Shown here in pieces: positions 1 to 64,000 of a stretch of DNA of 64,000 bases. Within the stretch, counting starts at the first letter, position 1; each line of letters opens with the position of its first letter. The stretch comes from Candidatus Bathyarchaeota archaeon (GTDB lineage Archaea > Thermoproteota > Bathyarchaeia > Bathyarchaeales > Bathycorpusculaceae). Location of the stretch: contig CAVYXJ010000009.1 of assembly GCA_963772455.1 (NCBI GenBank), forward strand, positions 64,001-128,000, read 5' to 3'. The notes beneath the pieces were generated by a model that did no database searches, was not told the DNA's origin, and was given only the letters and a program-made list of their open reading frames with translations. The translations under genes were made by a program, and so were the position numbers.

Positions 1-691
1 ATGTTCTTCCAATTAGTACGTCAGTGTATAATTCTACACCCAATTCTCTTATGTAGTCTACTTCTGCTTGAACGATTTCTTTGGGCAACCTGAATTCTGG
101 GATTCCGTAAACCAAGACACCGCCGGCGACCTGAAGGGCTTCAAATATTGTTACTTTATGCCCAAGTTTTGCAAGTTCAGCTGCAACTGTTAATCCCGCT
201 GGTCCCGCACCGATAACTGCTACTCTTCTACCGGTTAAAGCAACTTTCTTGGTTTCTATAAAAGCAGTCTTAATTTTTTTTTCTCGCTCCAAATCTGCAA
301 CGAACCTCTCAAGTCTTCCAATCGAAACAGCGTCGCCCTTTTTTCCTTTGATACAGAATTTTTGGCATTGTTCTTCCTGAGGACAAACTCTTCCACAAAT
401 AGCTGGGAGACTGTTCTTTTCTTTAATCTTCTTTATGGCTTCGTCATATTTTTTTTCTTTAATCAGCTTGATAAACGTTGGAATTTCAATTCCTACAGGA
501 CATCCTTTGATGCATTGCGCGTTAGGGCAGGATAAACATCTTTGAGCTTCAGCTAACGCTTCTTCTAGATTATAACCTAAAGCTACCTCAGAAAAGCTCG
601 TGGCACGGTCTTTTGGACCAAGTTTATCCATAGGAACAGCGCAAGTCCTGTCTTGATTGACAGGTTTTTTAACTATTTGTGGTTCCCGCAT
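1..691 (-). CDS. nfnB: NfnB/SudA-type (GltD-like) flavo-Fe-S oxidoreductase large subunit, 5' part; runs off the window edge
   Basis: Manual translation from ATG at 691: MREPQIVKK...FSEVALGYNLEEALAEAQRCLSCPNAQCIKGCPVGIEIP...CGRVCPQEEQCQ...GAGPAG. It overlaps the stop of the nfnA-like gene upstream. Confidence 0.9.
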   Translation of the reverse strand, partial: MREPQIVKKPVNQDRTCAVPMDKLGPKDRATSFSEVALGYNLEEALAEAQRCLSCPNAQCIKGCPVGIEIPTFIKLIKEKKYDEAIKKIKEKNSLPAICGRVCPQEEQCQKFCIKGKKGDAVSIGRLERFVADLEREKKIKTAFIETKKVALTGRRVAVIGAGPAGLTVAAELAKLGHKVTIFEALQVAGGVLVYGIPEFRLPKEIVQAEVDYIRELGVELYTDVLIGRT

Positions 692-1593
692 TGACAACTT
701 CCTCCTCCATGATGTTCGTGGAACTCCACTGCTTGTTTCTCTTCTGAAGGATAAACTTTAAGTCTTTTAATTAACTCATCGAAGTTGGTTTGATGTGCAT
801 CAAATTCTGGACCATCGACACAAGCGAATTTTGTAACACCATTAACTGTGACTCTGCATGCACCGCACATTCCCATGCCGTCAACCATTATTGGGTTTAA
901 ACTAACGACTGTTTTGATCGCGTAGGGTCGGGTTACTTCCGAAGTGGTCTTCATCATTATTGGAGGACCTATGGCATATACGATGTTGAATTTGTATTTC
1001 TTGTCTATTAACGATTTCAGAAGGTCGCTAACGAAGCCTTTTTGTCCTTTTGATCCATCATCTGTTGAAATGTGGAGCTCGTTTGAAACCTTTTTCATTT
1101 CTTCTTCTAAGATAAGCAGTTCACGATTTCTTGCACCAATTATAGTGACGACACAGTTTCCTGCCTCTTTCAATGCCTTTGCTATGGGGTAAGCAGCTGC
1201 TGTTCCTACACCACCACATACAACTGCAGCTAAACCGTAGAATTTTATGTTACTGGGATTCCCCAACGGACCGATTAGGTTTGGAATTTGCTCTCCAACT
1301 TGGATGGCTCCGAGTTTTTTGGTTGATACCCCTACTTCTTGAAAGATAAGGGTGATTGTGCCTTCAGTTTTATTCCAATCAACCAGGGTGAGGGGTATTC
1401 TCTCTCCTTCGTTGTCCGTTCGCAAAATTACAAATTGACCTGCTTGGGCTTTTGCGGCGATTTCCGGCGCGTAAATTCTTATTTGTTTTACTTGTGGACC
1501 TAATTCACGTTTTTCTGTAAGCATATGGGAACTTATTGAAGTACCCAAGTGTTGAATTAGAGGTTCACTAATTTGCGTTTTTAACACCTTCAT
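673..1593 (-). CDS. nfnA: NfnA/SudB-type (PyrK-like) FAD/NAD-binding [2Fe-2S] small subunit
   Basis: ERIPLT, GPLG, GGVG and DGMGMCGACR...CVDGPEFD motifs; adjacent to the GltD-like gene. The true start may be near 1524. Confidence 0.9.
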   Translation of the reverse strand: MKVLKTQISEPLIQHLGTSISSHMLTEKRELGPQVKQIRIYAPEIAAKAQAGQFVILRTDNEGERIPLTLVDWNKTEGTITLIFQEVGVSTKKLGAIQVGEQIPNLIGPLGNPSNIKFYGLAAVVCGGVGTAAAYPIAKALKEAGNCVVTIIGARNRELLILEEEMKKVSNELHISTDDGSKGQKGFVSDLLKSLIDKKYKFNIVYAIGPPIMMKTTSEVTRPYAIKTVVSLNPIMVDGMGMCGACRVTVNGVTKFACVDGPEFDAHQTNFDELIKRLKVYPSEEKQAVEFHEHHGGGSCQCGNHK

Positions 1594-1861
1594 AACTATT
1601 TAACTAAATCATAACGGTGTTATACCCACCTTTAAACTTACCGAGCAAAATACAGAAAAAGACCATAAAACTCTTCATTTCGACGATCGATAATCAGCCT
1701 AAGCGTCAATGTGTGCATTGTTAGTCAAATTCCACGGATAGAATTTATCCTCTTCAGCTCACACTATCTTTTTCAATGAATTTATGAAAAACAAAAGCAA
1801 TAAGAACTCAAATCTGAATGTTCTAATGGGAGTTTAAATTATAACCCAGTCTAAAGACCAC

Positions 1862-3327
1862 GTGTATCCGAGTTTGTTTCCGAAGAAGGATATACTTCTC
1901 GTTTTTCCAGGAAAATATCGAGCACCAGAGCCACAGATTCCACTCGCCCTAATCTACACTGCGAGTTCACTTCAACGTGAAGGCCACAAAGTTCGAATCC
2001 TGGACATGCGTTTGGAAGATTTCAAAACCACGACCATTGGAAACCCATTATTTGTCGGAATAACTTGCATGAGTGGACAACAAATTCATTATGGATTAGA
2101 GTTTGCGAAAAAAGTCCGCTCGGAGAATTCCTCTTGTCCAATCGTTTGGGGAGGAGTGCATCCTACTCTTTTGCCTGAGCAGACTGCGGCAAGCAAATTC
2201 GTTGATATTGCTGTTCGTGGCGAGGGAGAAGGTGTAGTCCCAAAGCTGGCAAATAAGCTCGCTGCTGGTGAAAGATTTGCCGACGTTAGGGGTTTAACAT
2301 TCAAGAGTGAAGGATTAATCAAGAGCACAGGCGAGGCAGATCTTATAGATTTAGACGATATTCCAATCGAGTTGCCTTATGATCTTATAAAATTGGAAAA
2401 GTATCCCACACTCCAATCAGGCAGATTTCATATTCAAACTAGTAGGGGATGCCCACATCGTTGTGGATTCTGCTACAATACTGACTTCAACAAACGCAAT
2501 TGGAGAGGCAAAAGCGCTCTTCGCGTACTCGACGAAATCGAATATGTACTCCATAAATTTCCATCATGTTAAAATTATTGATCCTATAGATGACAACTTT
2601 TTTGTTGACGAACAGCGAGTTAGAGATATTTGTCAAGGCATAATCTCACGGAACATCAAAATAAAATGGCGAGCAAACTGTAGATTTGATTATCTTTCAA
2701 CCTATGATAGAGATTTTTTGAGCCTTTTAGAGAAGGCAGGATGCATGGAGCTGGATTTCGGTGGCGAAAGTGGTTCAGAACGACTCCAAGAATTCGTCTG
2801 CAAAGACGTCACTGCAGAGCAGATGTTGTATTCAGTAGGTAATCTCAGGAAATGGGCGCCTTCAATAGATCCTTATGTTTCTTGGCTCAGCGGACTCCCA
2901 AACGAAACCTACGTCGACCTGCTGAAAACTTTCGAGTTAATGGATAAAATGAAAGAGGTAAATCCACGGACACAGCATTATGGCATTTTTATGTACACAC
3001 CTTTTCCTAGCCCTATGATAGAGTCGCTCGGATCTGGATTTCAGCCTCCGCAATCTCTTGAGGAATGGGGAAATATAGAGGTTTTTCATTTCAAACCACC
3101 ATGGCACAGCAAAGCATACGTAGAGAAACTGCAGATAATATCGGCTGTTACTAGATATGCGTTTTACCCGAAATCTCGAATTGATGAGCATGGATTAGGA
3201 TTCAAATTGGGCTATGGAGTCATGAATCGAATCGCTCGGTATCGTTGGAGAGCACAGATATTTTGGTTTTCCAGTTGAGTTGAGACTTGCTAATGGTTTG
3301 GCGAGTCGACTTCGTGGTTTCCTATGA
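1862..3327 (+). CDS. Cobalamin-binding radical SAM protein; frameshifts near 2560 and 3250
   Basis: N-terminal B12-binding domain (WGGVHPT, RGEGE), TSRGCPHRCGFC CxxxCxxC motif, DDNF and GGESG in the second frame. A third frame ends HRYFGFPVELRLANGLASRLRGFL* at 3327. Confidence 0.85.
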
Positions 3328-4114
3328 TACCGTTCCTCAATTGGATAGTGTAGTCAAACACCAAAGTCTTCGGACTTAAAGAAAAAGTTATTCCAGCCCA
3401 TGAGAACCTATCTTTGACTTGCTCCCATCCACAGCACATAATCGCGCCTTCTCTTTTTCCAATAGAAAAGGAAATGTGATCTTCAAGATCGGAAAATTCT
3501 GCCACTTCTGCGTCAACTCTTGTCCATGCACCAATCTTTTTGTCTAGTAAGATTGAATTTCCGTTTCTAAATTTTCTGAAAAAAGTTGCACCTTGTTCGT
3601 TCAAAATAAGGATTTCTTGGCAACCTGTCATATCAACATCAGAGAAATCTGCACAGACTTTAATGTGGTCAGGATAACAATGATATCTAACGGTGACTTT
3701 TCCCCGCGATAAGACGTTGACGAAGTGTGTTTCTACTCCAAATGATTTCCTCAGCCTCATTATCCAATCGAAAATTGATCTCATGTTTCCACGGTTGAGA
3801 TATGCCCTTTCAAAGGTCTTGTGAAAAACTGAGTAAATTTTATTATTAATAAAAGCTCCATGTACTCGCTTTTTCGAAATCGAATCCAAAGAAAAGACCT
3901 TTGTGATTACAGTAACGTTTTCATCGTGCTCCTCAACGTAAAGATTTGCGTTTCTTGAGAAGAAAGTTGTGTCAGAGTATTTTGCAATAGGAACGCCGAA
4001 TCCTGCTCCTTCCTCGACGAGCTCTGAACCTTTAACCACCAAGACTAAGCCCTTCTGCAAAGCTGCGATTTCCAAATTTTTCGGTCTATTATCCGGGTAT
4101 ATTCTCAACTCCAC
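3290..4114 (-). CDS. Hypothetical protein (274 aa)
   Basis: Long ORF with protein-like composition; no family recognised. Confidence 0.7.
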   Translation of the reverse strand: MELRIYPDNRPKNLEIAALQKGLVLVVKGSELVEEGAGFGVPIAKYSDTTFFSRNANLYVEEHDENVTVITKVFSLDSISKKRVHGAFINNKIYSVFHKTFERAYLNRGNMRSIFDWIMRLRKSFGVETHFVNVLSRGKVTVRYHCYPDHIKVCADFSDVDMTGCQEILILNEQGATFFRKFRNGNSILLDKKIGAWTRVDAEVAEFSDLEDHISFSIGKREGAIMCCGWEQVKDRFSWAGITFSLSPKTLVFDYTIQLRNGIIGNHEVDSPNH

Positions 4115-4471
4115 AATTCCCCCTGAATTAAAGGTAAATGGTTTTACAAGGTGCCCCAGTCGGTTTAGAAACAGCGGTTCTTTTTTTTCAACTATAGGCG
4201 TTTGGTGTTTTAGCGTTAGAGTTTAACCTTCCTAATAAATTCCTTAATGGTCCACGATTATGTGAAAAGCTGATATTTCTTTGTTTGCAAAGTTTTAAAT
4301 TCTTTTCTGCTCGTTTTTTATTGAGGCAGCAAAATACATCTGAATCCTTTTAAGAATTTTCCTATCAAAATAAGAAAGATTTATTCAAAGGATGGTTTTT
4401 TTGAGGGAAACTTTACATTCTGGAAAATAAATTTACCAAAAAGACTATTCGTTCCTCTCCTCATAGTTTTA

Positions 4472-5605
4472 TTGGCCAAAATCGCAGGAAGCGTTCTTAT
4501 TGGCAATCTTTTGAACATTCAAGATTCAGGTACGTTCTGGTCAGACCCTAATAGAGCTTATAGTTGGGCTCAGGATAATGCTTTTTTTGCTAATCCAGGA
4601 ATTTTGGGAAACTGGCCTCTAACCTTCTTGGGTTGGGATAGCGCTTGGTACTTAAACATAATGACAAAAGGCTATGATTTTTCAATACAGAGCTACACTT
4701 TTTCGCCTGTTTTTCCATTTTTTGCGAAAATATTGAACTTTGTTTTGCAAAGTCCAATGATTTCCCTTGTACTGACAGCTTGTGTTTTTGGTGTTCTTTG
4801 GATTCCTCTTTACCAATTATTAGCAGAAGGCTATATCGGTAAAAAAGCCGCTTTGTTATCAACTCTTTTACTAGCGTTTTCGCCATATGTTTTCACTTTT
4901 ACAACTGTTGCTTACACTGAGGGTTCGCTATTGTTTTTTGTTTTAGGTGCCTGGCTCCTATTAAATAGGGGGAAAATATTTGGTGCAGCTGCTTTTGCAA
5001 TGATTGCACCTTTGACAAGGACTATGGGAATATTGATTGTTTTACCGATGCTTTACGTTTCACTTAAACAAAAAACTCACAGAATCCGAAACATACTGTT
5101 GAGTCTTCTACCAATAGCGTCCCTCACTATGTGGTTTGCAAGCTTGGGTATCTCTACTGGTGATTTTCTTGCACCGTTACATACATCTGAGTGGTCTTGG
5201 CTCTACTCTTTCCGAACTTTACTCACAGAAGGAATCCCACGATATGGCGTAAAAGCTTTGCTTGATGCGCCTTATCAACCATCCCCGATCGCTACCCATT
5301 GGCTTCTTCCAATTGCAGAAGTACTTTCCTTACTTTTCCCCATTTTGTTATTTTCCAGAACTTGGAAAAAAGATAAGTCATTATGGATTTATTCTTTCGC
5401 TGGATACATTGGAATATTATATTTCGGAGCGCTAGTTTCTACACCACGTTTTATTGCTGTCTTGTTTCCGCTATGGATTCCATTAACAGCTGGTTTTTCA
5501 GGAAGTAAGAAATCAATAATCATTGCAACAATTGTTGCCATTTCATTTTACATTATTGCTTTAGATCTATGGGTTAATTTTCTTAATGGACAATTCGTAG
5601 CATAG
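4472..5605 (+). CDS. GT-C membrane glycosyltransferase, PIG-V/mannosyltransferase-like
   Basis: GWDSAWYLNIMTKGY...FSPVFP and YTEGSLLF motifs typical of the Mannosyl_trans2/PIG-V family; many TM segments. The true start may be near 4392 if a poly-T indel is present. Confidence 0.8.
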   Translation: MAKIAGSVLIGNLLNIQDSGTFWSDPNRAYSWAQDNAFFANPGILGNWPLTFLGWDSAWYLNIMTKGYDFSIQSYTFSPVFPFFAKILNFVLQSPMISLVLTACVFGVLWIPLYQLLAEGYIGKKAALLSTLLLAFSPYVFTFTTVAYTEGSLLFFVLGAWLLLNRGKIFGAAAFAMIAPLTRTMGILIVLPMLYVSLKQKTHRIRNILLSLLPIASLTMWFASLGISTGDFLAPLHTSEWSWLYSFRTLLTEGIPRYGVKALLDAPYQPSPIATHWLLPIAEVLSLLFPILLFSRTWKKDKSLWIYSFAGYIGILYFGALVSTPRFIAVLFPLWIPLTAGFSGSKKSIIIATIVAISFYIIALDLWVNFLNGQFVA

Positions 5606-5758
5606 CTTTTTATCATTGATAGATCTTCGTTGGTTAATAGATTTTAGAGAGTCTGGCTAAATATCGAAAAGAATCTGGATCAAAGAATTCTTAGAAAACT
5701 CTTTTAGAAAAAGTTGATAAGAAATGAAAATAATAATCAGTAATGGAGAAAATTAGTT

Positions 5759-6949
5759 TTGGAACTTCTAAGTTATATTTGGATCTTGTGGATTTTTGGC
5801 ATGCCAATATATTTCAAATTGGCCTATGACATAATAAAATACAGAAAAAAATTAGTCAAGAAAACATTCGATCCAATCAACCCCAAAAAAATAATATTTC
5901 AAATAACTACAATCGGAAATATGAAAATTGTAAAAGATTCTGTTGAAAACATAAGACGGATATGCAAAGAAGTTCGATACGAAAATTACAAAATAAATGT
6001 AGTTTCGGAAGTAAAGGAAAGCTTCGATGGTGCAGTCACAATAACTGTTCCTCAAAACTATTCAACCGTCAACAATGCCAAATACAAAGCTAGAGCATTA
6101 CAATATGCGATAGAACAAAGAGAGGAAAATGGAGACAATACTCTTGGCACATGGATATATCATCTTGACGATGAATCAATGATTACCAGACAAGGTCTAT
6201 TATCAATTCTAGATCACGCAGATAATAATCGAGAACCAATCGCAGAAGGACTAATAACATATCCAAATAAAATGAATTCAGGCAGTAAATTGGTCAAATA
6301 TCTGGATGCTGTGAGACCAACATTTTGTTACTCTTGTTGTGCAATGTTGGAATCGCAAAAAAAACCTGATTGGTTACATGGTTCAAATCTGCTCATCAGG
6401 GCAGATATAGAAAAGAGTATTGGCTGGGATTTCCCCGATACCTGCGCAGAAGACAGTCTGTTTGGATACATTGCACATGAAAAATATGGAAAAATCTTTG
6501 GTTGGCATGGTGGAATTCTCGAAGAACAATCACCATTTACATTTTCTGATTTTATAAAGCAAAGACAAAGATGGATAAAAGGAAATATTGAAAATTTAAG
6601 CAGACTAGGACTCTGGGAAAAAGCAAAAGCAATATACAGATTGACAAGCTGGTTTCTTGGAGCAGTAAGCTTTTTCACACTTATACCTTCATTCATAATA
6701 AAACAATCATACTCAGAATTTCCATTTTTTATGTTGCTAACTCCTTTTTTTATTTTAAACACGATTATTCTTTTCGGAGTTTATCAAATAGGATTGCAAA
6801 TGAACTTTACCAAAGTTGATAAAAAACAAAGAATTTACGAACATGCCAAAATCTTTGTTTTGTCCCCATTACTTTGGTGTCTAGAAGCAATTCCAATGGT
6901 ATCATATTTCTTTAAGAGAGCCTCAAAGTTTTATGTAATTAAAAAATAA
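5759..6949 (+). CDS. GT2 glycosyltransferase, egghead/BRE-3-like (beta-1,4-mannosyltransferase-like)
   Basis: YKARALQY, WIYHLDDES, HGS, AED and EQSPFT..DFIKQRQRW motifs; N- and C-terminal TM helices. Confidence 0.8.
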   Translation: MELLSYIWILWIFGMPIYFKLAYDIIKYRKKLVKKTFDPINPKKIIFQITTIGNMKIVKDSVENIRRICKEVRYENYKINVVSEVKESFDGAVTITVPQNYSTVNNAKYKARALQYAIEQREENGDNTLGTWIYHLDDESMITRQGLLSILDHADNNREPIAEGLITYPNKMNSGSKLVKYLDAVRPTFCYSCCAMLESQKKPDWLHGSNLLIRADIEKSIGWDFPDTCAEDSLFGYIAHEKYGKIFGWHGGILEEQSPFTFSDFIKQRQRWIKGNIENLSRLGLWEKAKAIYRLTSWFLGAVSFFTLIPSFIIKQSYSEFPFFMLLTPFFILNTIILFGVYQIGLQMNFTKVDKKQRIYEHAKIFVLSPLLWCLEAIPMVSYFFKRASKFYVIKK

Positions 6950-7112
6950 ACTCAATAGTTGTGAAAAAAATCATTATGATCATTCCAATGTAGTTATTTT
7001 TCAATCCCTAATAATTTTAAATATGACGAACAACAACATAATTAATGAGACTGATTTATGAAAAAGAATCATTTTCAACTTTTTTTGATAATTTTAGGGG
7101 AGGTGAACCTTC

Positions 7113-7469
7113 TTGAGTAGAAATGGAGTAATCGCCTTCACAATTTTAGGTTTGATTATTGGATTAGTTGTAGGGTACTCTATATCATTTGCAATGCCTG
7201 CCCAGAAACCCTCTATCTCTTTGAATTCAGAGTCGGTTAAGGCGGGTGAGCAATTTACAGCTACTCTTACTGGTTTTCCAGCTAATACCGAAATTTATGG
7301 TTGGACAGTAAACGAGAATGTTTCTGTATGTTTTACCGCAGGGACTACGGATGCTAACGGCAGACTTGTAGCTTCAGCGAGTGCACCTCAAACTGTGGGA
7401 ACATTGCCTTTAGTTGCATGTGATAAATCTGAAACTATCTGGGTAGCAACAAGTTTAACAGTGACCTAA
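7113..7469 (+). CDS. Small secreted or membrane-anchored beta-sandwich protein
   Basis: N-terminal hydrophobic segment, then a Thr/Gly-rich Ig-like pattern (GFPAN, TDANG); GGAGGTGA RBS upstream. Confidence 0.75.
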   Translation: MSRNGVIAFTILGLIIGLVVGYSISFAMPAQKPSISLNSESVKAGEQFTATLTGFPANTEIYGWTVNENVSVCFTAGTTDANGRLVASASAPQTVGTLPLVACDKSETIWVATSLTVT

Positions 7470-7598
7470 GTAAAAAATCAATATTTTTATTTTTTCAAAA
7501 TCAGTCTATCTTTTTTTGCTGTCTCTTTTCTTAAATTATGTTGAGGGTGCAGTTACAAACTAAGGAAATTCAGTGATTATACTATCAAACGGAAAAAA

Positions 7599-7973
7599 TC
7601 AAGGTGTTTTTGAGATTTTTATTTCTTTGAAGGCAAAGTAAATTATTACTAAACTCCAGATCAGAGGTATTGGTATCGCAATACTTGGAAAGAATACGTA
7701 GAAGGCAAAGATTCGTTGAGTAACAGTTAGAGCTATTGCAAGAATTGGCGCCCATTTTCGCCTTCTTTTTAGGCCAATGAGCGTTATAACAAAAAAAGCT
7801 ATAGCTAAGGTTGCTTCTGAACAAGCGATTAAGGAATCTAACCGATACATGCCATTCCATATATTGACAGGTAAGGCAGCCCAGATTGCAATAGCTGTTG
7901 CATCTAAAACTATGTTTGCAGCAATTAGATAAGTAAGTATCTTATGCGAGTTTCGTTGCATAGACTTTGACAT
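7599..7973 (-). CDS. Hypothetical 4-TM membrane protein downstream of arsM
   Basis: Four hydrophobic segments; starts 28 nt after the arsM stop on the same strand. Confidence 0.7.
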   Translation of the reverse strand: MSKSMQRNSHKILTYLIAANIVLDATAIAIWAALPVNIWNGMYRLDSLIACSEATLAIAFFVITLIGLKRRRKWAPILAIALTVTQRIFAFYVFFPSIAIPIPLIWSLVIIYFAFKEIKISKTP

Positions 7974-8001
7974 TAATTATCAATCTAAATACTTTAGCAA
8001 T

Positions 8002-8829
8002 TTATTTTGTTTTGATGGCAGATACTTTAACGCTTACTATGATGTTTGCAGCCTCTATTACCTCTTCTTTTGTCATTTTCGCCATTTTTATTGCTTCCTT
8101 CAAAGTAGATTCACTTACTATGTATTCGAGCGGGTAAGTTTTTTCGTCTACAACTTTTACTTCTTGAAATCCAGCTTTGCGTATGAGTTCAAGATATCTG
8201 TCTTTAAGCTCCGCTCCAGAGATGCATCCAGCATATGCTTCCACATTTTCTCGGATAGATTCAGGCAGCTCTTTTAAGAGGACAATATCCGAAACCATTA
8301 ACCGTCCTTTCGGAGCGAGAACTCTGTAAGCTTCTTCAAAAACGCGCTTCTTGTTTGGGGCGAGGTTGATTACGCAATTTGATATTATAACGTCGACTGA
8401 ATTGTCTGCAACAGGTAAGTTTTCAATTTCTCCCAATCTGAACTCGATATTTGCGTATTTGCCTTTCTTCGCGTTAGCTCTTGCTTTTTCAAGCATTTCA
8501 GGAGTCATGTCAACGCCAATTACTTTGCCTTGCATGCCCACTTTTTTAGCTGCTAAAAAACAGTCAAAACCTGCACCTGAACCCAAATCCAGAACTCTTT
8601 CGCCCTCTTTCAAAGAAGCCAAAGCGATAGGATTACCACAACCTAAACCAAGATTGGCACCTTCTGGAACCGTACTCATCTCTTCTTGACTGTAACCTAT
8701 CATCTTGCTTACTTGTTCGTTAGTGGGAGCTGAGCAGCAGCTTACACTTGAAGCACAGCAAGAGCCATTTGTTTTAGCAACTTTTGCATAACGATTTCTA
8801 ACAAGTTTCTTAATTTTTTCTTCTTTCAT
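8002..8829 (-). CDS. arsM: Arsenite S-adenosylmethionine methyltransferase
   Basis: N-terminal CC..CC, LGLGCGNP, VLDLGSGAGFD, IISNCVINL and GCISGA motifs. Confidence 0.95.
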   Translation of the reverse strand: MKEEKIKKLVRNRYAKVAKTNGSCCASSVSCCSAPTNEQVSKMIGYSQEEMSTVPEGANLGLGCGNPIALASLKEGERVLDLGSGAGFDCFLAAKKVGMQGKVIGVDMTPEMLEKARANAKKGKYANIEFRLGEIENLPVADNSVDVIISNCVINLAPNKKRVFEEAYRVLAPKGRLMVSDIVLLKELPESIRENVEAYAGCISGAELKDRYLELIRKAGFQEVKVVDEKTYPLEYIVSESTLKEAIKMAKMTKEEVIEAANIIVSVKVSAIKTK

Positions 8830-8831
8830 AA

Positions 8832-9089
8832 TTAACTCTCCTGATCAGTTACTCCTTTGAGTAATGGACCTAGGGTTTTGGTCACTGCACCACGAAGTTT
8901 TTCTGCTTTGATCATCATAATACAGCATACTTCTCCATCTTTCTCACAGGCAACCACAGCAATTTTGTCGCTTGGCTTGAAATCTGCCTTTTCTCGCAAG
9001 TCTTTTGGGAGAACAATTTGTCCCTTAACATCGATGGTTACGATTGCATCAATTCTGCAGGAATCTCCTTTACACATCACCATTTTCAA
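8832..9089 (-). CDS. HgcC-like AbrB/MazE/SpoVT-family DNA-binding protein
   Basis: CRIDAIVTIDVKGQIVLPKDLR (AbrB swapped-hairpin motif) and EKDGEVCC; ends 2 nt before the arsM start. Confidence 0.8.
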   Translation of the reverse strand: MKMVMCKGDSCRIDAIVTIDVKGQIVLPKDLREKADFKPSDKIAVVACEKDGEVCCIMMIKAEKLRGAVTKTLGPLLKGVTDQES

Positions 9090-9127
9090 TCATCCGTTAT
9101 TGATAAATTCAATTTCGCTTTTAAATA

Positions 9128-9145
9128 TTTCTGAATAATCAGAAA
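9128..9145. promoter_or_regulatory. Palindromic operator candidate TTTCTGA-N4-TCAGAAA next to the TATA box of the hgcC-like/arsM operon
   Basis: Perfect 7-bp inverted repeat abutting a minus-strand TATTTAA at 9121-9127. Extra half-sites at about 9148 and 9305. Confidence 0.5.
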
Positions 9146-9349
9146 AATCAGACCATATTACTACATTGACTTCATTGAAAAATACGAAGTATTTCCTACC
9201 AATCAACTTAAATATTCGCCACCCTCACTCAAATAATCAAAAGTGCTGTCAAGTTATTGGACGATTGTTTGAGGTAATTTTATGAATAGTTTGTAGAATG
9301 TGACTTTCTGATAGAAAAGAAGTTTCAAAAAGCAAAAGGAGAACGAATA

Positions 9350-9749
9350 TTGAAAAAAATACTATTTGTCTGTGTTGAAAATGCAGGTAGAAGCCAAATG
9401 GCAGAGGCTTTCGCAAAAAAATATGGAAACAACAGAAGTTATAGCCTTTAGCGCTGGAAACAAACCAGCAGAAAGAGTTAATCCTATGGTTGTTGAGGTT
9501 TTGAAGGAAAAAGGCATCGATATCTCAGAGAATAAGCCAAAACTAATTACGGCAAAGATGGCAATGGACTCAGACCTGATTGTCACGATGGGTTGCAACG
9601 ACCAAGGTATTTGCCCTGGACCATTCTTTAAACCCACAATCGAATGGAACCTCGAAGACCCAAAAGGAAAGCCGATTGAGAAAGTTCGAGAAATCAGAGA
9701 CCAAATTGAACAACAAGTATTAGAGCTAATTTCCAGATTAAAGGAGTAA
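9350..9749 (+). CDS. arsC: Thioredoxin-coupled arsenate reductase (LMW-PTP fold); frameshift near 9430
   Basis: TTG at 9350 gives LKKILFVCVENAGRSQMAEAFAKKYG (P-loop), continuing in the 9366 frame with SAG, VTMGC, CP and WNLEDP. Confidence 0.9.
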
Positions 9750-9900
9750 ATCTAAAATGAAACTAAACATTCCACTAAAAATAAAATGTTAAACCCATAT
9801 TGAAAAAGTAGAAAAAACCTACAAGGAAACTCACACTAAGTTCGATAATATCGTTAAGTCGTTCAAAAATATAGAAAATGCTAGAAAAACTTTACCGCAG

Positions 9901-10272
9901 TTGACCACAGCGTCGATTGTAGCGAAGGTAATAACCTTGACAGTGAATGAGGGTCATATAAGAATTAGAGATTGGGAAGAATACAAACGATTAGTTAGTG
10001 AAAAGAAACCGCGTTCAATTACTTTTATCCTTGAACAAAACGGGCTTTCACCAAATAGGGAACTCTCATCTCTTAGAATTATAATGTTGCATGATAAACG
10101 CTATTATATGTTCCTTGATTTCACCAAAGATGGTGCATTAAGAGAAACTGGCATCCCGTTGCACAAGGACAAAAAAGGAATAATGAATTTAGATGAAGAT
10201 GAGGTCAAGGCTATTTTGAAGAAACAATTTGAAAAAGATAATGTTGAAGTTTTTTCATTTTGGACAACATAA
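9901..10272 (+). CDS. Hypothetical protein
   Basis: Protein-like ORF; the true start may be near 9937. Confidence 0.7.
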   Translation: MTTASIVAKVITLTVNEGHIRIRDWEEYKRLVSEKKPRSITFILEQNGLSPNRELSSLRIIMLHDKRYYMFLDFTKDGALRETGIPLHKDKKGIMNLDEDEVKAILKKQFEKDNVEVFSFWTT

Positions 10273-10482
10273 AAGAAGGCCAAAGGTTTAAGCAAATCAT
10301 TCAAAAATCATTCATAACTTGTTAAAAAGGTATGAAATGCTTGAGAAATAACAATAATAAATTCTTAATGACAAGGATGGATTTCTTCTGAGAGCTCTAC
10401 TGAATGCTGGTTTAATTCCAACCCCTAATCGATATTAAAAAAACATAAATAATAATCAATAGAAAACAAACGTGGTTATGGA

Positions 10483-11973
10483 ATGACAACCAAGTCAATA
10501 ATCATAATTGGGGCAGGCCTTGCTGGTTTAGCTACTGGATGTTATGCACAAATGAATGGATTTACAACCAAAATCTTCGAAATGCAGGAAAAACCCGGTG
10601 GGGTCTGTGTATCTTGGAAACGCAAGGGATACATTTTTGATTACGCTGTGCACAATGTTTTCGGAATTACCCCAAACTCAGTAAACAACCATATGTGGCA
10701 AGAATTAGGAGCTCTACACGGTTTGAGCGCATATAGCTTCAAAGAGTTCACACAAGTTGAAGATGCCGGAAAAGTTCTAACAGTCTACACTAACCTTGAC
10801 AAACTTGAAGAGCACCTCAAAATCCTTTCACCCTCAGATGAGAAACAAATTAGCGAATTTATCAAAGCAGCCCGCAAATTCAGCGGCTACGACTTGTTCG
10901 CCGCTATGTCAGGCGGAGTGGGAACTAAACTTAAGATGTTACCATTAATGGGTAGTTTAATGAAGTACAGCAAAGTAACCTTAAAAGAATACGCAGACCA
11001 ATTCACTGACCCATTCCTGCAAAAAGCATTTGCAACTATCCAATATGACATCCCAGAAGTCCCAACAGTAATAGCTTTGATTTTCTTAGCAACATTAAAC
11101 AACGGTGACGGCGGCTGGCCTTTGGGAGGCTCCATGGCACTCTCAAACAACATCGAACAACGTTACCTCGAACTCGAAGGCAAATTGTTCTACCGATCAA
11201 AAATTAAAAAAATAATTGTTAAAGACAACATTGCCATTGGAGTGCAGCTTGAAGACGACTCAGAGCAATACGCTGACTTAGTGGTTTCGGCGGCGGACGG
11301 GTACTCCACAATCTTTGGCATGCTTGAAGGTAAATACACAAACCCAACTATCAATTCCTACTACAAGAATTACCCAAAGAAACAAGCTTTTGGTTTGGAG
11401 GTTTGGTTTGGCGTTGCCCAAGAATTCCCAGGTGAACCTCATGCTTTGGTGCTTTTTCTAGACAAGCCCATCTCTGTGGAAGATGTACAAAGAGATAGAT
11501 TGGATTTGGAAATCTTCAATTTTGATCCCTCATTGGCACCGAAAGGTAAAACAGTTATCAAAACAGTTTTTGATTCTAACTATGACTACTGGAAACAACT
11601 AGCCTTCAATATACAAAAATACCAAGCGGAAAAACAAAAAGTCGCCGATCTTATCGCTCAAACATTAGAAAAGCGGTTCCCTGGCTTTAAGAGCAAAATT
11701 GAAGCCACAGAAATAGTGACACCCATTACAACTGAGCACTGGACGGCTGCACATCGCGGTTACCAAGCATGGGGCGCCCCCAAAGAATACCAAAATGAGG
11801 TCACAAAAAACGGCGTAAGCAAATCGCTGCCGGGACTTAACAACTTTTTCATGGTAGGACAGTGGGCTATTGGAACCATTGGCTTAAACACCGTTTGCCT
11901 ATCGGGACGCCAACTAATCCGCGACCTCTGCAAACAAGAAGGCAAGAAATTCCAGACAACAACAAAACCCTAA
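10483..11973 (+). CDS. Phytoene desaturase-like NAD(P)/FAD-dependent oxidoreductase
   Basis: IIGAGLAG..E....PGG Rossmann motif, W.RKGY.FD, PLGG, TP.T and C-terminal GL.NFFMVGQW. Confidence 0.88.
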   Translation: MTTKSIIIIGAGLAGLATGCYAQMNGFTTKIFEMQEKPGGVCVSWKRKGYIFDYAVHNVFGITPNSVNNHMWQELGALHGLSAYSFKEFTQVEDAGKVLTVYTNLDKLEEHLKILSPSDEKQISEFIKAARKFSGYDLFAAMSGGVGTKLKMLPLMGSLMKYSKVTLKEYADQFTDPFLQKAFATIQYDIPEVPTVIALIFLATLNNGDGGWPLGGSMALSNNIEQRYLELEGKLFYRSKIKKIIVKDNIAIGVQLEDDSEQYADLVVSAADGYSTIFGMLEGKYTNPTINSYYKNYPKKQAFGLEVWFGVAQEFPGEPHALVLFLDKPISVEDVQRDRLDLEIFNFDPSLAPKGKTVIKTVFDSNYDYWKQLAFNIQKYQAEKQKVADLIAQTLEKRFPGFKSKIEATEIVTPITTEHWTAAHRGYQAWGAPKEYQNEVTKNGVSKSLPGLNNFFMVGQWAIGTIGLNTVCLSGRQLIRDLCKQEGKKFQTTTKP

Positions 11974-12324
11974 AAACAAAACAACAACCACAACACAAAC
12001 CTTTTCAAATATTTAAAAGCCTCAATCTGCATGCACCACACCTGATAAAAAAACCAGCCAAAACAGACTATCAGTATTTTCTGCAAAATCAACTGACTAT
12101 TCAACAATTATATAATGTGAAAAGTCCACAATCAACATTGAAAAAATTCTCCCACAACCACAAAAACAACTAAACAAAAACAAAGACTAGCAAATACAAA
12201 AAAACCATACAATTTCTTGCAAACAATACTCATTTTTTTCTATAAGACAACCTCTACTCCGAGTTACAGGAATCTTAAGTGTACAAAATTGAAAAACCAT
12301 AAAAGCAGAAGCCCCTGATTAACA

Positions 12325-12987
12325 ATGATCCATATGCGTTGCCAAATCCTAACAAAAGTAATATTCTCCTTAATTATTTTGGCTGTCTTTTGTTCTTCAG
12401 TTACAGCTGAATCTATTTCCACAGATAGAACAGTAATTGTTTCTGCTGTAATTGACGGAAGCTCATTTCAAATTGGCTCAAGCGAAACAATAAGACTTGC
12501 ATCAATCGACACTCCAAATTCAGGTCAACCAGGATATTCAGAATCAAAAAATTACTTAACCACTCTAATACAAAGCAAAACCGTTTACTTGGACACTGGC
12601 GTGGCAGCAACAACTGACCAACAGGGCAGATTACTGAGCGTTGTTTACTTTGACTACAATTCAACACACTATGAAAACGTCAACATGGCAATGATTCAAA
12701 ACGGCTACGCAACACCAAATAACCAAAATAACAATGGATTCGACATAGGAACCTGGACCTGGTTTGTCTTAAAACAAGCACCCACATCATCTCCAATCGA
12801 AACAGTTACTCCTCAACCCTCAGAAACGCCTACTCCTACACCCTTCAGCCAACCCAGCCCCTCCATTAACCCTACTATTCCAGAATTATCTACCAACACA
12901 ACCATTCTAATCATAGCATTGACAACGCTACTAGTGGCAACTCAGTTATACAAAAAAAGAAAAAATAAAGAAGTTCTCTTCTTCTAG
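12325..12987 (+). CDS. Secreted thermonuclease (SNase)-fold protein with Pro/Thr linker and IPE-type C-terminal sorting tail
   Basis: Signal peptide; VIDGSS, IRLASIDTP, DQQGRLL and NMAMIQNGYA motifs; IPEL followed by a TM helix and KKRKNK. Confidence 0.8.
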   Translation: MIHMRCQILTKVIFSLIILAVFCSSVTAESISTDRTVIVSAVIDGSSFQIGSSETIRLASIDTPNSGQPGYSESKNYLTTLIQSKTVYLDTGVAATTDQQGRLLSVVYFDYNSTHYENVNMAMIQNGYATPNNQNNNGFDIGTWTWFVLKQAPTSSPIETVTPQPSETPTPTPFSQPSPSINPTIPELSTNTTILIIALTTLLVATQLYKKRKNKEVLFF

Positions 12988-15900
12988 TTCGTTTTTCGCT
13001 TTTTCATTCGAACCACCATCTGTGATCCAATTGCTATTATGGTGCCAACGATTGCGATTATTATTATTGTCATGCTTGGCATTTCAGGGATTGGTGGAGG
13101 GGTAGTTCCGGATGGTGGTGTAGCGACTGGAGTTGCGGGTGTTGGTTTTGGTGTTTGCTGGTTTGTCGGTTGATTTGTTGGATTAGAGATCGGTTGAGGT
13201 GTTGTAGAGCTTTGGGTTGGTGGAGGAGATGGATTTGGATTTTGGGTAGGCGGAGGAGTTGGCTGACCTGGCGACTGCGATGGCGGGGGATTAGAGATTG
13301 GATCTGTTCCCTTGCTCACCATTACTGAAACTTCAGGGTCATTGTAAATTGAGTATCCATCCCATCTTGGGAAAGCTTGGGTTAGGAAGTACATTGAAGA
13401 TGATATGTCAAAGCCTGTTGAAGATTTACCCGCGTCTGATTGGTAGCTTGATTGGAAGTTCTGTATGGATGTTGTCTGGCTTGTTACATTAAATGTTCTT
13501 AACTCATCTGTTGCTGAAGTTGGTTTTCCCCAATCATAGATGCTACCCAACTGTATAGACGCAAATTTAATGTTGGATAGCTGTGAAGCTACATCGAATC
13601 TCGATGATGCCGTTACGCCGTTGTTGTTGACATTTGAACCTGATGCGTCCTTTACATTCCAACCCATTGAAGTTGAAGCTGTCACATAATAGTTTATGGC
13701 TAAGCTTCTGTTCGCAAGAACATCATTACCCATTAACGGAACCATTATGCCGCTGCTATTTTGCTCTCTGCCATCCACGACGTCAGCTGGAAGTTGCCAG
13801 TTGCCCACAGTCTGGTCAATTTTCATTGAGGCACTGTTGTATTCTCCTGCAGTTTGTGTACCTGCGAAGTGAACGTCAAATGCTAGTTGGTCTATGGATG
13901 CAATGGTGGGTTTGTTCATTAGGTTGGGGGCGTTGAAATCTGAACCGTATATTGGACGGTCCCACCAACCCCACATTGAACGTTGAGCATCATAGGGGAA
14001 CAATGTACCGTTAACGTCACTATAAGCTACGCCAAAGTCAATCTTTGCATTCAATGGAAGAACCATACTTCCTGAAGCAGCCATGTTTCCAAAGGCTTGA
14101 CCTGGAGTGACGAAAGTTACCGTTCCAACCGATTTAGGCATAAAGTAATGCGTCTGGCTTGTACCATTGAGCAAGTTGAGTCCTGCAAATTCATACTTTA
14201 AGTCAATGCCTCCATTACCCACTTTATCACCCGAGATTACGTTAACATTGTAGTTTTGGTCAGTTCCAAACCAAAGCCAATTCCACTCGTTAGTGTTGCT
14301 ACTTATCCAATCCCAATTGTTAGCTTTTGCTTGGTCTAAGACGTCAGCCCACGACTGATTACGCACCATGTATGCAATGTCCCAATATCCAGGGTTTGCC
14401 TTCTGGGTTTCACTGTTCACGATTACATTCTTTATCTGAGCCATCTCTTGCGTACTTACCCCTGTCATGTCAGATGCATGATACCATAGGTATTCTTCAC
14501 TCCACTGTGAAGTAAATCTGACTTGCAGTTGACCCATCCAGGCCTTCAGGTGAATTTCATCACCCACTTTTGCTGAGTTGGGATTCCAGACAGTATCTAC
14601 CTGCATGCGTTTTTCAGTTTGGACACGAGTGTCTGTGCCAGAATGCACTTTCCGAACATAGTATTGGTCACTGGTAGTAGCTGGATCTCCATCTATGTCA
14701 ATTGCGCCTGTTGTGTCAACGGTTTTGTAGGCTTTAATTCCCCACATTCCAAATTGAGGAGTCCCCACAATTAAGCTGTTAATTGCGCTTGAGGTTGACA
14801 CGCCAAGGTCTGTTAGTCTCCAGGTATAGATTGCTCCTTGGCTTTCGTGTGTTTGGTAGATATTCATAGTAGACCTTTGGATGGGCAATTCTTCATTGGC
14901 TATGGTGACTTGGTAGGATTGTTTCCAATTGTACTGGTCATCGATATCATAGGACTGCCCGTTTAAGTTAATGGTGTTTATTTGTCTGATAGTTAAGTTG
15001 CCATTCCAAGAGAACTCATTTTGGAGCAGAGCAATTGTGTAAGTTGAGCCTCCTAAGGTGACTTCCAAGGTGTTAGGATACCTGTACATTGCTTGTTGTG
15101 TAGACCATTCCCCATTCCAATTGTCCACAACGGGGCTTGGATCCAAGACGAAGTAGTCCACTCCATTGATAGCCACGCTGTATCTTGGGTAGTAGTTGCT
15201 ATATTGATTGGTGAAAACTTGTGATCTAATCATTGAGGGAACATTCCACCAATTATCCACAAGTTGCAAGTCTAAACGGCTCTGATTTACTGCGTTGACA
15301 AGATAGAAACCTGTAGAATCTTTGAGCATTGATGCGGTCGTGGTGTTCATCCGTAACCAAGTACTACTGTCGGTGGAAATTGTTGGTGCCTGATAAGTTG
15401 TTGCAGTGTACATGTGACGTTGATCGTTGGCTAAGGGATCTGCTATGTTGTAGATGATTCCGCCATCTGTTAAGTTAGAATAAGTTAACACATTAGAGAA
15501 CACATACTTTTGATTTCCAATTACAGTACTCCATTGGTTAGGTTGGTCAAATGAAACTACCCACTGAACGTCAAGGCGGGTACCATTAGTTAAGACCAAG
15601 TAGCTACTTGTTCCACCTCCACAGACATAAGCAGTTGTTACGTCAACCTTCTTTGTACCGTTAAGATAAATGGCATAGCCACCCTGAATTACTGCAACTG
15701 TCTGGTTTGCAGAAGCTTGGTTTCCATTTAATTGCCATTGTTTGCCCACATTCCACGGACCATCGATGCTGTTTATGTTTCCGTTCCAACCAAACTGGGT
15801 AAGACTGTAGATTCTGTCTCCCTCCAGAGTTATGAAATAGCTTACCATTTGGTTGCTATCCCAGGGAGCTTTTGTCTGAGGCATGTATGCTCCATCAAAA

Positions 15901-18900
15901 CTGTACGAGTTGACGTTTTGAACAAAGTTATAGCAGGTACCAGGTCCATAAGTGCTACCCATTACCTTAAAAGGTGTTCCAACTGGCACTTCTGTGCCAT
16001 CTCCAAAGTATACGCCAGTATGAGTAGATTCCTCTGACACAGCTGGAATTGTGATGTTGTAGAGAACTATCTTGTCAAAGATCGATTGAGGCTGCAATGT
16101 ATAAGGAACTAGTCTTGTATAGTTAGTACCTGTTATGGGAATATGGATTTCTTGCTCCCAACTAGCGGGAGTAGACCAATCAAAGTATATTCTGGTGTTG
16201 TCAAGCGTCTTGAAGTAATTACGAAAAACTGTTTGTCCAGAAGTATCTAAAGTACTGTCCATACTTGCGCACATATCGGTTGTATAGTAGGTTTCGCTGC
16301 CAACGTGCACTTTCCACACTATCAAGTTCATAGTTGAACTAATATCTAGTCGAGTCCCATTTGTCATCATCAAATAGAGAGTTGCATTTTCATAGTCGTA
16401 GCCATAACGGTTTGCTGTCCAAGATTTCTGGGTTGAGTCGTATCCTGTAGTTGTAACTATGCTCCCTGCAGCTGCAAGTTGACCAGATTGTTGAGAGTAG
16501 GTTCCATAGTTTAAAGTCCAGCCATTCTGCCTAACATTCCAGTTAGCTTGGCCATTAATGTTGGAGTAGAATGTGTTGTAATCAACTGTTGGGTACGTTA
16601 CAGTTTGCCGTGATCCATCAATGTCTATGTAGTATGACTGAGAGTTCGCATCGAAGTTTAACAGGTAATCAGATCCTGCAATCGATATGGACTTAAAGGT
16701 TAAGAGTTTTTGACCTTGAGATTCGATTCCTTGAAGGTCCCACCAAGAGGTCGCCATCGCCCCTGGATAAGGAAGCTCATATTTAGCTCCTCCAACCACA
16801 CCAAGATCTGAATAGAAGTAACTTTGTACGTAATTGTCGTTGTTTTGACCGTTAATGGGAATCAAAAGAGTTTGACCTTGATAAGTAGCCTGGTAATACT
16901 GGTTTGGCCAACCAATCAAACAAGTTACTCCATTGATTATTACAGTGCGTTGGTTATCAGGAACCGAATAATCTCTGATTGTAATTCTGGTTCCGTTTTT
17001 AGCGACAAGATAGTATCCAGAGCCGTCGGGCAAAGCCTGCCAGTAACCTGGATCCCTTAGAAGAACAACTGAATCACCAATTTTTACTCCTGATCCCGCC
17101 GATTGAACCAATAAAGTAGTGTCGCTTTCGGTGTAAACTTGGTTAGTTTTGTCCCAATGGTTTGTAGTGCTGTTAAACGCACTGTTTTCAAACGAACCGT
17201 TTATGTAAACTCTCGTCCCATTTAGCAACTCATAGTAGTATGGAACATAGCCTGGTTGTTGCACTGAATAATCTGGAACCGCATGGTTCATGAACGTATC
17301 TAACGTCGTTCCATTTGGCAACGTCACAGTCGAGCCATCTACAAGTATGTAGGCGTTTGCTGTGGATAATTGCAGGGAACGTATGATAGTTTGGTAAGCT
17401 TGGTCGATGTAAAGCTTTGTTCCGTTTTGTAGTTGATAATATTGGGTTTGTCTGCCTATGGATGGATCATAGGGTCCTGTTTGTAAGTATTGTGTCCAGT
17501 CTGTTTGTCTTGCTTGATCGTATTGAACCTGAGGCTTTATGAGCAAGTTGTTACCGGCTACCGTTACGTACGGCACCTGATTAACTTGGTATCTGTTCGC
17601 ATTGTATGTGGTGTAAAGAGGGTTAGAGGGAGGGCTTACAAGCCATGTTTGCCCAGATGTACCATTAACGTAATAGGTTGGCTGAGAGGTCCACTCTGTG
17701 ATTTGATGCAAACCCCAACCTTGACTTGGATCCTGTCCATAAGTCATGTTTTGGAAAATCATGCTATACCAATAGTTGCCCTGCGGGGCAGTAGCAGCAA
17801 AGGTTACCCCCAAATTCACTGTAACAACCCCATTTACCAACGAAACATTTGCAGAGTTTAGATCAGCATAACTTGAGCGTACTTGGAACGCAGGATCTGT
17901 ATCAGCAACGTAACATGTGGTTGTATCAATCCAGACGTTGGGTGAATTTGGATCTCTTGCATATTCTGTTTGGTTAAAACGACAGTATTCCCAGTGCCAA
18001 TCATTCAGGATAGTTTGGTTCCAAATTAAGTGAGGAGACTCTACCCAATCCCACATGCTTGTGACTGAATTGTACTCAGTATGCCAATCAGTAACGTTAA
18101 CGTATGCCCAGCCCAAATGAGACCCGTAGACATATCTGTTAACGTTTGTTCGATTATAGGAAGTGGATGTTAATTGACCAGTGGTTAAATCTTTGACGAG
18201 CCGAATTTCAACTTGTGAATTCGAACTCTGGTTTTCACTCCATGAACCAAAGTTTGATGAGAAAGAAACACCTACTGCATCTAAGCTTTGATAAATTTCG
18301 GAACTGCCATAGATTTTGCTTTGCACTATGAAAGGTTTATTTTGCCCTATCATAAACATGGATTGCGTTGTTACTGGACGGCCTTGAGCATCCAATATGG
18401 TTGAAACCGCTACTGGTCTATCGACGACTATTTGCATGTCACTTTGATCTGTGTTTTGCCAGTTAGCCCAAATTTGTCTATTTCCCGCAAAAACGTTCAA
18501 TTGAAGATTATACTGATCTTGGTTGTAATCGGTTGTATTCGAGAATAAACCAACAAACTCGACAACATAATTGTTGGGTCCAGTCTGATAGCTGCTACAA
18601 TCAGCTAATGATAGAGCAAAGAATTGACTTGCTGGATCAGAAGCATTGATAGGGTTTAGAACTGAATATTGAACTTGCTGCTGCGAAATAGTATCATATG
18701 CTGAATAACAATAACCTTGCTTTAAATCAAAACTTTGAGTTGTTTGATTGTATATCATCATCAATTGATCTTGAACCCAAATTTGTTGAGTGGTTAATTC
18801 ATCCCGATTGGTTACTGGGTTCCACATTTTGTTTTGGATAGTTATCTGATGATTATTATTAGGTGAACTAATCCATCTTTGCTCAAGATGGGGTCCCCAA

Positions 18901-19973
18901 ACTTGTTGATTACGAGTAACTTGGACAGTGCTATTCCAGTAATAAGTACCTAAGGAATCATTATACATCCATCCACCTTGCTCAGTTACAACTTTTTGGT
19001 ACCACCCTGTAACATTCACGTACTGTTGGATATTCCAAGGGATGTTGAGACCAATTGTTGCGTTTGAAAATTGGCTACTCGTCACGTTTAGCTGCATCTT
19101 GAACTTTGCACCCTTCGAAACCGAGAGCAACTGATTATTTTGCATATCTAATTTTTCAAAAGTCCAATAATCCTGCATTCCTCCAAAAATAAATCCGGCT
19201 TGGCCAACGGCAATCTGGCGATTGTTAGAGATACTTCCTTGTCCAGTCATTGAGTTTACGTCTATCCCGTTGTTAAACTGGTCTGTTATCTGCAGATTAA
19301 CCCAATAAGGTCCAATCGGTGCGGAACTGTTGAATGCACCAAAAAATTGAACTCTCCAGCCCAAATCAGTTTCAGTTATATTACTTATTTCAGGATTGAA
19401 ATTATAGAAACTATTTTGCGACTGGAATTGCGGCGGTCCTTGCATAGGAGTACCACTCTGGTTGTTAATGTTACTATTAATGTTCCAAACGTTTGTTTGA
19501 TTCCAATTTCCCTGCTGCATGCTATTAACATACATTAATTTACATTCAGCGTGACCCGTGATCGACCCATTATCTGAACGCAAATCAGTATTCCACCCTA
19601 ATCCTGCTTGCCCAAGGGTTGCATTGCCAACAAAAACGCTTTTTTGGATATCAATAATAACAGTGAAGGGCTGATTTAGAGGAATATAATTGTCGTTGGT
19701 GATCAGAGTGCCATTGGGGAGAATTATTGAGAAAGAGGGATAAGGACCAAACTGCCAACCCTGATTTGTCCAATCATAAGAGTTTTGGGTGGTTTGATCC
19801 TGGCTTTCCCAAGAAAGGTTATTGCCCTCTGGAATATCAGCGGCAATTGGTACTATGAGACCGCTCATCGAAAAAACTATTGCTAAAATAAGCATTGTTG
19901 CAAACAAACGTTTAGTATATAATTTTGAAATAGGACGAGCCAACATGTTAACGCCTTTGCTTAGGCATCTCAA
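12984..19973 (-). CDS. Giant (about 2300 aa) cell-surface glycoprotein with C-terminal IPE-type sorting tail
   Basis: Signal peptide; W/Y/N/T/Q-rich beta-type sequence; recurring YxxxxNGTR motifs; a DIDGD loop; P/T/Q linker; IPEM followed by a TM helix and RMKKRK. Confidence 0.9.
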   Translation of the reverse strand: MRCLSKGVNMLARPISKLYTKRLFATMLILAIVFSMSGLIVPIAADIPEGNNLSWESQDQTTQNSYDWTNQGWQFGPYPSFSIILPNGTLITNDNYIPLNQPFTVIIDIQKSVFVGNATLGQAGLGWNTDLRSDNGSITGHAECKLMYVNSMQQGNWNQTNVWNINSNINNQSGTPMQGPPQFQSQNSFYNFNPEISNITETDLGWRVQFFGAFNSSAPIGPYWVNLQITDQFNNGIDVNSMTGQGSISNNRQIAVGQAGFIFGGMQDYWTFEKLDMQNNQLLSVSKGAKFKMQLNVTSSQFSNATIGLNIPWNIQQYVNVTGWYQKVVTEQGGWMYNDSLGTYYWNSTVQVTRNQQVWGPHLEQRWISSPNNNHQITIQNKMWNPVTNRDELTTQQIWVQDQLMMIYNQTTQSFDLKQGYCYSAYDTISQQQVQYSVLNPINASDPASQFFALSLADCSSYQTGPNNYVVEFVGLFSNTTDYNQDQYNLQLNVFAGNRQIWANWQNTDQSDMQIVVDRPVAVSTILDAQGRPVTTQSMFMIGQNKPFIVQSKIYGSSEIYQSLDAVGVSFSSNFGSWSENQSSNSQVEIRLVKDLTTGQLTSTSYNRTNVNRYVYGSHLGWAYVNVTDWHTEYNSVTSMWDWVESPHLIWNQTILNDWHWEYCRFNQTEYARDPNSPNVWIDTTTCYVADTDPAFQVRSSYADLNSANVSLVNGVVTVNLGVTFAATAPQGNYWYSMIFQNMTYGQDPSQGWGLHQITEWTSQPTYYVNGTSGQTWLVSPPSNPLYTTYNANRYQVNQVPYVTVAGNNLLIKPQVQYDQARQTDWTQYLQTGPYDPSIGRQTQYYQLQNGTKLYIDQAYQTIIRSLQLSTANAYILVDGSTVTLPNGTTLDTFMNHAVPDYSVQQPGYVPYYYELLNGTRVYINGSFENSAFNSTTNHWDKTNQVYTESDTTLLVQSAGSGVKIGDSVVLLRDPGYWQALPDGSGYYLVAKNGTRITIRDYSVPDNQRTVIINGVTCLIGWPNQYYQATYQGQTLLIPINGQNNDNYVQSYFYSDLGVVGGAKYELPYPGAMATSWWDLQGIESQGQKLLTFKSISIAGSDYLLNFDANSQSYYIDIDGSRQTVTYPTVDYNTFYSNINGQANWNVRQNGWTLNYGTYSQQSGQLAAAGSIVTTTGYDSTQKSWTANRYGYDYENATLYLMMTNGTRLDISSTMNLIVWKVHVGSETYYTTDMCASMDSTLDTSGQTVFRNYFKTLDNTRIYFDWSTPASWEQEIHIPITGTNYTRLVPYTLQPQSIFDKIVLYNITIPAVSEESTHTGVYFGDGTEVPVGTPFKVMGSTYGPGTCYNFVQNVNSYSFDGAYMPQTKAPWDSNQMVSYFITLEGDRIYSLTQFGWNGNINSIDGPWNVGKQWQLNGNQASANQTVAVIQGGYAIYLNGTKKVDVTTAYVCGGGTSSYLVLTNGTRLDVQWVVSFDQPNQWSTVIGNQKYVFSNVLTYSNLTDGGIIYNIADPLANDQRHMYTATTYQAPTISTDSSTWLRMNTTTASMLKDSTGFYLVNAVNQSRLDLQLVDNWWNVPSMIRSQVFTNQYSNYYPRYSVAINGVDYFVLDPSPVVDNWNGEWSTQQAMYRYPNTLEVTLGGSTYTIALLQNEFSWNGNLTIRQINTINLNGQSYDIDDQYNWKQSYQVTIANEELPIQRSTMNIYQTHESQGAIYTWRLTDLGVSTSSAINSLIVGTPQFGMWGIKAYKTVDTTGAIDIDGDPATTSDQYYVRKVHSGTDTRVQTEKRMQVDTVWNPNSAKVGDEIHLKAWMGQLQVRFTSQWSEEYLWYHASDMTGVSTQEMAQIKNVIVNSETQKANPGYWDIAYMVRNQSWADVLDQAKANNWDWISSNTNEWNWLWFGTDQNYNVNVISGDKVGNGGIDLKYEFAGLNLLNGTSQTHYFMPKSVGTVTFVTPGQAFGNMAASGSMVLPLNAKIDFGVAYSDVNGTLFPYDAQRSMWGWWDRPIYGSDFNAPNLMNKPTIASIDQLAFDVHFAGTQTAGEYNSASMKIDQTVGNWQLPADVVDGREQNSSGIMVPLMGNDVLANRSLAINYYVTASTSMGWNVKDASGSNVNNNGVTASSRFDVASQLSNIKFASIQLGSIYDWGKPTSATDELRTFNVTSQTTSIQNFQSSYQSDAGKSSTGFDISSSMYFLTQAFPRWDGYSIYNDPEVSVMVSKGTDPISNPPPSQSPGQPTPPPTQNPNPSPPPTQSSTTPQPISNPTNQPTNQQTPKPTPATPVATPPSGTTPPPIPEMPSMTIIIIAIVGTIIAIGSQMVVRMKKRKTN
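13085..13300 (-). repeat. Low-complexity Pro/Thr/Gln/Asn linker (PTNQPTNQ, PPPT repeats) in the giant protein
   Basis: Translation reads PPPSQSPGQPTPPPTQNPNPSPPPTQ...PTNQPTNQQTPKPTP. Confidence 0.7.
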
Positions 19974-20233
19974 CCGATTTCAATTATATCACTTATGAAG
20001 CAGGAATCAATACGTCAAATTTACCACGAACAAAACTACTCTTCTTAGACAAATCTAGATTATTCTTAAACAATATTAGCTTTCTTTCAATGGAAACTGA
20101 CCGAACGAGATTTCTCATAAATTTAACCCTCGCCGCTTTTAAAAATTGTTTTAAAGTGTAGCAATGTTCAACAATCCCACACATTGCACAGAAATTCAGA
20201 ACACTTATATTCAAAAAAACTTAACCAGAGTTT

Positions 20234-20368
20234 ATGATTCCAAAAAGTGGCGACAAATCAGAGCAAGTATTCAGCAAACTGACAACCCATGGGTATTCTG
20301 AAAGGGTTGCCGAAATAATCTGGCAATGGTATCATCCTTACTATAAAGTAGCTGCTGTCCAACTATGA
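20234..20368 (+). CDS. Small protein (44 aa), not in the ORF track
   Basis: MIPKSGDKSEQVFSKLTTHGYSERVAEIIWQWYHPYYKVAAVQL*; TTATAT box about 25 nt upstream of the ATG. Confidence 0.55.
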   Translation: MIPKSGDKSEQVFSKLTTHGYSERVAEIIWQWYHPYYKVAAVQL

Positions 20369-20546
20369 TCAATGAGGAGTCACTTCCACAAGTTTAATCA
20401 GTTTGGTTCACATACCAAAAAACGGCACTTCTAATTTCAGGCAGAAAAAAAACATTTGCCGAACATTTACAAATCCTACTCAACGTCTTTCTATTAGTTT
20501 GGTATCATTCAGAAATAAGAAGTGTAGATACAAAAAATATTCCGAA

Positions 20547-21065
20547 TTAATCAGGCATGTTTTGAAGAACCCAAACAAGAGTGTCCCTTTCAATTCTTCT
20601 CTTCTCATTTGAACGGTCTTTTGGATTCTCCGCAATTAATGTATTTAATTGATTAAGCTTATCATCGATTTTGTTTCTCAATTCTTCAAGATTGGCTTTT
20701 CTAAAAACTTCACTTTCAGACTTTTCAGAGTGATCAATATTTTCGTTTTCTATCTTCTTCAAATCTTCCAAAGGTTTTTCTAGCTTTACGTTTGGCGACT
20801 CAGGTATTAAACCTCCAAGTTTAATTGTTAAAGTATCTAATTTGGAAGTTGCTATTCCTCCTTCGGCAAAACTAAATTTCTTCATGAACTTTCCTATTAT
20901 GCCTGAAATTTTGTCTGCTTCTTCTTTGTCATTAAGTTTAATGAAGATTTTATTATGAGGATATCCAAGTTGATAACCAGAACTATAACCTCTTTCCTCA
21001 AGAATCCTAACAATAATTTGTGCTATGTTTTCATCGTTTGGTTCAAAAACTTCATAGTCCGGCAT
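20547..21065 (-). CDS. Hypothetical protein with charged, coiled-coil-like C-terminus
   Basis: 172-aa ORF with ATG start and an upstream TATA-like element. Confidence 0.7.
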   Translation of the reverse strand: MPDYEVFEPNDENIAQIIVRILEERGYSSGYQLGYPHNKIFIKLNDKEEADKISGIIGKFMKKFSFAEGGIATSKLDTLTIKLGGLIPESPNVKLEKPLEDLKKIENENIDHSEKSESEVFRKANLEELRNKIDDKLNQLNTLIAENPKDRSNEKRRIERDTLVWVLQNMPD

Positions 21066-21211
21066 ATTAAGTCACAACTACTTGCTTGTTTATATGCTGT
21101 GTAGATTTAAGACTTGTTAAGAACCCAAAACCACAAATCTGTGGGTCTATTCTTAAGGGCTAAATTCAAATGTGAATATCTAAGCAAGTGACGTATGAGT
21201 TTCAAAATAAA

Positions 21212-21304
21212 ATGAAAACTCTAACTAAAAAAATCGATGTAATCGTCATTATTGTGCTCTTTATATTTTCGATAGTTGAAGGAATCCTCGGCGGACATTT
21301 ATAA
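21212..21304 (+). CDS. Putative 30-aa single-TM peptide
   Basis: MKTLTKKIDVIVIIVLFIFSIVEGILGGHL*. Confidence 0.35.
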   Translation: MKTLTKKIDVIVIIVLFIFSIVEGILGGHL

Positions 21305-21354
21305 TTTCGCTAATTCTCAGACTCTATCTAAATTCGCAATATTGATCCATTATT

Positions 21355-21717
21355 CTATTTTAACCTATAATCACTAGAGATTGAGCTGTAGGGATTTTCT
21401 TTCTCTCGTCTCTCAGCTGTTTCCTTCATTTCTTCAACGACTTGACCTATACTTGTCACGGGCAACAAGTTCCCCAAAATAATTGAACGTGATAATAGCT
21501 TAATCTGTTCCCTGTATGCACAGTTCTTTATCTCAACAATGGTCAACTCCTTATCTGTCACATACAATTCTACAATACAGTCTTTAGGATGGTCTTCTGG
21601 AATTCCCCTGACAAGTATTGCGTAATAATCGTGTTTTCCCCTAGAAAAAAGACTTCCATCTGAGTCAACGATTGTCCAAATTAATGTTGTCAAAACTAGC
21701 GCTCCGTTTATCTGCAC
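21355..21717 (-). CDS. Hypothetical protein
   Basis: 120-aa ORF; no family recognised. Confidence 0.6.
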   Translation of the reverse strand: MQINGALVLTTLIWTIVDSDGSLFSRGKHDYYAILVRGIPEDHPKDCIVELYVTDKELTIVEIKNCAYREQIKLLSRSIILGNLLPVTSIGQVVEEMKETAERREKENPYSSISSDYRLK

Positions 21718-21805
21718 TTTGATTAACTAATGCATAAAGAAAGATTAAAGTCTAGTAAAATAACCCAAATACATTAGATATACAAAAAAAAATATTCCAG
21801 AGCAG

Positions 21806-22537
21806 TTAATTTAGGCTTTCGAAAAGGATTCTTTTAAGAATCGTAGCACCATGTTTCATTTTCAATTTTTTCTCGCCTAACCGCTCTCGATATTCAATGG
21901 GAACTTCGACTGTTTCAAATCCTTGTTTGCCCACTTGATGATTTAATTCTACTTCTATATCAAAACCTTTAGATTTAATGACCCATTTTCTGAGTATATC
22001 TGCACGGATAACTCGCAACCCTGTCAAGGGATCCTGCAAATTTATTCCATTAAGAAAACTATGAGCAATAGCTAATAGTTTATTTCCAAACGTAAAGCGA
22101 CCTTGGAAAGCACTTCCTTGTGTTTGCTTACTAAACCTGTTTCCGCAAACCATACCTACATCTGAATTATTTTCAAGGATCTGAATCATTTCAGGCACAT
22201 ACTCAGCCGGATAAGTAAAATCCGCATCAGTTATAACCACATACTCAACATCCTCATCCATGCATTGCACAGCCTTAGCCAAAGCATCACCTTTACCTTT
22301 GCCATCTTGGAAAAAGATTTCTGCACCACACTCTTTCGCGACATCAACTGTTCGATCATGACTATGCCCATCAATTAAAAGAATACGATTAACATTTACA
22401 TTCTCTGAAAGCTCAGAAATAGTTGCGCCTACTCCTTCTTCTTCGTTGAGTGCCGCAATAAATACGTTTATTGGGTGAATAGTTTGATATTTTTGACCGA
22501 ACATTTTTGGTTCTTCCAAACTTTTAGGGATATTCAT
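21806..22537 (-). CDS. GT2 glycosyltransferase, DPM-synthase-like
   Basis: ALNEE, IDGHS.DRT, GKG, DADFTY, GNR, DPLTG, GFDIEVE and YRER.GEKKL motifs. Confidence 0.9.
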   Translation of the reverse strand: MNIPKSLEEPKMFGQKYQTIHPINVFIAALNEEEGVGATISELSENVNVNRILLIDGHSHDRTVDVAKECGAEIFFQDGKGKGDALAKAVQCMDEDVEYVVITDADFTYPAEYVPEMIQILENNSDVGMVCGNRFSKQTQGSAFQGRFTFGNKLLAIAHSFLNGINLQDPLTGLRVIRADILRKWVIKSKGFDIEVELNHQVGKQGFETVEVPIEYRERLGEKKLKMKHGATILKRILFESLN

Positions 22538-22809
22538 TTTTTGCGAGATATTTAGGTGTCACATGTTATTCAAGGGACAAAACCATTTGAAAATAGTTTA
22601 GTCCAATTCCGAGTCCCAAAAAAACTGGCAAAATGAATAAAGCCTTTCCTTTCTCAAACAATATATACCATCCATTAACTATTAAACGAATGTGAGTGTA
22701 TGGTTACACCAACAACAATGAGAAATTAGATTAGATTATATTCGAAAAAGAAGAAATCTGATTTCGACAAGAACAACCATCTTTTCCTAATAGATCTTTG
22801 ATAATCCCG

Positions 22810-23136
22810 CTACATTCTACGAGGTTTCTGGAATACTTGACTTTTTGGCACAACCGATTTAGTTTCTGCGTTTAAGAGTTGCTTTAGTTGCCAAACTAAT
22901 ACATCTCTGTCATTAGGTTGTTGGTGTATCCATAATTCGCGGTTTTCCCTAAATTGCTGACCCGTTATCTTGCCTTTTGACTGCAATTCACCAAGCAATT
23001 TAACGAATTCTCTCAAATCCTGCTGTTCTTTGGTAGGTTCATTTGTGTTTTTTCCTTCGCCTGAAAAATTAGTTTTGGCTCCTTCGGTATCAGATTGCTT
23101 ATGAGCGTTGCTGGGATTTGAATTATTTGCAGTCAT
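22810..23136 (-). CDS. Hypothetical protein
   Basis: 108-aa ORF with ATG; TATA-like element upstream. Confidence 0.6.
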   Translation of the reverse strand: MTANNSNPSNAHKQSDTEGAKTNFSGEGKNTNEPTKEQQDLREFVKLLGELQSKGKITGQQFRENRELWIHQQPNDRDVLVWQLKQLLNAETKSVVPKSQVFQKPRRM

Positions 23137-23314
23137 TTGCCAACATATAAGTAAGGTTATTCTGGATTAATAAAGTTACAATAAATTTTTTGAAATTAAT
23201 GAGAAAAAGGCTTTTCAAATGAACTTTATCTGGAAATTCATTCAACAGCTTCAAGAATCAGGTCTTCGAAAAAAGAATATTAATCGTGGTGATTTTGATT
23301 TCACGGTTAACCGT

Positions 23315-23725
23315 ATGAAAAAGAAAGTGTTCATCTCTGGTCCGATCATTGGCATGGAAAAACAGCAGTACTATCGAAAAACTATCACTGACATCGCCTG
23401 CAAACTTGGCTATGAAATTATAGACCCGTGGAAAAGGGAGCGCGTTCTCTACAATGGAAATGAGGAGTGCTGGTGGGACAAAGTACCAGTTTTCGACTTT
23501 GTCCAACGTGACTTAGATGACGCTGATCGATGCGACATCATGGTTGTTTACCTACCTATACTCTCCGCGGGCGCATGCATGGAAATGTTCTATGCCAAAC
23601 GCAAGGGCAAAAAAATCATTGTAGTATCTGAGATGGAGTGCCTTAGCCCTTGGATTGTTTTTCACTCTGACGTCATAATTAAGGGTTTTAATGGTCTTGA
23701 GGGAGTACTCAAACAGTTTCTTTAG
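23315..23725 (+). CDS. Nucleoside 2-deoxyribosyltransferase-like protein
   Basis: KVFISGP, DP, RDL...DRCD and SAGACMEMFYA...GK motifs; ATG at 23315 preferred over 23219. Confidence 0.8.
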   Translation: MKKKVFISGPIIGMEKQQYYRKTITDIACKLGYEIIDPWKRERVLYNGNEECWWDKVPVFDFVQRDLDDADRCDIMVVYLPILSAGACMEMFYAKRKGKKIIVVSEMECLSPWIVFHSDVIIKGFNGLEGVLKQFL

Positions 23726-25331
23726 GCTTCATTTGCTTGAATTCTTCTCGGATTTTCATTTGTCTTCGTTTGCGGTTGTAACCTAGTGAAAAGTCGTGTG
23801 CTGCATCACGGATTTTCCTGAGCAGAAGTATCATTTTGCTGTTCTTGTTAAAGTTTCTTGGCGCCGACTCATCTGGCAAATAGATTTCTTCATGCTCCTT
23901 CGCTAAACCAATAATCGGAAGTTGCAACCCAAGCGTTTGCAAAGCCGCTTTTGCCGCGCTTACCTGCCCTGGTCCACCGTCAATCATCACTAAATCGGGC
24001 AACGGGGTTTTCTCTTCTATCAAACGTTTGTATCTTCGGGCAACAACCTCGTTTACTGCAGCGAAATCATCTTGTCCCTTGAAAGTTTTGATTTTGAATT
24101 TGCGGTAGTTCTTCTTGTCGGGTTTGGCATCTTTGAAGCTGACCATACCTGAAACCACATGTTCAGTGCCCAGGTTTGATACATCAAAACACTCGATAAT
24201 GCGTGGCAGAACTGGCAAATTGAGGTTATTCTGCAAATCAACCAGTGCGCTATCAATATTTAAGGTTGATTCCAAGTTTTTCTCTGCCAACTGCACAAGA
24301 CCCAACTTATCTGCCCGCCTTGGAATCGTCAACGAGACTGGCGCACAACGCTTAGCCGACAGAAACTCTTCCAACGCTTTTTTCTCTTCAGCTCCCTGCC
24401 AACACGTCTTGTTTAAAAGAATTTCTCTTGGAATCGGATTTGTTGTGTAGTATGCTTTCAAGAATTCCTGTTCAATCATTGGTTGAACATCAACGCTGAA
24501 CTCTTTTTTGCCCAGTAATACTCCTTTGCGCATACTCATCTGAACTGCCAACATCTTCTCGCCTACCTGTCTAAACACCAAAACATCTTGGTCAAAACGA
24601 CGCTCTTGATCTACGATTTGATGCTCTGTAACAAGCTTTATTGAAAGGATTTGGTTACGAAGTTCAAGTGCTGTTTCGTACTGTTGGGCTTGTGAGGCTG
24701 TCTGCATTTGAGTTTTTAATTGTTCAATCGTTTGTTGATAATTTCCATTTAGGAACGATCGCGCGTTCTTTACTTGTTCAAAATATTGTTGCGCAGTAGC
24801 TTTGCCGATGCAGGGTGCAGAACACAAGTGAATGTGGTAGTTTAAGCAAGCACGCTTAGGCAGGGTCTTACATGTACGTAGTTTGAAAACCCTCACTACT
24901 AATCGTTGTAGGTCTTGACGCGTGAAGCCGTCAGTGTAGGGTCCAAACGATTCCAGTTTACGAGCAACTTTACGGCTAGTAAGTACCCTTGGAAAATCCT
25001 CTCTTGTAAGCGAGATGTAAGCAAATGTTTTAGCATCTTTTAAGTTAACATTGTATTTTGGCCAGTGCTGCTTAACCAGCTTGTTCTCAAGCAGCAACGC
25101 TTCAACCTCGTTATTCACCACAATCCAATCGATATTTCTAATTCTTGAAACAAGCTGCTTTGTCTTTTCAGGTTGATCGGAACTTGAAAAGTAACTTTTA
25201 ACCCTAGACCGAAGGCTTTTTGCTTTACCAACATAGAGAATTTCGCCTGTTTCATCCTTGTAGAGATAAACGCCTGGGTTAGTTGGAATATCGGAGCTTT
25301 TGAAGTCGGAGGGACAAGTTATTTGGATCAT
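23709..25331 (-). CDS. uvrC: Excinuclease ABC subunit C, without the C-terminal HhH domain
   Basis: GIY-YIG domain (PGVY...YVGKA), Cys cluster, UVR domain, RNase H-like ECFDVS, IDGG.GQ and IRD.AH. Confidence 0.95.
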
Positions 25332-28229
25332 GCAGGCTGCTTCACTGCCAAAACAGTTTCTGCCCTGCGATTAAGTATTTTTTCCAAAAACACCCCTGTG
25401 TAAGAGCCACTGTTTTTAGAAACTTCTTCAGGAGTTCCTTTAGCGAGCAATTCGCCGCCTGCAGCTCCTCCTTCAGGTCCCAAATCGATGAGGTAATCGC
25501 AGCTTTTAATCACGTCTAAGTTGTGTTCAATGATGTAGACAGAGTTGCCGTTGTCCACTAATCGATTCAAGACTTTTACCAGCCGTTTAGTGTCGTCAAA
25601 ATGAAGCCCTGTAGTTGGTTCATCTAACATGTAAATGACATGTCCAGATTTGTGTTTGCTAAGTTCACGGGTGATTTTAATTCGTTGGCTCTCGCCTCCT
25701 GACAACGTAGTTGAGCTTTGTCCCATCTTGATGTATCCAAGCCCTACCTCGAGTAGCGTCTCAAGTTTTCTTGAAACCCTCGGTGTGTTCTCAAAGAATT
25801 TTGCTGCTTCCTCTACTGTCATATCTAAAACTTCAGCTATGTTTTTGCCCTTATAGAGCACGCCTAATGTTTCTTTGTTGTAACGTTTTCCTTTGCATTC
25901 GCTGCATTGAACATAAACGTCAGGTAGAAAGTTCATTTCTATTCGCAAAACCCCATCACCTTGGCAGGTTTCGCATCTACCGCCTTTAACGTTGAAGCTG
26001 AATCTACCTTCTTTGTAGCCGCGCGCTTTAGCTTCTTTTGTAGAGGCAAAAATTCGTCTTATCTCATCAAAGAGTTTAGTGTAGGTTGCAGGGTTGCTTC
26101 GCGGCGTTCGCCCGATGGGGTCTTGATCGATAACTATAACGTTGCGCACGACACTTGGAACGTCGATGGATTCATATTTGCCTATTTTGTCAACCTGTTC
26201 ATCGAACATTTGGCGTAGTGCTGGAATAACTGTCAAATTCATCAATGTACTCTTGCCTGAGCCGGAAACGCCGGTAACTCCACATAAAACGCCCAACGGA
26301 AGCTGAAGACTAAGGTTTTTAAGGTTATTTTCTTTTGCACCTTTAACAGTGATGTACCCAACGGGTTGTCGCCGTTCAGTTGGCACTTCAATTTTCAGTT
26401 CGCCAGAGAGGTATTTTCCTGTGAGGCTACGTTTGTTAACCATGATTTCCTCAGGTGAACCTTCGGCAACAATATGTCCACCGTGAACTCCTGCTCCAGG
26501 ACCCATATCAACGATGTAGTCAGCGTTGCGTATGGTTTCCTCGTCGTGTTCTACCACAATCAAAGTATTACCTAAATCCCGCAAACGATGGAGAGTGGCT
26601 ATTAGTTTCGCATTATCTCTCTGATGCAAACCAATGCTCGGTTCATCCAAAATATATAGAACACCCATCAGGTTGCTGCCGATTTGCGTAGCTAAACGAA
26701 TTCGCTGTGCTTCGCCTCCAGAAAGCGTTCTTGCCGCCCTAGAAAGTGAAAGGTAACCCAAACCAACATTCTTCAAAAACCCGAGCCGTTGGTTAATTTC
26801 CTTAAGCACCTGTTTGGCAATAACTAACTCTTTTCCCTCCAACTGGTCGGGCAAGTTAAGGAAGAAATCAACGGCGTCTTCAATCGAAAGGTCAGTAACA
26901 TTAATTATGCTTTTACCAAGAATCTGAACCGCAAGAACCACAGGCTGAAGTCTTTTGCCATTGCAGGCGGCGCAGGGTCTTGAGGTCATGAATTTTTCAA
27001 TGTCCTCTTTTCGCCATGCACTCTCAGTTTGACGATATAGCCTCATGGTTTGCGGAATTATACCTTCCCATCCGTCTCGCATCCACATGCTAGCGCCGTT
27101 TGACCAGTTGCCGTTAATAGGTTCTTTATCGCCGTACAGGAGCACACGTAACTGCTCTTGAGTAAAATCTTTAAGTAGGAGTAAAAACGTCAAAGCCATA
27201 TTGTTTTCCCACGGTTGCAAGCTGCTGTGCACGCCAGCTAAGTTCCATAGTGCCCTTGTAAACAGCTAAGCCACCGTCCATTATTGAGAGGTTTTTATCT
27301 GGAATAATCTTATCCTCTGTAACCTCAGTGATTTCACCTAAGCCATGACAAGTTGTGCATGCACCAAACGGTGAGTTAAACGAGAACATACGTGGTTCGA
27401 GGCTTTCAAAAACGATTTCAGGATGATTTGGGCAAGCTCCAAAGGTACTGTACATAGTTTCATCTGCGAAGCGCTCAAGTTCCTTTTTCTTTTCACCCTC
27501 AGCTTTTTCAGAATTGATGAGTATCATTGTTCCTTTACCCACCGAAAGAGCCTGTTCTACAGCTTCAGAAATTCGTGAACGTTCCTCATCTTCGATAAAG
27601 ACTGTATCGATAACAGCTTCAATCCAGTGTTTCTCGTACCTGACAAGTTTCAATTCTTCTTTTATGCTATCGGAGTCGTAGATTTTTTGGTCGGCACGGA
27701 TTTTTGTGTATCCTTGTTTTTTAAGGTCTTCAAAAACTTGTTCATGTGTGCCTTTGATACCTCGAATGATTGGAGCTAAGAATGTCAATTTTTTTGTTTT
27801 TTCAGCCATTATTAGGCTGGTGATGTTTTCAGGACTTTGAGGGTGGATGCTACTGCCGCATTTAGGACAATGATGAATTCCGATGCGTGCATAGAGCAAC
27901 CTTAGATAATCGTAAATTTCTGTGACTGTTCCTACGGTTGAGCGGGGGTTTTTGCTTGTGCTCTTTTGCTCAATTGAAATTGCTGGAGAAAGTCCTTCAA
28001 TAGAATCTACATCAGGCTTATCCATAAGACCTAAAAACTGCCTAGCATAAGCACTCAAGCTCTCAACATATCTTCGTTGCCCTTCAGCATAAATCGTATC
28101 AAAAGCTAAAGTTGATTTTCCAGAGCCTGAAAGCCCAGTAATCACTATAAATTTATTTCGAGGTAACTCTAAATCAATATTCTTTAAGTTATGTTCACGT
28201 GCACCTTTAATTGAAACATTATCTCTCAT
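25328..28229 (-). CDS. uvrA: Excinuclease ABC subunit A; single frameshift near 27180
   Basis: Two ORFs join into a full UvrA: GLSGSGKS, zinc fingers, [16 protein letters not shown] and LSGGESQR. Confidence 0.95.
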
Positions 28230-28308
28230 GCCTTAAACCAAATTCCTATCTAATTCTATTTTATAACCAGTTTATTCAGGGAGATTAGAACCTTTTTACG
28301 CAAAAACC

Positions 28309-30267
28309 TTACTTTTCTGGGGCAACTGCGTTATTTTCGATTTTCCTCTCTAATGCTCTATTCAATTCAGCAATAGCATCTCTTAACTGAATAGCAAGTT
28401 CAAAATCCAATTTCTCAGCTGCTTCATGCATTTTCGCGTCTAATTCAATAATTTGGCGTTTTATGTCTGACTTTGGTAGGTGTTTGGTACCTTTGATTAT
28501 ACTTTCTTTTTGTGATACACCCTTCACTATTGTTTTTGGCGTGATATTGTGGAGTTTGTTGAAGCGTTTTTGGAAACTTCGTCTGTAAAGAGTAATCTCT
28601 ACAGCTCGTTTAATTGAGCGAGTTTCCACATCGGCATAAAGAAATACTTTGCCGTGATCGTTTCTTGATGCCCGACCTATTGTTTGAATTAAACTGCGCT
28701 CATCCCGCAGAAACCCTTCTTTATCAGCGTCCAAAATGAATATTGTTGAAACTTCAGGAATGTCTAAGCCTTCTCTAAGCAGGTTGATGCCAACGAGAAT
28801 GTCGAATTCTCGAATTCGCAGTTGTCGAATTAATTCTATCCGATCCAAGCTATCTATTTCTGAATGCATGTATCTGACGCGGAAACCTTCCTTGCATAAG
28901 TATTCGGCTAGATCTTCTGCCATGCGTTTTGTTAAAGTTGTAACTAAAACGCGGTCACCACGTTCAATGGTTTTTTTGGCTTCCGTCATCAAATGCTGCA
29001 TCTGACCCTCAATTGGATGAATCTCAACCTCAGGGTCTAAAAGTCCTGTGGGTCTCGTTATTAATTCAACTGGCAAACCACTTTTTTCAAGTTCATATTC
29101 GGCAGGGGTCGCTGAGACAAATAGGACTTTGCCCATTTTCTTTTCGAACTCTTCAAACTTTAGCGGTCTGTTATCCAATGCACTGGGCAACCTGAAACCG
29201 AAATCCACAAGATTCTTTTTTCTCGCATAATCGCCGTTGTACATTGCACGTGACTGAGGAATAGTCTGGTGGCTCTCATCTATAATCAACAAGTAGTCTT
29301 TGGGAAAATAATCCATCAACGTAAACGGAGGCTCCCCGGGTTTGCGCCCATCGAAGTGGCGGCTGTAGTTTTCCATTCCCGCACAAAACCCCACTTCCTT
29401 AATCATTTCTAAATCATAGTTTGTTCGCTGCTTGAGCCTGTGCGCTTCCAATGGGGGCAAATTGGGCAAGGTTGCTTCAAGTTCTTTTTTAATAAGTTCT
29501 AGTGCAAGTGAATGTTTCTCTTCAGGCACCACATATTGACGTGCAGGATAAAGTGTAAACTTGTCAAGCGCAGTCTTCACATCACCGCTTACCAAATTAA
29601 CTTCTTTGATTTTTTTGATTGTATTTGCTTCAAGTTCAATACGCAAAATTTCATTCTCATAGGATGGCACAACATCTACCACGTCTCCTCTTACGCGAAA
29701 TCTTCCCGGCTCAAGAACCATATCGTTTCGTTCATACTGCATGTCCACTAGTTCATGGATAAGTTGCGTTCTTGACATTTGCTTGCCAACCTCAAGAACT
29801 GCCGCCATAGTTCTGAAATCGTCTGGGTTACCTAAACTGTAAATGCAGCTTATACTGGCCACTATTATAGTGTCGTTTCGACTTACGACGCTTGAAACAG
29901 CGTGCATACGCATCTTTTCAATCTGCTCGTTAACAGAAGAGTCTTTTTCAATATACATATCTTGAGCTGGCAGGTATGATTCAGGCTGATAAAAATCGTA
30001 AAAACTAATGAAGTATTCCACTCGGTTATGGGGAAAGAGTTCTTTTAACTCCGCATACAACTGTGCCGCTAAGGTTTTATTATGTGCGATGATAAGGGCA
30101 GGTTTTTGTTGTTTGTTGATTACGTTAGCCATTACAAATGTTTTGCCACTACCTGTTATGCCAAGAAGAGTTTGTTTGGGTCTAATTGAGAAGTTTTTCA
30201 CTAGCTGCTCCACTGCAGATTGTTGCCCAGGCGAAATTTGGAATGGAGCTACAAGTTCAAACTGCAT
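28309..30267 (-). CDS. uvrB: Excinuclease ABC subunit B
   Basis: GITGSGKT, HNKTLAAQL, YQPESY, DESH, NLLREGLD, QTIGRASR and a C-terminal UVR domain. Confidence 0.97.
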   Translation of the reverse strand: MQFELVAPFQISPGQQSAVEQLVKNFSIRPKQTLLGITGSGKTFVMANVINKQQKPALIIAHNKTLAAQLYAELKELFPHNRVEYFISFYDFYQPESYLPAQDMYIEKDSSVNEQIEKMRMHAVSSVVSRNDTIIVASISCIYSLGNPDDFRTMAAVLEVGKQMSRTQLIHELVDMQYERNDMVLEPGRFRVRGDVVDVVPSYENEILRIELEANTIKKIKEVNLVSGDVKTALDKFTLYPARQYVVPEEKHSLALELIKKELEATLPNLPPLEAHRLKQRTNYDLEMIKEVGFCAGMENYSRHFDGRKPGEPPFTLMDYFPKDYLLIIDESHQTIPQSRAMYNGDYARKKNLVDFGFRLPSALDNRPLKFEEFEKKMGKVLFVSATPAEYELEKSGLPVELITRPTGLLDPEVEIHPIEGQMQHLMTEAKKTIERGDRVLVTTLTKRMAEDLAEYLCKEGFRVRYMHSEIDSLDRIELIRQLRIREFDILVGINLLREGLDIPEVSTIFILDADKEGFLRDERSLIQTIGRASRNDHGKVFLYADVETRSIKRAVEITLYRRSFQKRFNKLHNITPKTIVKGVSQKESIIKGTKHLPKSDIKRQIIELDAKMHEAAEKLDFELAIQLRDAIAELNRALERKIENNAVAPEK

Positions 30268-30477
30268 TTTACTTTCCCACAACGACAAGAATTGACCGAA
30301 CAAATGAATTAATTAAGTTTTTCTAAAAAGTAAGTTAGTTTGAGTTAATCTCTGTGTTTGAAGAAAAAAATATTTTTGTTTATTAGCAATTCTTTTTCTA
30401 AATTTGAAAAGCTAATGAAAGCGAATAATTAAAAATAAATACTATCATCCAATAAAGAAAAAATCTTTAAAGAAATC

Positions 30478-30771
30478 TTATTCTACGGTTAATTTTCCAA
30501 ATTTACCAACGTTAAGCTGAATTTCACTCTTAAAACTCGTAACATAACCGTTTTCGATTTTAATATTATCGCCTACGTTGATTTGATCAATCTGCTCGTT
30601 CCAAAGCGTCAACTTTACACTGCCAGATTCGTCAGCAACTACAGCGTCAACTATTCGATAAGTTTCATCTTTAAAGCGTGATTTAACTTCTCTAGGATCG
30701 CCTTTATCGACGACTTTGGCTTCAACGCTAACTCGTTTCATGCCGTCTTGCAAATCTTTAATCGAAACCAT
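30478..30771 (-). CDS. ssb: Single-stranded DNA-binding protein, single OB fold (crenarchaeal-type)
   Basis: MVSIKDL...VADESGSVKLTLW...IENGYV..FKSEIQLNVGKFG. Confidence 0.88.
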   Translation of the reverse strand: MVSIKDLQDGMKRVSVEAKVVDKGDPREVKSRFKDETYRIVDAVVADESGSVKLTLWNEQIDQINVGDNIKIENGYVTSFKSEIQLNVGKFGKLTVE

Positions 30772-30901
30772 TGTATTTTCCTCTCCTAAACTGTTCACTG
30801 ACAGTCGGTTTTCAATTGCAAAGGTGGGCTGCAATCATATAAATCTTGCTAACTAAAGAAGATTAGAAAAAATTGTGGCAAACGCCTTTTACAGCGTTGA
30901 C

Positions 30902-32184
30902 TTAGACTGCTCCAACTAAGAAAACCAGGAGCAAAACAACTGCGGCTAATGAAACAGCAGATAAAACAATTCTTTTTACCATGGAAAACTCTGGTTTGAG
31001 TTCTCCTACGATTATGGCACCCACTGCTCCCAGCCATACGTAAGATACTATGAACATTCCTGAAACTATGGTTCTGAAAGTCAATGTTGCTGCATCAATG
31101 TTGTTGAAGATTGTTGTTGACATTGCGGGAAGTGTTTTTAGTGCTTCAACTGGGTAATAAAGCGCTGCGTATGGATCAAAACGTACGCCTAACGATAGAT
31201 CAAACGGATAATATACAGGGGGCAAAGCAAACGTTGCTACTAAGTTAACTATTGAACGAATAACCATAATAACCAATGCAAAGCCAAAAGCTACAAAAAG
31301 AGGTTTCCAAAGCACCTGGCTTTTCAGAAGTCTACAAATCAAGTAAATGAAGCCCGTTAATATGAACCAAGTGAAAATAAACTGTAACGAAAACAACTGT
31401 AGAAATTGTAGAAGGATACCGGTGCTATTGTATTGGACCGGTGTGAGATACTGTCCATGAAAGAATAAGGCTCCAACATGTAAGTTAACATTTGTATTAG
31501 ATGGATAAGTGAAATCCAGCTTTAAGGATGTAATGTTATTCCAAGTGGGATTACCATTAGCTTTCCAACCAGCAGAGTTGGGTCCAAGAGTAAGTGAAAG
31601 GTTGTTCCATTGACCAAGTATTGAACTGTTTGATAATTGAGGCGTTAAGTCAAATTGGTATGAGTCAGTGTCTCCAAGTGAGTATAAGGTTATTGTTGCG
31701 TTTTGAGGAGCATAACTTCGGGCTGAAGCTGCTTCAAGGTGATTGAGAGATTCTGGAAGCCACTTGTGCTGCAGTCAACATTGAATAGGTTACCTAAAGC
31801 CGCTGTTACACTATTAGTATTTGTGGCATTAATTTGCAGACTGCTGTTACCAAAGAGGCTATAGTAAGCATTCGAATCTGTAGGTGGAAGTCCAAAACCT
31901 GCAACGTAAATACTGTAATTAAAATAATCATCAAAATTGTTAGTTAACGCAACATTTTGACTGCTTCTCCAGACTGAAGCATTGGTAAAAGTTGGCAACT
32001 GATCAATAGTTGGAGTTGTTTGCTCGGTATAAGTTTTAGAAAACTGTGAATACTCATAACCTACTTGTAAACCAATAAAAAGAATTAGAACAATCAGTGC
32101 CCCAATGTACTTTGGATTAGCCAAAATGCTCTTGAACGCTTTTTGCGGTGCATAAATAACTTTCAGGATGTCATCAATGAACAA
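30902..32184 (-). CDS. Yip1-domain membrane protein with a large extracellular insert; frameshifted
   Basis: N-terminal KVIYAPQKAFKSI plus TM is Yip1-like. An Asn-rich middle part continues in another frame (31400-31690), followed by C-terminal TMs (30902-31396). Confidence 0.7.
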
Positions 32185-32345
32185 TTTATTTCTAGACCTT
32201 CGCCAAGTGAAGATTACGCGGCATTTATTAAGTGTTTTTCAACTAATTAGCTAACGCAACGAAAAGTTGCTCTATCCACAATTTTGCCCTTTATTCAAAC
32301 GAATCAAACTAATTATTTAAAATTTCATTATGAATGCAACAATCA

Positions 32346-33854
32346 TTACATTCCTGTCTTGAGTCGCCGGTAAGTCGTGTAGTCCACGTATTCCACGAAT
32401 GGATTTTCAGCTTGAAATTTAACGCTGATTTTTTGTCGTTTACGTTTGTCGAGCAATTGACTTGTTGTTCTAAGCATGTAAGCGTCGCTGCCTGCACCTG
32501 AACCATAGCTTGCAACTAAAATGCGTTCATCCGGCTTAGCAACATCCAACACCGCAGCTAAACCGACAAGCGAGGCTCCCGAATACGTATTTCCAAACTT
32601 TGTTATTTGAATCGCAGGCAAATACTGATCTTCTCTAAAACCGAGTTCTTTGGCTATTCGAACTGGAAACTGTGGATTAGGTTGATGAGGAACGAAATAG
32701 TTTAGGTCAGTTGCTTTATAATTTAATTTCTCCATGAGTTTAGTGGCAGATTTTCGAACATGTTTAAAATATGCTGGGTCGCCAGTGAATCTTCCACCAT
32801 GCATTGGATACTGTTCGCCATCTCTACGCCAAAAATCAGGAGTGTCAGAAGTGCAAGAATACCAACCTTCAACTTCGGCTATTACATCGTTTTTTCCAAA
32901 AATAAAAGAGGCACCGCCGAAACCAACATATGTATCTAATTCCCCGCCCGCACAACCTCTAGGGGCAGCTTGAGAATTATCTGCGCCGATAACCATTGCG
33001 TATTTTATACAAGACCTTGGATAGCTAACCAACGCTGAAGCATCTTTGAACATGCTTGTGCCCGCTTTGCAAGCAAACTCAGTATCTACTGCATCAACGC
33101 TTTGAACGTCGCCGTCTTCTTCACCGAGCTTAAGAACTTGAGCTACCTTTGATGCAATAGGTTTAACGGCATAAGGGTTTGATTCTGAGCCAACATAGAC
33201 TTTTCCAATCCAAGTACTATCGAGACCTGAATGGATAAGGGCAAGCTTTCCAGCTTCAACCGAAGCAGTAACCGCGTCTTCATCTATGAATGGAACAGCA
33301 CGTTCCAAGCCGTCTTCTTTTATGCGGAAACGAGAAGTATAAGCGCCATAACCTACGATACCAGGCAATTCATATTCTTTGCTGGGTTGTACCACTTTGT
33401 ATTCTTGGTGTGGATAATATTCATCTGCTAAAGTGAAAGCTAAAGAAATTGTTGGAACAACCTCGCTTTTACCCACTGAATAACGTCTTCTGAAGCGAGG
33501 AATTACGTCCCTGCCTTCAAGGTTAGTTAAATCCACATCGTCACCTGCACAAATCAATTGGTCAGTTAATCTTGCGGGAACACGGATTTTTCCATCATGA
33601 AAGGAAACAATTCCGTAAACGAAACTTGAAAGTTTCATGAACTTGTTAGTTGGTTCATTGATATAGGTACATAATTCTAGTTTGCCCTTATCATAGAATA
33701 AGTCAACGCTATCCATTTTGCCATAGCTTTTTCTGCCGCAGTTACTGCAATAATCGCGTATTTCAAAATATTCTTTGCCGCAGCATTGACATCGGCTCGC
33801 TTTTAAGCGGTCGCCTAAGTAAGAAACACGTCTTTCTATTGGCTCACTACTCAT
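32346..33854 (-). CDS. DUF35 (zinc-ribbon/OB-fold) fused N-terminally to an archaeal-type HMG-CoA synthase
   Basis: N-terminal CxxC..CxxC and OB fold; then DED, VGSESNPYAVKP, EFACKAG, DFWRR, GRFTG.PAYF, HQPN, GNTYSG and SYGSGAGSD. Confidence 0.92.
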   Translation of the reverse strand: MSSEPIERRVSYLGDRLKASRCQCCGKEYFEIRDYCSNCGRKSYGKMDSVDLFYDKGKLELCTYINEPTNKFMKLSSFVYGIVSFHDGKIRVPARLTDQLICAGDDVDLTNLEGRDVIPRFRRRYSVGKSEVVPTISLAFTLADEYYPHQEYKVVQPSKEYELPGIVGYGAYTSRFRIKEDGLERAVPFIDEDAVTASVEAGKLALIHSGLDSTWIGKVYVGSESNPYAVKPIASKVAQVLKLGEEDGDVQSVDAVDTEFACKAGTSMFKDASALVSYPRSCIKYAMVIGADNSQAAPRGCAGGELDTYVGFGGASFIFGKNDVIAEVEGWYSCTSDTPDFWRRDGEQYPMHGGRFTGDPAYFKHVRKSATKLMEKLNYKATDLNYFVPHQPNPQFPVRIAKELGFREDQYLPAIQITKFGNTYSGASLVGLAAVLDVAKPDERILVASYGSGAGSDAYMLRTTSQLLDKRKRQKISVKFQAENPFVEYVDYTTYRRLKTGM

Positions 33855-35043
33855 TTTTGCATTCTCCTAATATGGTAACGTAGGCTTTTGTTCCAAAGCC
33901 CTCAAACTCTAATACGCAACCATTCTTTGGCATATCTTTACCAACGTGAACTTGTCTTTCGCCAGCTTCCCCACGAAGTTGACGATAAATCTCAAAGATC
34001 TGCGCCCCTCCAGTTGCACCCAGCGGGTTACCGTTTGCTTTTAAACCACCATCTGTATTAACATAAAGTGGTTTACCACCTATATCATAACAGTTTTGGC
34101 AGCCATGTATGCTTTTCCAGGCTGTTCCAGGCTGACAAAAACCCAAGTCTTCAAGAGAAACCATTTCCATCATAGTGGATTGGTCATAAACTTCGATAAT
34201 CTCTAAATTGGAAGGCTTGATTTTGGATGTTTCGGAAGCTTTCTTCATAGCAAGCTCAGCAGAAAGGAAATGGGATAAATCCGCTCTTGCTGGATAATTA
34301 AGATAGTCTGTTGCTGCACCAATGGCCAAAACGTTGACTGGTCGATCAGTCTTTTTCTTAGCCACTGATTCGCTTGTAAGAATCAGAGCTGATGCGCCAT
34401 CAGAAATTGGAGCAAAATCGTAGAGTCCTAAAGATTTCTGCGCTACTTTTCTTGCGCTTAAAACTTGATCAATGCTTATTTTTCTTTGATATTGGGCGTA
34501 TTTGTTTTTGGTTGCGTTAGCATGGTTCTTTACAGTAATCTCTGCTAAAGCCATGTTAAGTTGATCTAAGTTTTCACCTGTTATGTTATGTTTTTTTATG
34601 TAAGCACGAAGCATTAGTTCATGGTTTGATTCAGGTGTCCCACCTGCATAATAACTCCAAGGATCATCGAGGAGCATGAGATCGTCTCGGATTTTGTCCC
34701 AGCGATCTGTCATCTTCTCAATTCCGCCGACTAGAACAGTGTTGTAAGCTCCTGCTTGAATAGCATGGCAAGCTGTTAATAATGCGGCACTAAAAGAACG
34801 TGTGACCTCCATGGGCACATGAAGCTCAGTTAATTCTGAGAGAAAACCTTCTTCAAGACCTAATTTGTTTGTGATTGGAAGAAAGCAATCGGACATATAA
34901 CATGCTTCTAGGTCTTTTCGTTCTATGCTGCATTCATTTGAAGCGGCAAGCCAAGCTTCTTCAATTAGTTTTTCTGGTTCTTTGCCGTAGTGCTCTCCAA
35001 ACTTAGTTCGGCCAACAGCAACAATGGCTGGGCAATTTTGCAT
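33847..35043 (-). CDS. Thiolase-fold (SCP2/archaeal acetyl-CoA acetyltransferase family) protein lacking canonical catalytic residues
   Basis: GRTKFGE, GGIEKM, KNH.NA..N..AQ, PISDGA, EDLGF, VN.DGGLKA and LGATG..Q..E...QLRGEAGERQV motifs. Confidence 0.9.
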   Translation of the reverse strand: MQNCPAIVAVGRTKFGEHYGKEPEKLIEEAWLAASNECSIERKDLEACYMSDCFLPITNKLGLEEGFLSELTELHVPMEVTRSFSAALLTACHAIQAGAYNTVLVGGIEKMTDRWDKIRDDLMLLDDPWSYYAGGTPESNHELMLRAYIKKHNITGENLDQLNMALAEITVKNHANATKNKYAQYQRKISIDQVLSARKVAQKSLGLYDFAPISDGASALILTSESVAKKKTDRPVNVLAIGAATDYLNYPARADLSHFLSAELAMKKASETSKIKPSNLEIIEVYDQSTMMEMVSLEDLGFCQPGTAWKSIHGCQNCYDIGGKPLYVNTDGGLKANGNPLGATGGAQIFEIYRQLRGEAGERQVHVGKDMPKNGCVLEFEGFGTKAYVTILGECKNE

Positions 35044-35323
35044 AATATACCCCCTTTTTGGATAGCCATAAAGATTTTCAAAAAAGACTATTAAGGGTTT
35101 GCCAAATTCCTCACAAAAATTTTGATTGTTATATATAGCAACCAATCAGAAAGATGCTTTCAAAAAATTAAGGATAGAAAGAAAAATTATAAGAAGTCTG
35201 GAGAGAATTATCCGAATTGTTACTTTAGTGAATAAATAAAATAATTCATTAAAAATCTGCACTTCGATAATTAAATTGCGAACGCTGTCGCAAAGATAAT
35301 CAAAAGCGACTTAAAAATTAGCT

Positions 35324-36730
35324 TTAAAAATGTCGAAGCACTTCATTATTTATTTCATTTTTTATTAACTGAGATTTTATTGCTTCAATGAGTTTCTGAA
35401 GTTTTTGGCTCAACTCAACGGGGTAAACTGGAGCGTTTGTTAATGCCTTAAATTCTGCTGGAAGTTTAGAAATGTCTTCTGAAGCCTTGCTGCGGATTTC
35501 ATTAATAGTTGGAAGATTATAGATGATCTTGCCTTTGTCCATGACCTTAAGGAGTAACGGCTCACCCTTAACTTTTTCATCTGATAATGCGATGAGGTCT
35601 TTTTCAAAACTGCCCTCTTTATTCTTAAATCGATACACCTGCTTTCTTCCAGGCAAAGTAATTTTGTCTTTGCTTAACTTCATTTTGGGTGAAAAGCTGC
35701 CATCAGATCTCATTGTTTCACACAGTTTGTAGATAACGTCAAGGTAAGGTCTATCAGCTGAAGTGCCCATCTTAGTTCCAACACCAAACGCATCAATCAT
35801 GACGTTGTCATTGAGGAGTTGGGTGATTTTAAATTCGTCCAAGTCGCCACTTGCAAAAATCTTAATTTCCTTTAAATTATTGGCATCTAAGATTTTCCTA
35901 ATTTCTTGACTGTTTTTTGCTAAGTCACCGCTGTCCAGTCGAATTCCTCCAAGAGTATACCCTTTTGATTCGAGTTCTTTGGCGACTATTACGGCTTTTT
36001 CCGCTCCTGCCATAACATCGTATGTGTCTATTAGAAGGGTTGATTTGTTTGGGAATGTTTTGACGAAAGCTCTGAAGGCATCGATTTCCTTTTGGTAAGA
36101 CATAACAAATGAGTGAGCCATCGTGCCATAAACTGGAATACCATATGCCATTGCCGCTAGAACATTACTGGTTCCTTGACACCCAGCGATGTAACTTGAG
36201 CGAGCTACTTTCATCCCAGCATCAATACCCTGTTCACGTCTTAAACCAAATTCGATTATTGATTTGCCTTTAGCCGAATGGACTACTCGTGAAGCTTTAG
36301 TCGCTATCATAGTTTGAAGGTTAATTGTGTTTAAAAGAAACGTCTCTACAAGCTGCGCTTCAATAATAGGAGCTGATACACGAATTAATGGTTCATTGGG
36401 AAAAACCACAGTACCTTCTGGAACAGCCCATACTTCACCATTGAAATGGAAAGCATTGAGATAATCTAGGAAGTCATCGTTGAATCCCTGTTCTTTTAGG
36501 TAAATCAAATGATCTTTTGTAAAACTAATGCTTTGCAGATATTGTAAAGCTTCTTCTAACCCCGCGAATAGAAAGTATGAGCGATTTTCTGGCAACCGCC
36601 TAATGAAAAGCTCAAATGTGGCATTTTCAAAGTTCTTGTTGTCAAAGTAGCTTGCACACATGGTTAACTCATAATAATCAGTAAATAAGCTCATGTTTTG
36701 CAGTTTTAGGAAATCCAGAAAAGAGTTCAT
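35324..36730 (-). CDS. pncB: Nicotinate phosphoribosyltransferase
   Basis: TDYYELTM, EFGLRR, GTSNV, GTMAHS, LIDTYD, RLDSGD and FGVGT motifs. Confidence 0.95.
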   Translation of the reverse strand: MNSFLDFLKLQNMSLFTDYYELTMCASYFDNKNFENATFELFIRRLPENRSYFLFAGLEEALQYLQSISFTKDHLIYLKEQGFNDDFLDYLNAFHFNGEVWAVPEGTVVFPNEPLIRVSAPIIEAQLVETFLLNTINLQTMIATKASRVVHSAKGKSIIEFGLRREQGIDAGMKVARSSYIAGCQGTSNVLAAMAYGIPVYGTMAHSFVMSYQKEIDAFRAFVKTFPNKSTLLIDTYDVMAGAEKAVIVAKELESKGYTLGGIRLDSGDLAKNSQEIRKILDANNLKEIKIFASGDLDEFKITQLLNDNVMIDAFGVGTKMGTSADRPYLDVIYKLCETMRSDGSFSPKMKLSKDKITLPGRKQVYRFKNKEGSFEKDLIALSDEKVKGEPLLLKVMDKGKIIYNLPTINEIRSKASEDISKLPAEFKALTNAPVYPVELSQKLQKLIEAIKSQLIKNEINNEVLRHF

Positions 36731-36957
36731 GAACTATTAGGGGAAACTTTGCTGATTTAACGCTTTCTTAAAGTTTTAAGACCTAATTATTAATTTGCTT
36801 CTGTAAGGCTACATCAAATACCCGGTCAATGGAACCAAACTATCTTAGTATAACAATATACTCAAAACACTTTCACTTCCAATTACCCCTCCCCTGCAAG
36901 CAAACTCTGCTTATTCGTGTGTTTTAAATATCCCTAACCATACATCATCCTAAAAGT

Positions 36958-38010
36958 GTGAAGTTAATGACTGATGACTCCGATGTTGAAGAGCAGGAAA
37001 ATAGCGAAGAAACTATATTGGAAACAAACAGGAAAAAATACCAATTCATTGAAGATCTGCCAGGAGTTGGACCTGCAACTGCTCAAAAACTCAAAGAGCT
37101 CGGTTATCACACTGTAGAATCTTTAGCGATGGCAACTAGCCGTGAACTCGAGCCGGTTGGAGTAAGCGAGAAAAAAGCCTTCCAAGTCATTGAAGCCGCA
37201 CGCTCATCAATTGGCATTTCATTTATTCGAGCTGATGAACTCTTCAAAATGCGCCAAACCGTCTTGCGGGTAACTACCGGCAGTAAAGCCTTAGACAAAA
37301 TCGTTGACGGCGGTTTAGAAACCCAAACTATAACAGAATTTTACGGTGAATATGGCAGCGGTAAAAGCCAAATGTGCCATCAATTATGCATCAATGTTCA
37401 ATTGCCTCCGGAAAAAGGTGGACTTAATGGAGGAGCATTGTATGTAGATACCGAGAATACTTTCAGATTGGAACGTATTGTTCAGATGGCAAAGTTTGCG
37501 GGTTTAGATCCGGCAGAAGCTGTTAAAAAAATTATTTACGCTGAAGCTTATACTTCAGATCACCAAATGTTCTTGCTTGAAAACGCTGATGAAATAATCA
37601 AAGCAAACAACATCAAACTAATCATAATAGACTCATTAACTGCCCATTTTAGAAGCGAATATATAGGAAGAGAAATGCTTGCATCAAGACAACAAAGACT
37701 CAATAAACATATGCACAAACTCATCGCTTTAGCAAGAGCATTCAATGCAGTTGCAGTCGTAACCAACCAGGTGATGGCAAAACCAGATCAATTCTTCGGT
37801 GACGCCATTCATCCTATAGGTGGAAACATTGTTGGCCACACAAGCAACACGCGAATCTACTTAAGACGTGCATCTCATGGACCAATTCGAATTGCAAGAC
37901 TTGTTTCAAGTCCATATTTACCAGAAGGCGAGGAAATCCTTAAAGTAACCGAAAACGGAATAGAGGATGTCTCTGAAGAAGAGAAAGCAACCAAACCTCG
38001 TGGACGCTAA
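36958..38010 (+). CDS. radA: DNA repair and recombination protein RadA
   Basis: HhH N-domain (LPGVGP), FxxA motif FIRA, GEYGSGKS Walker A, IIDS and GGNIVGH. Confidence 0.97.
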   Translation: MKLMTDDSDVEEQENSEETILETNRKKYQFIEDLPGVGPATAQKLKELGYHTVESLAMATSRELEPVGVSEKKAFQVIEAARSSIGISFIRADELFKMRQTVLRVTTGSKALDKIVDGGLETQTITEFYGEYGSGKSQMCHQLCINVQLPPEKGGLNGGALYVDTENTFRLERIVQMAKFAGLDPAEAVKKIIYAEAYTSDHQMFLLENADEIIKANNIKLIIIDSLTAHFRSEYIGREMLASRQQRLNKHMHKLIALARAFNAVAVVTNQVMAKPDQFFGDAIHPIGGNIVGHTSNTRIYLRRASHGPIRIARLVSSPYLPEGEEILKVTENGIEDVSEEEKATKPRGR

Positions 38011-38013
38011 AGT

Positions 38014-38487
38014 ATGCCGATATCACAAGCCTTAGTTACAAGATACTTCCAGCTGCTAGTCAGCAGACAATTCACAGAAGCTGAACGCGAGCTTGAAAGA
38101 GTCAAACAAAAAATGCAGAAAACCGAATGGAACAGAGGATATTTCCGAGCACTTTATGGAATGTATCTTTCACGCAAAAACAGTGCCACAGATGACTACG
38201 CTTTTTTTTCAAAAATTGATCTAACTGATAAAGTAAATTTGCATGCTTACAGAAAAGAATTCCTCGACCATATGCGCAACGGCTTACATGGAGATTTCGA
38301 CCGCGGATTCTTTTCAGCTTGGGCAGATTGCATGCGAATTCTAACACGAATGGACGTTCCTAATTCTCAAAGCAGCAATGGAAAAGATAATAGCGACGAA
38401 GAAAAAATTGAAACACTCAGAAGCGACAAAAGTCAGGCGACAATAGCCAATTTTTTAGTTAAACCCAAAGAAAATAAAGAAGAATAA
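38014..38487 (+). CDS. Hypothetical protein immediately downstream of radA
   Basis: 157-aa ORF starting 3 nt after the radA stop; helical, with WNRGY...DFDRGFFSAW. Confidence 0.75.
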   Translation: MPISQALVTRYFQLLVSRQFTEAERELERVKQKMQKTEWNRGYFRALYGMYLSRKNSATDDYAFFSKIDLTDKVNLHAYRKEFLDHMRNGLHGDFDRGFFSAWADCMRILTRMDVPNSQSSNGKDNSDEEKIETLRSDKSQATIANFLVKPKENKEE

Positions 38488-38493
38488 AAAAAA

Positions 38494-38793
38494 CTAAACT
38501 TGTCCTAACGCTACTAAAAATACAGTGTAAAACAGGACAAAGAAAGATAACCAACTAAAGAAGTACATTCCAATGGCAGTGCTGAGGATTTTTGATTGTT
38601 TCTCGATTTTGTTTTTGTAAAATCCCCTGAGAATGTAATATGTTACGAAGTAGATTAGTAAAGCTACTGTTATGCTATTTACAAGGGTAGTAATGTCGCT
38701 TGAATTTCCGAATGTGGCTAAACCACCCGTTATTGCACCTGCAATAATGCCTAACACAACTCTTAACCAGTAAAGTTGGACTATAGGTGTCAT
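38494..38793 (-). CDS. EMC6/Rab5ip-like 3-TM membrane protein
   Basis: YWLRVVLGIIAG...G, a second TM ending YYIL, and G.YFFSWL.FFVLFYT, matching the EMC6-like pattern. Confidence 0.6.
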   Translation of the reverse strand: MTPIVQLYWLRVVLGIIAGAITGGLATFGNSSDITTLVNSITVALLIYFVTYYILRGFYKNKIEKQSKILSTAIGMYFFSWLSFFVLFYTVFLVALGQV

Positions 38794-38900
38794 CTAAATC
38801 TAATCCTTGGCTGAGTATATTTGTTCTTACTTAAAAAAGATGCCTAAGTATTAATCATTTCTGCCCCTCTAAACTTTGCAATCTCCAACCCAGAATTATA

Positions 38901-41015
38901 GTGAAACGGTTATTTTATAGCCAACTCTGCAATAGAGTCCTACCATTGGTGGATGTCTTGCGCAAAAAAGATTTCTCAAGCTTTGACATTGCGGCAGCAA
39001 TAAAAGAACTAAAAACCACTTTGGACCAATCCAGAGTGAACAACATCTACCAACTCGACGAGAAAACAATAATTTTCAAACTGCATAAAACAGACATGCC
39101 TCCTATTCGATTGGTTATGGAAGCAGGCAGGAGATTGCACGTTACCAGTTATGCAGAAGAAAACCCTTCGGAACCCCCAACGTTCTGTATGACATTAAGA
39201 AAATATTTGCGCAACGCTTGGGTGGCGGGAATTGAACAACACGAATTTGAAAGAATCGTAACAGTAAGTTTTCGCACCAAAACTGGCGTGTTAAAGCTTG
39301 TTGTGGAGCTTTTCGGCGAAGGCAACCTCATACTAACAAATGAACAAAACGTAATTATTCATGCTTTAGCTTTCAAAAAAATGCGTGACCGCGACATATT
39401 GCATAATGTAGTTTTGGAGCTTCCGCCTTCAAGCGGCAAAAACCCGTTCAAAGTAACTCAAACTGAATTGGAAGAAGCCCTCAAAAACGCAGGCGAAACT
39501 GAAGTTGTTAGGTCTATAGCGCGTTTCTTGGGTGTGGGGGGAGTTTATGCAGAAGAGATCCTTCTGCGAGCTAACATCGATAAAACCAAGCATTGCAGCG
39601 TCCTCACTATGGATGATGTTAAAGTAATTTATGAAACACTGCAAACCTTGTTGGCTGCGGTTTCAGGTGGGAATTTGGAGGCAGCAATCGTTTTAGGTGA
39701 AGATGGAGAATTTTTTGATGTTGTACCTATCAAACTCAAACGTTATGAAGGGTTCAAAACACAGGTTTACCAATCTTTTAACCAGGCTTTAGACGAGTTT
39801 TACCTGCGGGTAACGGTTGCTGAAAGAGCTGTTAACCATCTTGAAGTGGATAAGTTAAAGAAAGAAGCTGAAAGGTTAAGGCGCATGGTTGCTGAACAGG
39901 AAAAATCCATTCAGGAAGATGAAGCAAAATCAGAACGAGACAAACTCATCGGCGACACAATCTACGCCCACTTCAACGAACTCCAAACATTCCAAGAACA
40001 ACTCCTAAAAGCCAACCAGCAAGGACATGAATGGGAAACAATCATCACAACTGTTATGGCTGCGAAGAAAACAGGCAAACCGCCAGCTGCTTATGTTGAA
40101 TCGTTTGATGGAAAAAACCTTGCATTAAACCTTGGCGTGGACAGTTTCCACTTTAGTTTTAACCTTAGAGATTCGCTCTTCGAAAATGCTAACAGGTACT
40201 ATGAACATGGCAAACGCGCAAAAGAGAAATCTCAAGGCGCCCTCTTTGCGCTTCAGGATTCTAAGAGGAAACTCGCTAAAATCGAGCGTGAATTGGCTCA
40301 AGCGGAAGAACTTAAAAGCCTCAAGCCTGCTGAAATCATGGAAGCCCTATCGAAGCGCAAGGTAGAAATGGAGAATAGGGAATGGTACGAGAAATTCCGT
40401 TGGTTCATTACTTCGGATGGTTTTTTGGTGGTTGCGGGAAAAGACACAGTTAGCAATGAAGTGCTTGTCAAAAAGTATGCTACGATGGAAGACGCGGTTT
40501 TCCACGCTGAAATTACGGGGTCACCTTTCGTAGTCGTTAAAGCGGAGGGCAAACCGATAAGTGAGCAAGCGCTGCGTGAAGCTGGAGATTTTGCTGCGTC
40601 TTATTCGCGGGCTTGGCGAGAAAATCTTGGGACAGCAGATGTTTACTGGGTAAAAGTTGACCAGCTCAGCAAAAGTGGCCCGTCTGGGGAATCGGTTCCT
40701 CATGGCGCTTTCTTTGTGGTGGGCAAGCGCAATTGGATGCGAAACGTGCCGCTCCGAGTCGCAGTAGGCATAATTGTTGGGGAAGAAACAAGTTTTGTGG
40801 GAGGACCTGTGGAAGCGGTTAAAGCGAAAACAAAAGCTTACGTGGTTATCCTTCCAGGAGATACGATGGGGAAAGATTTGCTTAAACAGATTCTGAAATC
40901 ACTCATGCTCAAGCTGTCAAAGGAGCAACGTGAGAAAGCTGGCAAAACTTCAATTGAACAAATCCGAGAGTTCGTTCCTTACACGAAAGGCGCGATAAAT
41001 CTTAAAGCAGCCTGA
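38901..41015 (+). CDS. rqcH: Ribosome quality-control protein RqcH/Rqc2 (NEMF, NFACT family)
   Basis: NFACT-N (FCMTLRKYL, ERIV, ELFGEGN, RDR), HhH, coiled coil and NFACT-R (WYEKFRWF, GKD...NE, HA). Confidence 0.93.
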   Translation: MKRLFYSQLCNRVLPLVDVLRKKDFSSFDIAAAIKELKTTLDQSRVNNIYQLDEKTIIFKLHKTDMPPIRLVMEAGRRLHVTSYAEENPSEPPTFCMTLRKYLRNAWVAGIEQHEFERIVTVSFRTKTGVLKLVVELFGEGNLILTNEQNVIIHALAFKKMRDRDILHNVVLELPPSSGKNPFKVTQTELEEALKNAGETEVVRSIARFLGVGGVYAEEILLRANIDKTKHCSVLTMDDVKVIYETLQTLLAAVSGGNLEAAIVLGEDGEFFDVVPIKLKRYEGFKTQVYQSFNQALDEFYLRVTVAERAVNHLEVDKLKKEAERLRRMVAEQEKSIQEDEAKSERDKLIGDTIYAHFNELQTFQEQLLKANQQGHEWETIITTVMAAKKTGKPPAAYVESFDGKNLALNLGVDSFHFSFNLRDSLFENANRYYEHGKRAKEKSQGALFALQDSKRKLAKIERELAQAEELKSLKPAEIMEALSKRKVEMENREWYEKFRWFITSDGFLVVAGKDTVSNEVLVKKYATMEDAVFHAEITGSPFVVVKAEGKPISEQALREAGDFAASYSRAWRENLGTADVYWVKVDQLSKSGPSGESVPHGAFFVVGKRNWMRNVPLRVAVGIIVGEETSFVGGPVEAVKAKTKAYVVILPGDTMGKDLLKQILKSLMLKLSKEQREKAGKTSIEQIREFVPYTKGAINLKAA

Positions 41016-41310
41016 TACTATTCTAAAAAACCTGTTACATTTAAAACGTGCCAAGTTAGATTATTTTTTTAAACAATGGTTCACGTCTGCGCTAAAGTGT
41101 TAAGAAGTTTATCAAGCTCTGCAAAACCTTCTTCCCGTTTTCCACTTTGAAACCAAAAGACATTCTAGAAAAAACAAAAAATTCACCTAAAAACAATTGT
41201 AGCTCTTTAGTTTAAAAGTTTTAACGTTGACATTTCTGATTGTTAAGCGATTACTACGCGCAGTGAACTAGTTTTTATTATAATTCAATAATAATTAAAA
41301 TGAGGTTGGT

Positions 41311-41919
41311 TTGTTGGATAAAATTGACTTTAAAAAAGAGTTAAAAAACCTGTACAATCCTTCGGTGAAAGAAGTTACGGCTGTTGATGTTCCAGCTATG
41401 AATTTTCTATTGGTTGATGGAGAAGGTTCGCCTTCATCACCGAAATATATCGAGGCTATTGAGGCTTTATTTAGTGTCTCTTATACGCTCAAATTTATGG
41501 TTAAGAAAGGCAAGGGCGTTGATTACGTTGTTATGCCGTTGGAAAGCTTATGGTGGGTTGATGATATGACTAAGTTTAGTGCGGACAGAAAAGATGAGTG
41601 GAAATGGACAGCTATGATAATGCAGCCAAAGTACGTAACAGCCGAAGATTTCAAAATAGCGGTTGACCAGGTAAAGAAGAAAAAGAATCCTACTGCGCTG
41701 CTCAAGGTTCGGTTTGAAAGTTACAAAGAAGGATTATCCGCACAAATAATGTATATTGGACCATTTTCAGCTGAAGGACCAACCATAACAAAAATCCACT
41801 CACACATCCAAAAAAGTGGGCATGAACTAAGCGGCAAACACCACGAAATCTACCTAAACAACCCGGCCACAACAGCGCCAGAAAAATTAAAAACCATCAT
41901 AAGGCAACCCATGAAATAA
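41311..41919 (+). CDS. GyrI-like small-molecule-binding domain protein
   Basis: DFKK..K.LY, DYVVMPLE.LWW, W.WT.MI.QP, HHEIYL and TIIRQP motifs. Confidence 0.88.
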   Translation: MLDKIDFKKELKNLYNPSVKEVTAVDVPAMNFLLVDGEGSPSSPKYIEAIEALFSVSYTLKFMVKKGKGVDYVVMPLESLWWVDDMTKFSADRKDEWKWTAMIMQPKYVTAEDFKIAVDQVKKKKNPTALLKVRFESYKEGLSAQIMYIGPFSAEGPTITKIHSHIQKSGHELSGKHHEIYLNNPATTAPEKLKTIIRQPMK

Positions 41920-41952
41920 CGCAGCCCATTGAAGCAACCATCTTTTAAAAAT

Positions 41953-41976
41953 GGGTTAGATCCCTCAGATCAACCC
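41953..41976. terminator. Hairpin between convergent gyrI-like and udg genes
   Basis: GGGTT-AGATC-loop-GATC-AACCC imperfect stem flanked by A/T runs. Confidence 0.3.
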
Positions 41977-42030
41977 TTTCCACCCCTATTTAAAAAAAAA
42001 TTCTAATTTAATTGTTCAAACTACGTCACC

Positions 42031-42522
42031 TTATTGAATTCGCTTTGATAATTCAGCGATTTGACCTCTAAATTTTTCGCGCATTTGTGTGAAGCGCATG
42101 GCGGCCGATGGATGAACAACCTGAATATATTCGATGCCGTCTATTCTGGGAGTATCCTTTGCAGATGCACCAAGGAGCACTATTATTTTTGGTTTAATAA
42201 ATCTGATTTGAGTGATTAAATAAGGTAAGCAAGCTGCAACCTCGTCGGGGAAGGGTTTGCGGTTTTTTGGAGAAACATGCTTGACAATGTTGGTTATGAA
42301 GACATCTTCGCGTTTTATGCCAAATTCAGCGAGGGTTTTAGTCAGGTATTTTCCTGATCGACCAACAAACGGTCTACCCAACTCATCCTCATCCGCCCCA
42401 GGATTCTGCCCCACAAACATAACTTTAGCATGTAAAGGTCCCTCACCTGGCACGCCATGTTTAGCGCCTTGCCAGAGCCTGCATTTCTTGCAGTCATAAA
42501 TTTGTGTGTTAAATTCTTCCAT
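42031..42522 (-). CDS. udg: Uracil-DNA glycosylase, family 4
   Basis: CKKC.L, VGQNPG..ED..GRPFVGRSG, TNIVK and HPSA; ATG near 42522. Confidence 0.9.
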   Translation of the reverse strand: MEEFNTQIYDCKKCRLWQGAKHGVPGEGPLHAKVMFVGQNPGADEDELGRPFVGRSGKYLTKTLAEFGIKREDVFITNIVKHVSPKNRKPFPDEVAACLPYLITQIRFIKPKIIVLLGASAKDTPRIDGIEYIQVVHPSAAMRFTQMREKFRGQIAELSKRIQ

Positions 42523-42665
42523 TGATTGGTAACCGCCTTGTTGGTGGCTATTAACAGTCACGCAACCTTAAAAAACGCCGCTTAACTAATACTTAATCAA
42601 GTTCTTGTTGGTCAAAACAAGAAAAGATTTGGTATTTTTTAAACTAAATTTTACGAGGAAAAAAA

Positions 42666-42968
42666 ATGGCAAATGAAGAATCCGTTTCTGAATCTTTAAT
42701 CGGCAGCGCAGTTCGAGTTCTTATGAGGGTTGCTTTTGTCTTTGAACCTTTAGCGCCAACAGCAATCACGGTTTTGATGAATCAACAGTTGCATCGATTC
42801 AGGGAAGCAGGCAGAATCGGCGAGTACAAAACCCACACTAAACGCCTTGGAAAATTTCACTATCGAATTGTAATTGATTTAGACCTGACAGGAATGCAAA
42901 CAATCCATCTTTTGGGAAACTTATTTCCTAACCAATTAAGTCGTTATAGGAGGTGGTTCCATGAGTGA
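42666..42968 (+). CDS. Hypothetical protein
   Basis: ATG ORF with GAGG upstream; overlaps the next small ORF. Confidence 0.65.
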   Translation: MANEESVSESLIGSAVRVLMRVAFVFEPLAPTAITVLMNQQLHRFREAGRIGEYKTHTKRLGKFHYRIVIDLDLTGMQTIHLLGNLFPNQLSRYRRWFHE

Positions 42969-43113
42969 TATGACCGAAAAGAAAGGCAAAATGAAAGTAA
43001 CCGTCGAACTTGAAGTCAACGAGGAATTGATGGCTGTAGTTAAAGATGCAATGTCCAAAGCTTCAACAAAAATTCCTGAGATGATGAGGCGCGGCGGAGA
43101 AAACAAACAATAA
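42961..43113 (+). CDS. Small protein (50 aa), not in the ORF track
   Basis: AGGAGGTGG RBS, then MSDMTEKKGKMKVTVELEVNEELMAVVKDAMSKASTKIPEMMRRGGENKQ*. Confidence 0.7.
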   Translation: MSDMTEKKGKMKVTVELEVNEELMAVVKDAMSKASTKIPEMMRRGGENKQ

Positions 43114-43157
43114 TCCAACATATATTTCCATAATTTTTCTTATTTTTTGGATAATTT

Positions 43158-43400
43158 CTATGTTCTACTTGCTCGCTTTAGCACTTTGACAATTAAAGAG
43201 TCAAGAATTCGGCCAGCTTCTGCTTCTGCTTCTTTTGGATCGCGTATTTTTTTGGCGTGCTCAATAGCATGCGCTTCTAATGCTTCACTCATAAGTTTAA
43301 CGTTTGGAACCAACAGTATCTTTTGCCCACAAAAAGAACACCGAATTATGGGTAAACTTGGGCTTTCGTTAATTTTCTTCTCAGAGTTTCGAACTGGCAC
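43158..43400 (-). CDS. Small putative zinc-finger protein
   Basis: CSFC...H...H spacing (C2H2-like). Confidence 0.6.
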   Translation of the reverse strand: MPVRNSEKKINESPSLPIIRCSFCGQKILLVPNVKLMSEALEAHAIEHAKKIRDPKEAEAEAGRILDSLIVKVLKRASRT

Positions 43401-43620
43401 AGCATTTGACCTTCATTTTTTTTACTCAAGGTAACACTTGGTCTTTTTGTATAAAGGTTTATTTCCAAATTAACAAAATATTATCCATCTAAACCATCAT
43501 ACAGAAATCCAATAAGAAACGTCATGCCAAATGTTTTTTGGAGCCCAGCTTAAAAAATCTCCATTCACTCTCTATAGAAAGATTTTTACCACAAGCGAAC
43601 ACTTTCTTACAAGGATAAAT

Positions 43621-43932
43621 ATGAAGTTTTTAATTATACAAAAAATCAAACGTGAGGTTCCGATTGAAAAATGGGCAAAGCTACTTCCAATGCAATTCAA
43701 GTACTTTGAAAACCTCGAAAAGGAAAAAACCCTCGAAATTACATACCACCTAATCGGGCAACAAGGCAGCATGCTTATTGTTAACGTGGACTCAGATGAG
43801 AAACTTTCTAAAATCGTCGGTCAAGACCCCATGTTCTTTGATTCAGAACGCGAAATCTACCCTTTAACCACAAGGCAGAACCACGAAAAGCAAATCCGAG
43901 AACTTCTCAGACCAGAGCCTGCAGGTTTTTAA
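43621..43932 (+). CDS. Muconolactone isomerase/DUF3303-like small protein
   Basis: MKFLII...G...IVNVDS.E.L.......PMF.....EIYPL pattern. Confidence 0.6.
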   Translation: MKFLIIQKIKREVPIEKWAKLLPMQFKYFENLEKEKTLEITYHLIGQQGSMLIVNVDSDEKLSKIVGQDPMFFDSEREIYPLTTRQNHEKQIRELLRPEPAGF

Positions 43933-43934
43933 CC

Positions 43935-44489
43935 TTGGGCTGCCACGGAGGCTTTATCCTTGATGATGCCACAAGACGATCCTGGTATAGTCCCGAAGCC
44001 ATCTTACAAAACCTTAGATCAGGCATGATTTTCATGGATATTGGCTGTGGCGAAGGCTTTTTTAGTGTTCTAGCTGCAAAAAAAGTAGGCACTACTGGAA
44101 AAGTTTATGCTGTAGATGTCGATGCTTCAGCGATTGAAAAACTTGAACAAAAAACTAAAGCTGAAGGCTTAAAGAACATCGTTACGAAAATTGGGAAAGC
44201 TGAGGACACAGTTTTCTGCCAGGGATGTGCCGATTTCATTTTTTATGGTATGGATCTTCATGATTTCTCTGACCCAGCCAAAGTCCTTAAAAACGCGAAA
44301 CAAATGATGAAAGTAAATGGACAACTAATTGATTTGGACTGGAAAAAAATGAACATGTCATTTGGTCCGCCAGTTGCCATTAGGTTCAACGAGGAAAAAG
44401 CATCGGATTTGTTGCGTTCAGCTGGGTTCACTGTTACCGACATTAGAAATATTGGTCCTTATCACTATCTTATTGTTGCAAAGACTTAA
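43935..44489 (+). CDS. Class I SAM-dependent methyltransferase
   Basis: DIGCGEG, VYAVD, LH...DP and DW.K....GPP...R motifs. Confidence 0.88.
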   Translation: MGCHGGFILDDATRRSWYSPEAILQNLRSGMIFMDIGCGEGFFSVLAAKKVGTTGKVYAVDVDASAIEKLEQKTKAEGLKNIVTKIGKAEDTVFCQGCADFIFYGMDLHDFSDPAKVLKNAKQMMKVNGQLIDLDWKKMNMSFGPPVAIRFNEEKASDLLRSAGFTVTDIRNIGPYHYLIVAKT

Positions 44490-44493
44490 TTGA

Positions 44494-45123
44494 TTACTCT
44501 ATATTTGCATAAAGTTCAAGCAAATCGCGCTTAAATCTGTCTGGCTCGTCTTTGTATGCGGAGTGGTTGGCGTTTTCGTAGATAACAAGTTTTGCATTGG
44601 GTAATCTATCAGCTAAAACCCTCATGTCTTCGCTTGAAATTATGTTATCTTGGGAACCCCAAATTATAGTTGTTGAAAACTTGAATTCGCCATAAACCTG
44701 CAATAAATCTGGCTCAAGGACCCTTGCAGGTCCAATAAGCAACAAACCTTTTACTGGAAACTTTGAAGCATACCTAAGCGCCATGTTCCCTCCTATACTC
44801 GCACCTACAAGAACGGGCGTAATATCTCCAAACACAGTTTTGACTGCTTCGTTCACATAGGCTATGTTTTTTTCTGGACTGCGGGTTTTTGGTTGGCATT
44901 GACTTTTTAAACCGTAAGGCATGTCCAATGCTAAAAAGGGTATTCGTTTTTTCATTAAATAATCTAAGATACCTATTCTTTGCCAAATGTCGGGAGTATA
45001 GGATAAGCCGTGCAGGAAAACGATTGGAACGCCAGATGCAGTGTAGTATAAAGCTGGGCACTTATGGTCCGCAACGTTTAATGTTTTCTCCAAAATGGAA
45101 CTCTCCAAGTTTGTTATGCACAA
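44494..45123 (-). CDS. Alpha/beta hydrolase (ABHD14-like)
   Basis: FLHG, GASIGG nucleophile elbow, WGSQD and H.AY. Confidence 0.88.
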   Translation of the reverse strand: MCITNLESSILEKTLNVADHKCPALYYTASGVPIVFLHGLSYTPDIWQRIGILDYLMKKRIPFLALDMPYGLKSQCQPKTRSPEKNIAYVNEAVKTVFGDITPVLVGASIGGNMALRYASKFPVKGLLLIGPARVLEPDLLQVYGEFKFSTTIIWGSQDNIISSEDMRVLADRLPNAKLVIYENANHSAYKDEPDRFKRDLLELYANIE

Positions 45124-45201
45124 AGAGTCTTATAATAGTTAATTTTTAATTTGCGAAAAGAATAATAGCCTTAAAATGTCACTCTTAATTGGCGGATTTT
45201 T

Positions 45202-45678
45202 TTGGCAGTTAAAGTAGGCGATAAAGCACCTGATTTCAAACTCCAATCTCAAATGGGAGACGATGTCAGGCTCTCAGAGTTTTTTGGCAAAAAAAATATA
45301 GTCTTGTATTTTTACCCTAAAGATGAAACAACCGGTTGTACAAAAGAAGCCTGTACCTTTAGAGATAACTATGAGGAACTAACCAAGTTGGATGCTGAAG
45401 TGATTGGTGTAAGTGGGCAAAGCGTCGAATCTCACAAATCCTTCGCCAGCCATCATGGATTGCCGTTTATTCTTCTCAGCGACGAGGGCAATAAGGTTCG
45501 GGAACTTTATGGTGTTCCTTCGAGTATGGGCATTATTCCTGGGCGTGTCACTTACATCATCGACAAGAGTGGCGTGGTTCGTCACATTTTCAATTCCCAA
45601 ACTCAAGCTCAGAAGCATGTGGATGAAGCTAAGAAAACCTTATTGGAAATATTGAAAGAAGAAAATCTAAAAGCTTAA
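45202..45678 (+). CDS. bcp: Peroxiredoxin, BCP/PrxQ family
   Basis: GDKAPDF, YFYPKDET.GCTKEAC.FRD and R.TYIID motifs. Confidence 0.95.
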   Translation: MAVKVGDKAPDFKLQSQMGDDVRLSEFFGKKNIVLYFYPKDETTGCTKEACTFRDNYEELTKLDAEVIGVSGQSVESHKSFASHHGLPFILLSDEGNKVRELYGVPSSMGIIPGRVTYIIDKSGVVRHIFNSQTQAQKHVDEAKKTLLEILKEENLKA

Positions 45679-45692
45679 GCGGAGATCAACAA

Positions 45693-46928
45693 TTGCTGAA
45701 CTTATTCAATACGTTAACACAGAAGAACGAGACCTTCAAGATTGGAGAAGACATGCAGGTCAAAATGTACACCTGCGGACCATCCACCTATCAACCAGCT
45801 CATATCGGAAACTACCGTACATTCCTTTTCGAAGACATTCTTCAACGTTACATGGAATACTTGGGCTACAATGTAAAGCGCGTGATGACGCTCACCGATG
45901 TTGAAGACAAAGCTATTGACCAAGCAAAAAAAGAAAACCTCACAGTTGAAGAGTTAACAAGGAAAAACGAAGCTGTTTTCTTCAAAGACTTCAAGTTTTT
46001 GAAAATCAAAAAGCCCCAATACCCAATAAGGGCTTCGGCGGCGGTAGATCAGGCAACATATTTAATTTCTCAACTCATGGATGCCGGTTACGCTTATCTT
46101 TACGAATATAAGGGTGCAAAAAACGTTTATTTTGACCCACTAAAATTCAAAAGATTTGGAAAACTCGCTCATCTTGACATGAGCAAATGGCCAAAGAAAA
46201 AACGTCGTTTCCACAAAGATACTTACCCCGGTACACCATGGAACAAGGGAGATTTTGTGCTTTGGCACGGTTGTAAAAATGGGAATTCGTGTTACCAAAC
46301 ATCAATTGGAAACGGTCGCCCCGCATGGAATATTCAAGACGCAGCAATTGTCACTAAACAATTGGGATTCACGGTCGATGTTGGGTGCGGTGGAATCGAC
46401 AATTTAGTTAGGCACCACGATTATACGATAGCAGTTGCGGAGGCGGTTTCAGCAAAGCAGTTTTCGAGATTCTGGCTTCATGGCGGACACCTGTTTGTTG
46501 AGGGCAAAAAAATGTCCAAAAGTAGGGGAAACGTGTATTACCCAAGTGAACTTTTGGCAAAAGGTTTCAGCGGCAGTCAGTTGAGGTTCTTTCTTATATA
46601 TGGACCTTATAGGAAAAAACTTAACTTCACATTCGATAAGTTATTTCAGACAACTCAGAAACTGAATACGTTAAAAAACATGGTTAACGAATTGCAAAAT
46701 ACAAAATCATTTAACCAAACTGAAAAGCATGAAACACTAATCAGCAAAATTATACCTAATTTTGAAAGTTACATGAATAATGACTTAGATGTGAAATCTG
46801 CTTTTGACAGCTTAACCGAAACAATCACGAAATTATATGCAAAACGAACCACTTTGAGCTCAAAAGAAATAAAAAACTTGATGATTGAATTGGAAAAAGT
46901 TGATAATGTACTGCAATGTATCTTTTAG
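45693..46928 (+). CDS. Cysteinyl-tRNA synthetase paralog with altered Zn/Cys site and no anticodon-binding C-domain
   Basis: YTCGP..Y..AHIGN, TD..DK, DFVLW, KMSKS and a DALR-like helix. WHIEC is replaced by WNIQD and FPHHENE by VRHHDYT; the protein ends at 411 aa. Confidence 0.85.
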   Translation: MLNLFNTLTQKNETFKIGEDMQVKMYTCGPSTYQPAHIGNYRTFLFEDILQRYMEYLGYNVKRVMTLTDVEDKAIDQAKKENLTVEELTRKNEAVFFKDFKFLKIKKPQYPIRASAAVDQATYLISQLMDAGYAYLYEYKGAKNVYFDPLKFKRFGKLAHLDMSKWPKKKRRFHKDTYPGTPWNKGDFVLWHGCKNGNSCYQTSIGNGRPAWNIQDAAIVTKQLGFTVDVGCGGIDNLVRHHDYTIAVAEAVSAKQFSRFWLHGGHLFVEGKKMSKSRGNVYYPSELLAKGFSGSQLRFFLIYGPYRKKLNFTFDKLFQTTQKLNTLKNMVNELQNTKSFNQTEKHETLISKIIPNFESYMNNDLDVKSAFDSLTETITKLYAKRTTLSSKEIKNLMIELEKVDNVLQCIF

Positions 46929-46933
46929 CGACC

Positions 46934-47173
46934 TTAAACTAGATCGCCAACTAACTTTATCCTGTTAAAAGTTTCTTCGCGGTGAGGAGCCATTTCAAGT
47001 TCTTCTGTTAAGTCTTTGCCTGCATCATGCATACCCATGTGTTCTCCTTCCATCCAGAAACTGCTATCTGTGACTTCATAGACTTTACCCTGAAAAGCAA
47101 AGTAAGCTGGTTTGCCATTCTTACCGTTATTCTGTGCTAATTCTTGACGCGTTATCTTTTTTTGTTCTGACAA
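46934..47173 (-). CDS. Cytochrome b5-like heme/steroid-binding protein
   Basis: EL...NGK.GKPAY.A..G.VY.VT.S..W..G.H...H.AG.DLT...APH pattern. Confidence 0.9.
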   Translation of the reverse strand: MSEQKKITRQELAQNNGKNGKPAYFAFQGKVYEVTDSSFWMEGEHMGMHDAGKDLTEELEMAPHREETFNRIKLVGDLV

Positions 47174-47242
47174 AAATTCACCTTTCCGTTACTTTTTTAA
47201 AGTCTGAAGAAGGCTTTAAATGTTTTCAAGCTTGAAAAAAAA

Positions 47243-48307
47243 TCAATTTCTCATACTGGGTCCGTTTGAAGATTGATAAACCGCGTTTATGTTGATGTTG
47301 CCTAAGTTTGTTCTGGTGTTTATTTCAATATTGTTTGAGGCGGGGTAATTGTCAGATTGGATGGGGGATTGATTACCTGAAAAATGTTGAACATCTAAAT
47401 GTTCACTTCCAAGGTTAGTTTGTGAAATAATTTTGGCTCCAACGTCATTATCGATTTGTAAAGCAATGTTTATTGTACCCAATTGCGTGATAGCGTTCGT
47501 TTGAAGGCTTCCTTTCAATGTCTTAGTTTGAGTTATATCTATTCCAATTGAACCAGCATTTGAATGCAAGGTAACCGTTTGGTTGCCTAAAAGAGACACT
47601 TGGTGCACTCCAAAATTAATTGTTCCAGCCTGAGTAATAAGAGATACTTCACCTTCGATTGTGGCATTTTGTAGGTTTGCCTGAACTTCACCCGCATTTG
47701 AATGAAGGTTTATGGACAGAAAAGTTGCTGATTTATCTCCTGTTAGGGTGACTGATCCAGATTGAGTGGTTACATTAATGTTTAGTTTTAAGGCTGGATT
47801 AATGTAGATAGAACAAGTTAAGTGAATGTTTCCAGTAGGAAACCCTTCAGTCTCAGTTACTTTTGAGTTAATTGTTAACACATTATCTTGGGTTTGGTTG
47901 GTGAAGGTTACCTCGATGGGGGTGGCTGAGCCGAATATACTTCTTGTCCCATTTGCAGAAGTATTGATTAATATATTTTGATTGTTAATAATTTGGGTTA
48001 TTATGGTTACTTGTGCAGTGTTCGCTTGAAAGTTTAGGTTAAGAGTATTGATGCCAGATTGGCCATTTTGGTTTGTTTGGTTAAAGTTAACAGGTGAGAA
48101 AGGAGCAAAAATAATGGCGCTCGCAATTACGCCTACTAACAAAATTGCGATTAATACAGTGGCAGCTATTACTAAGGGCTCTTTTCTTAACGGTCTACTA
48201 AGCTTTACTGGTGCCTCAGGAGAAAATGTTACAATTGGAGTTCCACATTTCTGGCAGAAACGTGCATAATCATCAAGTTTAGCTCCGCATTTACGACAAT
48301 ATGGCAA
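47243..48307 (-). CDS. Zinc-ribbon, TM and DUF4097-like beta-strand-repeat surface protein
   Basis: CRKCG...FCQKCG, a TM helix, then repeated T/S-N-x-G-x-I/V units. Confidence 0.8.
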   Translation of the reverse strand: MPYCRKCGAKLDDYARFCQKCGTPIVTFSPEAPVKLSRPLRKEPLVIAATVLIAILLVGVIASAIIFAPFSPVNFNQTNQNGQSGINTLNLNFQANTAQVTIITQIINNQNILINTSANGTRSIFGSATPIEVTFTNQTQDNVLTINSKVTETEGFPTGNIHLTCSIYINPALKLNINVTTQSGSVTLTGDKSATFLSINLHSNAGEVQANLQNATIEGEVSLITQAGTINFGVHQVSLLGNQTVTLHSNAGSIGIDITQTKTLKGSLQTNAITQLGTINIALQIDNDVGAKIISQTNLGSEHLDVQHFSGNQSPIQSDNYPASNNIEINTRTNLGNININAVYQSSNGPSMRN

Positions 48308-49084
48308 AACGAAACCTCAAATTACACGGTACGCGCCTTACAAATTTAAGGTTTATCAAAACATCTGAAATGCAAGTATCTCCATCAAAATCTTGACCAA
48401 CCCCTTAAGTGATTTAGCGATGATCAAATACGATGATCCAAAAAAAATTTGTATCCTAATTTGCCCTAACCCAAACAGCCTCTCAGCGGTAAACTCAAAT
48501 CATACCTTTTTCAAATCTAGTTCAGAGTTAGAATTGCCTTTCAAAAATCACAGTGCCAGGTTATCGGGATAACGCCGAACGCTGGGGCAAATTCAAATCA
48601 AGCAACAACACAAAAAGGTCGTTCAAGAAGCAAACATCGCCGACCTAACAGTTACGAAAATAATCCACAAAAAAATCCAAAGAAGATAATGATGATGAAG
48701 ATGATGAAACAACACTTTTTCGCAACAGCATCATCTTTCAAATCAACCACTGTTTACCTACATTGAATCGTCAACTTCCATAACTTCAAAAAAAGAACCA
48801 AATTTAAGTTGCACTCTCCTCATTAAGGGGATAGTTTTTCTTCCTTACATGTCGCCCTTAGCTTTTTCATTCTATGGCTTTCTGTGACTTTTCCAGACGC
48901 ATTCTGCAAAAGCCATTAAGCCTAAAACAGAAAAGCAATCCAAAAAAAGATATCTCAAAAATGAAAATTCCACTCTTCTTCTTCTCTTAAAAAGAAAAAT
49001 TTTGAAGAATTATTTTCCTTTCTTAATGATGATGTTATAGGTATTTTAATAAGGTTGACGTTTAACGATTTTGTTGTGATACCT

Positions 49085-50781
49085 GTGTCTGAAAAAGTTC
49101 TCGTTACATCAGCTTGGCCATACATCAATGTTACCCCACATCTAGGCAACCTTGTCGGCTCAGTCTTATCTGCTGACGTTACAGCCCGCTACTATAGACT
49201 AAAAGGTAGTGACGTTTTAATGGTAAGCGGTTCAGATACACATGGCACCCCAATCGAAGTAGAAGCCATCAAACAGGGCATCAAACCAAAAGAATTAACA
49301 GACCGCAATCACGCAAAAGTCGCAGACCTTTTCCGCCGATGGGATGCTTCCTTTGACAACTACACAAGCACAGAAAGCCCAATCCACAAAGAATTCGTCC
49401 AAAAAACCCTTCTCGAAATCCAGAAAAACGGTTACATCTTCGAGCAAGACACTCAAATGCTCTACTGCGAACATGACCAGAGATTCTTGCCTGACCGCTT
49501 CGTAGAAGGCAAATGCCCTTACTGCGGCTGTGAGAAAGCCCGAGGCGACCAATGCGACTATATGTGGCAAACTTTTGGAGCCAACTTTACTGGTAGAACC
49601 GTACTGTGTCATATGCAAAAGCAAACCTATTGTAAAAAATACTACGGCACTGGTACATCGACCTCTCTAAACTCGCCGAACCATTAGCAGAGTACCTCAA
49701 AGAAAATCAACAACTGCCTACAAACGTTAAGAACTTCAGTTTAAACTGGATAAAAGAAGGATTAAAACCTAGAGCAGTCACTCGTGACATTGAATGGGGC
49801 ATTCCGGCTCCGTTTGTAGGTGCAGAAGGCAAGACCATCTACGTTTGGGTAGATGCTGTGTTAGGTTATGTTTCTGCAACAATTGAGCAATGTCAACGCT
49901 TGGGGCAGGCTGAGAAGTGGAAAGAATTCTGGTTTGATAAAAAAGCTAAAACCCTTTACTTCGTTGGTAAAGATAACATTCCCTTCCACACTATAATTTT
50001 ACCAGCGCTTTTGTTGGCTTCAGGTCAAGGCTACAATCTACCCTGGAATGTTTCTGCAACCGAATTTCTTCAGTTTAAAGGCCAAAAAGCTTCCAAAAGC
50101 CAAAGAGTAGGCATATGGATAGACGAAGCCCTTGAGATGTTCCCCGTTGATTACTGGCGTTTCTTCCTAATTGCTACAAGACCTGAAAGCAAAGACACCA
50201 ACTTTACATGGACAGCATTTATGGAGAAAATCAACTCTGACTTCAACGACACATTCGGCAACTTCATTCACCGAACCCTTTCATTCATCAACAGCAAATT
50301 CGACGGGTTAATCCCAGAACCAACCAAACTTGATAAAGACGACGAAGCCGTACTGCAGGTCTTAAAAGAGAAAGTGGGGCAAGCAGCAAAAGAAATTGAG
50401 GATTCATGGCTACAATCCGCCGCCAATACGCTCGTCGGAATAAGCCGTATTGGCAATCAATATCTAAATACCAAGGAACCCTGGAATCTCATGAAGACCG
50501 ACAAGGAGCGTGCGGGAACTATTTTTTATGTTGCTGCTCAGGTCGTTAAGGCAATCGCCGTTGTTTCAGAACCTTTCATACCACAGACGGCACAGCAACT
50601 TTGGCAAACACTAAATCTTGCTGGAAACAGTCGACAAAAGTAATTGGAATGAAGCATTAAAACACTCGAGGCGAGACACAAAATCAATAAACCCACACCA
50701 CTATTCCACAAAATTGACTCAGACGAAATAAAACTTGAAGAAATGCTTGAGCAGATTCGAGCAAAGACACCTCCAAAATAG
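49085..50781 (+). CDS. metG: Methionyl-tRNA synthetase; three frameshifts near 49560, 49645 and 50630
   Basis: [52 protein letters not shown] and KASKS across frames. Confidence 0.95.
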
Positions 50782-50792
50782 GAGGCTTATTA

Positions 50793-51455
50793 ATGCAGAT
50801 AAAAGCTGATCTCCACGTTCATACAACATACTCAAAAGATTCCTTGATAACTCCAAAAGACCTTATTTTTTACGCGAAGAAACGCGGTTTAAATGCTGTA
50901 GCAGTCACTGACCATAACGAGCTGGAAGGTGCTTACAAAATCGCTAAAGAAACGGATTTTTTAATTATTCCAGGAATGGAGGTTTCCAGTGCTGATGGGC
51001 ATATAGTTGCACTTAATGTAAATGAGTTAATTCCAAGGGGTTTTAGCGCAGTCGAAACGGTAGAGCGAATTCACAGGGCAGGAGGAGTAGCCATCGCATG
51101 CCACCCATATGTCCTTTTCAAAGGTTGCCTTCGGGAAAAAGTCTGCTCATCCTTTGACGCCATCGAAACCATAAATGCACGAGCATTCCCATTCAAAAAC
51201 AGCATGAAAAAAGCTGAGGAAGCTGCGGAACGCCTGAAGTTATCGCGAGTTGCTGGAACGGACGCTCATTATGGTCCACAAATCGGTTACAGTTATACGG
51301 TTATCGAAACCTCGAAACCCACAGTTGAAGCCATCGCTAAATCCATCGTTAATGGTCAATGCCAACCTTTTGGTCAGCCAGTTCCGCCAATCATAAACAT
51401 GAAGCAGCAGTTTTTGAGGTTAAAGCGAATGGCTAAAAAATTCAGCCACATCTAA
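50793..51455 (+). CDS. PHP-domain metal-dependent phosphoesterase
   Basis: DLHVHT, TDHN, GMEVS, GH, HP and GTDAH motifs. Confidence 0.92.
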   Translation: MQIKADLHVHTTYSKDSLITPKDLIFYAKKRGLNAVAVTDHNELEGAYKIAKETDFLIIPGMEVSSADGHIVALNVNELIPRGFSAVETVERIHRAGGVAIACHPYVLFKGCLREKVCSSFDAIETINARAFPFKNSMKKAEEAAERLKLSRVAGTDAHYGPQIGYSYTVIETSKPTVEAIAKSIVNGQCQPFGQPVPPIINMKQQFLRLKRMAKKFSHI

Positions 51456-51498
51456 AACCATTATAAATCTGCAATAAAAGAATTTCAATATTGAAAGA

Positions 51499-52227
51499 TT
51501 ATTTTTTGGATTTAAGCCGGAAAACCAACATATCCAAACCCATCTTACCTGCTTCTCGAACAGGATTTACCTTTGAGACACCGATATCTCTTTCAGCCCA
51601 TTGAACCGCCACCTCAACCACAGGAAACCCAAGCTGTTTGCAACGTACAATCATTTCTGTGTCAAAGAAGTAACCATCGGATTTGGAAACGTTCAACACT
51701 GCCTCTGCAACTTCACGACTCATCGTTTTGAAGCCACATTGGTGGTCATGGACGCCATCGAGAAAAAGCAATCTCACAGCCAAATTGTAAGTTAAACTAA
51801 ACAATGTTCGTGAAACTCGACGTTGAACACGCGACCCTGTAATATGTCGGGAACCAATTGCCATTCCCCCGTTTTCTTTTACAACTCGTAGAAGTTGTGG
51901 TAAACATTCAAGATTAGTTGCTAAGTCTACATCCATGAAAGTTATAATTTTACCATTAGAGGAACTCAAAGCGTTTTTGATGCCTTTTCCTTTGCCTAAA
52001 CGGGATGGTGAATGCAGAAGTACAAGATTTGGGTTGATCTTAGCCATTTTTTTAACGATGATGTCGGTGCCGTCGGTGCTTCCGTCTTCGGAAACGATTA
52101 TCTCGTAAGATTTGGAAAAGGACTTGACCGCTTCTTCAACTTTGCGTACGCACATTTCAATCTGCGCTGCCTCGTTGAAGGCTGGCAGAAGAATCGATAA
52201 TTCTTTGTTAGGCACCCCACTCTTCAA
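51499..52227 (-). CDS. GT2 glycosyltransferase, dolichyl-phosphate glucosyltransferase-like
   Basis: PAFNE, EDGSTDGT, GKG, DVD, GSR, DHQCGFK and FDTE motifs. Confidence 0.9.
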   Translation of the reverse strand: MKSGVPNKELSILLPAFNEAAQIEMCVRKVEEAVKSFSKSYEIIVSEDGSTDGTDIIVKKMAKINPNLVLLHSPSRLGKGKGIKNALSSSNGKIITFMDVDLATNLECLPQLLRVVKENGGMAIGSRHITGSRVQRRVSRTLFSLTYNLAVRLLFLDGVHDHQCGFKTMSREVAEAVLNVSKSDGYFFDTEMIVRCKQLGFPVVEVAVQWAERDIGVSKVNPVREAGKMGLDMLVFRLKSKK

Positions 52228-52495
52228 TACGATTCAACCTTACCCGAACTGGAAAAACAAACGATTCTATACCATAAATGAATTGTGTATTTTCCCCCAA
52301 AACTCATACTGCAGCTTTTTGAAGGTTATCACAAACTCTTTTTAAATACAGCCACTAATTCTCACTCCTTGAAGGGGTCGCTAAAACATTACCTCAACCA
52401 TTGATGCCAGCGGTCAGCCGCCAATTGGAAAAGCGAAGCTAGGTCATCGACTCAAAAGCAATCTAAGTCGTCAATGTCAAGTAACTCTTGCATTC

Positions 52496-54080
52496 ATGGA
52501 AAAATACCATTATCGACCAGCTCTACTAATTTTTTTAGTAATTTTCGCTGCAGCTGTACTCTACAATCTGGGTTATATGTCGGTGCAATGGGACGAGATG
52601 CCCCATCTTTATGGAGCAACCATGCTTTCTCGTGGGCAAACTTGGGATTACATGACTACTTATGGCTATTACCCGCCAATCTTTGACCTTGTCACTACGG
52701 GTTACTTCCAAATATTTGGGATCAGCCAAATTACTGGGCGTTTGGTGGCTGTTACTTTTTCGTTGCTGGCGATTGTGCTTTTGTTTGAATTTACCAAACG
52801 AACCTATGGACAAAAAAACGCTTTGATCGCCTGTGTCCTTTTGGGTACTATGCCTGGGTTTTTTTGGCTCTCCAGGGTAACTATGTTAGAAACCATGCTT
52901 ATTTTCTTCTTTACTCTCGTAATGTTTGCGTTTTATTCGTGGATTACCAAAGATACTTACAAGACGCTTCTTTTCAGCGGTTTAGTCTTAGGTATAGGTG
53001 TTCTTGCAAAATACCAGATTATTGTTGCAGCCATAGCGATGTTACTGAGTATTTTATTTCTTGCAAGAAAACGTTTGAAGCTTAATCTAGCAAAGTTTCT
53101 GATAATTTTTGGCATCGTAGTCTTGGTAGCTCTACCATGGTTTGCGATGATTTACCACTACAACGGAGTAACCAAGTTTGAAACTCTTCAGTACGTTATG
53201 AGTGAAGGCGGCCAAGACAGACCTGCCTATAGCAATCGATTCCAACCTATCCCCGCATATTACCTTGTTGAGATGTCATGGCCATTCAACGACATAGCTG
53301 TCCACCCTATCTCTCTTCCAATTTTTGCTTTAGGTTTATGCGGCTTAGTGATTATTTGCTTACCGAAGAAAGAAACAGGACATTTTCTTTCTAACTTGGT
53401 TTTTGGTTGTTTATGTTTTTTTCACTATTATTCCGAATAGACAATGGCGTTATGTTACGCCGCTTTTTCCAATTTTAGCCATTTCCGCCGCATGCTTCAT
53501 AATGTTTCTGTATGGCAGAGTCAATGCGTGGAAACCTAAAGAGGTTGGAATCAAGGGTGACCGCAAAAAGAAGCTTGCCGCGGTATTCTTCAGTGTTATA
53601 ATAGCATCGGCGGTTGCGTATGCTGCCTACGATGCTTATCAAATGACTGCCCGCGACCAAATCCACATTCCAATAAAAGAATCTACGGATTATTTGGCGG
53701 CGAATTTGAACCAAAACCAGTCGGCAGTGCTTGTTTGCTCCTTCAACCTTCTCAACCAAGACATGTTCCGTTTCTACTTGCCTTCAAACATTTCAAGAGA
53801 CCAAATCTGGCAATACCCAGAATTGGCAGTCGATTCTTTTACACCAAACTTTAACATTACAGAATTCCTAAATCTTTGCCAACAACAAAACGTAAAATAC
53901 ATCATACTCTTCGACTACGGAATACACACCCAATTCTTCAACACAACTCTAGATTACACCCAAGTAGAAAATATGATTTACAATACAGGAAGATTCGGCG
54001 ATCCACTGGATCAGCCTTTCTGGGGCGATTTCTACGGAAACATGGGCTATAGAATTTTCTTAGTTCGCTTCTTAGGATAA
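52496..54080 (+). CDS. GT-C (ArnT/PMT, family 39-like) glycosyltransferase; frameshift near 53350-53400
   Basis: WDE..H, YPP, GR, LE, LAKY, ALPW and RY..PLFP across two ORFs; multiple TMs. Confidence 0.85.
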
Positions 54081-54081
54081 A

Positions 54082-54564
54082 TTATTGAGTTTCCAAAAAT
54101 TCAAACCCAGTTTCCTTGTTTTTAACTCTTTTAGCTGAGCCACCAGCTAATTCCAAGATGACTACCTCCCCTATTTGCCAAACATCCACACCCATACGAA
54201 CACAACCAGTGATTGCATTGTCGTTTCTGCCGAAACTCGCATGCATATGCAGTTTGGGTTTACCTTCTTCATCAGTGAAGATTGTGCCTACGCCGCATGC
54301 TTCATGGACGCCTCTCAAAAGTGTAATCATTGGTTCGGGGGGCATTGCATCACCATTTTTTGGTCCCACAACAACTTTGCTTTTGTCTTGGGCACCACCG
54401 AGGAAAAAACAGAGGGCACTTTTAACTTGTTTTTGTTCTGCGAATTCCTCAATAACTTTGTGAAGCGTTTCATCGTGGTGGAGTCTGAGTATAAAGATTC
54501 TTGCGAGAGATGCTTCAGTGTAATTCAAGGGTTTGACCTCTTGCGTTAAAACGGAGAGTTTCAA
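54082..54564 (-). CDS. DUF296 (PPC-domain) protein
   Basis: LRL...E, G.G.IF...G.P.LHMH.SF.R and E..I.E motifs. Confidence 0.88.
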   Translation of the reverse strand: MKLSVLTQEVKPLNYTEASLARIFILRLHHDETLHKVIEEFAEQKQVKSALCFFLGGAQDKSKVVVGPKNGDAMPPEPMITLLRGVHEACGVGTIFTDEEGKPKLHMHASFGRNDNAITGCVRMGVDVWQIGEVVILELAGGSAKRVKNKETGFEFLETQ

Positions 54565-54897
54565 GTATAAAAGAGTTCAATTGAAGCAAAAAATATTCTC
54601 TTTAAGAGATAACGGTTTGCAGTTTACACTCTGTTTATGTATAGTGTTTGTTTGGCATCTTCTTTGCTTTTTTGTGAAGGCACGATTGATGCGTCGATAA
54701 CCGGGGTTTGAGCGGTTATTTGGCATTTTGGACTGCGCCTTACTGCATTTTTCTGAGACATATTTTTCAACCTCTTGAAGAGCCACACAAGTATTAGATT
54801 ACGCTTATAAACGTTATCCCGCTTTTAAAACTGTCTTTTGTAGGCTAAATACTTATTATAACTAACAAAAAAGGCCAACGATTGATTAAATTACGAG

Positions 54898-55486
54898 TTA
54901 ACGATTAAAGCGGTCGTTTTTCCATACATCGGCCTTGTCACTGTAACCTCGCTTCTCCCAGAACCCCAACTCCTTGCTGCGAGTAAAACCTAAACGCACC
55001 ACCCACAAAGCACTCTTGTAAGCGTATTTGCTTGGCACAATAAGGCGCACTGGAAAACCAAGTCCCTCATCCAATACTTCACCGTTAAGCTTGTAAGCTA
55101 ACAGCACGTCGTCGCCTGCAAGTTCTTCGCGAAAAAGTGAAGTCCTATAGTTGTCGGCACAATCAAAATTTACGGCTCGCGCCACATCTCTTGGCTTGAC
55201 GAGTTTTTCTACTGTCTTTGATTTTGACGCCCTCCCACTTGCAATCCAGCACGCTCCAGCCTTCAACACAATGAAAATCGCTCACAGAAACGGTTTTTGG
55301 CAATTTCATGAAATCGTTCCAACTAAGTTTCACTGGATTTTCAACTTCGCCCTCAACTGTTAACGTGAAGGTTTCTAGCTGCAACTGGGGGTTAGTTGAT
55401 GTTATCCCTGGATGATCGGTGCCCCAGCGTAAAATGTGGTCTGTGACTTGTTGGTCAGGCGGAAGCCTTTGTTTTTTAGAAGCCAA
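54898..55486 (-). CDS. Molybdopterin-dependent oxidoreductase (sulfite oxidase family); frameshift near 55200
   Basis: RLPP.Q, L.V.GEVE.P and DFHCVEGWS..W.GV; the second frame has Y.TS, GFPVRLIVP..Y.YKS..W and GFWE.RGY. Confidence 0.88.
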
Positions 55487-55540
55487 AAATAATCACTAAT
55501 AGAAAACAGATAAGGTTAAAGAAAAAGTTTACTTAATCTA

Positions 55541-56644
55541 TCAACCCATTTGGAAAAAATGTGATAGCTGTTTTTGCCTTGGTTCTTCTCGGCTGAAAAC
55601 TGAGACTTTGACGCCGACCCTTCGTATTTCAAGTGTTGATTCGCTCAAGAACTTCTCGAAAAGAACTCTAACGTTTCTCCTAATCGTTTCCTTATCCTTT
55701 GAGGGTTGGTCAAGTGTGATTGAACGGCTTTTGCTGCTTAAGTCTGTTCGAACCACGTAAATTGCCACTTGCTTGAAGCTTAGGTTTTTCTCCGTAACCT
55801 CTCTGAAGACGTCCTCCGTTAATTCATCGGTTTTCTGAAGAATAAATTCCAAGTCGTGTGTGTCCTGTTTTAGGGTGCCGATGCGGCTGATTGATTCTGC
55901 TTCGCCTTGTTCTTGGACTGGTTCGTTGTCGACTGCGTTGGCGGCATTGTGGAAGTAGATGCCTATGACTTTGCCGAAAACTTCGATGAGTCTTTGACAA
56001 TCGAATTTGGCTAAGTCACCAATGGTTTTAATGCCCAACTCAGCCATCTTTACTGAAGTTTTCTTGCCTACCCCTAAAAGTCGGTCAACATCTAGCGACG
56101 CAAGGAAAATCTTTGCTTCTCGGGGTTTAACAATGGTTAAGCCGTCGGGTTTTTGGCTGTCACAAGCGATTTTCGCGACTATTTTGTTTGGTCCAACACC
56201 TACTGAAAAGGAAATTCCAACTTGGTTTTTTACGTCCGCCTTGATTTTTTGGGCGTAATCTTGAGCTTTTTCAAAGCTGCCTTCAACCTGCTCTGTAACA
56301 TCCAAATAAGCTTCATCGACGCTGACTTGCTCAAGACTGGTAGCGTAACCGCGGAAAATTCGCATTATCCTGTCGCTAATTTCGTCATAGTACTCATGGT
56401 CAACGGGCAGAAAAACTGATTCTGTACCTTCGAGTTTGCGCTTTGCCAAAAAAAGGGGCATGCCAGATTTAACTCCGTATTTGCGAGCGATGTAATTGCT
56501 GGTGCTTACCGCTCCGCTCTCCTCAGTTCGCCCCGAATATACGCCGACTACAACAGGTTTGTCCTTAATTGTTGGGTTGCGGAGTTCTTCGCATTGAGCA
56601 TAGAAATAGTCGAAGTCAGCCAGCATTATCACGCGATCTTGCAT
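55541..56644 (-). CDS. dinB: DNA polymerase IV (Y family, DinB/Dbh)
   Basis: DFDYFYAQ.E, NY.AR..G, SVDEAYLD, KPDG and GVGKK motifs; C-terminal PIP-like QLSHFF. Confidence 0.95.
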   Translation of the reverse strand: MQDRVIMLADFDYFYAQCEELRNPTIKDKPVVVGVYSGRTEESGAVSTSNYIARKYGVKSGMPLFLAKRKLEGTESVFLPVDHEYYDEISDRIMRIFRGYATSLEQVSVDEAYLDVTEQVEGSFEKAQDYAQKIKADVKNQVGISFSVGVGPNKIVAKIACDSQKPDGLTIVKPREAKIFLASLDVDRLLGVGKKTSVKMAELGIKTIGDLAKFDCQRLIEVFGKVIGIYFHNAANAVDNEPVQEQGEAESISRIGTLKQDTHDLEFILQKTDELTEDVFREVTEKNLSFKQVAIYVVRTDLSSKSRSITLDQPSKDKETIRRNVRVLFEKFLSESTLEIRRVGVKVSVFSREEPRQKQLSHFFQMG

Positions 56645-57550
56645 TGTTTATCCTCCTTTGATTTGGGCATTAGCCATGAGCCATCACATGTTGCAGTGTT
56701 TAACTTTGGTAAGCCTTCTCGGCAAACGCCAAACTTCATCCCGTTAGCTTCAGCCAAATCCCGTATATCTTTGAGAATTTTATATCTGAGTTCTTTTGGC
56801 AAAAATGTGCTTCCTCCGATTTTTTCGCCTTGCACAAAATACAGCGGTTTCAGTTTCTCAGCTATTTGTGGCATTGCATTTGTAAGGCGCATCCAGTTGT
56901 CTGCTTTGGCTTTGTAGGTTGAGCATGTTATGTGTTTAACGCCGATGTCTGAAAGGATTTTGATGAGTCTTTGTGGTTGGTCGTTTACGAATGGGATTAT
57001 TGGGTCGATTCGCACGGAAACTGGGATGCCTGCTTTGATTAGGTCTTGGGCGGCTCTTATGCGCTGGGAGGGCGAAGGCGCGAAGGGTTCAAGGAATTTT
57101 GGCGAGGTCATCGTCATCGGTGGTTATGGTTAATGCAACCGTCGATGGAACCTTGGCGAGCAAGTCGTCGTCTCGTGTTACTATGTTGCTTTTGGTTATG
57201 ATTTGTACTTTGCAGTTGTTCTCAACAAGAATTTCGAGGCAACGTCTGGTCAAGCCCTCGGTCGCTTCGACTCTTGGATATGGGTCAGATGAGTTGGATA
57301 TTGAAATGGTTTCGCCTTTGAGTTTAGCCGCTTCCCTCTTCAACATTGTCAATGCATCTTTTTTTGGGTGGCAATCTTTGAAGTTTGGAATGTAGCTTGT
57401 GGCATAGCAGTAGGTGCATTGATGGTCGCATCCCGTGTAAGGGTTAAAAGTTAATTTGGGTGGACATGTGCAGAGGCCTGAACGCCATGGGTCAAAGCTT
57501 GAAATCAAAGGCACCAAACATTCACTACCCAGTATATGCAATGCAGGCAA
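56629..57550 (-). CDS. Radical SAM protein of the SPL-like DNA-repair family; frameshift near 57095
   Basis: NPYTGCDHQCTYCY, SDPY...E, TKS...RD, LEP.AP.P..R and R.DPIIP motifs. Confidence 0.85.
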
Positions 57551-57794
57551 ACAAAAAGTATTCGCACCAAGATTATTATTTTAGTAAAAAGTGGAATCGT
57601 CCAAAAACAATGATGTTTTGTTGCTTTATTTATGGAGAGATCGCTAAGAGCAGAAATAATAAGTGTTAATGAGTAATAGTTGAATTTGATTGAGAAATAA
57701 TTTCTGGTTAATTTAAGGTATGTTTAATTTGCTGTTTTGATTTTTAGTTTATTAGTTAAGATTTACTATTTTTTGATAATTCTGGGATTGATAA

Positions 57795-59752
57795 ATGGGC
57801 TATTGCAAGGAAAAACTGGAAAAAGAAGCAGGTGAAGAAGGACGCAGCAAGCGATTGCTGGTTGCCTTTGCAGTTTGGCTAGGAATAACAATACTTGTCA
57901 GCGGCTTACTAGACCTGTTTGCTAAGGGGTTTGCCACTTGGCTTTACCATGCCAATCCTGAACCTTCCCGCAACATTATCCATGATACTTTATTACGTCG
58001 CAATCCTTACAGCAGCAATCTACATCGGTGCCGTCGGCTTAAAGGAGCTTGTTTTAGAAAGACGCTTCAGCGTAGAGTTCCTAATGGCAGTTGCAGGATT
58101 AGGCGCACTTTTCCTCGACTACCGATTTGAAGCAGCCACCGTATTGTTCCTCTACTGTTTAGCAGAATACTTTGAAGGATACATCCAGAGCAGAGCAAAG
58201 CGAACGGTTGAGAAAATATCCAAAGTTATTCCTGAAAACGCTCGCGTTTTAAGCCAAGGTGCCGAGAAAAATGTTAGTGTAAATGAAGTTGAGATTGGCG
58301 AGATTATTCTTGTTAAACCCGGAGAAAGAATACCCTTGGATGGCAACGTGATTGAAGGATTCTCGCATGTTGATCAAGCCTTGGTTACGGGTGAATCGGT
58401 GCCTGTGCCCAAAAAAGTGAATGACTGCGTATTTGCTGGCACTCTCAACGCGAGTGGCGTGCTAAAGATTACAGTTACCAAGAAAGCAACAGAAACATTA
58501 GTTTCGCGGATTGTTGAACTTGTAGTCGAGTCACAAAAAAGAAAAGCCACAATTGAGGGTTTAGTTGACCGGTTTGCTAAGATTTATGTGCCAATCGTAA
58601 TTGCACTTGCAGTTTTCACTGCTGGAGCTTTGCCTTACTTGGTGGGCGGATCATTTCAAACTTGGTTCTACCGCTCACTAATCTTGCTCGTAGTCTCTTG
58701 CCCAAGCGCTTTTATCATCTCTGTTCCAGCAACAATCTTCATAGCAATAACAATTGCTGCCAAAAGAGGCGTAATAATTAAGGGAGGAATATTCATCGAA
58801 AAGCTCGCACGCGTAAAATCTGTAGTTTTTGACAAGACGGGTACATTAACTCTGGGAAGACAAGCTGTTCACGAAGTTAGGCGAGTTGACATTTCCAGAG
58901 CTGAGGATGAAGCTATAACTTACGCAGCTGCTTTGGACCAGTTTTCGAACCATCCGATTGCCCAGGCTATTGTTCGCAAAGCTCATAGAACGTGGGATTG
59001 ACCTTAGCAAAGTCAAGGTAACCGATGTGGTAGAAGTTCCAGGAAAAGGCATCGTGGGATTAGTGAACGGTAAACACGTAGCTATCGGCAACTTGGAATT
59101 GATGCGTGAATTAGGCTGCGACTGCACAGATGCCTTTGAGATTATTTCAGGTGACATCCACACGGCTGTCTGTGTTTCAGTTGGTAAAGTTGGTTTAGCT
59201 GCGGTTTGCGTGGTTGATGAAGTAAGAGAAGATGCTCTAAAAGCCATTAACTCCTTGAAGCGACAAAACATTAAAACTGCCATGTTAACAGGCGACAGCG
59301 AAGAAATTGCAAAGGACACTGCAAAGTCTCTGGGCATTAGCGACGTGTTTGCAGGACTGTTGCCTGAGGATAAATTGAAGTGCATAGAAGACATGAAGGG
59401 AAAAGGTGGGTTGGTAGCGATGGTTGGCGACGGTGTTAACGATGCGCCCGCTCTTGCTGCTTCTGATGTGGGAATTGCCATGGGGGCTCGAGGAGTTGAT
59501 GTGGCGTTGGAATCTGCAGACGTTGTGTTGGTTAAGGATGAATTGGCTCAAATTCCTTACTTATTAAAATTGAGTGATAAGACAATGGTTATTGCAAAAC
59601 AGAATATTGCTGCGTCATTGGTTGTAAAGTTGATTCTTGGCGCTTTGGGATTGATGGGTTTAACGCCGCTGTGGTTTACGGTGGCTTCAGGAGACGATGG
59701 AGTAACAATGCTTTTGCTGCTTAATACGCTACGTCTTGAAAGAATAAAATAG
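57795..59752 (+). CDS. P1B-type heavy-metal (Zn/Cd-like) translocating ATPase; frameshifts near 57915 and 58980
   Basis: TGES, SCPSA, DKTGT, HP, TGD, GDGVNDAP and TM8 DDG motifs. Confidence 0.92.
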
Positions 59753-59816
59753 ACATTTACTTTGCTGTTATAGGTTAGTTGAGCAGTTGCTTTGTTGCAT
59801 TATGAAATGTTAATAA

Positions 59817-60386
59817 GTGCAAAACCTCGAGTTAAGCATCATGCCTAACAAGCAAAAGACAAATCCTAAGTCCAATTCAAAGAGTCAACGAAAGATTAAA
59901 CTAAAGGAAAAACAGGCTAAGGCCCAACAAAAACCAGTAAGCATATTCAAAAGCAAATATTACTGGATAATTCTGACTACAACTATTCTAATTTTTATTT
60001 TTGCCTTAGGATATTTTGCGCATATTTCTATAGAAAAAGAGCTGCTAATTTTAGGCAGCGTTTTATCGCTAATATGCTTCGGATTTTATGTCGCCTATAA
60101 ACCATCTGTAAATTACGATAAACGAGCAACGTTCTTTTTTGCTGGAGCATCAATCATTGGCTTTAGCATTTGGGCTTTAATAGTGCTCTCCCTTATTGTG
60201 TCGGGAGTTTTAATACAAATTCTAAATTCAGTAGGCGACAGCTTCTTTGTTATAACAAGCCTAACAATCTTTTTGGTCTTAGGAGCATTCATCGGCGACT
60301 TCATCGGCAAAAATAGAGAAATTGTACTATTCTTTGCTCATCAATTCAGAAACCGATTGTTCCATTCCAAAGCAGAGGGAAAATAA
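59817..60386 (+). CDS. Hypothetical membrane protein (basic N-terminus, about 4 TMs)
   Basis: Lys-rich N-terminus followed by hydrophobic helices. Confidence 0.7.
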   Translation: MQNLELSIMPNKQKTNPKSNSKSQRKIKLKEKQAKAQQKPVSIFKSKYYWIILTTTILIFIFALGYFAHISIEKELLILGSVLSLICFGFYVAYKPSVNYDKRATFFFAGASIIGFSIWALIVLSLIVSGVLIQILNSVGDSFFVITSLTIFLVLGAFIGDFIGKNREIVLFFAHQFRNRLFHSKAEGK

Positions 60387-60468
60387 GGTATCTTTTCCTG
60401 TTTCCCCAGAAACTTTAAGAGCACAATCCCTCAGCATGTTCTAAAGACTCATCAAGGACCGACCTGCA

Positions 60469-61347
60469 TTGAAATTTGGAATAATGACGCGAAACATGGA
60501 AGCATGGAGCTCCACACAAGTTCGAGCAGCACTAACTAAACACGGTATTCCTTACGAATGCTTCACTTTTCCAAGAATTGTTGCGCGACTTGCGTATAAG
60601 CCTTATTTTAAAGTCAATGGTATCAGCATCCTTGATGATTTGGATGCATTAATTATTCGTCCGATTGGACGGGGTTCTCTTGAAGAACTTGTTTTTCGAA
60701 TGGACATGCTCTACAAACTTGAACGCCAAGGCTTTTACATGGTTAATCCACCCACAGCAATTGAGCACTGCGTGGACAAATACGATATCTTAGCAATTCT
60801 CGAAGATCAAGGCGTTCCTGTACCCCGAACTTTGGCTACGGAGAGTGTTAATGAAGCCATAAAAGCTTTCAATGAATTAGGAGGCGACATCGTCGTCAAA
60901 CCAATTTTTGGCTCAAGAGGACAAGGGGCTACACGTGTAAACGACATAGACATCGCCGATACCGTTTTCAAAGCCATCACCTTCCATCACGGCGTCATTT
61001 ACATGCAGGAATTCGTACAACATGGAAACTCAGACATACGCGCCTTTGTTATAGGCGACCAAGTAGTCGCATCCATGCGCAGAGTAGCTACTGGATGGAA
61101 AACCAACTATAGCCAAGGAGCCAAACCTGCCCCTGCAATAATCAGCAAAGAATTCGAAGAAATAGCAGTAAAATCTGCTAAGGCAGTTGGGTGCAAAATC
61201 GCTGGCGTAGATATCCTTGAAGGACCCAACGGACCACGCATAGTTGACGTTAACAGTCAACCAGGATGGAAGGGACTACAAGTAGTAGCGAAAGTTAACA
61301 TTGCAGAAGAAATCGTTAACTTTGTTTTGAAGGAACTGAAAAAATAG
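60469..61347 (+). CDS. RimK-family ATP-grasp alpha-L-glutamate ligase (MptN-like)
   Basis: DK, KP.FGS.G.G, QEF, DIR.FV.G, WKTN..QG, GVD and VNSQPGW.GL motifs. Confidence 0.88.
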   Translation: MKFGIMTRNMEAWSSTQVRAALTKHGIPYECFTFPRIVARLAYKPYFKVNGISILDDLDALIIRPIGRGSLEELVFRMDMLYKLERQGFYMVNPPTAIEHCVDKYDILAILEDQGVPVPRTLATESVNEAIKAFNELGGDIVVKPIFGSRGQGATRVNDIDIADTVFKAITFHHGVIYMQEFVQHGNSDIRAFVIGDQVVASMRRVATGWKTNYSQGAKPAPAIISKEFEEIAVKSAKAVGCKIAGVDILEGPNGPRIVDVNSQPGWKGLQVVAKVNIAEEIVNFVLKELKK

Positions 61348-62346
61348 TTATTTACCAGATAAAATCAGAGTATATGGATCGTCAGCGACCTGCGGAAACT
61401 TCATTTCTTTTCCTTTCTTAATTAGAACTTTTTCTTTGTTTCCCATAAATTCGCCAATAAAGCAAGCTTCCAACCCCATCATTGCTAATGTTGCCTTGAC
61501 TTTTTCTTTCGCTCCAGGTTTCACTGAAGCCAAAATCGTGCCCGTTGAAGACATTGCAAGCAATTGTTCATCGCTGAGTTTAAAGTAGCTCTGCAATGCC
61601 AAAACTTCTTTGTTAAGCGGCAGTTTCTCCCATTCCACTCGAAAACCCAATTTTGATGCTTGTGCCAACTCGTTGAGCGCTGCAATGAACCCGCCTTCTG
61701 TCGCATCATGCATCGCATTCACACCGCCCACTTCTGCAAGCTCAGAAGCTTCTCGCACGCAACTTTGCAAGTGAACTTGAGAAGCAAGAATTCTTTGTTG
61801 CTGTGTTCCGAATAGTGTTTGTGCTAACGCTGGGTATGTTAATGATAGGTTTGTAATTGTTTCCAGTCCAAGCGGCTTTGTGCATAGAATCAAGTCGCCA
61901 GCTTTTGCATTTCCTGGAGTAATCAATTTGTGAGGTTCGACAGCTCCGTAAACTGTGCAAACTCCAAGCAAACCTGCAAGGCTACTGTACATGCCAGTGT
62001 GTCCTCGGACTATGGCTATACCCAATTCGTCGGCGGCTTCGCATGTTTGTTTCATAATTTTCTGGAAAACTTCAGGTTTGGTTCCTATTGGTCCGAGGAG
62101 GTTTATGGTGCAAAATTCAGGTTTAGCTCCGAAAAGGGCAATATCGGAAGCGGGATAATTTATCATCAGCCACCCAAACCACTCTTCAGGAACACCAGTG
62201 CAGGGGTCAGTAGCAACAGCCACGTACTTGCCATGTAAAAGGTGAACTCCTGCATCATACCCAATCATGGGTGGCACAATGACTCGGAAATCCTTCTTTA
62301 TGCAGCTTAAGATTTTTTGGAGGTCTTCAGTTGCAAGCTTTCCCAT
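61348..62346 (-). CDS. AIR synthase-related (PurM/HypE/ThiL-fold) ATP-binding protein
   Basis: MGKL, G.D, TDP, SDIA..GA.P, GHT and MHDATEGG motifs. Confidence 0.88.
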   Translation of the reverse strand: MGKLATEDLQKILSCIKKDFRVIVPPMIGYDAGVHLLHGKYVAVATDPCTGVPEEWFGWLMINYPASDIALFGAKPEFCTINLLGPIGTKPEVFQKIMKQTCEAADELGIAIVRGHTGMYSSLAGLLGVCTVYGAVEPHKLITPGNAKAGDLILCTKPLGLETITNLSLTYPALAQTLFGTQQQRILASQVHLQSCVREASELAEVGGVNAMHDATEGGFIAALNELAQASKLGFRVEWEKLPLNKEVLALQSYFKLSDEQLLAMSSTGTILASVKPGAKEKVKATLAMMGLEACFIGEFMGNKEKVLIKKGKEMKFPQVADDPYTLILSGK

Positions 62347-62362
62347 TTACCTTAAACTCCTT

Positions 62363-62905
62363 TTACATATACATTTTCAATGCTTTACTTTTCTGAAGAA
62401 GGAAAATCACAAATAGACTTATTATGAGTTCGGGCAGCAGATAACTTCCATTGTAAATTCCCGAATATACCCAAGGGTTCATCCCTGCAGGTGCGTAAGA
62501 AGCAAAGAAGAGTACTCCTGAAATTAGATGCATGAAAAAGCGTCCTGTGATTGCAACTACAACTCCTGCTAATGCCCACCTTTTATGGAAGAATCCTGCT
62601 AAACCTAGGCAACCAAATGCAAGTGGATAATCCAATAGAACTTGGGGTAAAAAGTATATTTGTGGCATTACAACAAGCTGAACCAAACCGTAGACAAAGC
62701 CTGCGGTCAAACCAATTTTTGGTCCTCTTCGAAGTCCGAGCCAAATTATGGGCACCATAGAAGCCAAAGTAATTGAGCCCCCTTCGGGCAATTGAAAAAT
62801 TATTATGAAGCTCAGTGCCGTTGCCAGCGCAACAAATATTGCAATTTCAGCCAAGACTCTGGAAGTTGAATTACTAGTATATTCGTAAGATTGATTTTTT
62901 GCCAA
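62363..62905 (-). CDS. thiT: Energy-coupling-factor thiamine transporter S component ThiT
   Basis: LPEGGSIT, QVLLDY, RF..H..SGV.FF..YAP and W.YS..YN.SY motifs. TTG at 62905 follows a GGAGG; the ORF-track extension to 63001 is the riboswitch. Confidence 0.92.
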   Translation of the reverse strand: MAKNQSYEYTSNSTSRVLAEIAIFVALATALSFIIIFQLPEGGSITLASMVPIIWLGLRRGPKIGLTAGFVYGLVQLVVMPQIYFLPQVLLDYPLAFGCLGLAGFFHKRWALAGVVVAITGRFFMHLISGVLFFASYAPAGMNPWVYSGIYNGSYLLPELIISLFVIFLLQKSKALKMYM

Positions 62906-62908
62906 TGA

Positions 62909-63006
62909 TTTTCCCTCCGCCAGTATTACCTGGTTCAGGTTCCTAAGGGTCGACAGCAACTCAGCCGTCCTCTCAGCCAGGTCACTTTCCCAGCTCCCCA
63001 AGAACT
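62909..63006 (-). ncRNA. TPP (THI-box) riboswitch
   Basis: Minus strand reads TTCTTGGGGAGCTG...GCTGAGAGG...GACCCTTAGGAACCTGAACCAGGTAATACTGGCGGAGGGAA. It has GGGG, CTGAGA, ACCC, ACCTGA, the CCAG-GTAATA-CTGG P5 hairpin and GCG..GGAA, and lies upstream of thiT. Confidence 0.92.
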
Positions 63007-63076
63007 AAAGGGGATAATGTTTTTAGGTTATATTTGAGTTTTCCTACCTCTCAACAAACGATTAGGATTGTTTAGC

Positions 63077-64000
63077 ATGCAGCCTATGCCTAAAGACTAC
63101 AATTTTGCAGATATTGAGCGTAAATGGCAGAGTAAATGGGAAGAGATGGGTATTTACCATTATGACTGGAAGGATACGCATCGTGTTCCTTTCAGTATTG
63201 ATACTCCACCACCTTATCCATCAGGCGAGTTGCATATGGGAAATGTCCTCAACTGGACATACTTTGACATGGTTGCCCGCTACAAACGTATGCAGGGCTT
63301 CAACGTGCTTTTCCCTCAGGGCTGGGATTGCCATGGCTTAGGCATAGAAATCCAAGTTGAAAAAGCAAGAAACATACGAAAACGCGATGTCCCGCCAGAC
63401 CAGTTCCGAACATGGTGCATTGAACTGGTTGAAAAATATATTGCCATGATGAAAGAAGGTATCCTTAAGATGGGTGCTAGTATCGATTGGACTACCGAGT
63501 ATAAAACGATGGATCCCGACTATTGGCGCCGAACGCAACTTAGTTTCGTTTTGCTTCATAAGAAAGGTTTCATGTATCGGGGCACACATCCAGTGAATTG
63601 GTGTCCTAGAGACGAAACTGCGATTGCTGATGCAGAAGTTGATCATGTAAAAAAGGATGGCACCTTGCATTACATTCGCTTTCAACTTGAAGGCAGCAAC
63701 GAATACTTGCTTATCGCTACTTCCCGCCCTGAATTCATACCCGCATGTGTCGCCGTGGAAGTAAACCCAAAAGACGAACGATTCAGCAAGTACATTGGGA
63801 GAAAAATTTCTGTACCCCTAATGAACCGAGAAGTAACGATCATTGCAGAAGAATCGGTAGACCCCTGTTTTGGCACAGGTGTAGTTCAGATTTGCACTTA
63901 CGGCGACAAAGAAGATGTAAAAACGGTTATCAAACATAAACTCCCAGTAATCCGTCTTTTGACTGAAAACGGAAAAATAAGCGAAGCTGGATGCAAATAT
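63077..64000 (+). CDS. valS: Valyl-tRNA synthetase, 5' part; runs off the window edge
   Basis: Manual translation: MQPMPKDYNFADIERKWQSKWEE...IDTPPPYPSGELHMGN...QGWDCHGL...WCPRDETAIADAEV...ATSRPE...FGTGVVQICTYGD. Confidence 0.95.
   Translation, partial: MQPMPKDYNFADIERKWQSKWEEMGIYHYDWKDTHRVPFSIDTPPPYPSGELHMGNVLNWTYFDMVARYKRMQGFNVLFPQGWDCHGLGIEIQVEKARNIRKRDVPPDQFRTWCIELVEKYIAMMKEGILKMGASIDWTTEYKTMDPDYWRRTQLSFVLLHKKGFMYRGTHPVNWCPRDETAIADAEVDHVKKDGTLHYIRFQLEGSNEYLLIATSRPEFIPACVAVEVNPKDERFSKYIGRKISVPLMNREVTIIAEESVDPCFGTGVVQICTYGDKEDVKTVIKHKLPVIRLLTENGKISEAGCKY

Follow-up and report, generated by a model that had tools for sequence, protein, structure and literature searches.

To our knowledge, every archaeon requires HMG-CoA to build its membrane lipids. 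In the textbook account, archaea make it with a channelling complex of thiolase, HMG-CoA synthase (HMGCS) and DUF35, which pulls the unfavourable thiolase reaction forward. In complexes of the 6ESQ type, the genes are unfused and stand in the order HMGCS, thiolase, DUF35, and the thiolase carries a Cys/His/Cys/His set of catalytic residues. Here we report a locus of Bathyarchaeia, which are abundant soil and sediment archaea, that shares the three components and the gene neighbourhood with the 6ESQ-type complex, its nearest relative by sequence and fold, and whose thiolase member (ThlX) has lost all four of these residues. SCP2-thiolase-like proteins without the nucleophile Cys exist (TbSLP, PDB 5AB4-7), none of which is known to us as an HMGCS partner.

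The features described here lie on the minus strand of the window, i.e. the whole stretch of 64,000 nucleotides that was analysed. Two overlapping genes carry all three components in the order thiolase, then DUF35-HMGCS, with DUF35 fused to the HMGCS N-terminus, unlike in the 6ESQ type. The ThlX gene (33847..35043) is part of an ORF spanning 33847..35145, in which the ATG at 35043 yields a protein that, at 398 aa, matches most homologs in length. The fusion gene is an ORF of 502 aa (32346..33854), composed of a DUF35 part with a zinc ribbon (C22/C25/C36/C39) and an OB fold (33450..33854; residues 1-135, the domain end being approximate) and an HMG-CoA synthase domain with an intact tetrad E224/C262/H390/N422 (32346..33362; approximately residues 165-502 plus the stop codon). 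The stop of ThlX and the start of the fusion overlap by 8 nt (33847..33854, minus strand, sequence ATGAGTAG). The preliminary description had claimed both this overlap and the intact catalytic residues of the fusion, and both were confirmed.

Neighbouring genes in the window encode NAPRTase, RadA, UvrB and an Ssb-like protein, and a Pfam scan of the surrounding genes revealed no hydratase or steroid genes near ThlX. Two downstream ORFs of 164 aa each are mutually unrelated and have no Pfam match. Contigs from two RNA libraries cover ThlX at its 5' end only (34630-35053); one of the contigs measures 240 nt and shows 3 differences. None spans a gene junction, and carry-over of DNA may be their source; they give no more than a weak hint of ThlX expression. 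The sequencing runs that hold the sequence all do so with small shares (at most 0.18), and no habitat was inferred.

In the alignment of ThlX with the thiolase of M. thermolithotrophicus (6esq_A; E = 4.6e-46), the nucleophile loop 'veaacaSGS' faces a gap ('pmevtr......sfs'), HDCF reads YDQS, and GHALGATG reads GNPLGATG. A MAFFT alignment with the canonical thiolase of the same genome (ThlC) revealed a 4-aa deletion and the replacement of NIGG by EFEG. These alignments bear out the first reading of the locus as encoding, in an intact ORF, a thiolase-fold protein with YDQS, GNP and EFEG motifs and no Cys in the nucleophile loop. With the nucleophile Cys, both His and the acid/base Cys gone, all four catalytic positions are lost, and ThlX is, judged by its sequence, dead as a thiolase. 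Passages of PMC12960953 report that the exchange H284A in the HDxF motif of an archaeal thiolase abolishes HMG-CoA formation and that H294Y in PfACAT nearly abolishes thiolysis. ThlX fails the profiles of active thiolases (NF004720, 283 vs. a cut-off of 420; NF053570, 230 vs. 600); the corresponding scores of ThlC are 512 and 450. Two Arg residues conserved in canonical relatives (query positions 147 and 206) are also missing, which hints at weaker CoA binding if both have the CoA-related role that we assign to them. The AlphaFold2 model of ThlX (pLDDT 90.5) has its best PDB match in 6esq_A (TM 0.91, rmsd 2.2 A).

A repositioned nucleophile, which would have restored normal thiolase chemistry, was looked for. 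The candidate C92 is kept in 33 of 34 orthologs, but the position is also a Cys in all six fully canonical relatives inspected (type C) and lies 10 residues into the helix that follows the deleted loop, so C92 is ancestral rather than recruited. The other candidate, C376, is present in just 24 of the 34. Nor are the substitutions unique to this assembly, as the family is shared by 120 metagenome homologs and by 49 of 201 Bathyarchaeia genomes. Among the 121 sequences formed by the query and the metagenome homologs (79-94% identity), none has the loop Cys and all have GNP; the loss of Cys and the gain of Asn are thus conserved among orthologs, whereas the Tyr of YDQS, the other residue singled out in the preliminary description, varies.

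The fusion matches the HMGCS 6esq_I over residues 183-496 (E = 1.9e-76) and the DUF35 chain 6esq_E over residues 17-100 (E = 7.6e-8). It exceeds the cut-off of NCBIfam NF003274 (370 vs. 244 bits); its DUF35 part scores slightly below that of Pfam zf-ChsH2 (21.7 vs. 23.2 bits). In an alignment of 26 fusions, E224, C262, H390 and N422 do not vary, nor do the zinc-ribbon residues C22, C25 and C36, and the HMGCS tetrad is intact in 33 of 33 tier-1 sequences (tier-1 is defined below). The HMGCS of the module is therefore predicted to be normal and without remodelling.

Orthologs of ThlX at 58-100% identity, which always adjoin a fusion (hereafter tier-1), occur in one order of Bathyarchaeia and one further genome. 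The loss of the Cys in HMGCS-linked thiolases is wider than the fused form: it also affects a separate clade of unfused Bathyarchaeia operons (type B) and loci labelled Thermoplasma, Thermoplasmata, Methanomassiliicoccus and Methanophagales. In the tree, Cys-less partners fall into two or more distinct clades (SH-aLRT 99 and 100), which argues for recurrent loss. Since fused modules with fully canonical thiolases exist, as do unfused operons with Cys-less thiolases, the loss is not tied to the fusion. Within the fusion clade, one or two losses are compatible with the AU test on a 29-row LG+G4 tree, which did not reject a single clade of G004 and tier-1 (p-AU 0.168). The phylogeny of the aligned sequences indicates that ThlX descends from the HMGCS-partner thiolase clade of archaea. 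Among 132 aligned sequences (130 representatives of at least 330 aa, taken from the 150 nearest 50%-identity representatives listed, plus the query and the canonical thiolase of its genome), the complete C/H/C/H set is present in only 56. The combination of the deletion, Tyr or Asn at the His position, Gln and Asn was found only in the query, one cluster (P0124) and fragments among the matches listed.

The source genome encodes ThlC on another contig (C5), where it is followed by a DUF35 gene; the fusion is the sole HMGCS, and HMG-CoA reductase is present. Of the second thiolase and second HMGCS that had been proposed as things to look for, only the former was thus found. Orthologs of ThlC (66-85% identity) are present in 40 of the 49 tier-1 genomes, four more contain a paralog of approximately 50% identity, and 46 of the 49 have some other thiolase candidate. 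All 10 second copies inspected in genomes with a Cys-less partner are canonical, with DUF35 next to them, and a canonical thiolase/DUF35 pair also occurs in one Thermoplasma sp. and one Methanophagales genome. In five of five Bathyarchaeia with a canonical partner (G007, G013, G071, G108, G006), the module thiolase is the sole Thiolase_C_1 match above the cut-off. Genomes with an active partner that were checked are mostly without another thiolase; those with a Cys-less partner usually have a canonical pair. A malonyl-CoA route to acetoacetyl-CoA was also considered and rejected, as the carboxyltransferase PF01039 was absent in five of five genomes searched.

We favour, with a probability of about 0.6, the reading that ThlX serves the only HMGCS of the cell as a structural subunit without catalytic activity and that acetoacetyl-CoA is made by a separate canonical thiolase. 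ThlX would derive from the thiolase subunit of the archaeal thiolase/HMGCS/DUF35 complex, would have lost catalysis and would be retained as a structural subunit of the DUF35-fused HMGCS; the ThlC/DUF35 pair would make acetoacetyl-CoA, which would reach HMGCS as a free substrate. We infer that ThlX binds to the fusion, that HMGCS needs ThlX, and that ThlC is the supplier. A dead partner may be kept because HMGS alone is inactive and ACAT alone insoluble (as stated in passages of PMC12960953, citing Vogeli 2018) and because ACAT and HMGS share a CoA site at their interface (passages of PMC12329534). The earlier proposal of a scaffold pseudo-thiolase, with acetoacetyl-CoA coming from elsewhere, fits the lost catalytic positions, the purifying selection on ThlX and the second canonical pair. 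Against the structural-subunit reading stand some Bathyarchaeia (G010) that have an HMGCS without an adjoining thiolase, so that a partner is not universally required, and the fixation of the replaced pocket residues R82, S130, E138, N140, H141, E142, Q288, S289, N339, E379 and E381, each of which is unchanged in 32-34 of 34 orthologs, a degree of conservation that a mere plug would not need. These new polar residues, the drift of the same positions in type B, and the long stem branch of the tier-1 clade (0.72-0.75 changes per site), of the kind that a functional shift would leave, suggest instead that the pocket was remodelled for a Cys-independent acyl-CoA step or for a metal or regulatory ligand controlling HMGCS. 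We consider this unlikely: no known catalytic constellation is recognisable, the two lost Arg residues hint at weaker CoA binding, more invariance is expected in tier-1 because it is the shallower clade, and conservation at the changed positions does not exceed that of the protein as a whole (approximately 14 of 44 invariant vs. 146 of 398 columns, or 37%, across ThlX). Of the 112 columns with a conservation of 90% or more in canonical relatives, ThlX keeps 65.

A structural role is also challenged by three tier-1 draft genomes, G082 (95% complete) and G190 (93%) from a single genus and G026 (97%), which keep the module and HMG-CoA reductase, but in which we found no other thiolase-superfamily gene and no carboxyltransferase, family-I CoA-transferase or strong 3-hydroxyacyl-CoA dehydrogenase match. 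Like one Methanomassiliicoccus genome, whose only Thiolase_C_1 match is the Cys-less operon thiolase, they would be explained if ThlX and DUF35-HMGCS were self-sufficient and formed HMG-CoA from acetyl-CoA alone, e.g. with the Cys and Glu of HMGCS carrying out both condensations. This is very unlikely, as the HMGCS domain is not remodelled (it keeps 87 of 104 conserved columns, the same count as type B), all but these three of the tier-1 genomes do hold another thiolase candidate, and the exceptions are incomplete drafts. We know of no precedent for thiolase-free, self-sufficient HMG-CoA formation by such a complex. If the invariant polar pocket of ThlX were a new active or metal site and the complex made HMG-CoA without any thiolase, the absence of a thiolase or other acetoacetyl-CoA route from the three genomes would follow, but we regard this as quite unlikely. 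The preliminary description had also considered an aldolase or lyase resembling Ltp2, and the Cys-less SCP2-type fold, the DUF35 partner, the Tyr at the HDCF His position in the window and the sequence match to 6ok1_A (E = 1.5e-11) would suit a retro-aldolase of the Ltp2/Sal kind working with the HMGCS aldol step. It is nevertheless highly improbable: the Tyr is variable (Y/N/C in 99/18/4 of the 121 sequences and 25/8/1 of the 34 genome orthologs), the third motif position is Gln (His in Ltp2, while Sal needs Cys, according to passages of PMC12329534), the GH position is Asn instead of Tyr, the partner is an HMGCS and not a hydratase, and the predicted fold is closer to 6esq_A than to 6ok1_C (TM 0.78) or 9myr_A (TM 0.82). 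A decaying pseudogene or assembly artefact, which the loss of all catalytic residues might suggest, is hardly credible given the intact frames of ThlX, the 120 metagenome homologs and the 34 genome orthologs, the confidence of the model (pLDDT 90.5) and dN/dS values, where dS was computable, of approximately 0.05-0.08 for ThlX (0.03 for the fusion); ThlX is under purifying selection.

If ThlX is dead as predicted, a dead thiolase subunit is conserved across a whole order of Bathyarchaeia and is also dead in another large clade of this group. Together with the Cys-less loci labelled Thermoplasma, Thermoplasmata, Methanomassiliicoccus and Methanophagales, this would mean that channelling is not universal. 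Automatic annotation of such proteins as acetyl-CoA C-acetyltransferase misleads metabolic reconstructions. With one Cys-less partner lying in a locus labelled Thermoplasma sp., a cultured genus may offer a way to test the question. We found no description of a Cys-less HMGCS-partner thiolase in the literature searched, although archaeal ACATs without the Cys might appear in the supplementary alignments of PMC12960953; the loss of Cys in such partners beyond the fused form seems to be new here. The locus had been announced as either an undescribed variant of mevalonate entry or a new pathway; 'undescribed' seems right, but a new pathway it is not.

Compared with the 6ESQ-type complex, the loss of the four catalytic residues implies that the ThlX module cannot channel acetoacetyl-CoA of its own making. 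Cys-less members are common in the same fold (TbSLP and many 50%-identity clusters), whereas the residue combination of ThlX is confined to its own family. The steroid aldolases Ltp2-ChsH2(DUF35) and Sal-Shy(DUF35) have, like ThlX, an SCP2-type fold without a Cys nucleophile that is bound to DUF35, the binding being predicted in the case of ThlX; according to passages of PMC12329534, their motif consists of a Tyr base in Y-D-[H/C]-[F/Y] plus Tyr344 (Ltp2) or Cys304 (Sal). In ThlX the Tyr base is not conserved and motif position 3 is neither His nor Cys; a second Tyr is also missing if the GH position corresponds to Tyr344, as the spacing suggests. In Ltp2/Sal, the DUF35 partner is part of a MaoC-type hydratase encoded in a cluster for steroid catabolism, whereas that of ThlX is fused to HMGCS. 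[quoted passage not shown] As described in passages of PMC12960953, PhlABC, MucABC (SmaATase) and PfACAT/HMGS-DUF35, in the last of which DUF35 is fused to the HMGS-like subunit as it is here, share common descent from the tripartite complex and retain one dead thiolase-superfamily subunit. In them, the HMGS-like subunit is without its tetrad and the ACAT retains its Cys; in the ThlX module the ACAT is predicted to be dead and the HMGS is intact. The archaeal complex would thus have repeatedly become 'HMGCS plus pseudo-enzyme', a mirror-image counterpart to the bacterial PhlABC/MucABC case published in 2026, and while those complexes and that of PfACAT left primary metabolism (passages of PMC12960953), the ThlX module contains the only HMGCS of the cell.

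ThlX, the thiolase-fold protein of the module (33847-35043, minus strand), has 398 aa from its ATG, and its open frame extends to a TTG at 35145. Its gene overlaps by 8 nt (ATGAGTAG) that of the DUF35-HMGCS fusion (32346-33854, minus strand), which has 502 aa and consists of an N-terminal DUF35 and an archaeal-type HMGCS. ThlX was matched by Thiolase_C_1 (8.1e-28) and Thiolase_N (1.3e-10) of Pfam and fell below the curated NCBIfam thiolase cut-offs (283 vs 420 bits; 230 vs 600 bits). The closest solved structure by sequence was 6esq_A (E 4.6e-46), the thiolase chain in the thiolase/HMGCS complex of M. thermolithotrophicus, to which ThlX aligned with a gap at the nucleophile loop, YDQS for HDCF and GNPLGATG for GHALGATG; compared with the canonical thiolase of the same genome (ThlC), the loop was 4 aa shorter and NIGG was replaced by EFEG. 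The DUF35 part of the fusion contains a zinc ribbon and matched 6esq_E (E 7.6e-8), and the HMGCS part scored 370 bits on NF003274 (cut-off 244), matched 6esq_I (E 1.9e-76) and had an intact tetrad (E224/C262/H390/N422). These results bear out the motif losses, the overlap and the retained HMGCS catalytic residues of the preliminary description. The neighbours (28309-41015) are housekeeping genes without relation to lipid synthesis, namely UvrB (28309-30303, minus), an Ssb-like OB protein (30478-30834, minus), nicotinate phosphoribosyltransferase (35324-36730, minus), RadA (36958-38010, plus) and an NFACT protein (38901-41015, plus). Two 164-aa ORFs just downstream of the module (31690-32184 and 30902-31396; both minus) had no Pfam match and no mutual relatedness.

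The loop Cys was absent from all 121 ThlX sequences compared (the query and its best 120 metagenomic homologs, 79-94% identity, mostly 398-399 aa), GNP was invariant, and Gln occupied the Cys position of HDCF in 120; at the His position, 99 sequences had Y, 18 had N and 4 had C. Orthologs with 58-100% identity were found in 49 of 201 sampled Bathyarchaeia genomes (tier-1 genomes; families f1-f6 of the window's order and G037), the next matches having at most 42%. The same 49 genomes encode the full-length fusion at 63-100% identity, and ThlX adjoins it in the tier-1 loci read. The substitutions are therefore not unique to this assembly; the Cys loss and the Asn of GNP are conserved, the Tyr is not. 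The nearest relative outside the ThlX family among the matches listed (P0127, a 50%-identity representative of 408 aa, 42% identity) likewise lacks the Cys (GGGSASG, HDSY, GNPLGATG) and clusters with the clade of fusion-linked thiolases.

In 86 Bathyarchaeia genomes (a non-random sample of 34 tier-1 loci and 1-2 genomes per genus elsewhere), the gene neighbourhoods of HMGCS fell into four types, plus one genome (G031) with a C/H/A/H thiolase. Type A (13 genomes, 1 partial) has HMGCS, canonical thiolase and DUF35; type B (29 genomes; families f11, f14, f15, f16, f18 and f27) has the same order with S, Q, T, A or D replacing the Cys, HD followed by D, E, S, N, T, A, V or (once) C, and frequently GNP. 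Type C (8 genomes, 2 partial) has a canonical thiolase followed by the fusion, and type D (34 tier-1 genomes and G004, whose thiolase retains both His) a Cys-less thiolase with the 4-aa deletion followed by the fusion. The HMGCS tetrad was intact throughout (33/33 in tier-1, 23/23 in A and C, 31/31 in B). In three tier-1 loci (L120, L136, L143) the fusion frame is broken into 2-3 ORFs in the assembly, which may reflect frameshifts, assembly errors or genuine splits. Within three genera of family f18, species with the fusion and a canonical thiolase (g38: G177, G108, G183; g60: G060; g85: G198) occur beside species with an unfused operon and a Cys-less thiolase (G018, G112, G135, G162; G075; G174, respectively), which suggests whole-module replacement.

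A 73-row thiolase tree (IQ-TREE 'quick', with support from SH-aLRT only) united the fusion-linked thiolases in one clade (99), showed tier-1 as a clade (100) on a long stem (0.75 changes per site), and put type B (99) and type A (100) in separate clades. Since the tier-1 and type B Cys-less thiolases lie in separate clades, the nucleophile was lost at least twice. Fusion and Cys loss are separate events. In an AU test on 29 rows, a single clade of G004 and tier-1 was not rejected (p-AU 0.168), and the two may share one loss or represent two. A scan of species-representative genomes with the HMGCS alignment yielded 80 kept loci, including 45 non-Bathyarchaeia loci with a visible thiolase, 39 with the Cys and 6 without. 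The latter are from a Thermoplasma sp. (L181; T/N/S/N at the four positions), a Thermoplasmata MAG (L172), Methanomassiliicoccus (L164), Methanophagales (L158; Asp) and two Chloroflexota (L146, L178, in records labelled Anaerolineae / Chloroflexota; Glu at the nucleophile position), which represent bacterial HMGCS-thiolase pairs. The Cys was absent from three of the five Thermoplasmatota-labelled loci (L164, L172, L181) and kept in L154 and L162. The Thermoplasma sp. and Methanophagales genomes each have a second canonical thiolase/DUF35 pair and the Thermoplasmata MAG a bacterial-type thiolase; the operon copy is the sole Thiolase_C_1 match in the Methanomassiliicoccus genome.

The search for a second canonical thiolase and HMGCS in the genome recovered a single HMGCS and, on contig C5, ThlC (TEAACASSG, VHDCF, GHPVGATG, NIGGSG), which precedes a 132-aa DUF35 gene. 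Of the 49 tier-1 genomes, 40 encode a ThlC ortholog (66-85% identity) and four more (G067, G110, G181, G199) a paralog of about 50% identity, where only that of G067 was read and is canonical. Five lack both; a bacterial-type thiolase (TIGR01930, about 449 bits) is present in two of these (G114, G020). In the other three (G082, G190, G026) no further thiolase-superfamily gene was found, and PF01039, PF01144 and a strong 3HCDH match were all absent, with HMG-CoA reductase present. All ten second copies read (six type B genomes, G067, G090, two from G004) are canonical and adjoin a DUF35 gene; the module thiolase is the sole Thiolase_C_1 match over the cut-off in G007, G013 and G071 (type A) and in G108 and G006 (type C). 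G010 (100% complete) has a solitary HMGCS and, as its only thiolase match, a canonical ThlC ortholog accompanied by its DUF35, which suggests that ThlC-type enzymes are able to feed a non-adjacent HMGCS. This 508-aa HMGCS (L105:1076-2602 on C9; NF003274 337 bits, tetrad intact, no adjoining thiolase) is extended at its C-terminus by about 140 aa, which contain a CxxC...CxxxC pattern, have no Pfam match and may be a DUF35-like domain; similar ORFs (508-618 aa) occur in families f8, f17, f21 and f29. Three genomes of the window's order (G014, G044, G050; family f2) have a ThlC ortholog (66-68% identity) and no ThlX ortholog, and a search with the fusion gave no HMGCS match in them at E <= 1e-30.

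The best reading is that ThlX is a putative non-catalytic structural subunit (probability about 0.6). [quoted passage not shown] According to PMC12960953, activity is destroyed by H284A in the archaeal thiolase and by H294Y in PfACAT. The three genomes in which no other route was found speak against a structural subunit, or at least leave it open, as do the invariant remodelled pocket residues. A new function of the pocket is conceivable, if unlikely, and a self-sufficient ThlX/DUF35-HMGCS complex is more doubtful still.

The Ltp2-like aldolase proposed in the preliminary description is very improbable. The AlphaFold2 model of ThlX (pLDDT 90.5, pTM 0.92) is nearer to 6esq_A (TM 0.91, rmsd 2.2 Å) than to Ltp2 (6ok1_C, 0.78) or Sal (9myr_A, 0.82). 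That ThlX is an artefact is hardly credible in view of this model confidence, the Cys loss in all 121 sequences, the 49 genomes with orthologs and, where computable, dN/dS values of 0.05-0.08 (0.03 for the fusion; dS saturated).

Searches of the literature in full text yielded no account of an archaeal HMGCS-partner thiolase without the Cys. The nearest published case is the mirror image, in which HMGS is dead and ACAT live (PMC12960953). Two Bathyarchaeia (L053, G081:C1:1390800-1395500; L103, G004:C2:147000-151500) have a second module, in which DUF35 is combined with an HMGCS-like gene and a canonical thiolase; with T/T/H/D at the tetrad of its HMGCS-like protein, the L053 module is of the PfACAT/PhlABC-like 'dead HMGS' type, in an archaeon.

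Follow-up and report, generated by a model that had tools for sequence, protein, structure and literature searches.

A CysRS-derived second copy in Bathyarchaeia with a rebuilt cysteine pocket and no anticodon-reading domain

A Bathyarchaeia genome carries, besides its canonical cysteinyl-tRNA synthetase (CysRS), a CysRS-derived paralog of 411 aa in which the residues around the zinc site have been rebuilt and the anticodon-reading domain is missing. The paralog is not the cell's translational CysRS, and its sequence points to an enzyme that probably performs a different ATP-dependent ligation from that of cysteine-tRNA ligase. We tentatively read it as an accessory enzyme restricted to Bathyarchaeia, descended from a short CysRS without an anticodon domain, that acylates an acceptor which is likely to be RNA. 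The conservation shows that selection has fixed the rebuilt pocket. Coordinates given below are those of the window, the whole stretch of 64,000 nucleotides that was analysed.

The locus and the rest of the genome

The paralog gene (45693..46928, forward strand) opens with TTG and specifies a Rossmann catalytic core, a CP domain, an SC fold and a helical bundle; its product matches Pfam tRNA-synt_1e (PF01406) at 251.5 bits. Directly upstream and in the same direction lies bcp, specifying a Bcp/PrxQ-type peroxiredoxin of 158 aa (45202..45678, forward strand; Pfam AhpC-TSA, 133.9 bits). An earlier reading, made from the letters alone (the sequence-only reading), placed the paralog start 14 nt after bcp, and the ORF coordinates agree. 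This spacer (45679..45692, forward strand) carries a GGAG 8 nt before the paralog start, which is consistent with an operon-internal ribosome-binding site. A terminator-like site was looked for between the two genes and none was found; we infer that they are co-transcribed. On the other side, a gene for a cytochrome b5-like protein of 79 aa (46934..47173, reverse strand) is convergent with the paralog. The source of the DNA is a soil archaeon, a Bathyarchaeia MAG.

A full canonical cysS is present at C7:122012-123397. In a search of the genome it scored 505.1 bits (profile positions 3-465) and the paralog 312.4 bits (1-402), so the latter is a true second copy. Canonical-type CysRS accompanies the paralog in 19 of 20 paralog-bearing genomes, the exception being a genome that is 56% complete. 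A SepRS/SepCysS route was rejected as an explanation, both proteins falling far under their cut-offs in this genome (best 48.4 bits against 380.65, and 40.7 against 365.25). There is one tRNA-Cys, of ordinary type (GCA anticodon, G1:C72, U73).

Domain architecture

The NCBIfam cysS model (TIGR00435) matches the paralog at 310.4 bits, below its curated cut-off of 340, over profile positions 1-398 of 466. The canonical CysRS of the same genome has DALR_2 and CysS_C (PF23493, residues 423-469); in the paralog there is neither a match to CysS_C nor a stretch of residues left to hold that domain. Helices 314-407 of the AF2 model (pLDDT 92), the helical bundle, are kept, and by this model it is only the terminal anticodon-reading domain that the protein is without. 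The lack of an anticodon domain, as in MshC, had been proposed before and is borne out by these profiles. The best structural match of the model in the PDB is CysRS 8qhp (TM 0.89), with MshC 3c8z at TM 0.82.

The rebuilt pocket and its conservation

Residues were mapped by a HMMER alignment of the paralog to E. coli CysRS (1li5), whose zinc ligands C28, C209, H234 and E238 served as the reference. The alignment agrees with the sequence-only reading that both ATP motifs are intact: HIGN (HIGH-type; residues 37-40, 45801..45812, forward strand), with H37, G39 and N40 invariant in 23/23 clade sequences, and the KMSKS loop (residues 273-277, 46509..46523, forward strand). HIGN is found likewise in the genome's canonical CysRS, and is therefore no deviation in the paralog. 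Just before it stands Cys28-Gly-Pro-Ser31 (45774-45785, forward strand), and Ser31 and Thr68, the alpha-amino contacts, are both kept.

The changes lie in two motifs. The first, W212-N213-I214-Q215-D216 (46326..46340, forward strand), stands for the W-H-I-E-C of CysRS and MshC (W-H-V-E-C in the latter); W205 is unchanged as W212, and H206, E208 and C209 are replaced by N213, Q215 and D216, which puts Asp at the C209 zinc-ligand column. In the second, R240-H241-H242-D243-Y244-T245 (46410..46427, forward strand) stands for P-H-H-E-N-E, with H234 and H235 kept as H241, the His ligand, and H242, and with P233, E236, N237 and E238 replaced by R240, D243, Y244 and T245. C28 is unchanged, and of the four zinc-ligand columns C28 and H234 are retained and C209 and E238 altered. 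Among 111 long CysRS, H and E occupy the H206 and E208 columns in 100%, and C occupies the C209 column in 96%. The Arg that was said to enter the pocket can be equated with the P233 to R240 substitution, which in the alignment adjoins the His ligand. The claimed change of C209 to Asp holds clade-wide; that of E238 to Thr holds for this protein but not as a conserved feature, the column varying within the clade (T, N, I, L, S or A).

In place of the Cys2-His-Glu zinc site there is probably a metal site with three ligands (Cys28, Asp216, His241). Such a site, like that of MshC, may persist because C28, H241 and W212 are invariant and Asp216 is able to ligate a metal. These same residues weaken the earlier suggestion of a non-cysteine substrate, and the cysteate or cysteine sulfinate named with it counts among the unsupported points.

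Throughout the paralog clade (23/23 sequences, down to 43% identity) the pocket residues C28, W212, N213, Q215, D216, R240, H241, H242, D243 and Y244 are invariant, and so are G29, P30, S31, T68, K273, M274 and K276. The conservation of the two motifs on which the sequence-only reading was built thus extends to W, N, Q and D of the first and to the whole R-H-H-D-Y of the second. Both pocket motifs and KMSK are present in 73/73 intact copies (80 loci). The pocket changes are fixed clade-wide and are therefore functional and not a product of decay. This bears on whether the protein could be a non-catalytic or regulatory relic, a pseudo-synthetase, as might be suggested by the accessory nature of the gene and by its degenerate copies (in-frame stops in G022 and G205; C28, HIGH and KMSKS gone in P0186). 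Given the invariance of HIGN, KMSKS, Thr68 and the pocket, the motifs preserved in every intact copy and a fold predicted at high confidence, a relic is very unlikely.

Phylogeny and distribution

The tree comprises the 150 best representatives only, and long-branch attraction is possible; in it the paralogs form a separate, monophyletic clade with support of 0.999. The successive sister groups are proteins of 405-417 aa. Those with a source name (P0132, P0154, P0166 and P0256) derive from MAGs labelled Micrarchaeota, Iainarchaeum and Anstonellales and are annotated as cysteine--tRNA ligase (2/4) or as class I tRNA ligase family protein. The nearest relatives are, by annotation, short CysRS of DPANN-labelled MAGs, and on that annotation we assume them to be working CysRS.

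The spread of the clade is patchy (50 of 401 Bathyarchaeia genomes), and the gene, an accessory one, has undergone repeated loss. The hosts are abundant, uncultured archaea of soil and peat. A search for fused forms among longer proteins returned 58, the best 38% identical; in all of them the CysRS part is of canonical type and none belongs to the clade. A search of a plasmid collection gave only cysS-like genes, at no more than 33% identity. In the ESM Atlas there are several clusters of CysRS-like proteins of ~400 aa from other phyla; MshC is the only functional name given to any, and these are leads only.

Charge, CP1 loop and the acceptor

The core of the paralog has a pI of 9.4 and a net charge of +18, compared with 5.84 and -8 for the core of the same genome's canonical CysRS, and the median pI is 9.05 in the clade versus 5.84 in the 111 long CysRS. 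A conserved basic loop of the CP domain (residues 165-180, 46185..46232, forward strand) aligns to the CP1 stretch of CysRS, and the net charge of segment 158-186 has a median of +6 in the clade and is -2 in long CysRS. In the description given by Mukai et al. [quoted passage not shown] An RNA-type acceptor is favoured because the core is strongly basic, the ancestry is from short CysRS and a basic loop occupies the CP1 site; the tRNA independence suggested by the comparison with MshC in the sequence-only reading is weakened by the basic protein and by its nearest relatives being short CysRS. Other acceptors that would match such a basic surface are acidic proteins and small anionic molecules.

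Against an RNA acceptor, no RNA partner was identified among the tRNAs of the genome or at the 60 loci of the paralog. A dedicated tRNA was rejected as a candidate, none being found in the genome and no tRNA gene adjoining the paralog in any of the 60 related loci. The same search bears on the view that the paralog is a CysRS*-like enzyme for a special tRNA (Sec-like or suppressor) that serves recoding. The missing anticodon domain is as described for CysRS* (PMC5389517) and the changed CP1 loop may be so too, unusual Sec systems are described for some Bathyarchaeota (PMC8762117), and selD is present in the genome. However, no tRNA-Sec exceeded the cut-off in this genome (the best, at 40.8 bits, is a tRNA-Ser), neither SepSecS nor a suppressor-type tRNA with a UCA, CUA or UUA anticodon was found there, and the selC*/selB* coupling of CysRS* is not matched at the paralog loci. 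A recoding role is largely refuted for this genome, and we consider it highly improbable.

Gene neighbourhood and a possible stress role

Bcp adjoins the paralog in 63 of 80 related loci, and the cytochrome b5-like gene, a syntenic neighbour only, in 66. At the same spot congeners have Bcp and the paralog together, either alone, or neither, and because all four combinations are seen the link to Bcp is not obligate. More distant members of the clade adjoin dinB or other genes; in L088 a thioredoxin gene lies just downstream of the paralog, and nitroreductase is a neighbour in other lineages. No conserved biosynthetic gene cluster surrounds the paralog in any lineage examined, which counts in favour of the RNA-acylating reading. 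The redox role first deduced from bcp is therefore weak, Bcp and paralog being separable in congeners and the distant members lying elsewhere. The frequent position of the paralog behind a peroxiredoxin gene, and in other lineages ahead of dinB or thioredoxin, is a hint that it is used under stress, oxidative or of another kind.

One form that such use could take is a back-up Cys-tRNA-Cys synthetase, loading cysteine onto the normal tRNA-Cys, which, with fewer thiol ligands, would resist oxidation or zinc shortage. The neighbours just listed, the Asp in place of one oxidisable Cys ligand and the repeated loss of an accessory gene would fit; CysRS paralogs linked to Zur are described from proteobacteria (PMC2770081), and an anticodon-domain deletion variant of CysRS is described as partly active by Mukai et al. 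(PMC5389517). The proteobacterial paralogs, however, retain their zinc ligands, whereas the present one differs at two of the four. It also differs at H206 and E208, which are the same throughout 111/111 long CysRS and kept in M. smegmatis MshC, and this is hard to reconcile with an unchanged selection of cysteine against serine. COG0523- or Zur-type neighbours are absent from the loci examined, and the paralog is independent of bcp. A back-up synthetase is, on this evidence, unlikely.

A ligase of the MshC type

MshC is the cysteine:GlcN-Ins ligase of mycothiol synthesis in Actinomycetota, where GlcN-Ins is provided by MshA and the PIG-L family deacetylase MshB. A tRNA-independent amide (or ester or thioester) ligase of this type would join cysteine or an analogue to a small-molecule or protein acceptor, the product being perhaps a low-molecular-weight thiol or a cofactor for a thiol-peroxidase system. 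The architecture without an anticodon-reading domain is that of MshC, in which three protein zinc ligands suffice. Like the paralog, M. smegmatis MshC carries Tyr in the N237 column and, in that of E238, a small hydroxyl residue, and this resemblance of HH-D-Y-T to the HH-E-Y-S of MshC speaks against an RNA acceptor and for a tRNA-independent ligase. The top PDB match of the pocket fragment is MshC, at 42 bits; three of the top five matches are CysRS chains, which score 37.6-39.8. Thiol-redox genes (Bcp; thioredoxin in L088) neighbour the paralog in separate lineages. On the other hand, the MshC model (TIGR03447) gives only 194.4 bits, missing its curated cut-off of 485.1 and remaining under the score of the cysS model, and the W-H-V-E-C kept by MshC is not kept by the clade. 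A mycothiol- or bacillithiol-type pathway was rejected, since the genome, 92% complete, has no match to the PIG-L (MshB/BshB-type) deacetylases (PF02585). Neither a glycosyltransferase nor any other pathway gene is a recurrent neighbour of the paralog, no fused form hints at a pathway, and RNA is the better fit to the strong positive charge and to descent from short CysRS. We regard a ligase of the MshC type as possible but doubtful.

Another activity was also rejected. Cysteine persulfide synthase activity reportedly depends on two lysines of a K-I-I-K motif, a finding attributed to Akaike et al. in 2017, and the E. coli K-I-I-K is K-A-I-D in the paralog.

Proposed function

In the RNA-acylating reading that we tentatively prefer, the paralog would still form an aminoacyl-adenylate from an alpha-amino acid. 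The change of W-H-I-E-C to W-N-I-Q-D, together with Arg240 and Tyr244, would alter the accepted side chain, which could be that of cysteine under altered metal chemistry or of a polar or anionic analogue as large as cysteine. Once activated, the residue would pass to a polyanionic acceptor, most likely RNA, and the candidates would be tRNA-Cys or another tRNA read via its acceptor stem and not its anticodon; CysRS* and GluQRS, both known truncated synthetases, would be models for such acylation. A more specific version, in which specificity has switched away from cysteine and tRNA (tRNA-Cys or one read at the acceptor stem) is still acylated, the residue being non-canonical, of the size of cysteine and either polar or anionic, seems quite improbable. 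If true, it would represent a natural entry to tRNA-dependent biosynthesis or to stress-conditional recoding in Bathyarchaeia. The identity of the substrate would show by what route the most selective editing-free synthetase pocket can be repurposed, or alternatively would reveal an unknown thiol or RNA-modification pathway in Bathyarchaeia; if the protein proved to be no more than a CysRS isoform for stress, the interest would be a specialist one.

Comparison with known systems

Unexpected chemistry has emerged time and again in synthetase-derived paralogs, among them MshC, GluQRS, PoxA, CysRS* and the amino acid:carrier-protein ligases. MshC, like the paralog, is derived from CysRS, is ~410 aa long without an anticodon-reading domain, carries HIGH and KMSKS, and has Tyr and Ser/Thr at the N237 and E238 columns (H-H-E-Y-S versus H-H-D-Y-T). 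The zinc ligands of the M. smegmatis protein are C43, C231 and H256; the equivalent of C231 is Asp216 in the paralog, and the other two are kept. MshC differs in its second Cys ligand, within W-H-V-E-C, and in the Pro before the His pair, and the paralog clade in that it branches with short archaeal CysRS and is basic.

The DPANN short forms P0132, P0154, P0166 and P0256 share the length (405-417 aa) and strongly basic character of the paralog, and P0132 and P0166 also the absence of CysS_C. In P0166 the H206, E208 and E238 columns already read N, Q and T. Where the paralog has Asp (C209 column) and Tyr (N237 column), all four have Cys and Asn.

CysRS* of Desulfobacterales, compared here by its description (Mukai et al. 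2017, PMC5389517), is likewise a second copy without an anticodon-binding domain; CP1 changes are described for it, and in the paralog the CP1-aligned loop is replaced. As described, CysRS* adjoins selB* and selC* tRNA-Cys(UCA), and cysteine is assumed to be its substrate (PMC5389517), whereas in the paralog the cysteine/zinc site itself has been rebuilt. GluQRS/YadB, a truncated GluRS that glutamylates the queuosine of tRNA-Asp, is a class I enzyme which, despite its missing anticodon domain, is described as still acting on tRNA (PMC9437257); it belongs to another synthetase family, has kept its amino-acid specificity, and is related to the paralog only via the class I core. In beta- and gamma-proteobacteria the CysRS paralogs regulated by Zur are also second copies, thought to serve in metal stress, but by their description they keep all zinc ligands and lie in Zur/COG0523 clusters (Haas et al. 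2009, PMC2770081). The sequence-only reading had called the present enzyme undescribed, and no description of its clade was found in print. The clade is an addition to the aaRS-derived paralogs, themselves an established class, and is the first CysRS relative that we came across whose zinc/thiolate selectivity site has itself been rebuilt and then frozen by selection.

Gene, fold and pocket

The CysRS-like gene (45693–46928, + strand) starts with TTG and encodes a protein of 411 aa, residues 15–320 of which match PF01406, the class I CysRS catalytic domain (251.5 bits). Upstream on the same strand lies a gene (45202–45678) for a Bcp/PrxQ-type peroxiredoxin of 158 aa (AhpC-TSA in Pfam, 133.9 bits; PRK09437, 110 bits, under the cut-off of 140), and the 14 nt spacing noticed in the sequence-only reading agrees with the ORF limits at 45678 and 45693. 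Since this spacer carries GGAG 8 nt upstream of the TTG, and no terminator-like site turned up between the two genes in a simple scan, co-transcription of bcp and the paralog is plausible. Elsewhere in the window, a methionyl-tRNA synthetase gene (49055–50643, +), which appears as two ORFs (210 and 261 aa), spans three frames with shifts near 49560 and 49650; it may be a pseudogene, or the assembly may contain indels here. Rfam gave a single match in the window, a TPP riboswitch (RF00059; 62895–63010, −; 58.7 bits, gathering score 54.3).

The NCBIfam cysS model scores the paralog at 310 bits against a cut-off of 340, aligning only positions 1–398 of 466, and the MshC model at 194 bits against 485. 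In the canonical CysRS of the same genome, DALR_2 occupies residues 360–413 and the anticodon-binding CysS_C 423–469; the paralog ends before CysS_C. Its AF2 model (23-sequence alignment; pLDDT 92, pTM 0.91) retains the helical bundle up to residue 407, so that the original description of a protein with no anticodon domain holds for the terminal anticodon-reading domain but not for the bundle. The closest Foldseek matches of the model are CysRS structures (8qhp, TM 0.89; 1u0b, 0.87), with MshC, the CysRS-derived ligase of the mycothiol pathway, slightly below them (3c8z, 0.82).

In the HMMER alignment to E. coli CysRS (1li5), the zinc ligands C28 and H234 are kept (C28 and H241 of the paralog), as are W205 (W212) and H235 (H242). 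The other two zinc ligands, C209 and E238, are replaced by D216 and T245, as had been read from the sequence, while H206, E208, P233, E236 and N237 become N213, Q215, R240, D243 and Y244. The ATP motifs HIGN and KMSKS were rightly described as unbroken, HIGN being also the version in the genome's canonical CysRS. The protein thus has a CysRS fold with its ATP motifs and alpha-amino contacts unbroken and its side-chain and metal site rebuilt.

Conservation of the rebuilt pocket

The paralog clade is monophyletic (support 0.999; FastTree, 148 sequences), two degenerate members from the protein library, P0133 and P0186, included. In an alignment of 23 sequences with identities down to 43%, the invariant columns include C28, G29, P30, S31, T68, W212, N213, Q215, D216, R240, H241, H242, D243, Y244, K273, M274 and K276. 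Residue 245 varies (T, N, I, L, S or A), and the change of E238 to Thr is therefore true of the paralog but not of the clade as a whole. Measured against 111 long CysRS, the clade has S31 instead of T (99%), N213 instead of H (100%), Q215 instead of E (100%), D216 instead of C (96%), R240 instead of P (94%) and Y244 instead of N (83%), together with an inserted W166-P167. An intact full-length copy occurs in 73 of 80 loci, and every one of the 73 bears W-N-[IV]-Q-D, R-H-H-D-Y, C-G-P-S and the KMSK motif. The other seven are partial or interrupted, mostly in long-read MAGs, possibly through indel errors. On these alignments, the rebuilt pocket is maintained by selection; a non-catalytic relic, to which the degenerate and interrupted copies might point, is very improbable beside an invariant pocket and unbroken ATP motifs. 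Among full-length CysRS in the library, P0190, P0220 and P0264 pair Asp in the C209 column with Cys at N237, which looks as though the second thiol ligand had been relocated, and P0227 has Asp and Ala in these positions.

The conserved site is accompanied by a strongly basic character. The paralog core has a pI of 9.4 and a net charge of +18, versus 5.84 and −8 for the corresponding part of the canonical CysRS in this genome, and the median pI is 9.05 in the clade versus 5.84 in the 111 long forms. A conserved Lys/Arg-rich loop at residues 165–180 lends positive charge to the surface at the acceptor-stem site: the median net charge of segment 158–186 is +6 in the clade and −2 in the long forms, and HMMER places the loop opposite a stretch of the CP domain in E. 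coli CysRS. Mukai et al. (PMC5389517) assign recognition of the first acceptor-stem base pair to this stretch, and describe it as changed in CysRS*, the truncated CysRS of Desulfobacterales.

A second copy with a restricted distribution

The paralog is a second copy and not the cell's Cys-tRNA route, since a full-length canonical cysS (505 bits, profile positions 3–465, 474 aa) is present on a separate contig of the same genome (2.45 Mb, 92% complete), and a canonical-type copy also in 19 of the 20 paralog-bearing genomes among 41 relatives, the remaining one being 56% complete. The sequence-only reading would have been refuted had the paralog been the sole source of Cys-tRNA in the genome, which it is not. 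Neither SepRS nor SepCysS reached its cut-off in a search of this 92% complete genome, in which ARAGORN found a single tRNA-Cys(GCA) with G1:C72, U73 and an encoded CCA. Outside the window, selD is over its cut-off (237 bits; contig C13, 138658–139533), and because no SepSecS was found in the genome, nor a tRNA-Sec over cut-off, either selenium is put to a use that is not Sec decoding or the assembly lacks the Sec genes. Two further contigs, C1 and C20, give identical weak matches (24.6 bits, a 1020-aa open frame), each with a tRNA-Ala(CGC) nearby, pointing to a region that is duplicated or was assembled twice.

At a threshold of E ≤ 1e-92, which leaves out canonical copies (the best at 3.2e-87), the paralog is present in 50 genomes of a Bathyarchaeia sample of 401. 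Leaving out the window's own genome, these comprise 28/40 in its genus, 35/103 in its family, and 10/18, 2/11, 1/2 and 1/16 in families f7, f6, f19 and f26. A whole-phylum sample gave 9 carriers in 401 genomes, all in f1, f7 and f19, families of the same class. Nearly all contigs with related loci are labelled Bathyarchaeota or Bathyarchaeia. Seven of 80 are labelled otherwise (Acidoferrum, Methanocella, Sulfotelmatobacter, Thermoproteota and, three times, 'uncultured archaeon'), and misbinning is likely because six of them have the same genes on either side; in the seventh, L060, bcp, cytb5 and the downstream gene are all retained, with the two upstream flanking genes missing from their usual position. 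A representative library of 1.84 billion proteins holds few full-length clusters at 44–54% identity (P0121, P0122, P0123, P0124 and P0127), and the next full-length matches (≤41%) have the canonical pocket. A cysS-like gene of about 29% identity to the query, annotated as cysS or DALR domain-containing protein, was also seen in 503 Klebsiella plasmid records.

Genomic context

Of the 80 loci, 63 have bcp immediately before the paralog in the same orientation (median spacer about 15 nt), and in 66 the next gene downstream is a cytochrome b5-like one on the opposite strand, an arrangement that is synteny within one family. A gene at 47243–48307 (−) is syntenic with this block in the family and specifies a 354-aa protein whose N-terminus carries a zinc-ribbon-like CxxC pair; it also has a hydrophobic segment and a long repetitive region rich in Asn and Thr. 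The peroxiredoxin gene and the paralog are independent of each other, since 16 loci have the paralog without adjacent bcp, one congener lacking the paralog (G017) has bcp abutting cytb5 with no gene between, and two others (G024 and G005) have neither, with the flanking hydrolase, methyltransferase and cytb5 genes in place. In f7 and f19, dinB (Y-family DNA polymerase) follows the paralog on the same strand, 13–16 nt downstream in L089, L092, L094 and L101, amid H4MPT and formylmethanofuran genes; in f7 the paralog lies between methylene-H4MPT dehydrogenase genes and fwdDBA-like genes. Unique contexts include a downstream thioredoxin (L088), carAB overlapping by 4 nt (L100), a formyltransferase (L102), a divergent nitroreductase (L099) and a convergent CDF transporter (L087).

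No recurrent biosynthetic partner gene was found beside the paralog in the loci compared, and a search for longer proteins found no fusion involving a clade member. Neighbours of a stress type (Bcp, thioredoxin, nitroreductase, DinB) do recur, if loosely, and would go with a back-up CysRS for stress, an improbable reading for an enzyme with so altered a pocket. Library entries P0280–P0335 include CysRS fused to PALP (cysteine synthase-type) in Woesearchaeota- and Nanoarchaeota-labelled MAGs, and to glycosyltransferase family 2 in Chloroflexota-, Dehalococcoidia- and SAR202-labelled MAGs; the latter fusion would suit a glycosyl-cysteine thiol pathway.

Origin and possible function

Branching next to the clade are, in order, P0166, then P0138, then P0132 with P0154, P0229 and P0256 (supports 0.954, 0.775 and 0.952), in a tree of the 150 best representatives in which long-branch attraction is possible. 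All are 405–417 aa long; P0256 is about as basic as the paralog clade and the other five exceed it, and all six have Cys in the C209 column and Asn in that of N237. In P0166, N and Q already occupy the H206 and E208 columns, and T that of E238. P0132, P0154, P0166 and P0256 come from Micrarchaeota-, Micrarchaeia-, Iainarchaeum- and Anstonellales-labelled MAGs, the first two annotated as cysteine--tRNA ligase, the others as class I tRNA ligase family protein. As these sisters are short and basic and keep Cys and Asn, the clade seems to have arisen from a short, basic CysRS lacking the anticodon domain, and not from MshC.

It is proposed that the paralog makes an aminoacyl-adenylate, with a metal still held by Cys28, Asp216 and His241, and that the second shell (N213, Q215, R240 and Y244) changes the choice of side chain; Arg240 by the predicted metal site would suit an anionic one. 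For cysteate and cysteine sulfinate, the substrates suggested in the sequence-only reading, the results speak neither for nor against. The acceptor would be polyanionic, most likely a tRNA read via its acceptor end, as by the truncated synthetases CysRS* and GluQRS (a truncated GluRS). Taken jointly, these steps are a tentative proposal, rated somewhat short of an even chance. A recoding enzyme of the CysRS* type is highly unlikely; no tRNA gene adjoins the paralog in any of 60 loci.

Comparison with known CysRS paralogs

The best PDB match of the pocket fragment (residues 195–265) is M. smegmatis MshC (42 bits), three CysRS chains being among the top five (37.6–39.8 bits). MshC reads H-H-E-Y-S, the paralog H-H-D-Y-T and CysRS H-H-E-N-E, and PMC9736012 gives the MshC zinc only three protein ligands (C43, C231 and H256) plus the substrate thiol. 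Because MshC shares the Tyr and uses three protein ligands, loss of E238 and gain of Tyr are compatible with a cysteine-specific enzyme. However, MshC retains W-H-V-E-C and a Pro ahead of the His pair, whereas the clade does not, and the triple change to W-N-I-Q-D plus Arg240 is, in the sequences compared, unique to the clade. A small-molecule ligase of the MshC type is a somewhat less probable alternative to the proposed enzyme with a tRNA acceptor.

The public annotation of clade proteins is cysteinyl-tRNA synthetase or 'class I tRNA ligase family protein', and no description of the clade was found in full-text literature on CysRS paralogs and truncations or on Bathyarchaeota CysRS, a search with most subscription journals outside it; two Bathyarchaeota papers among the results deal with SepRS and Sec systems. 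A table in one review lists two CysRS paralogs, MshC and CysRS* (PMC9437257), and PMC2770081 describes Zur-linked CysRS paralogs of proteobacteria with conserved zinc ligands. Beside these, the clade is a real and conserved, though apparently undescribed, variant on the synthetase-paralog theme.
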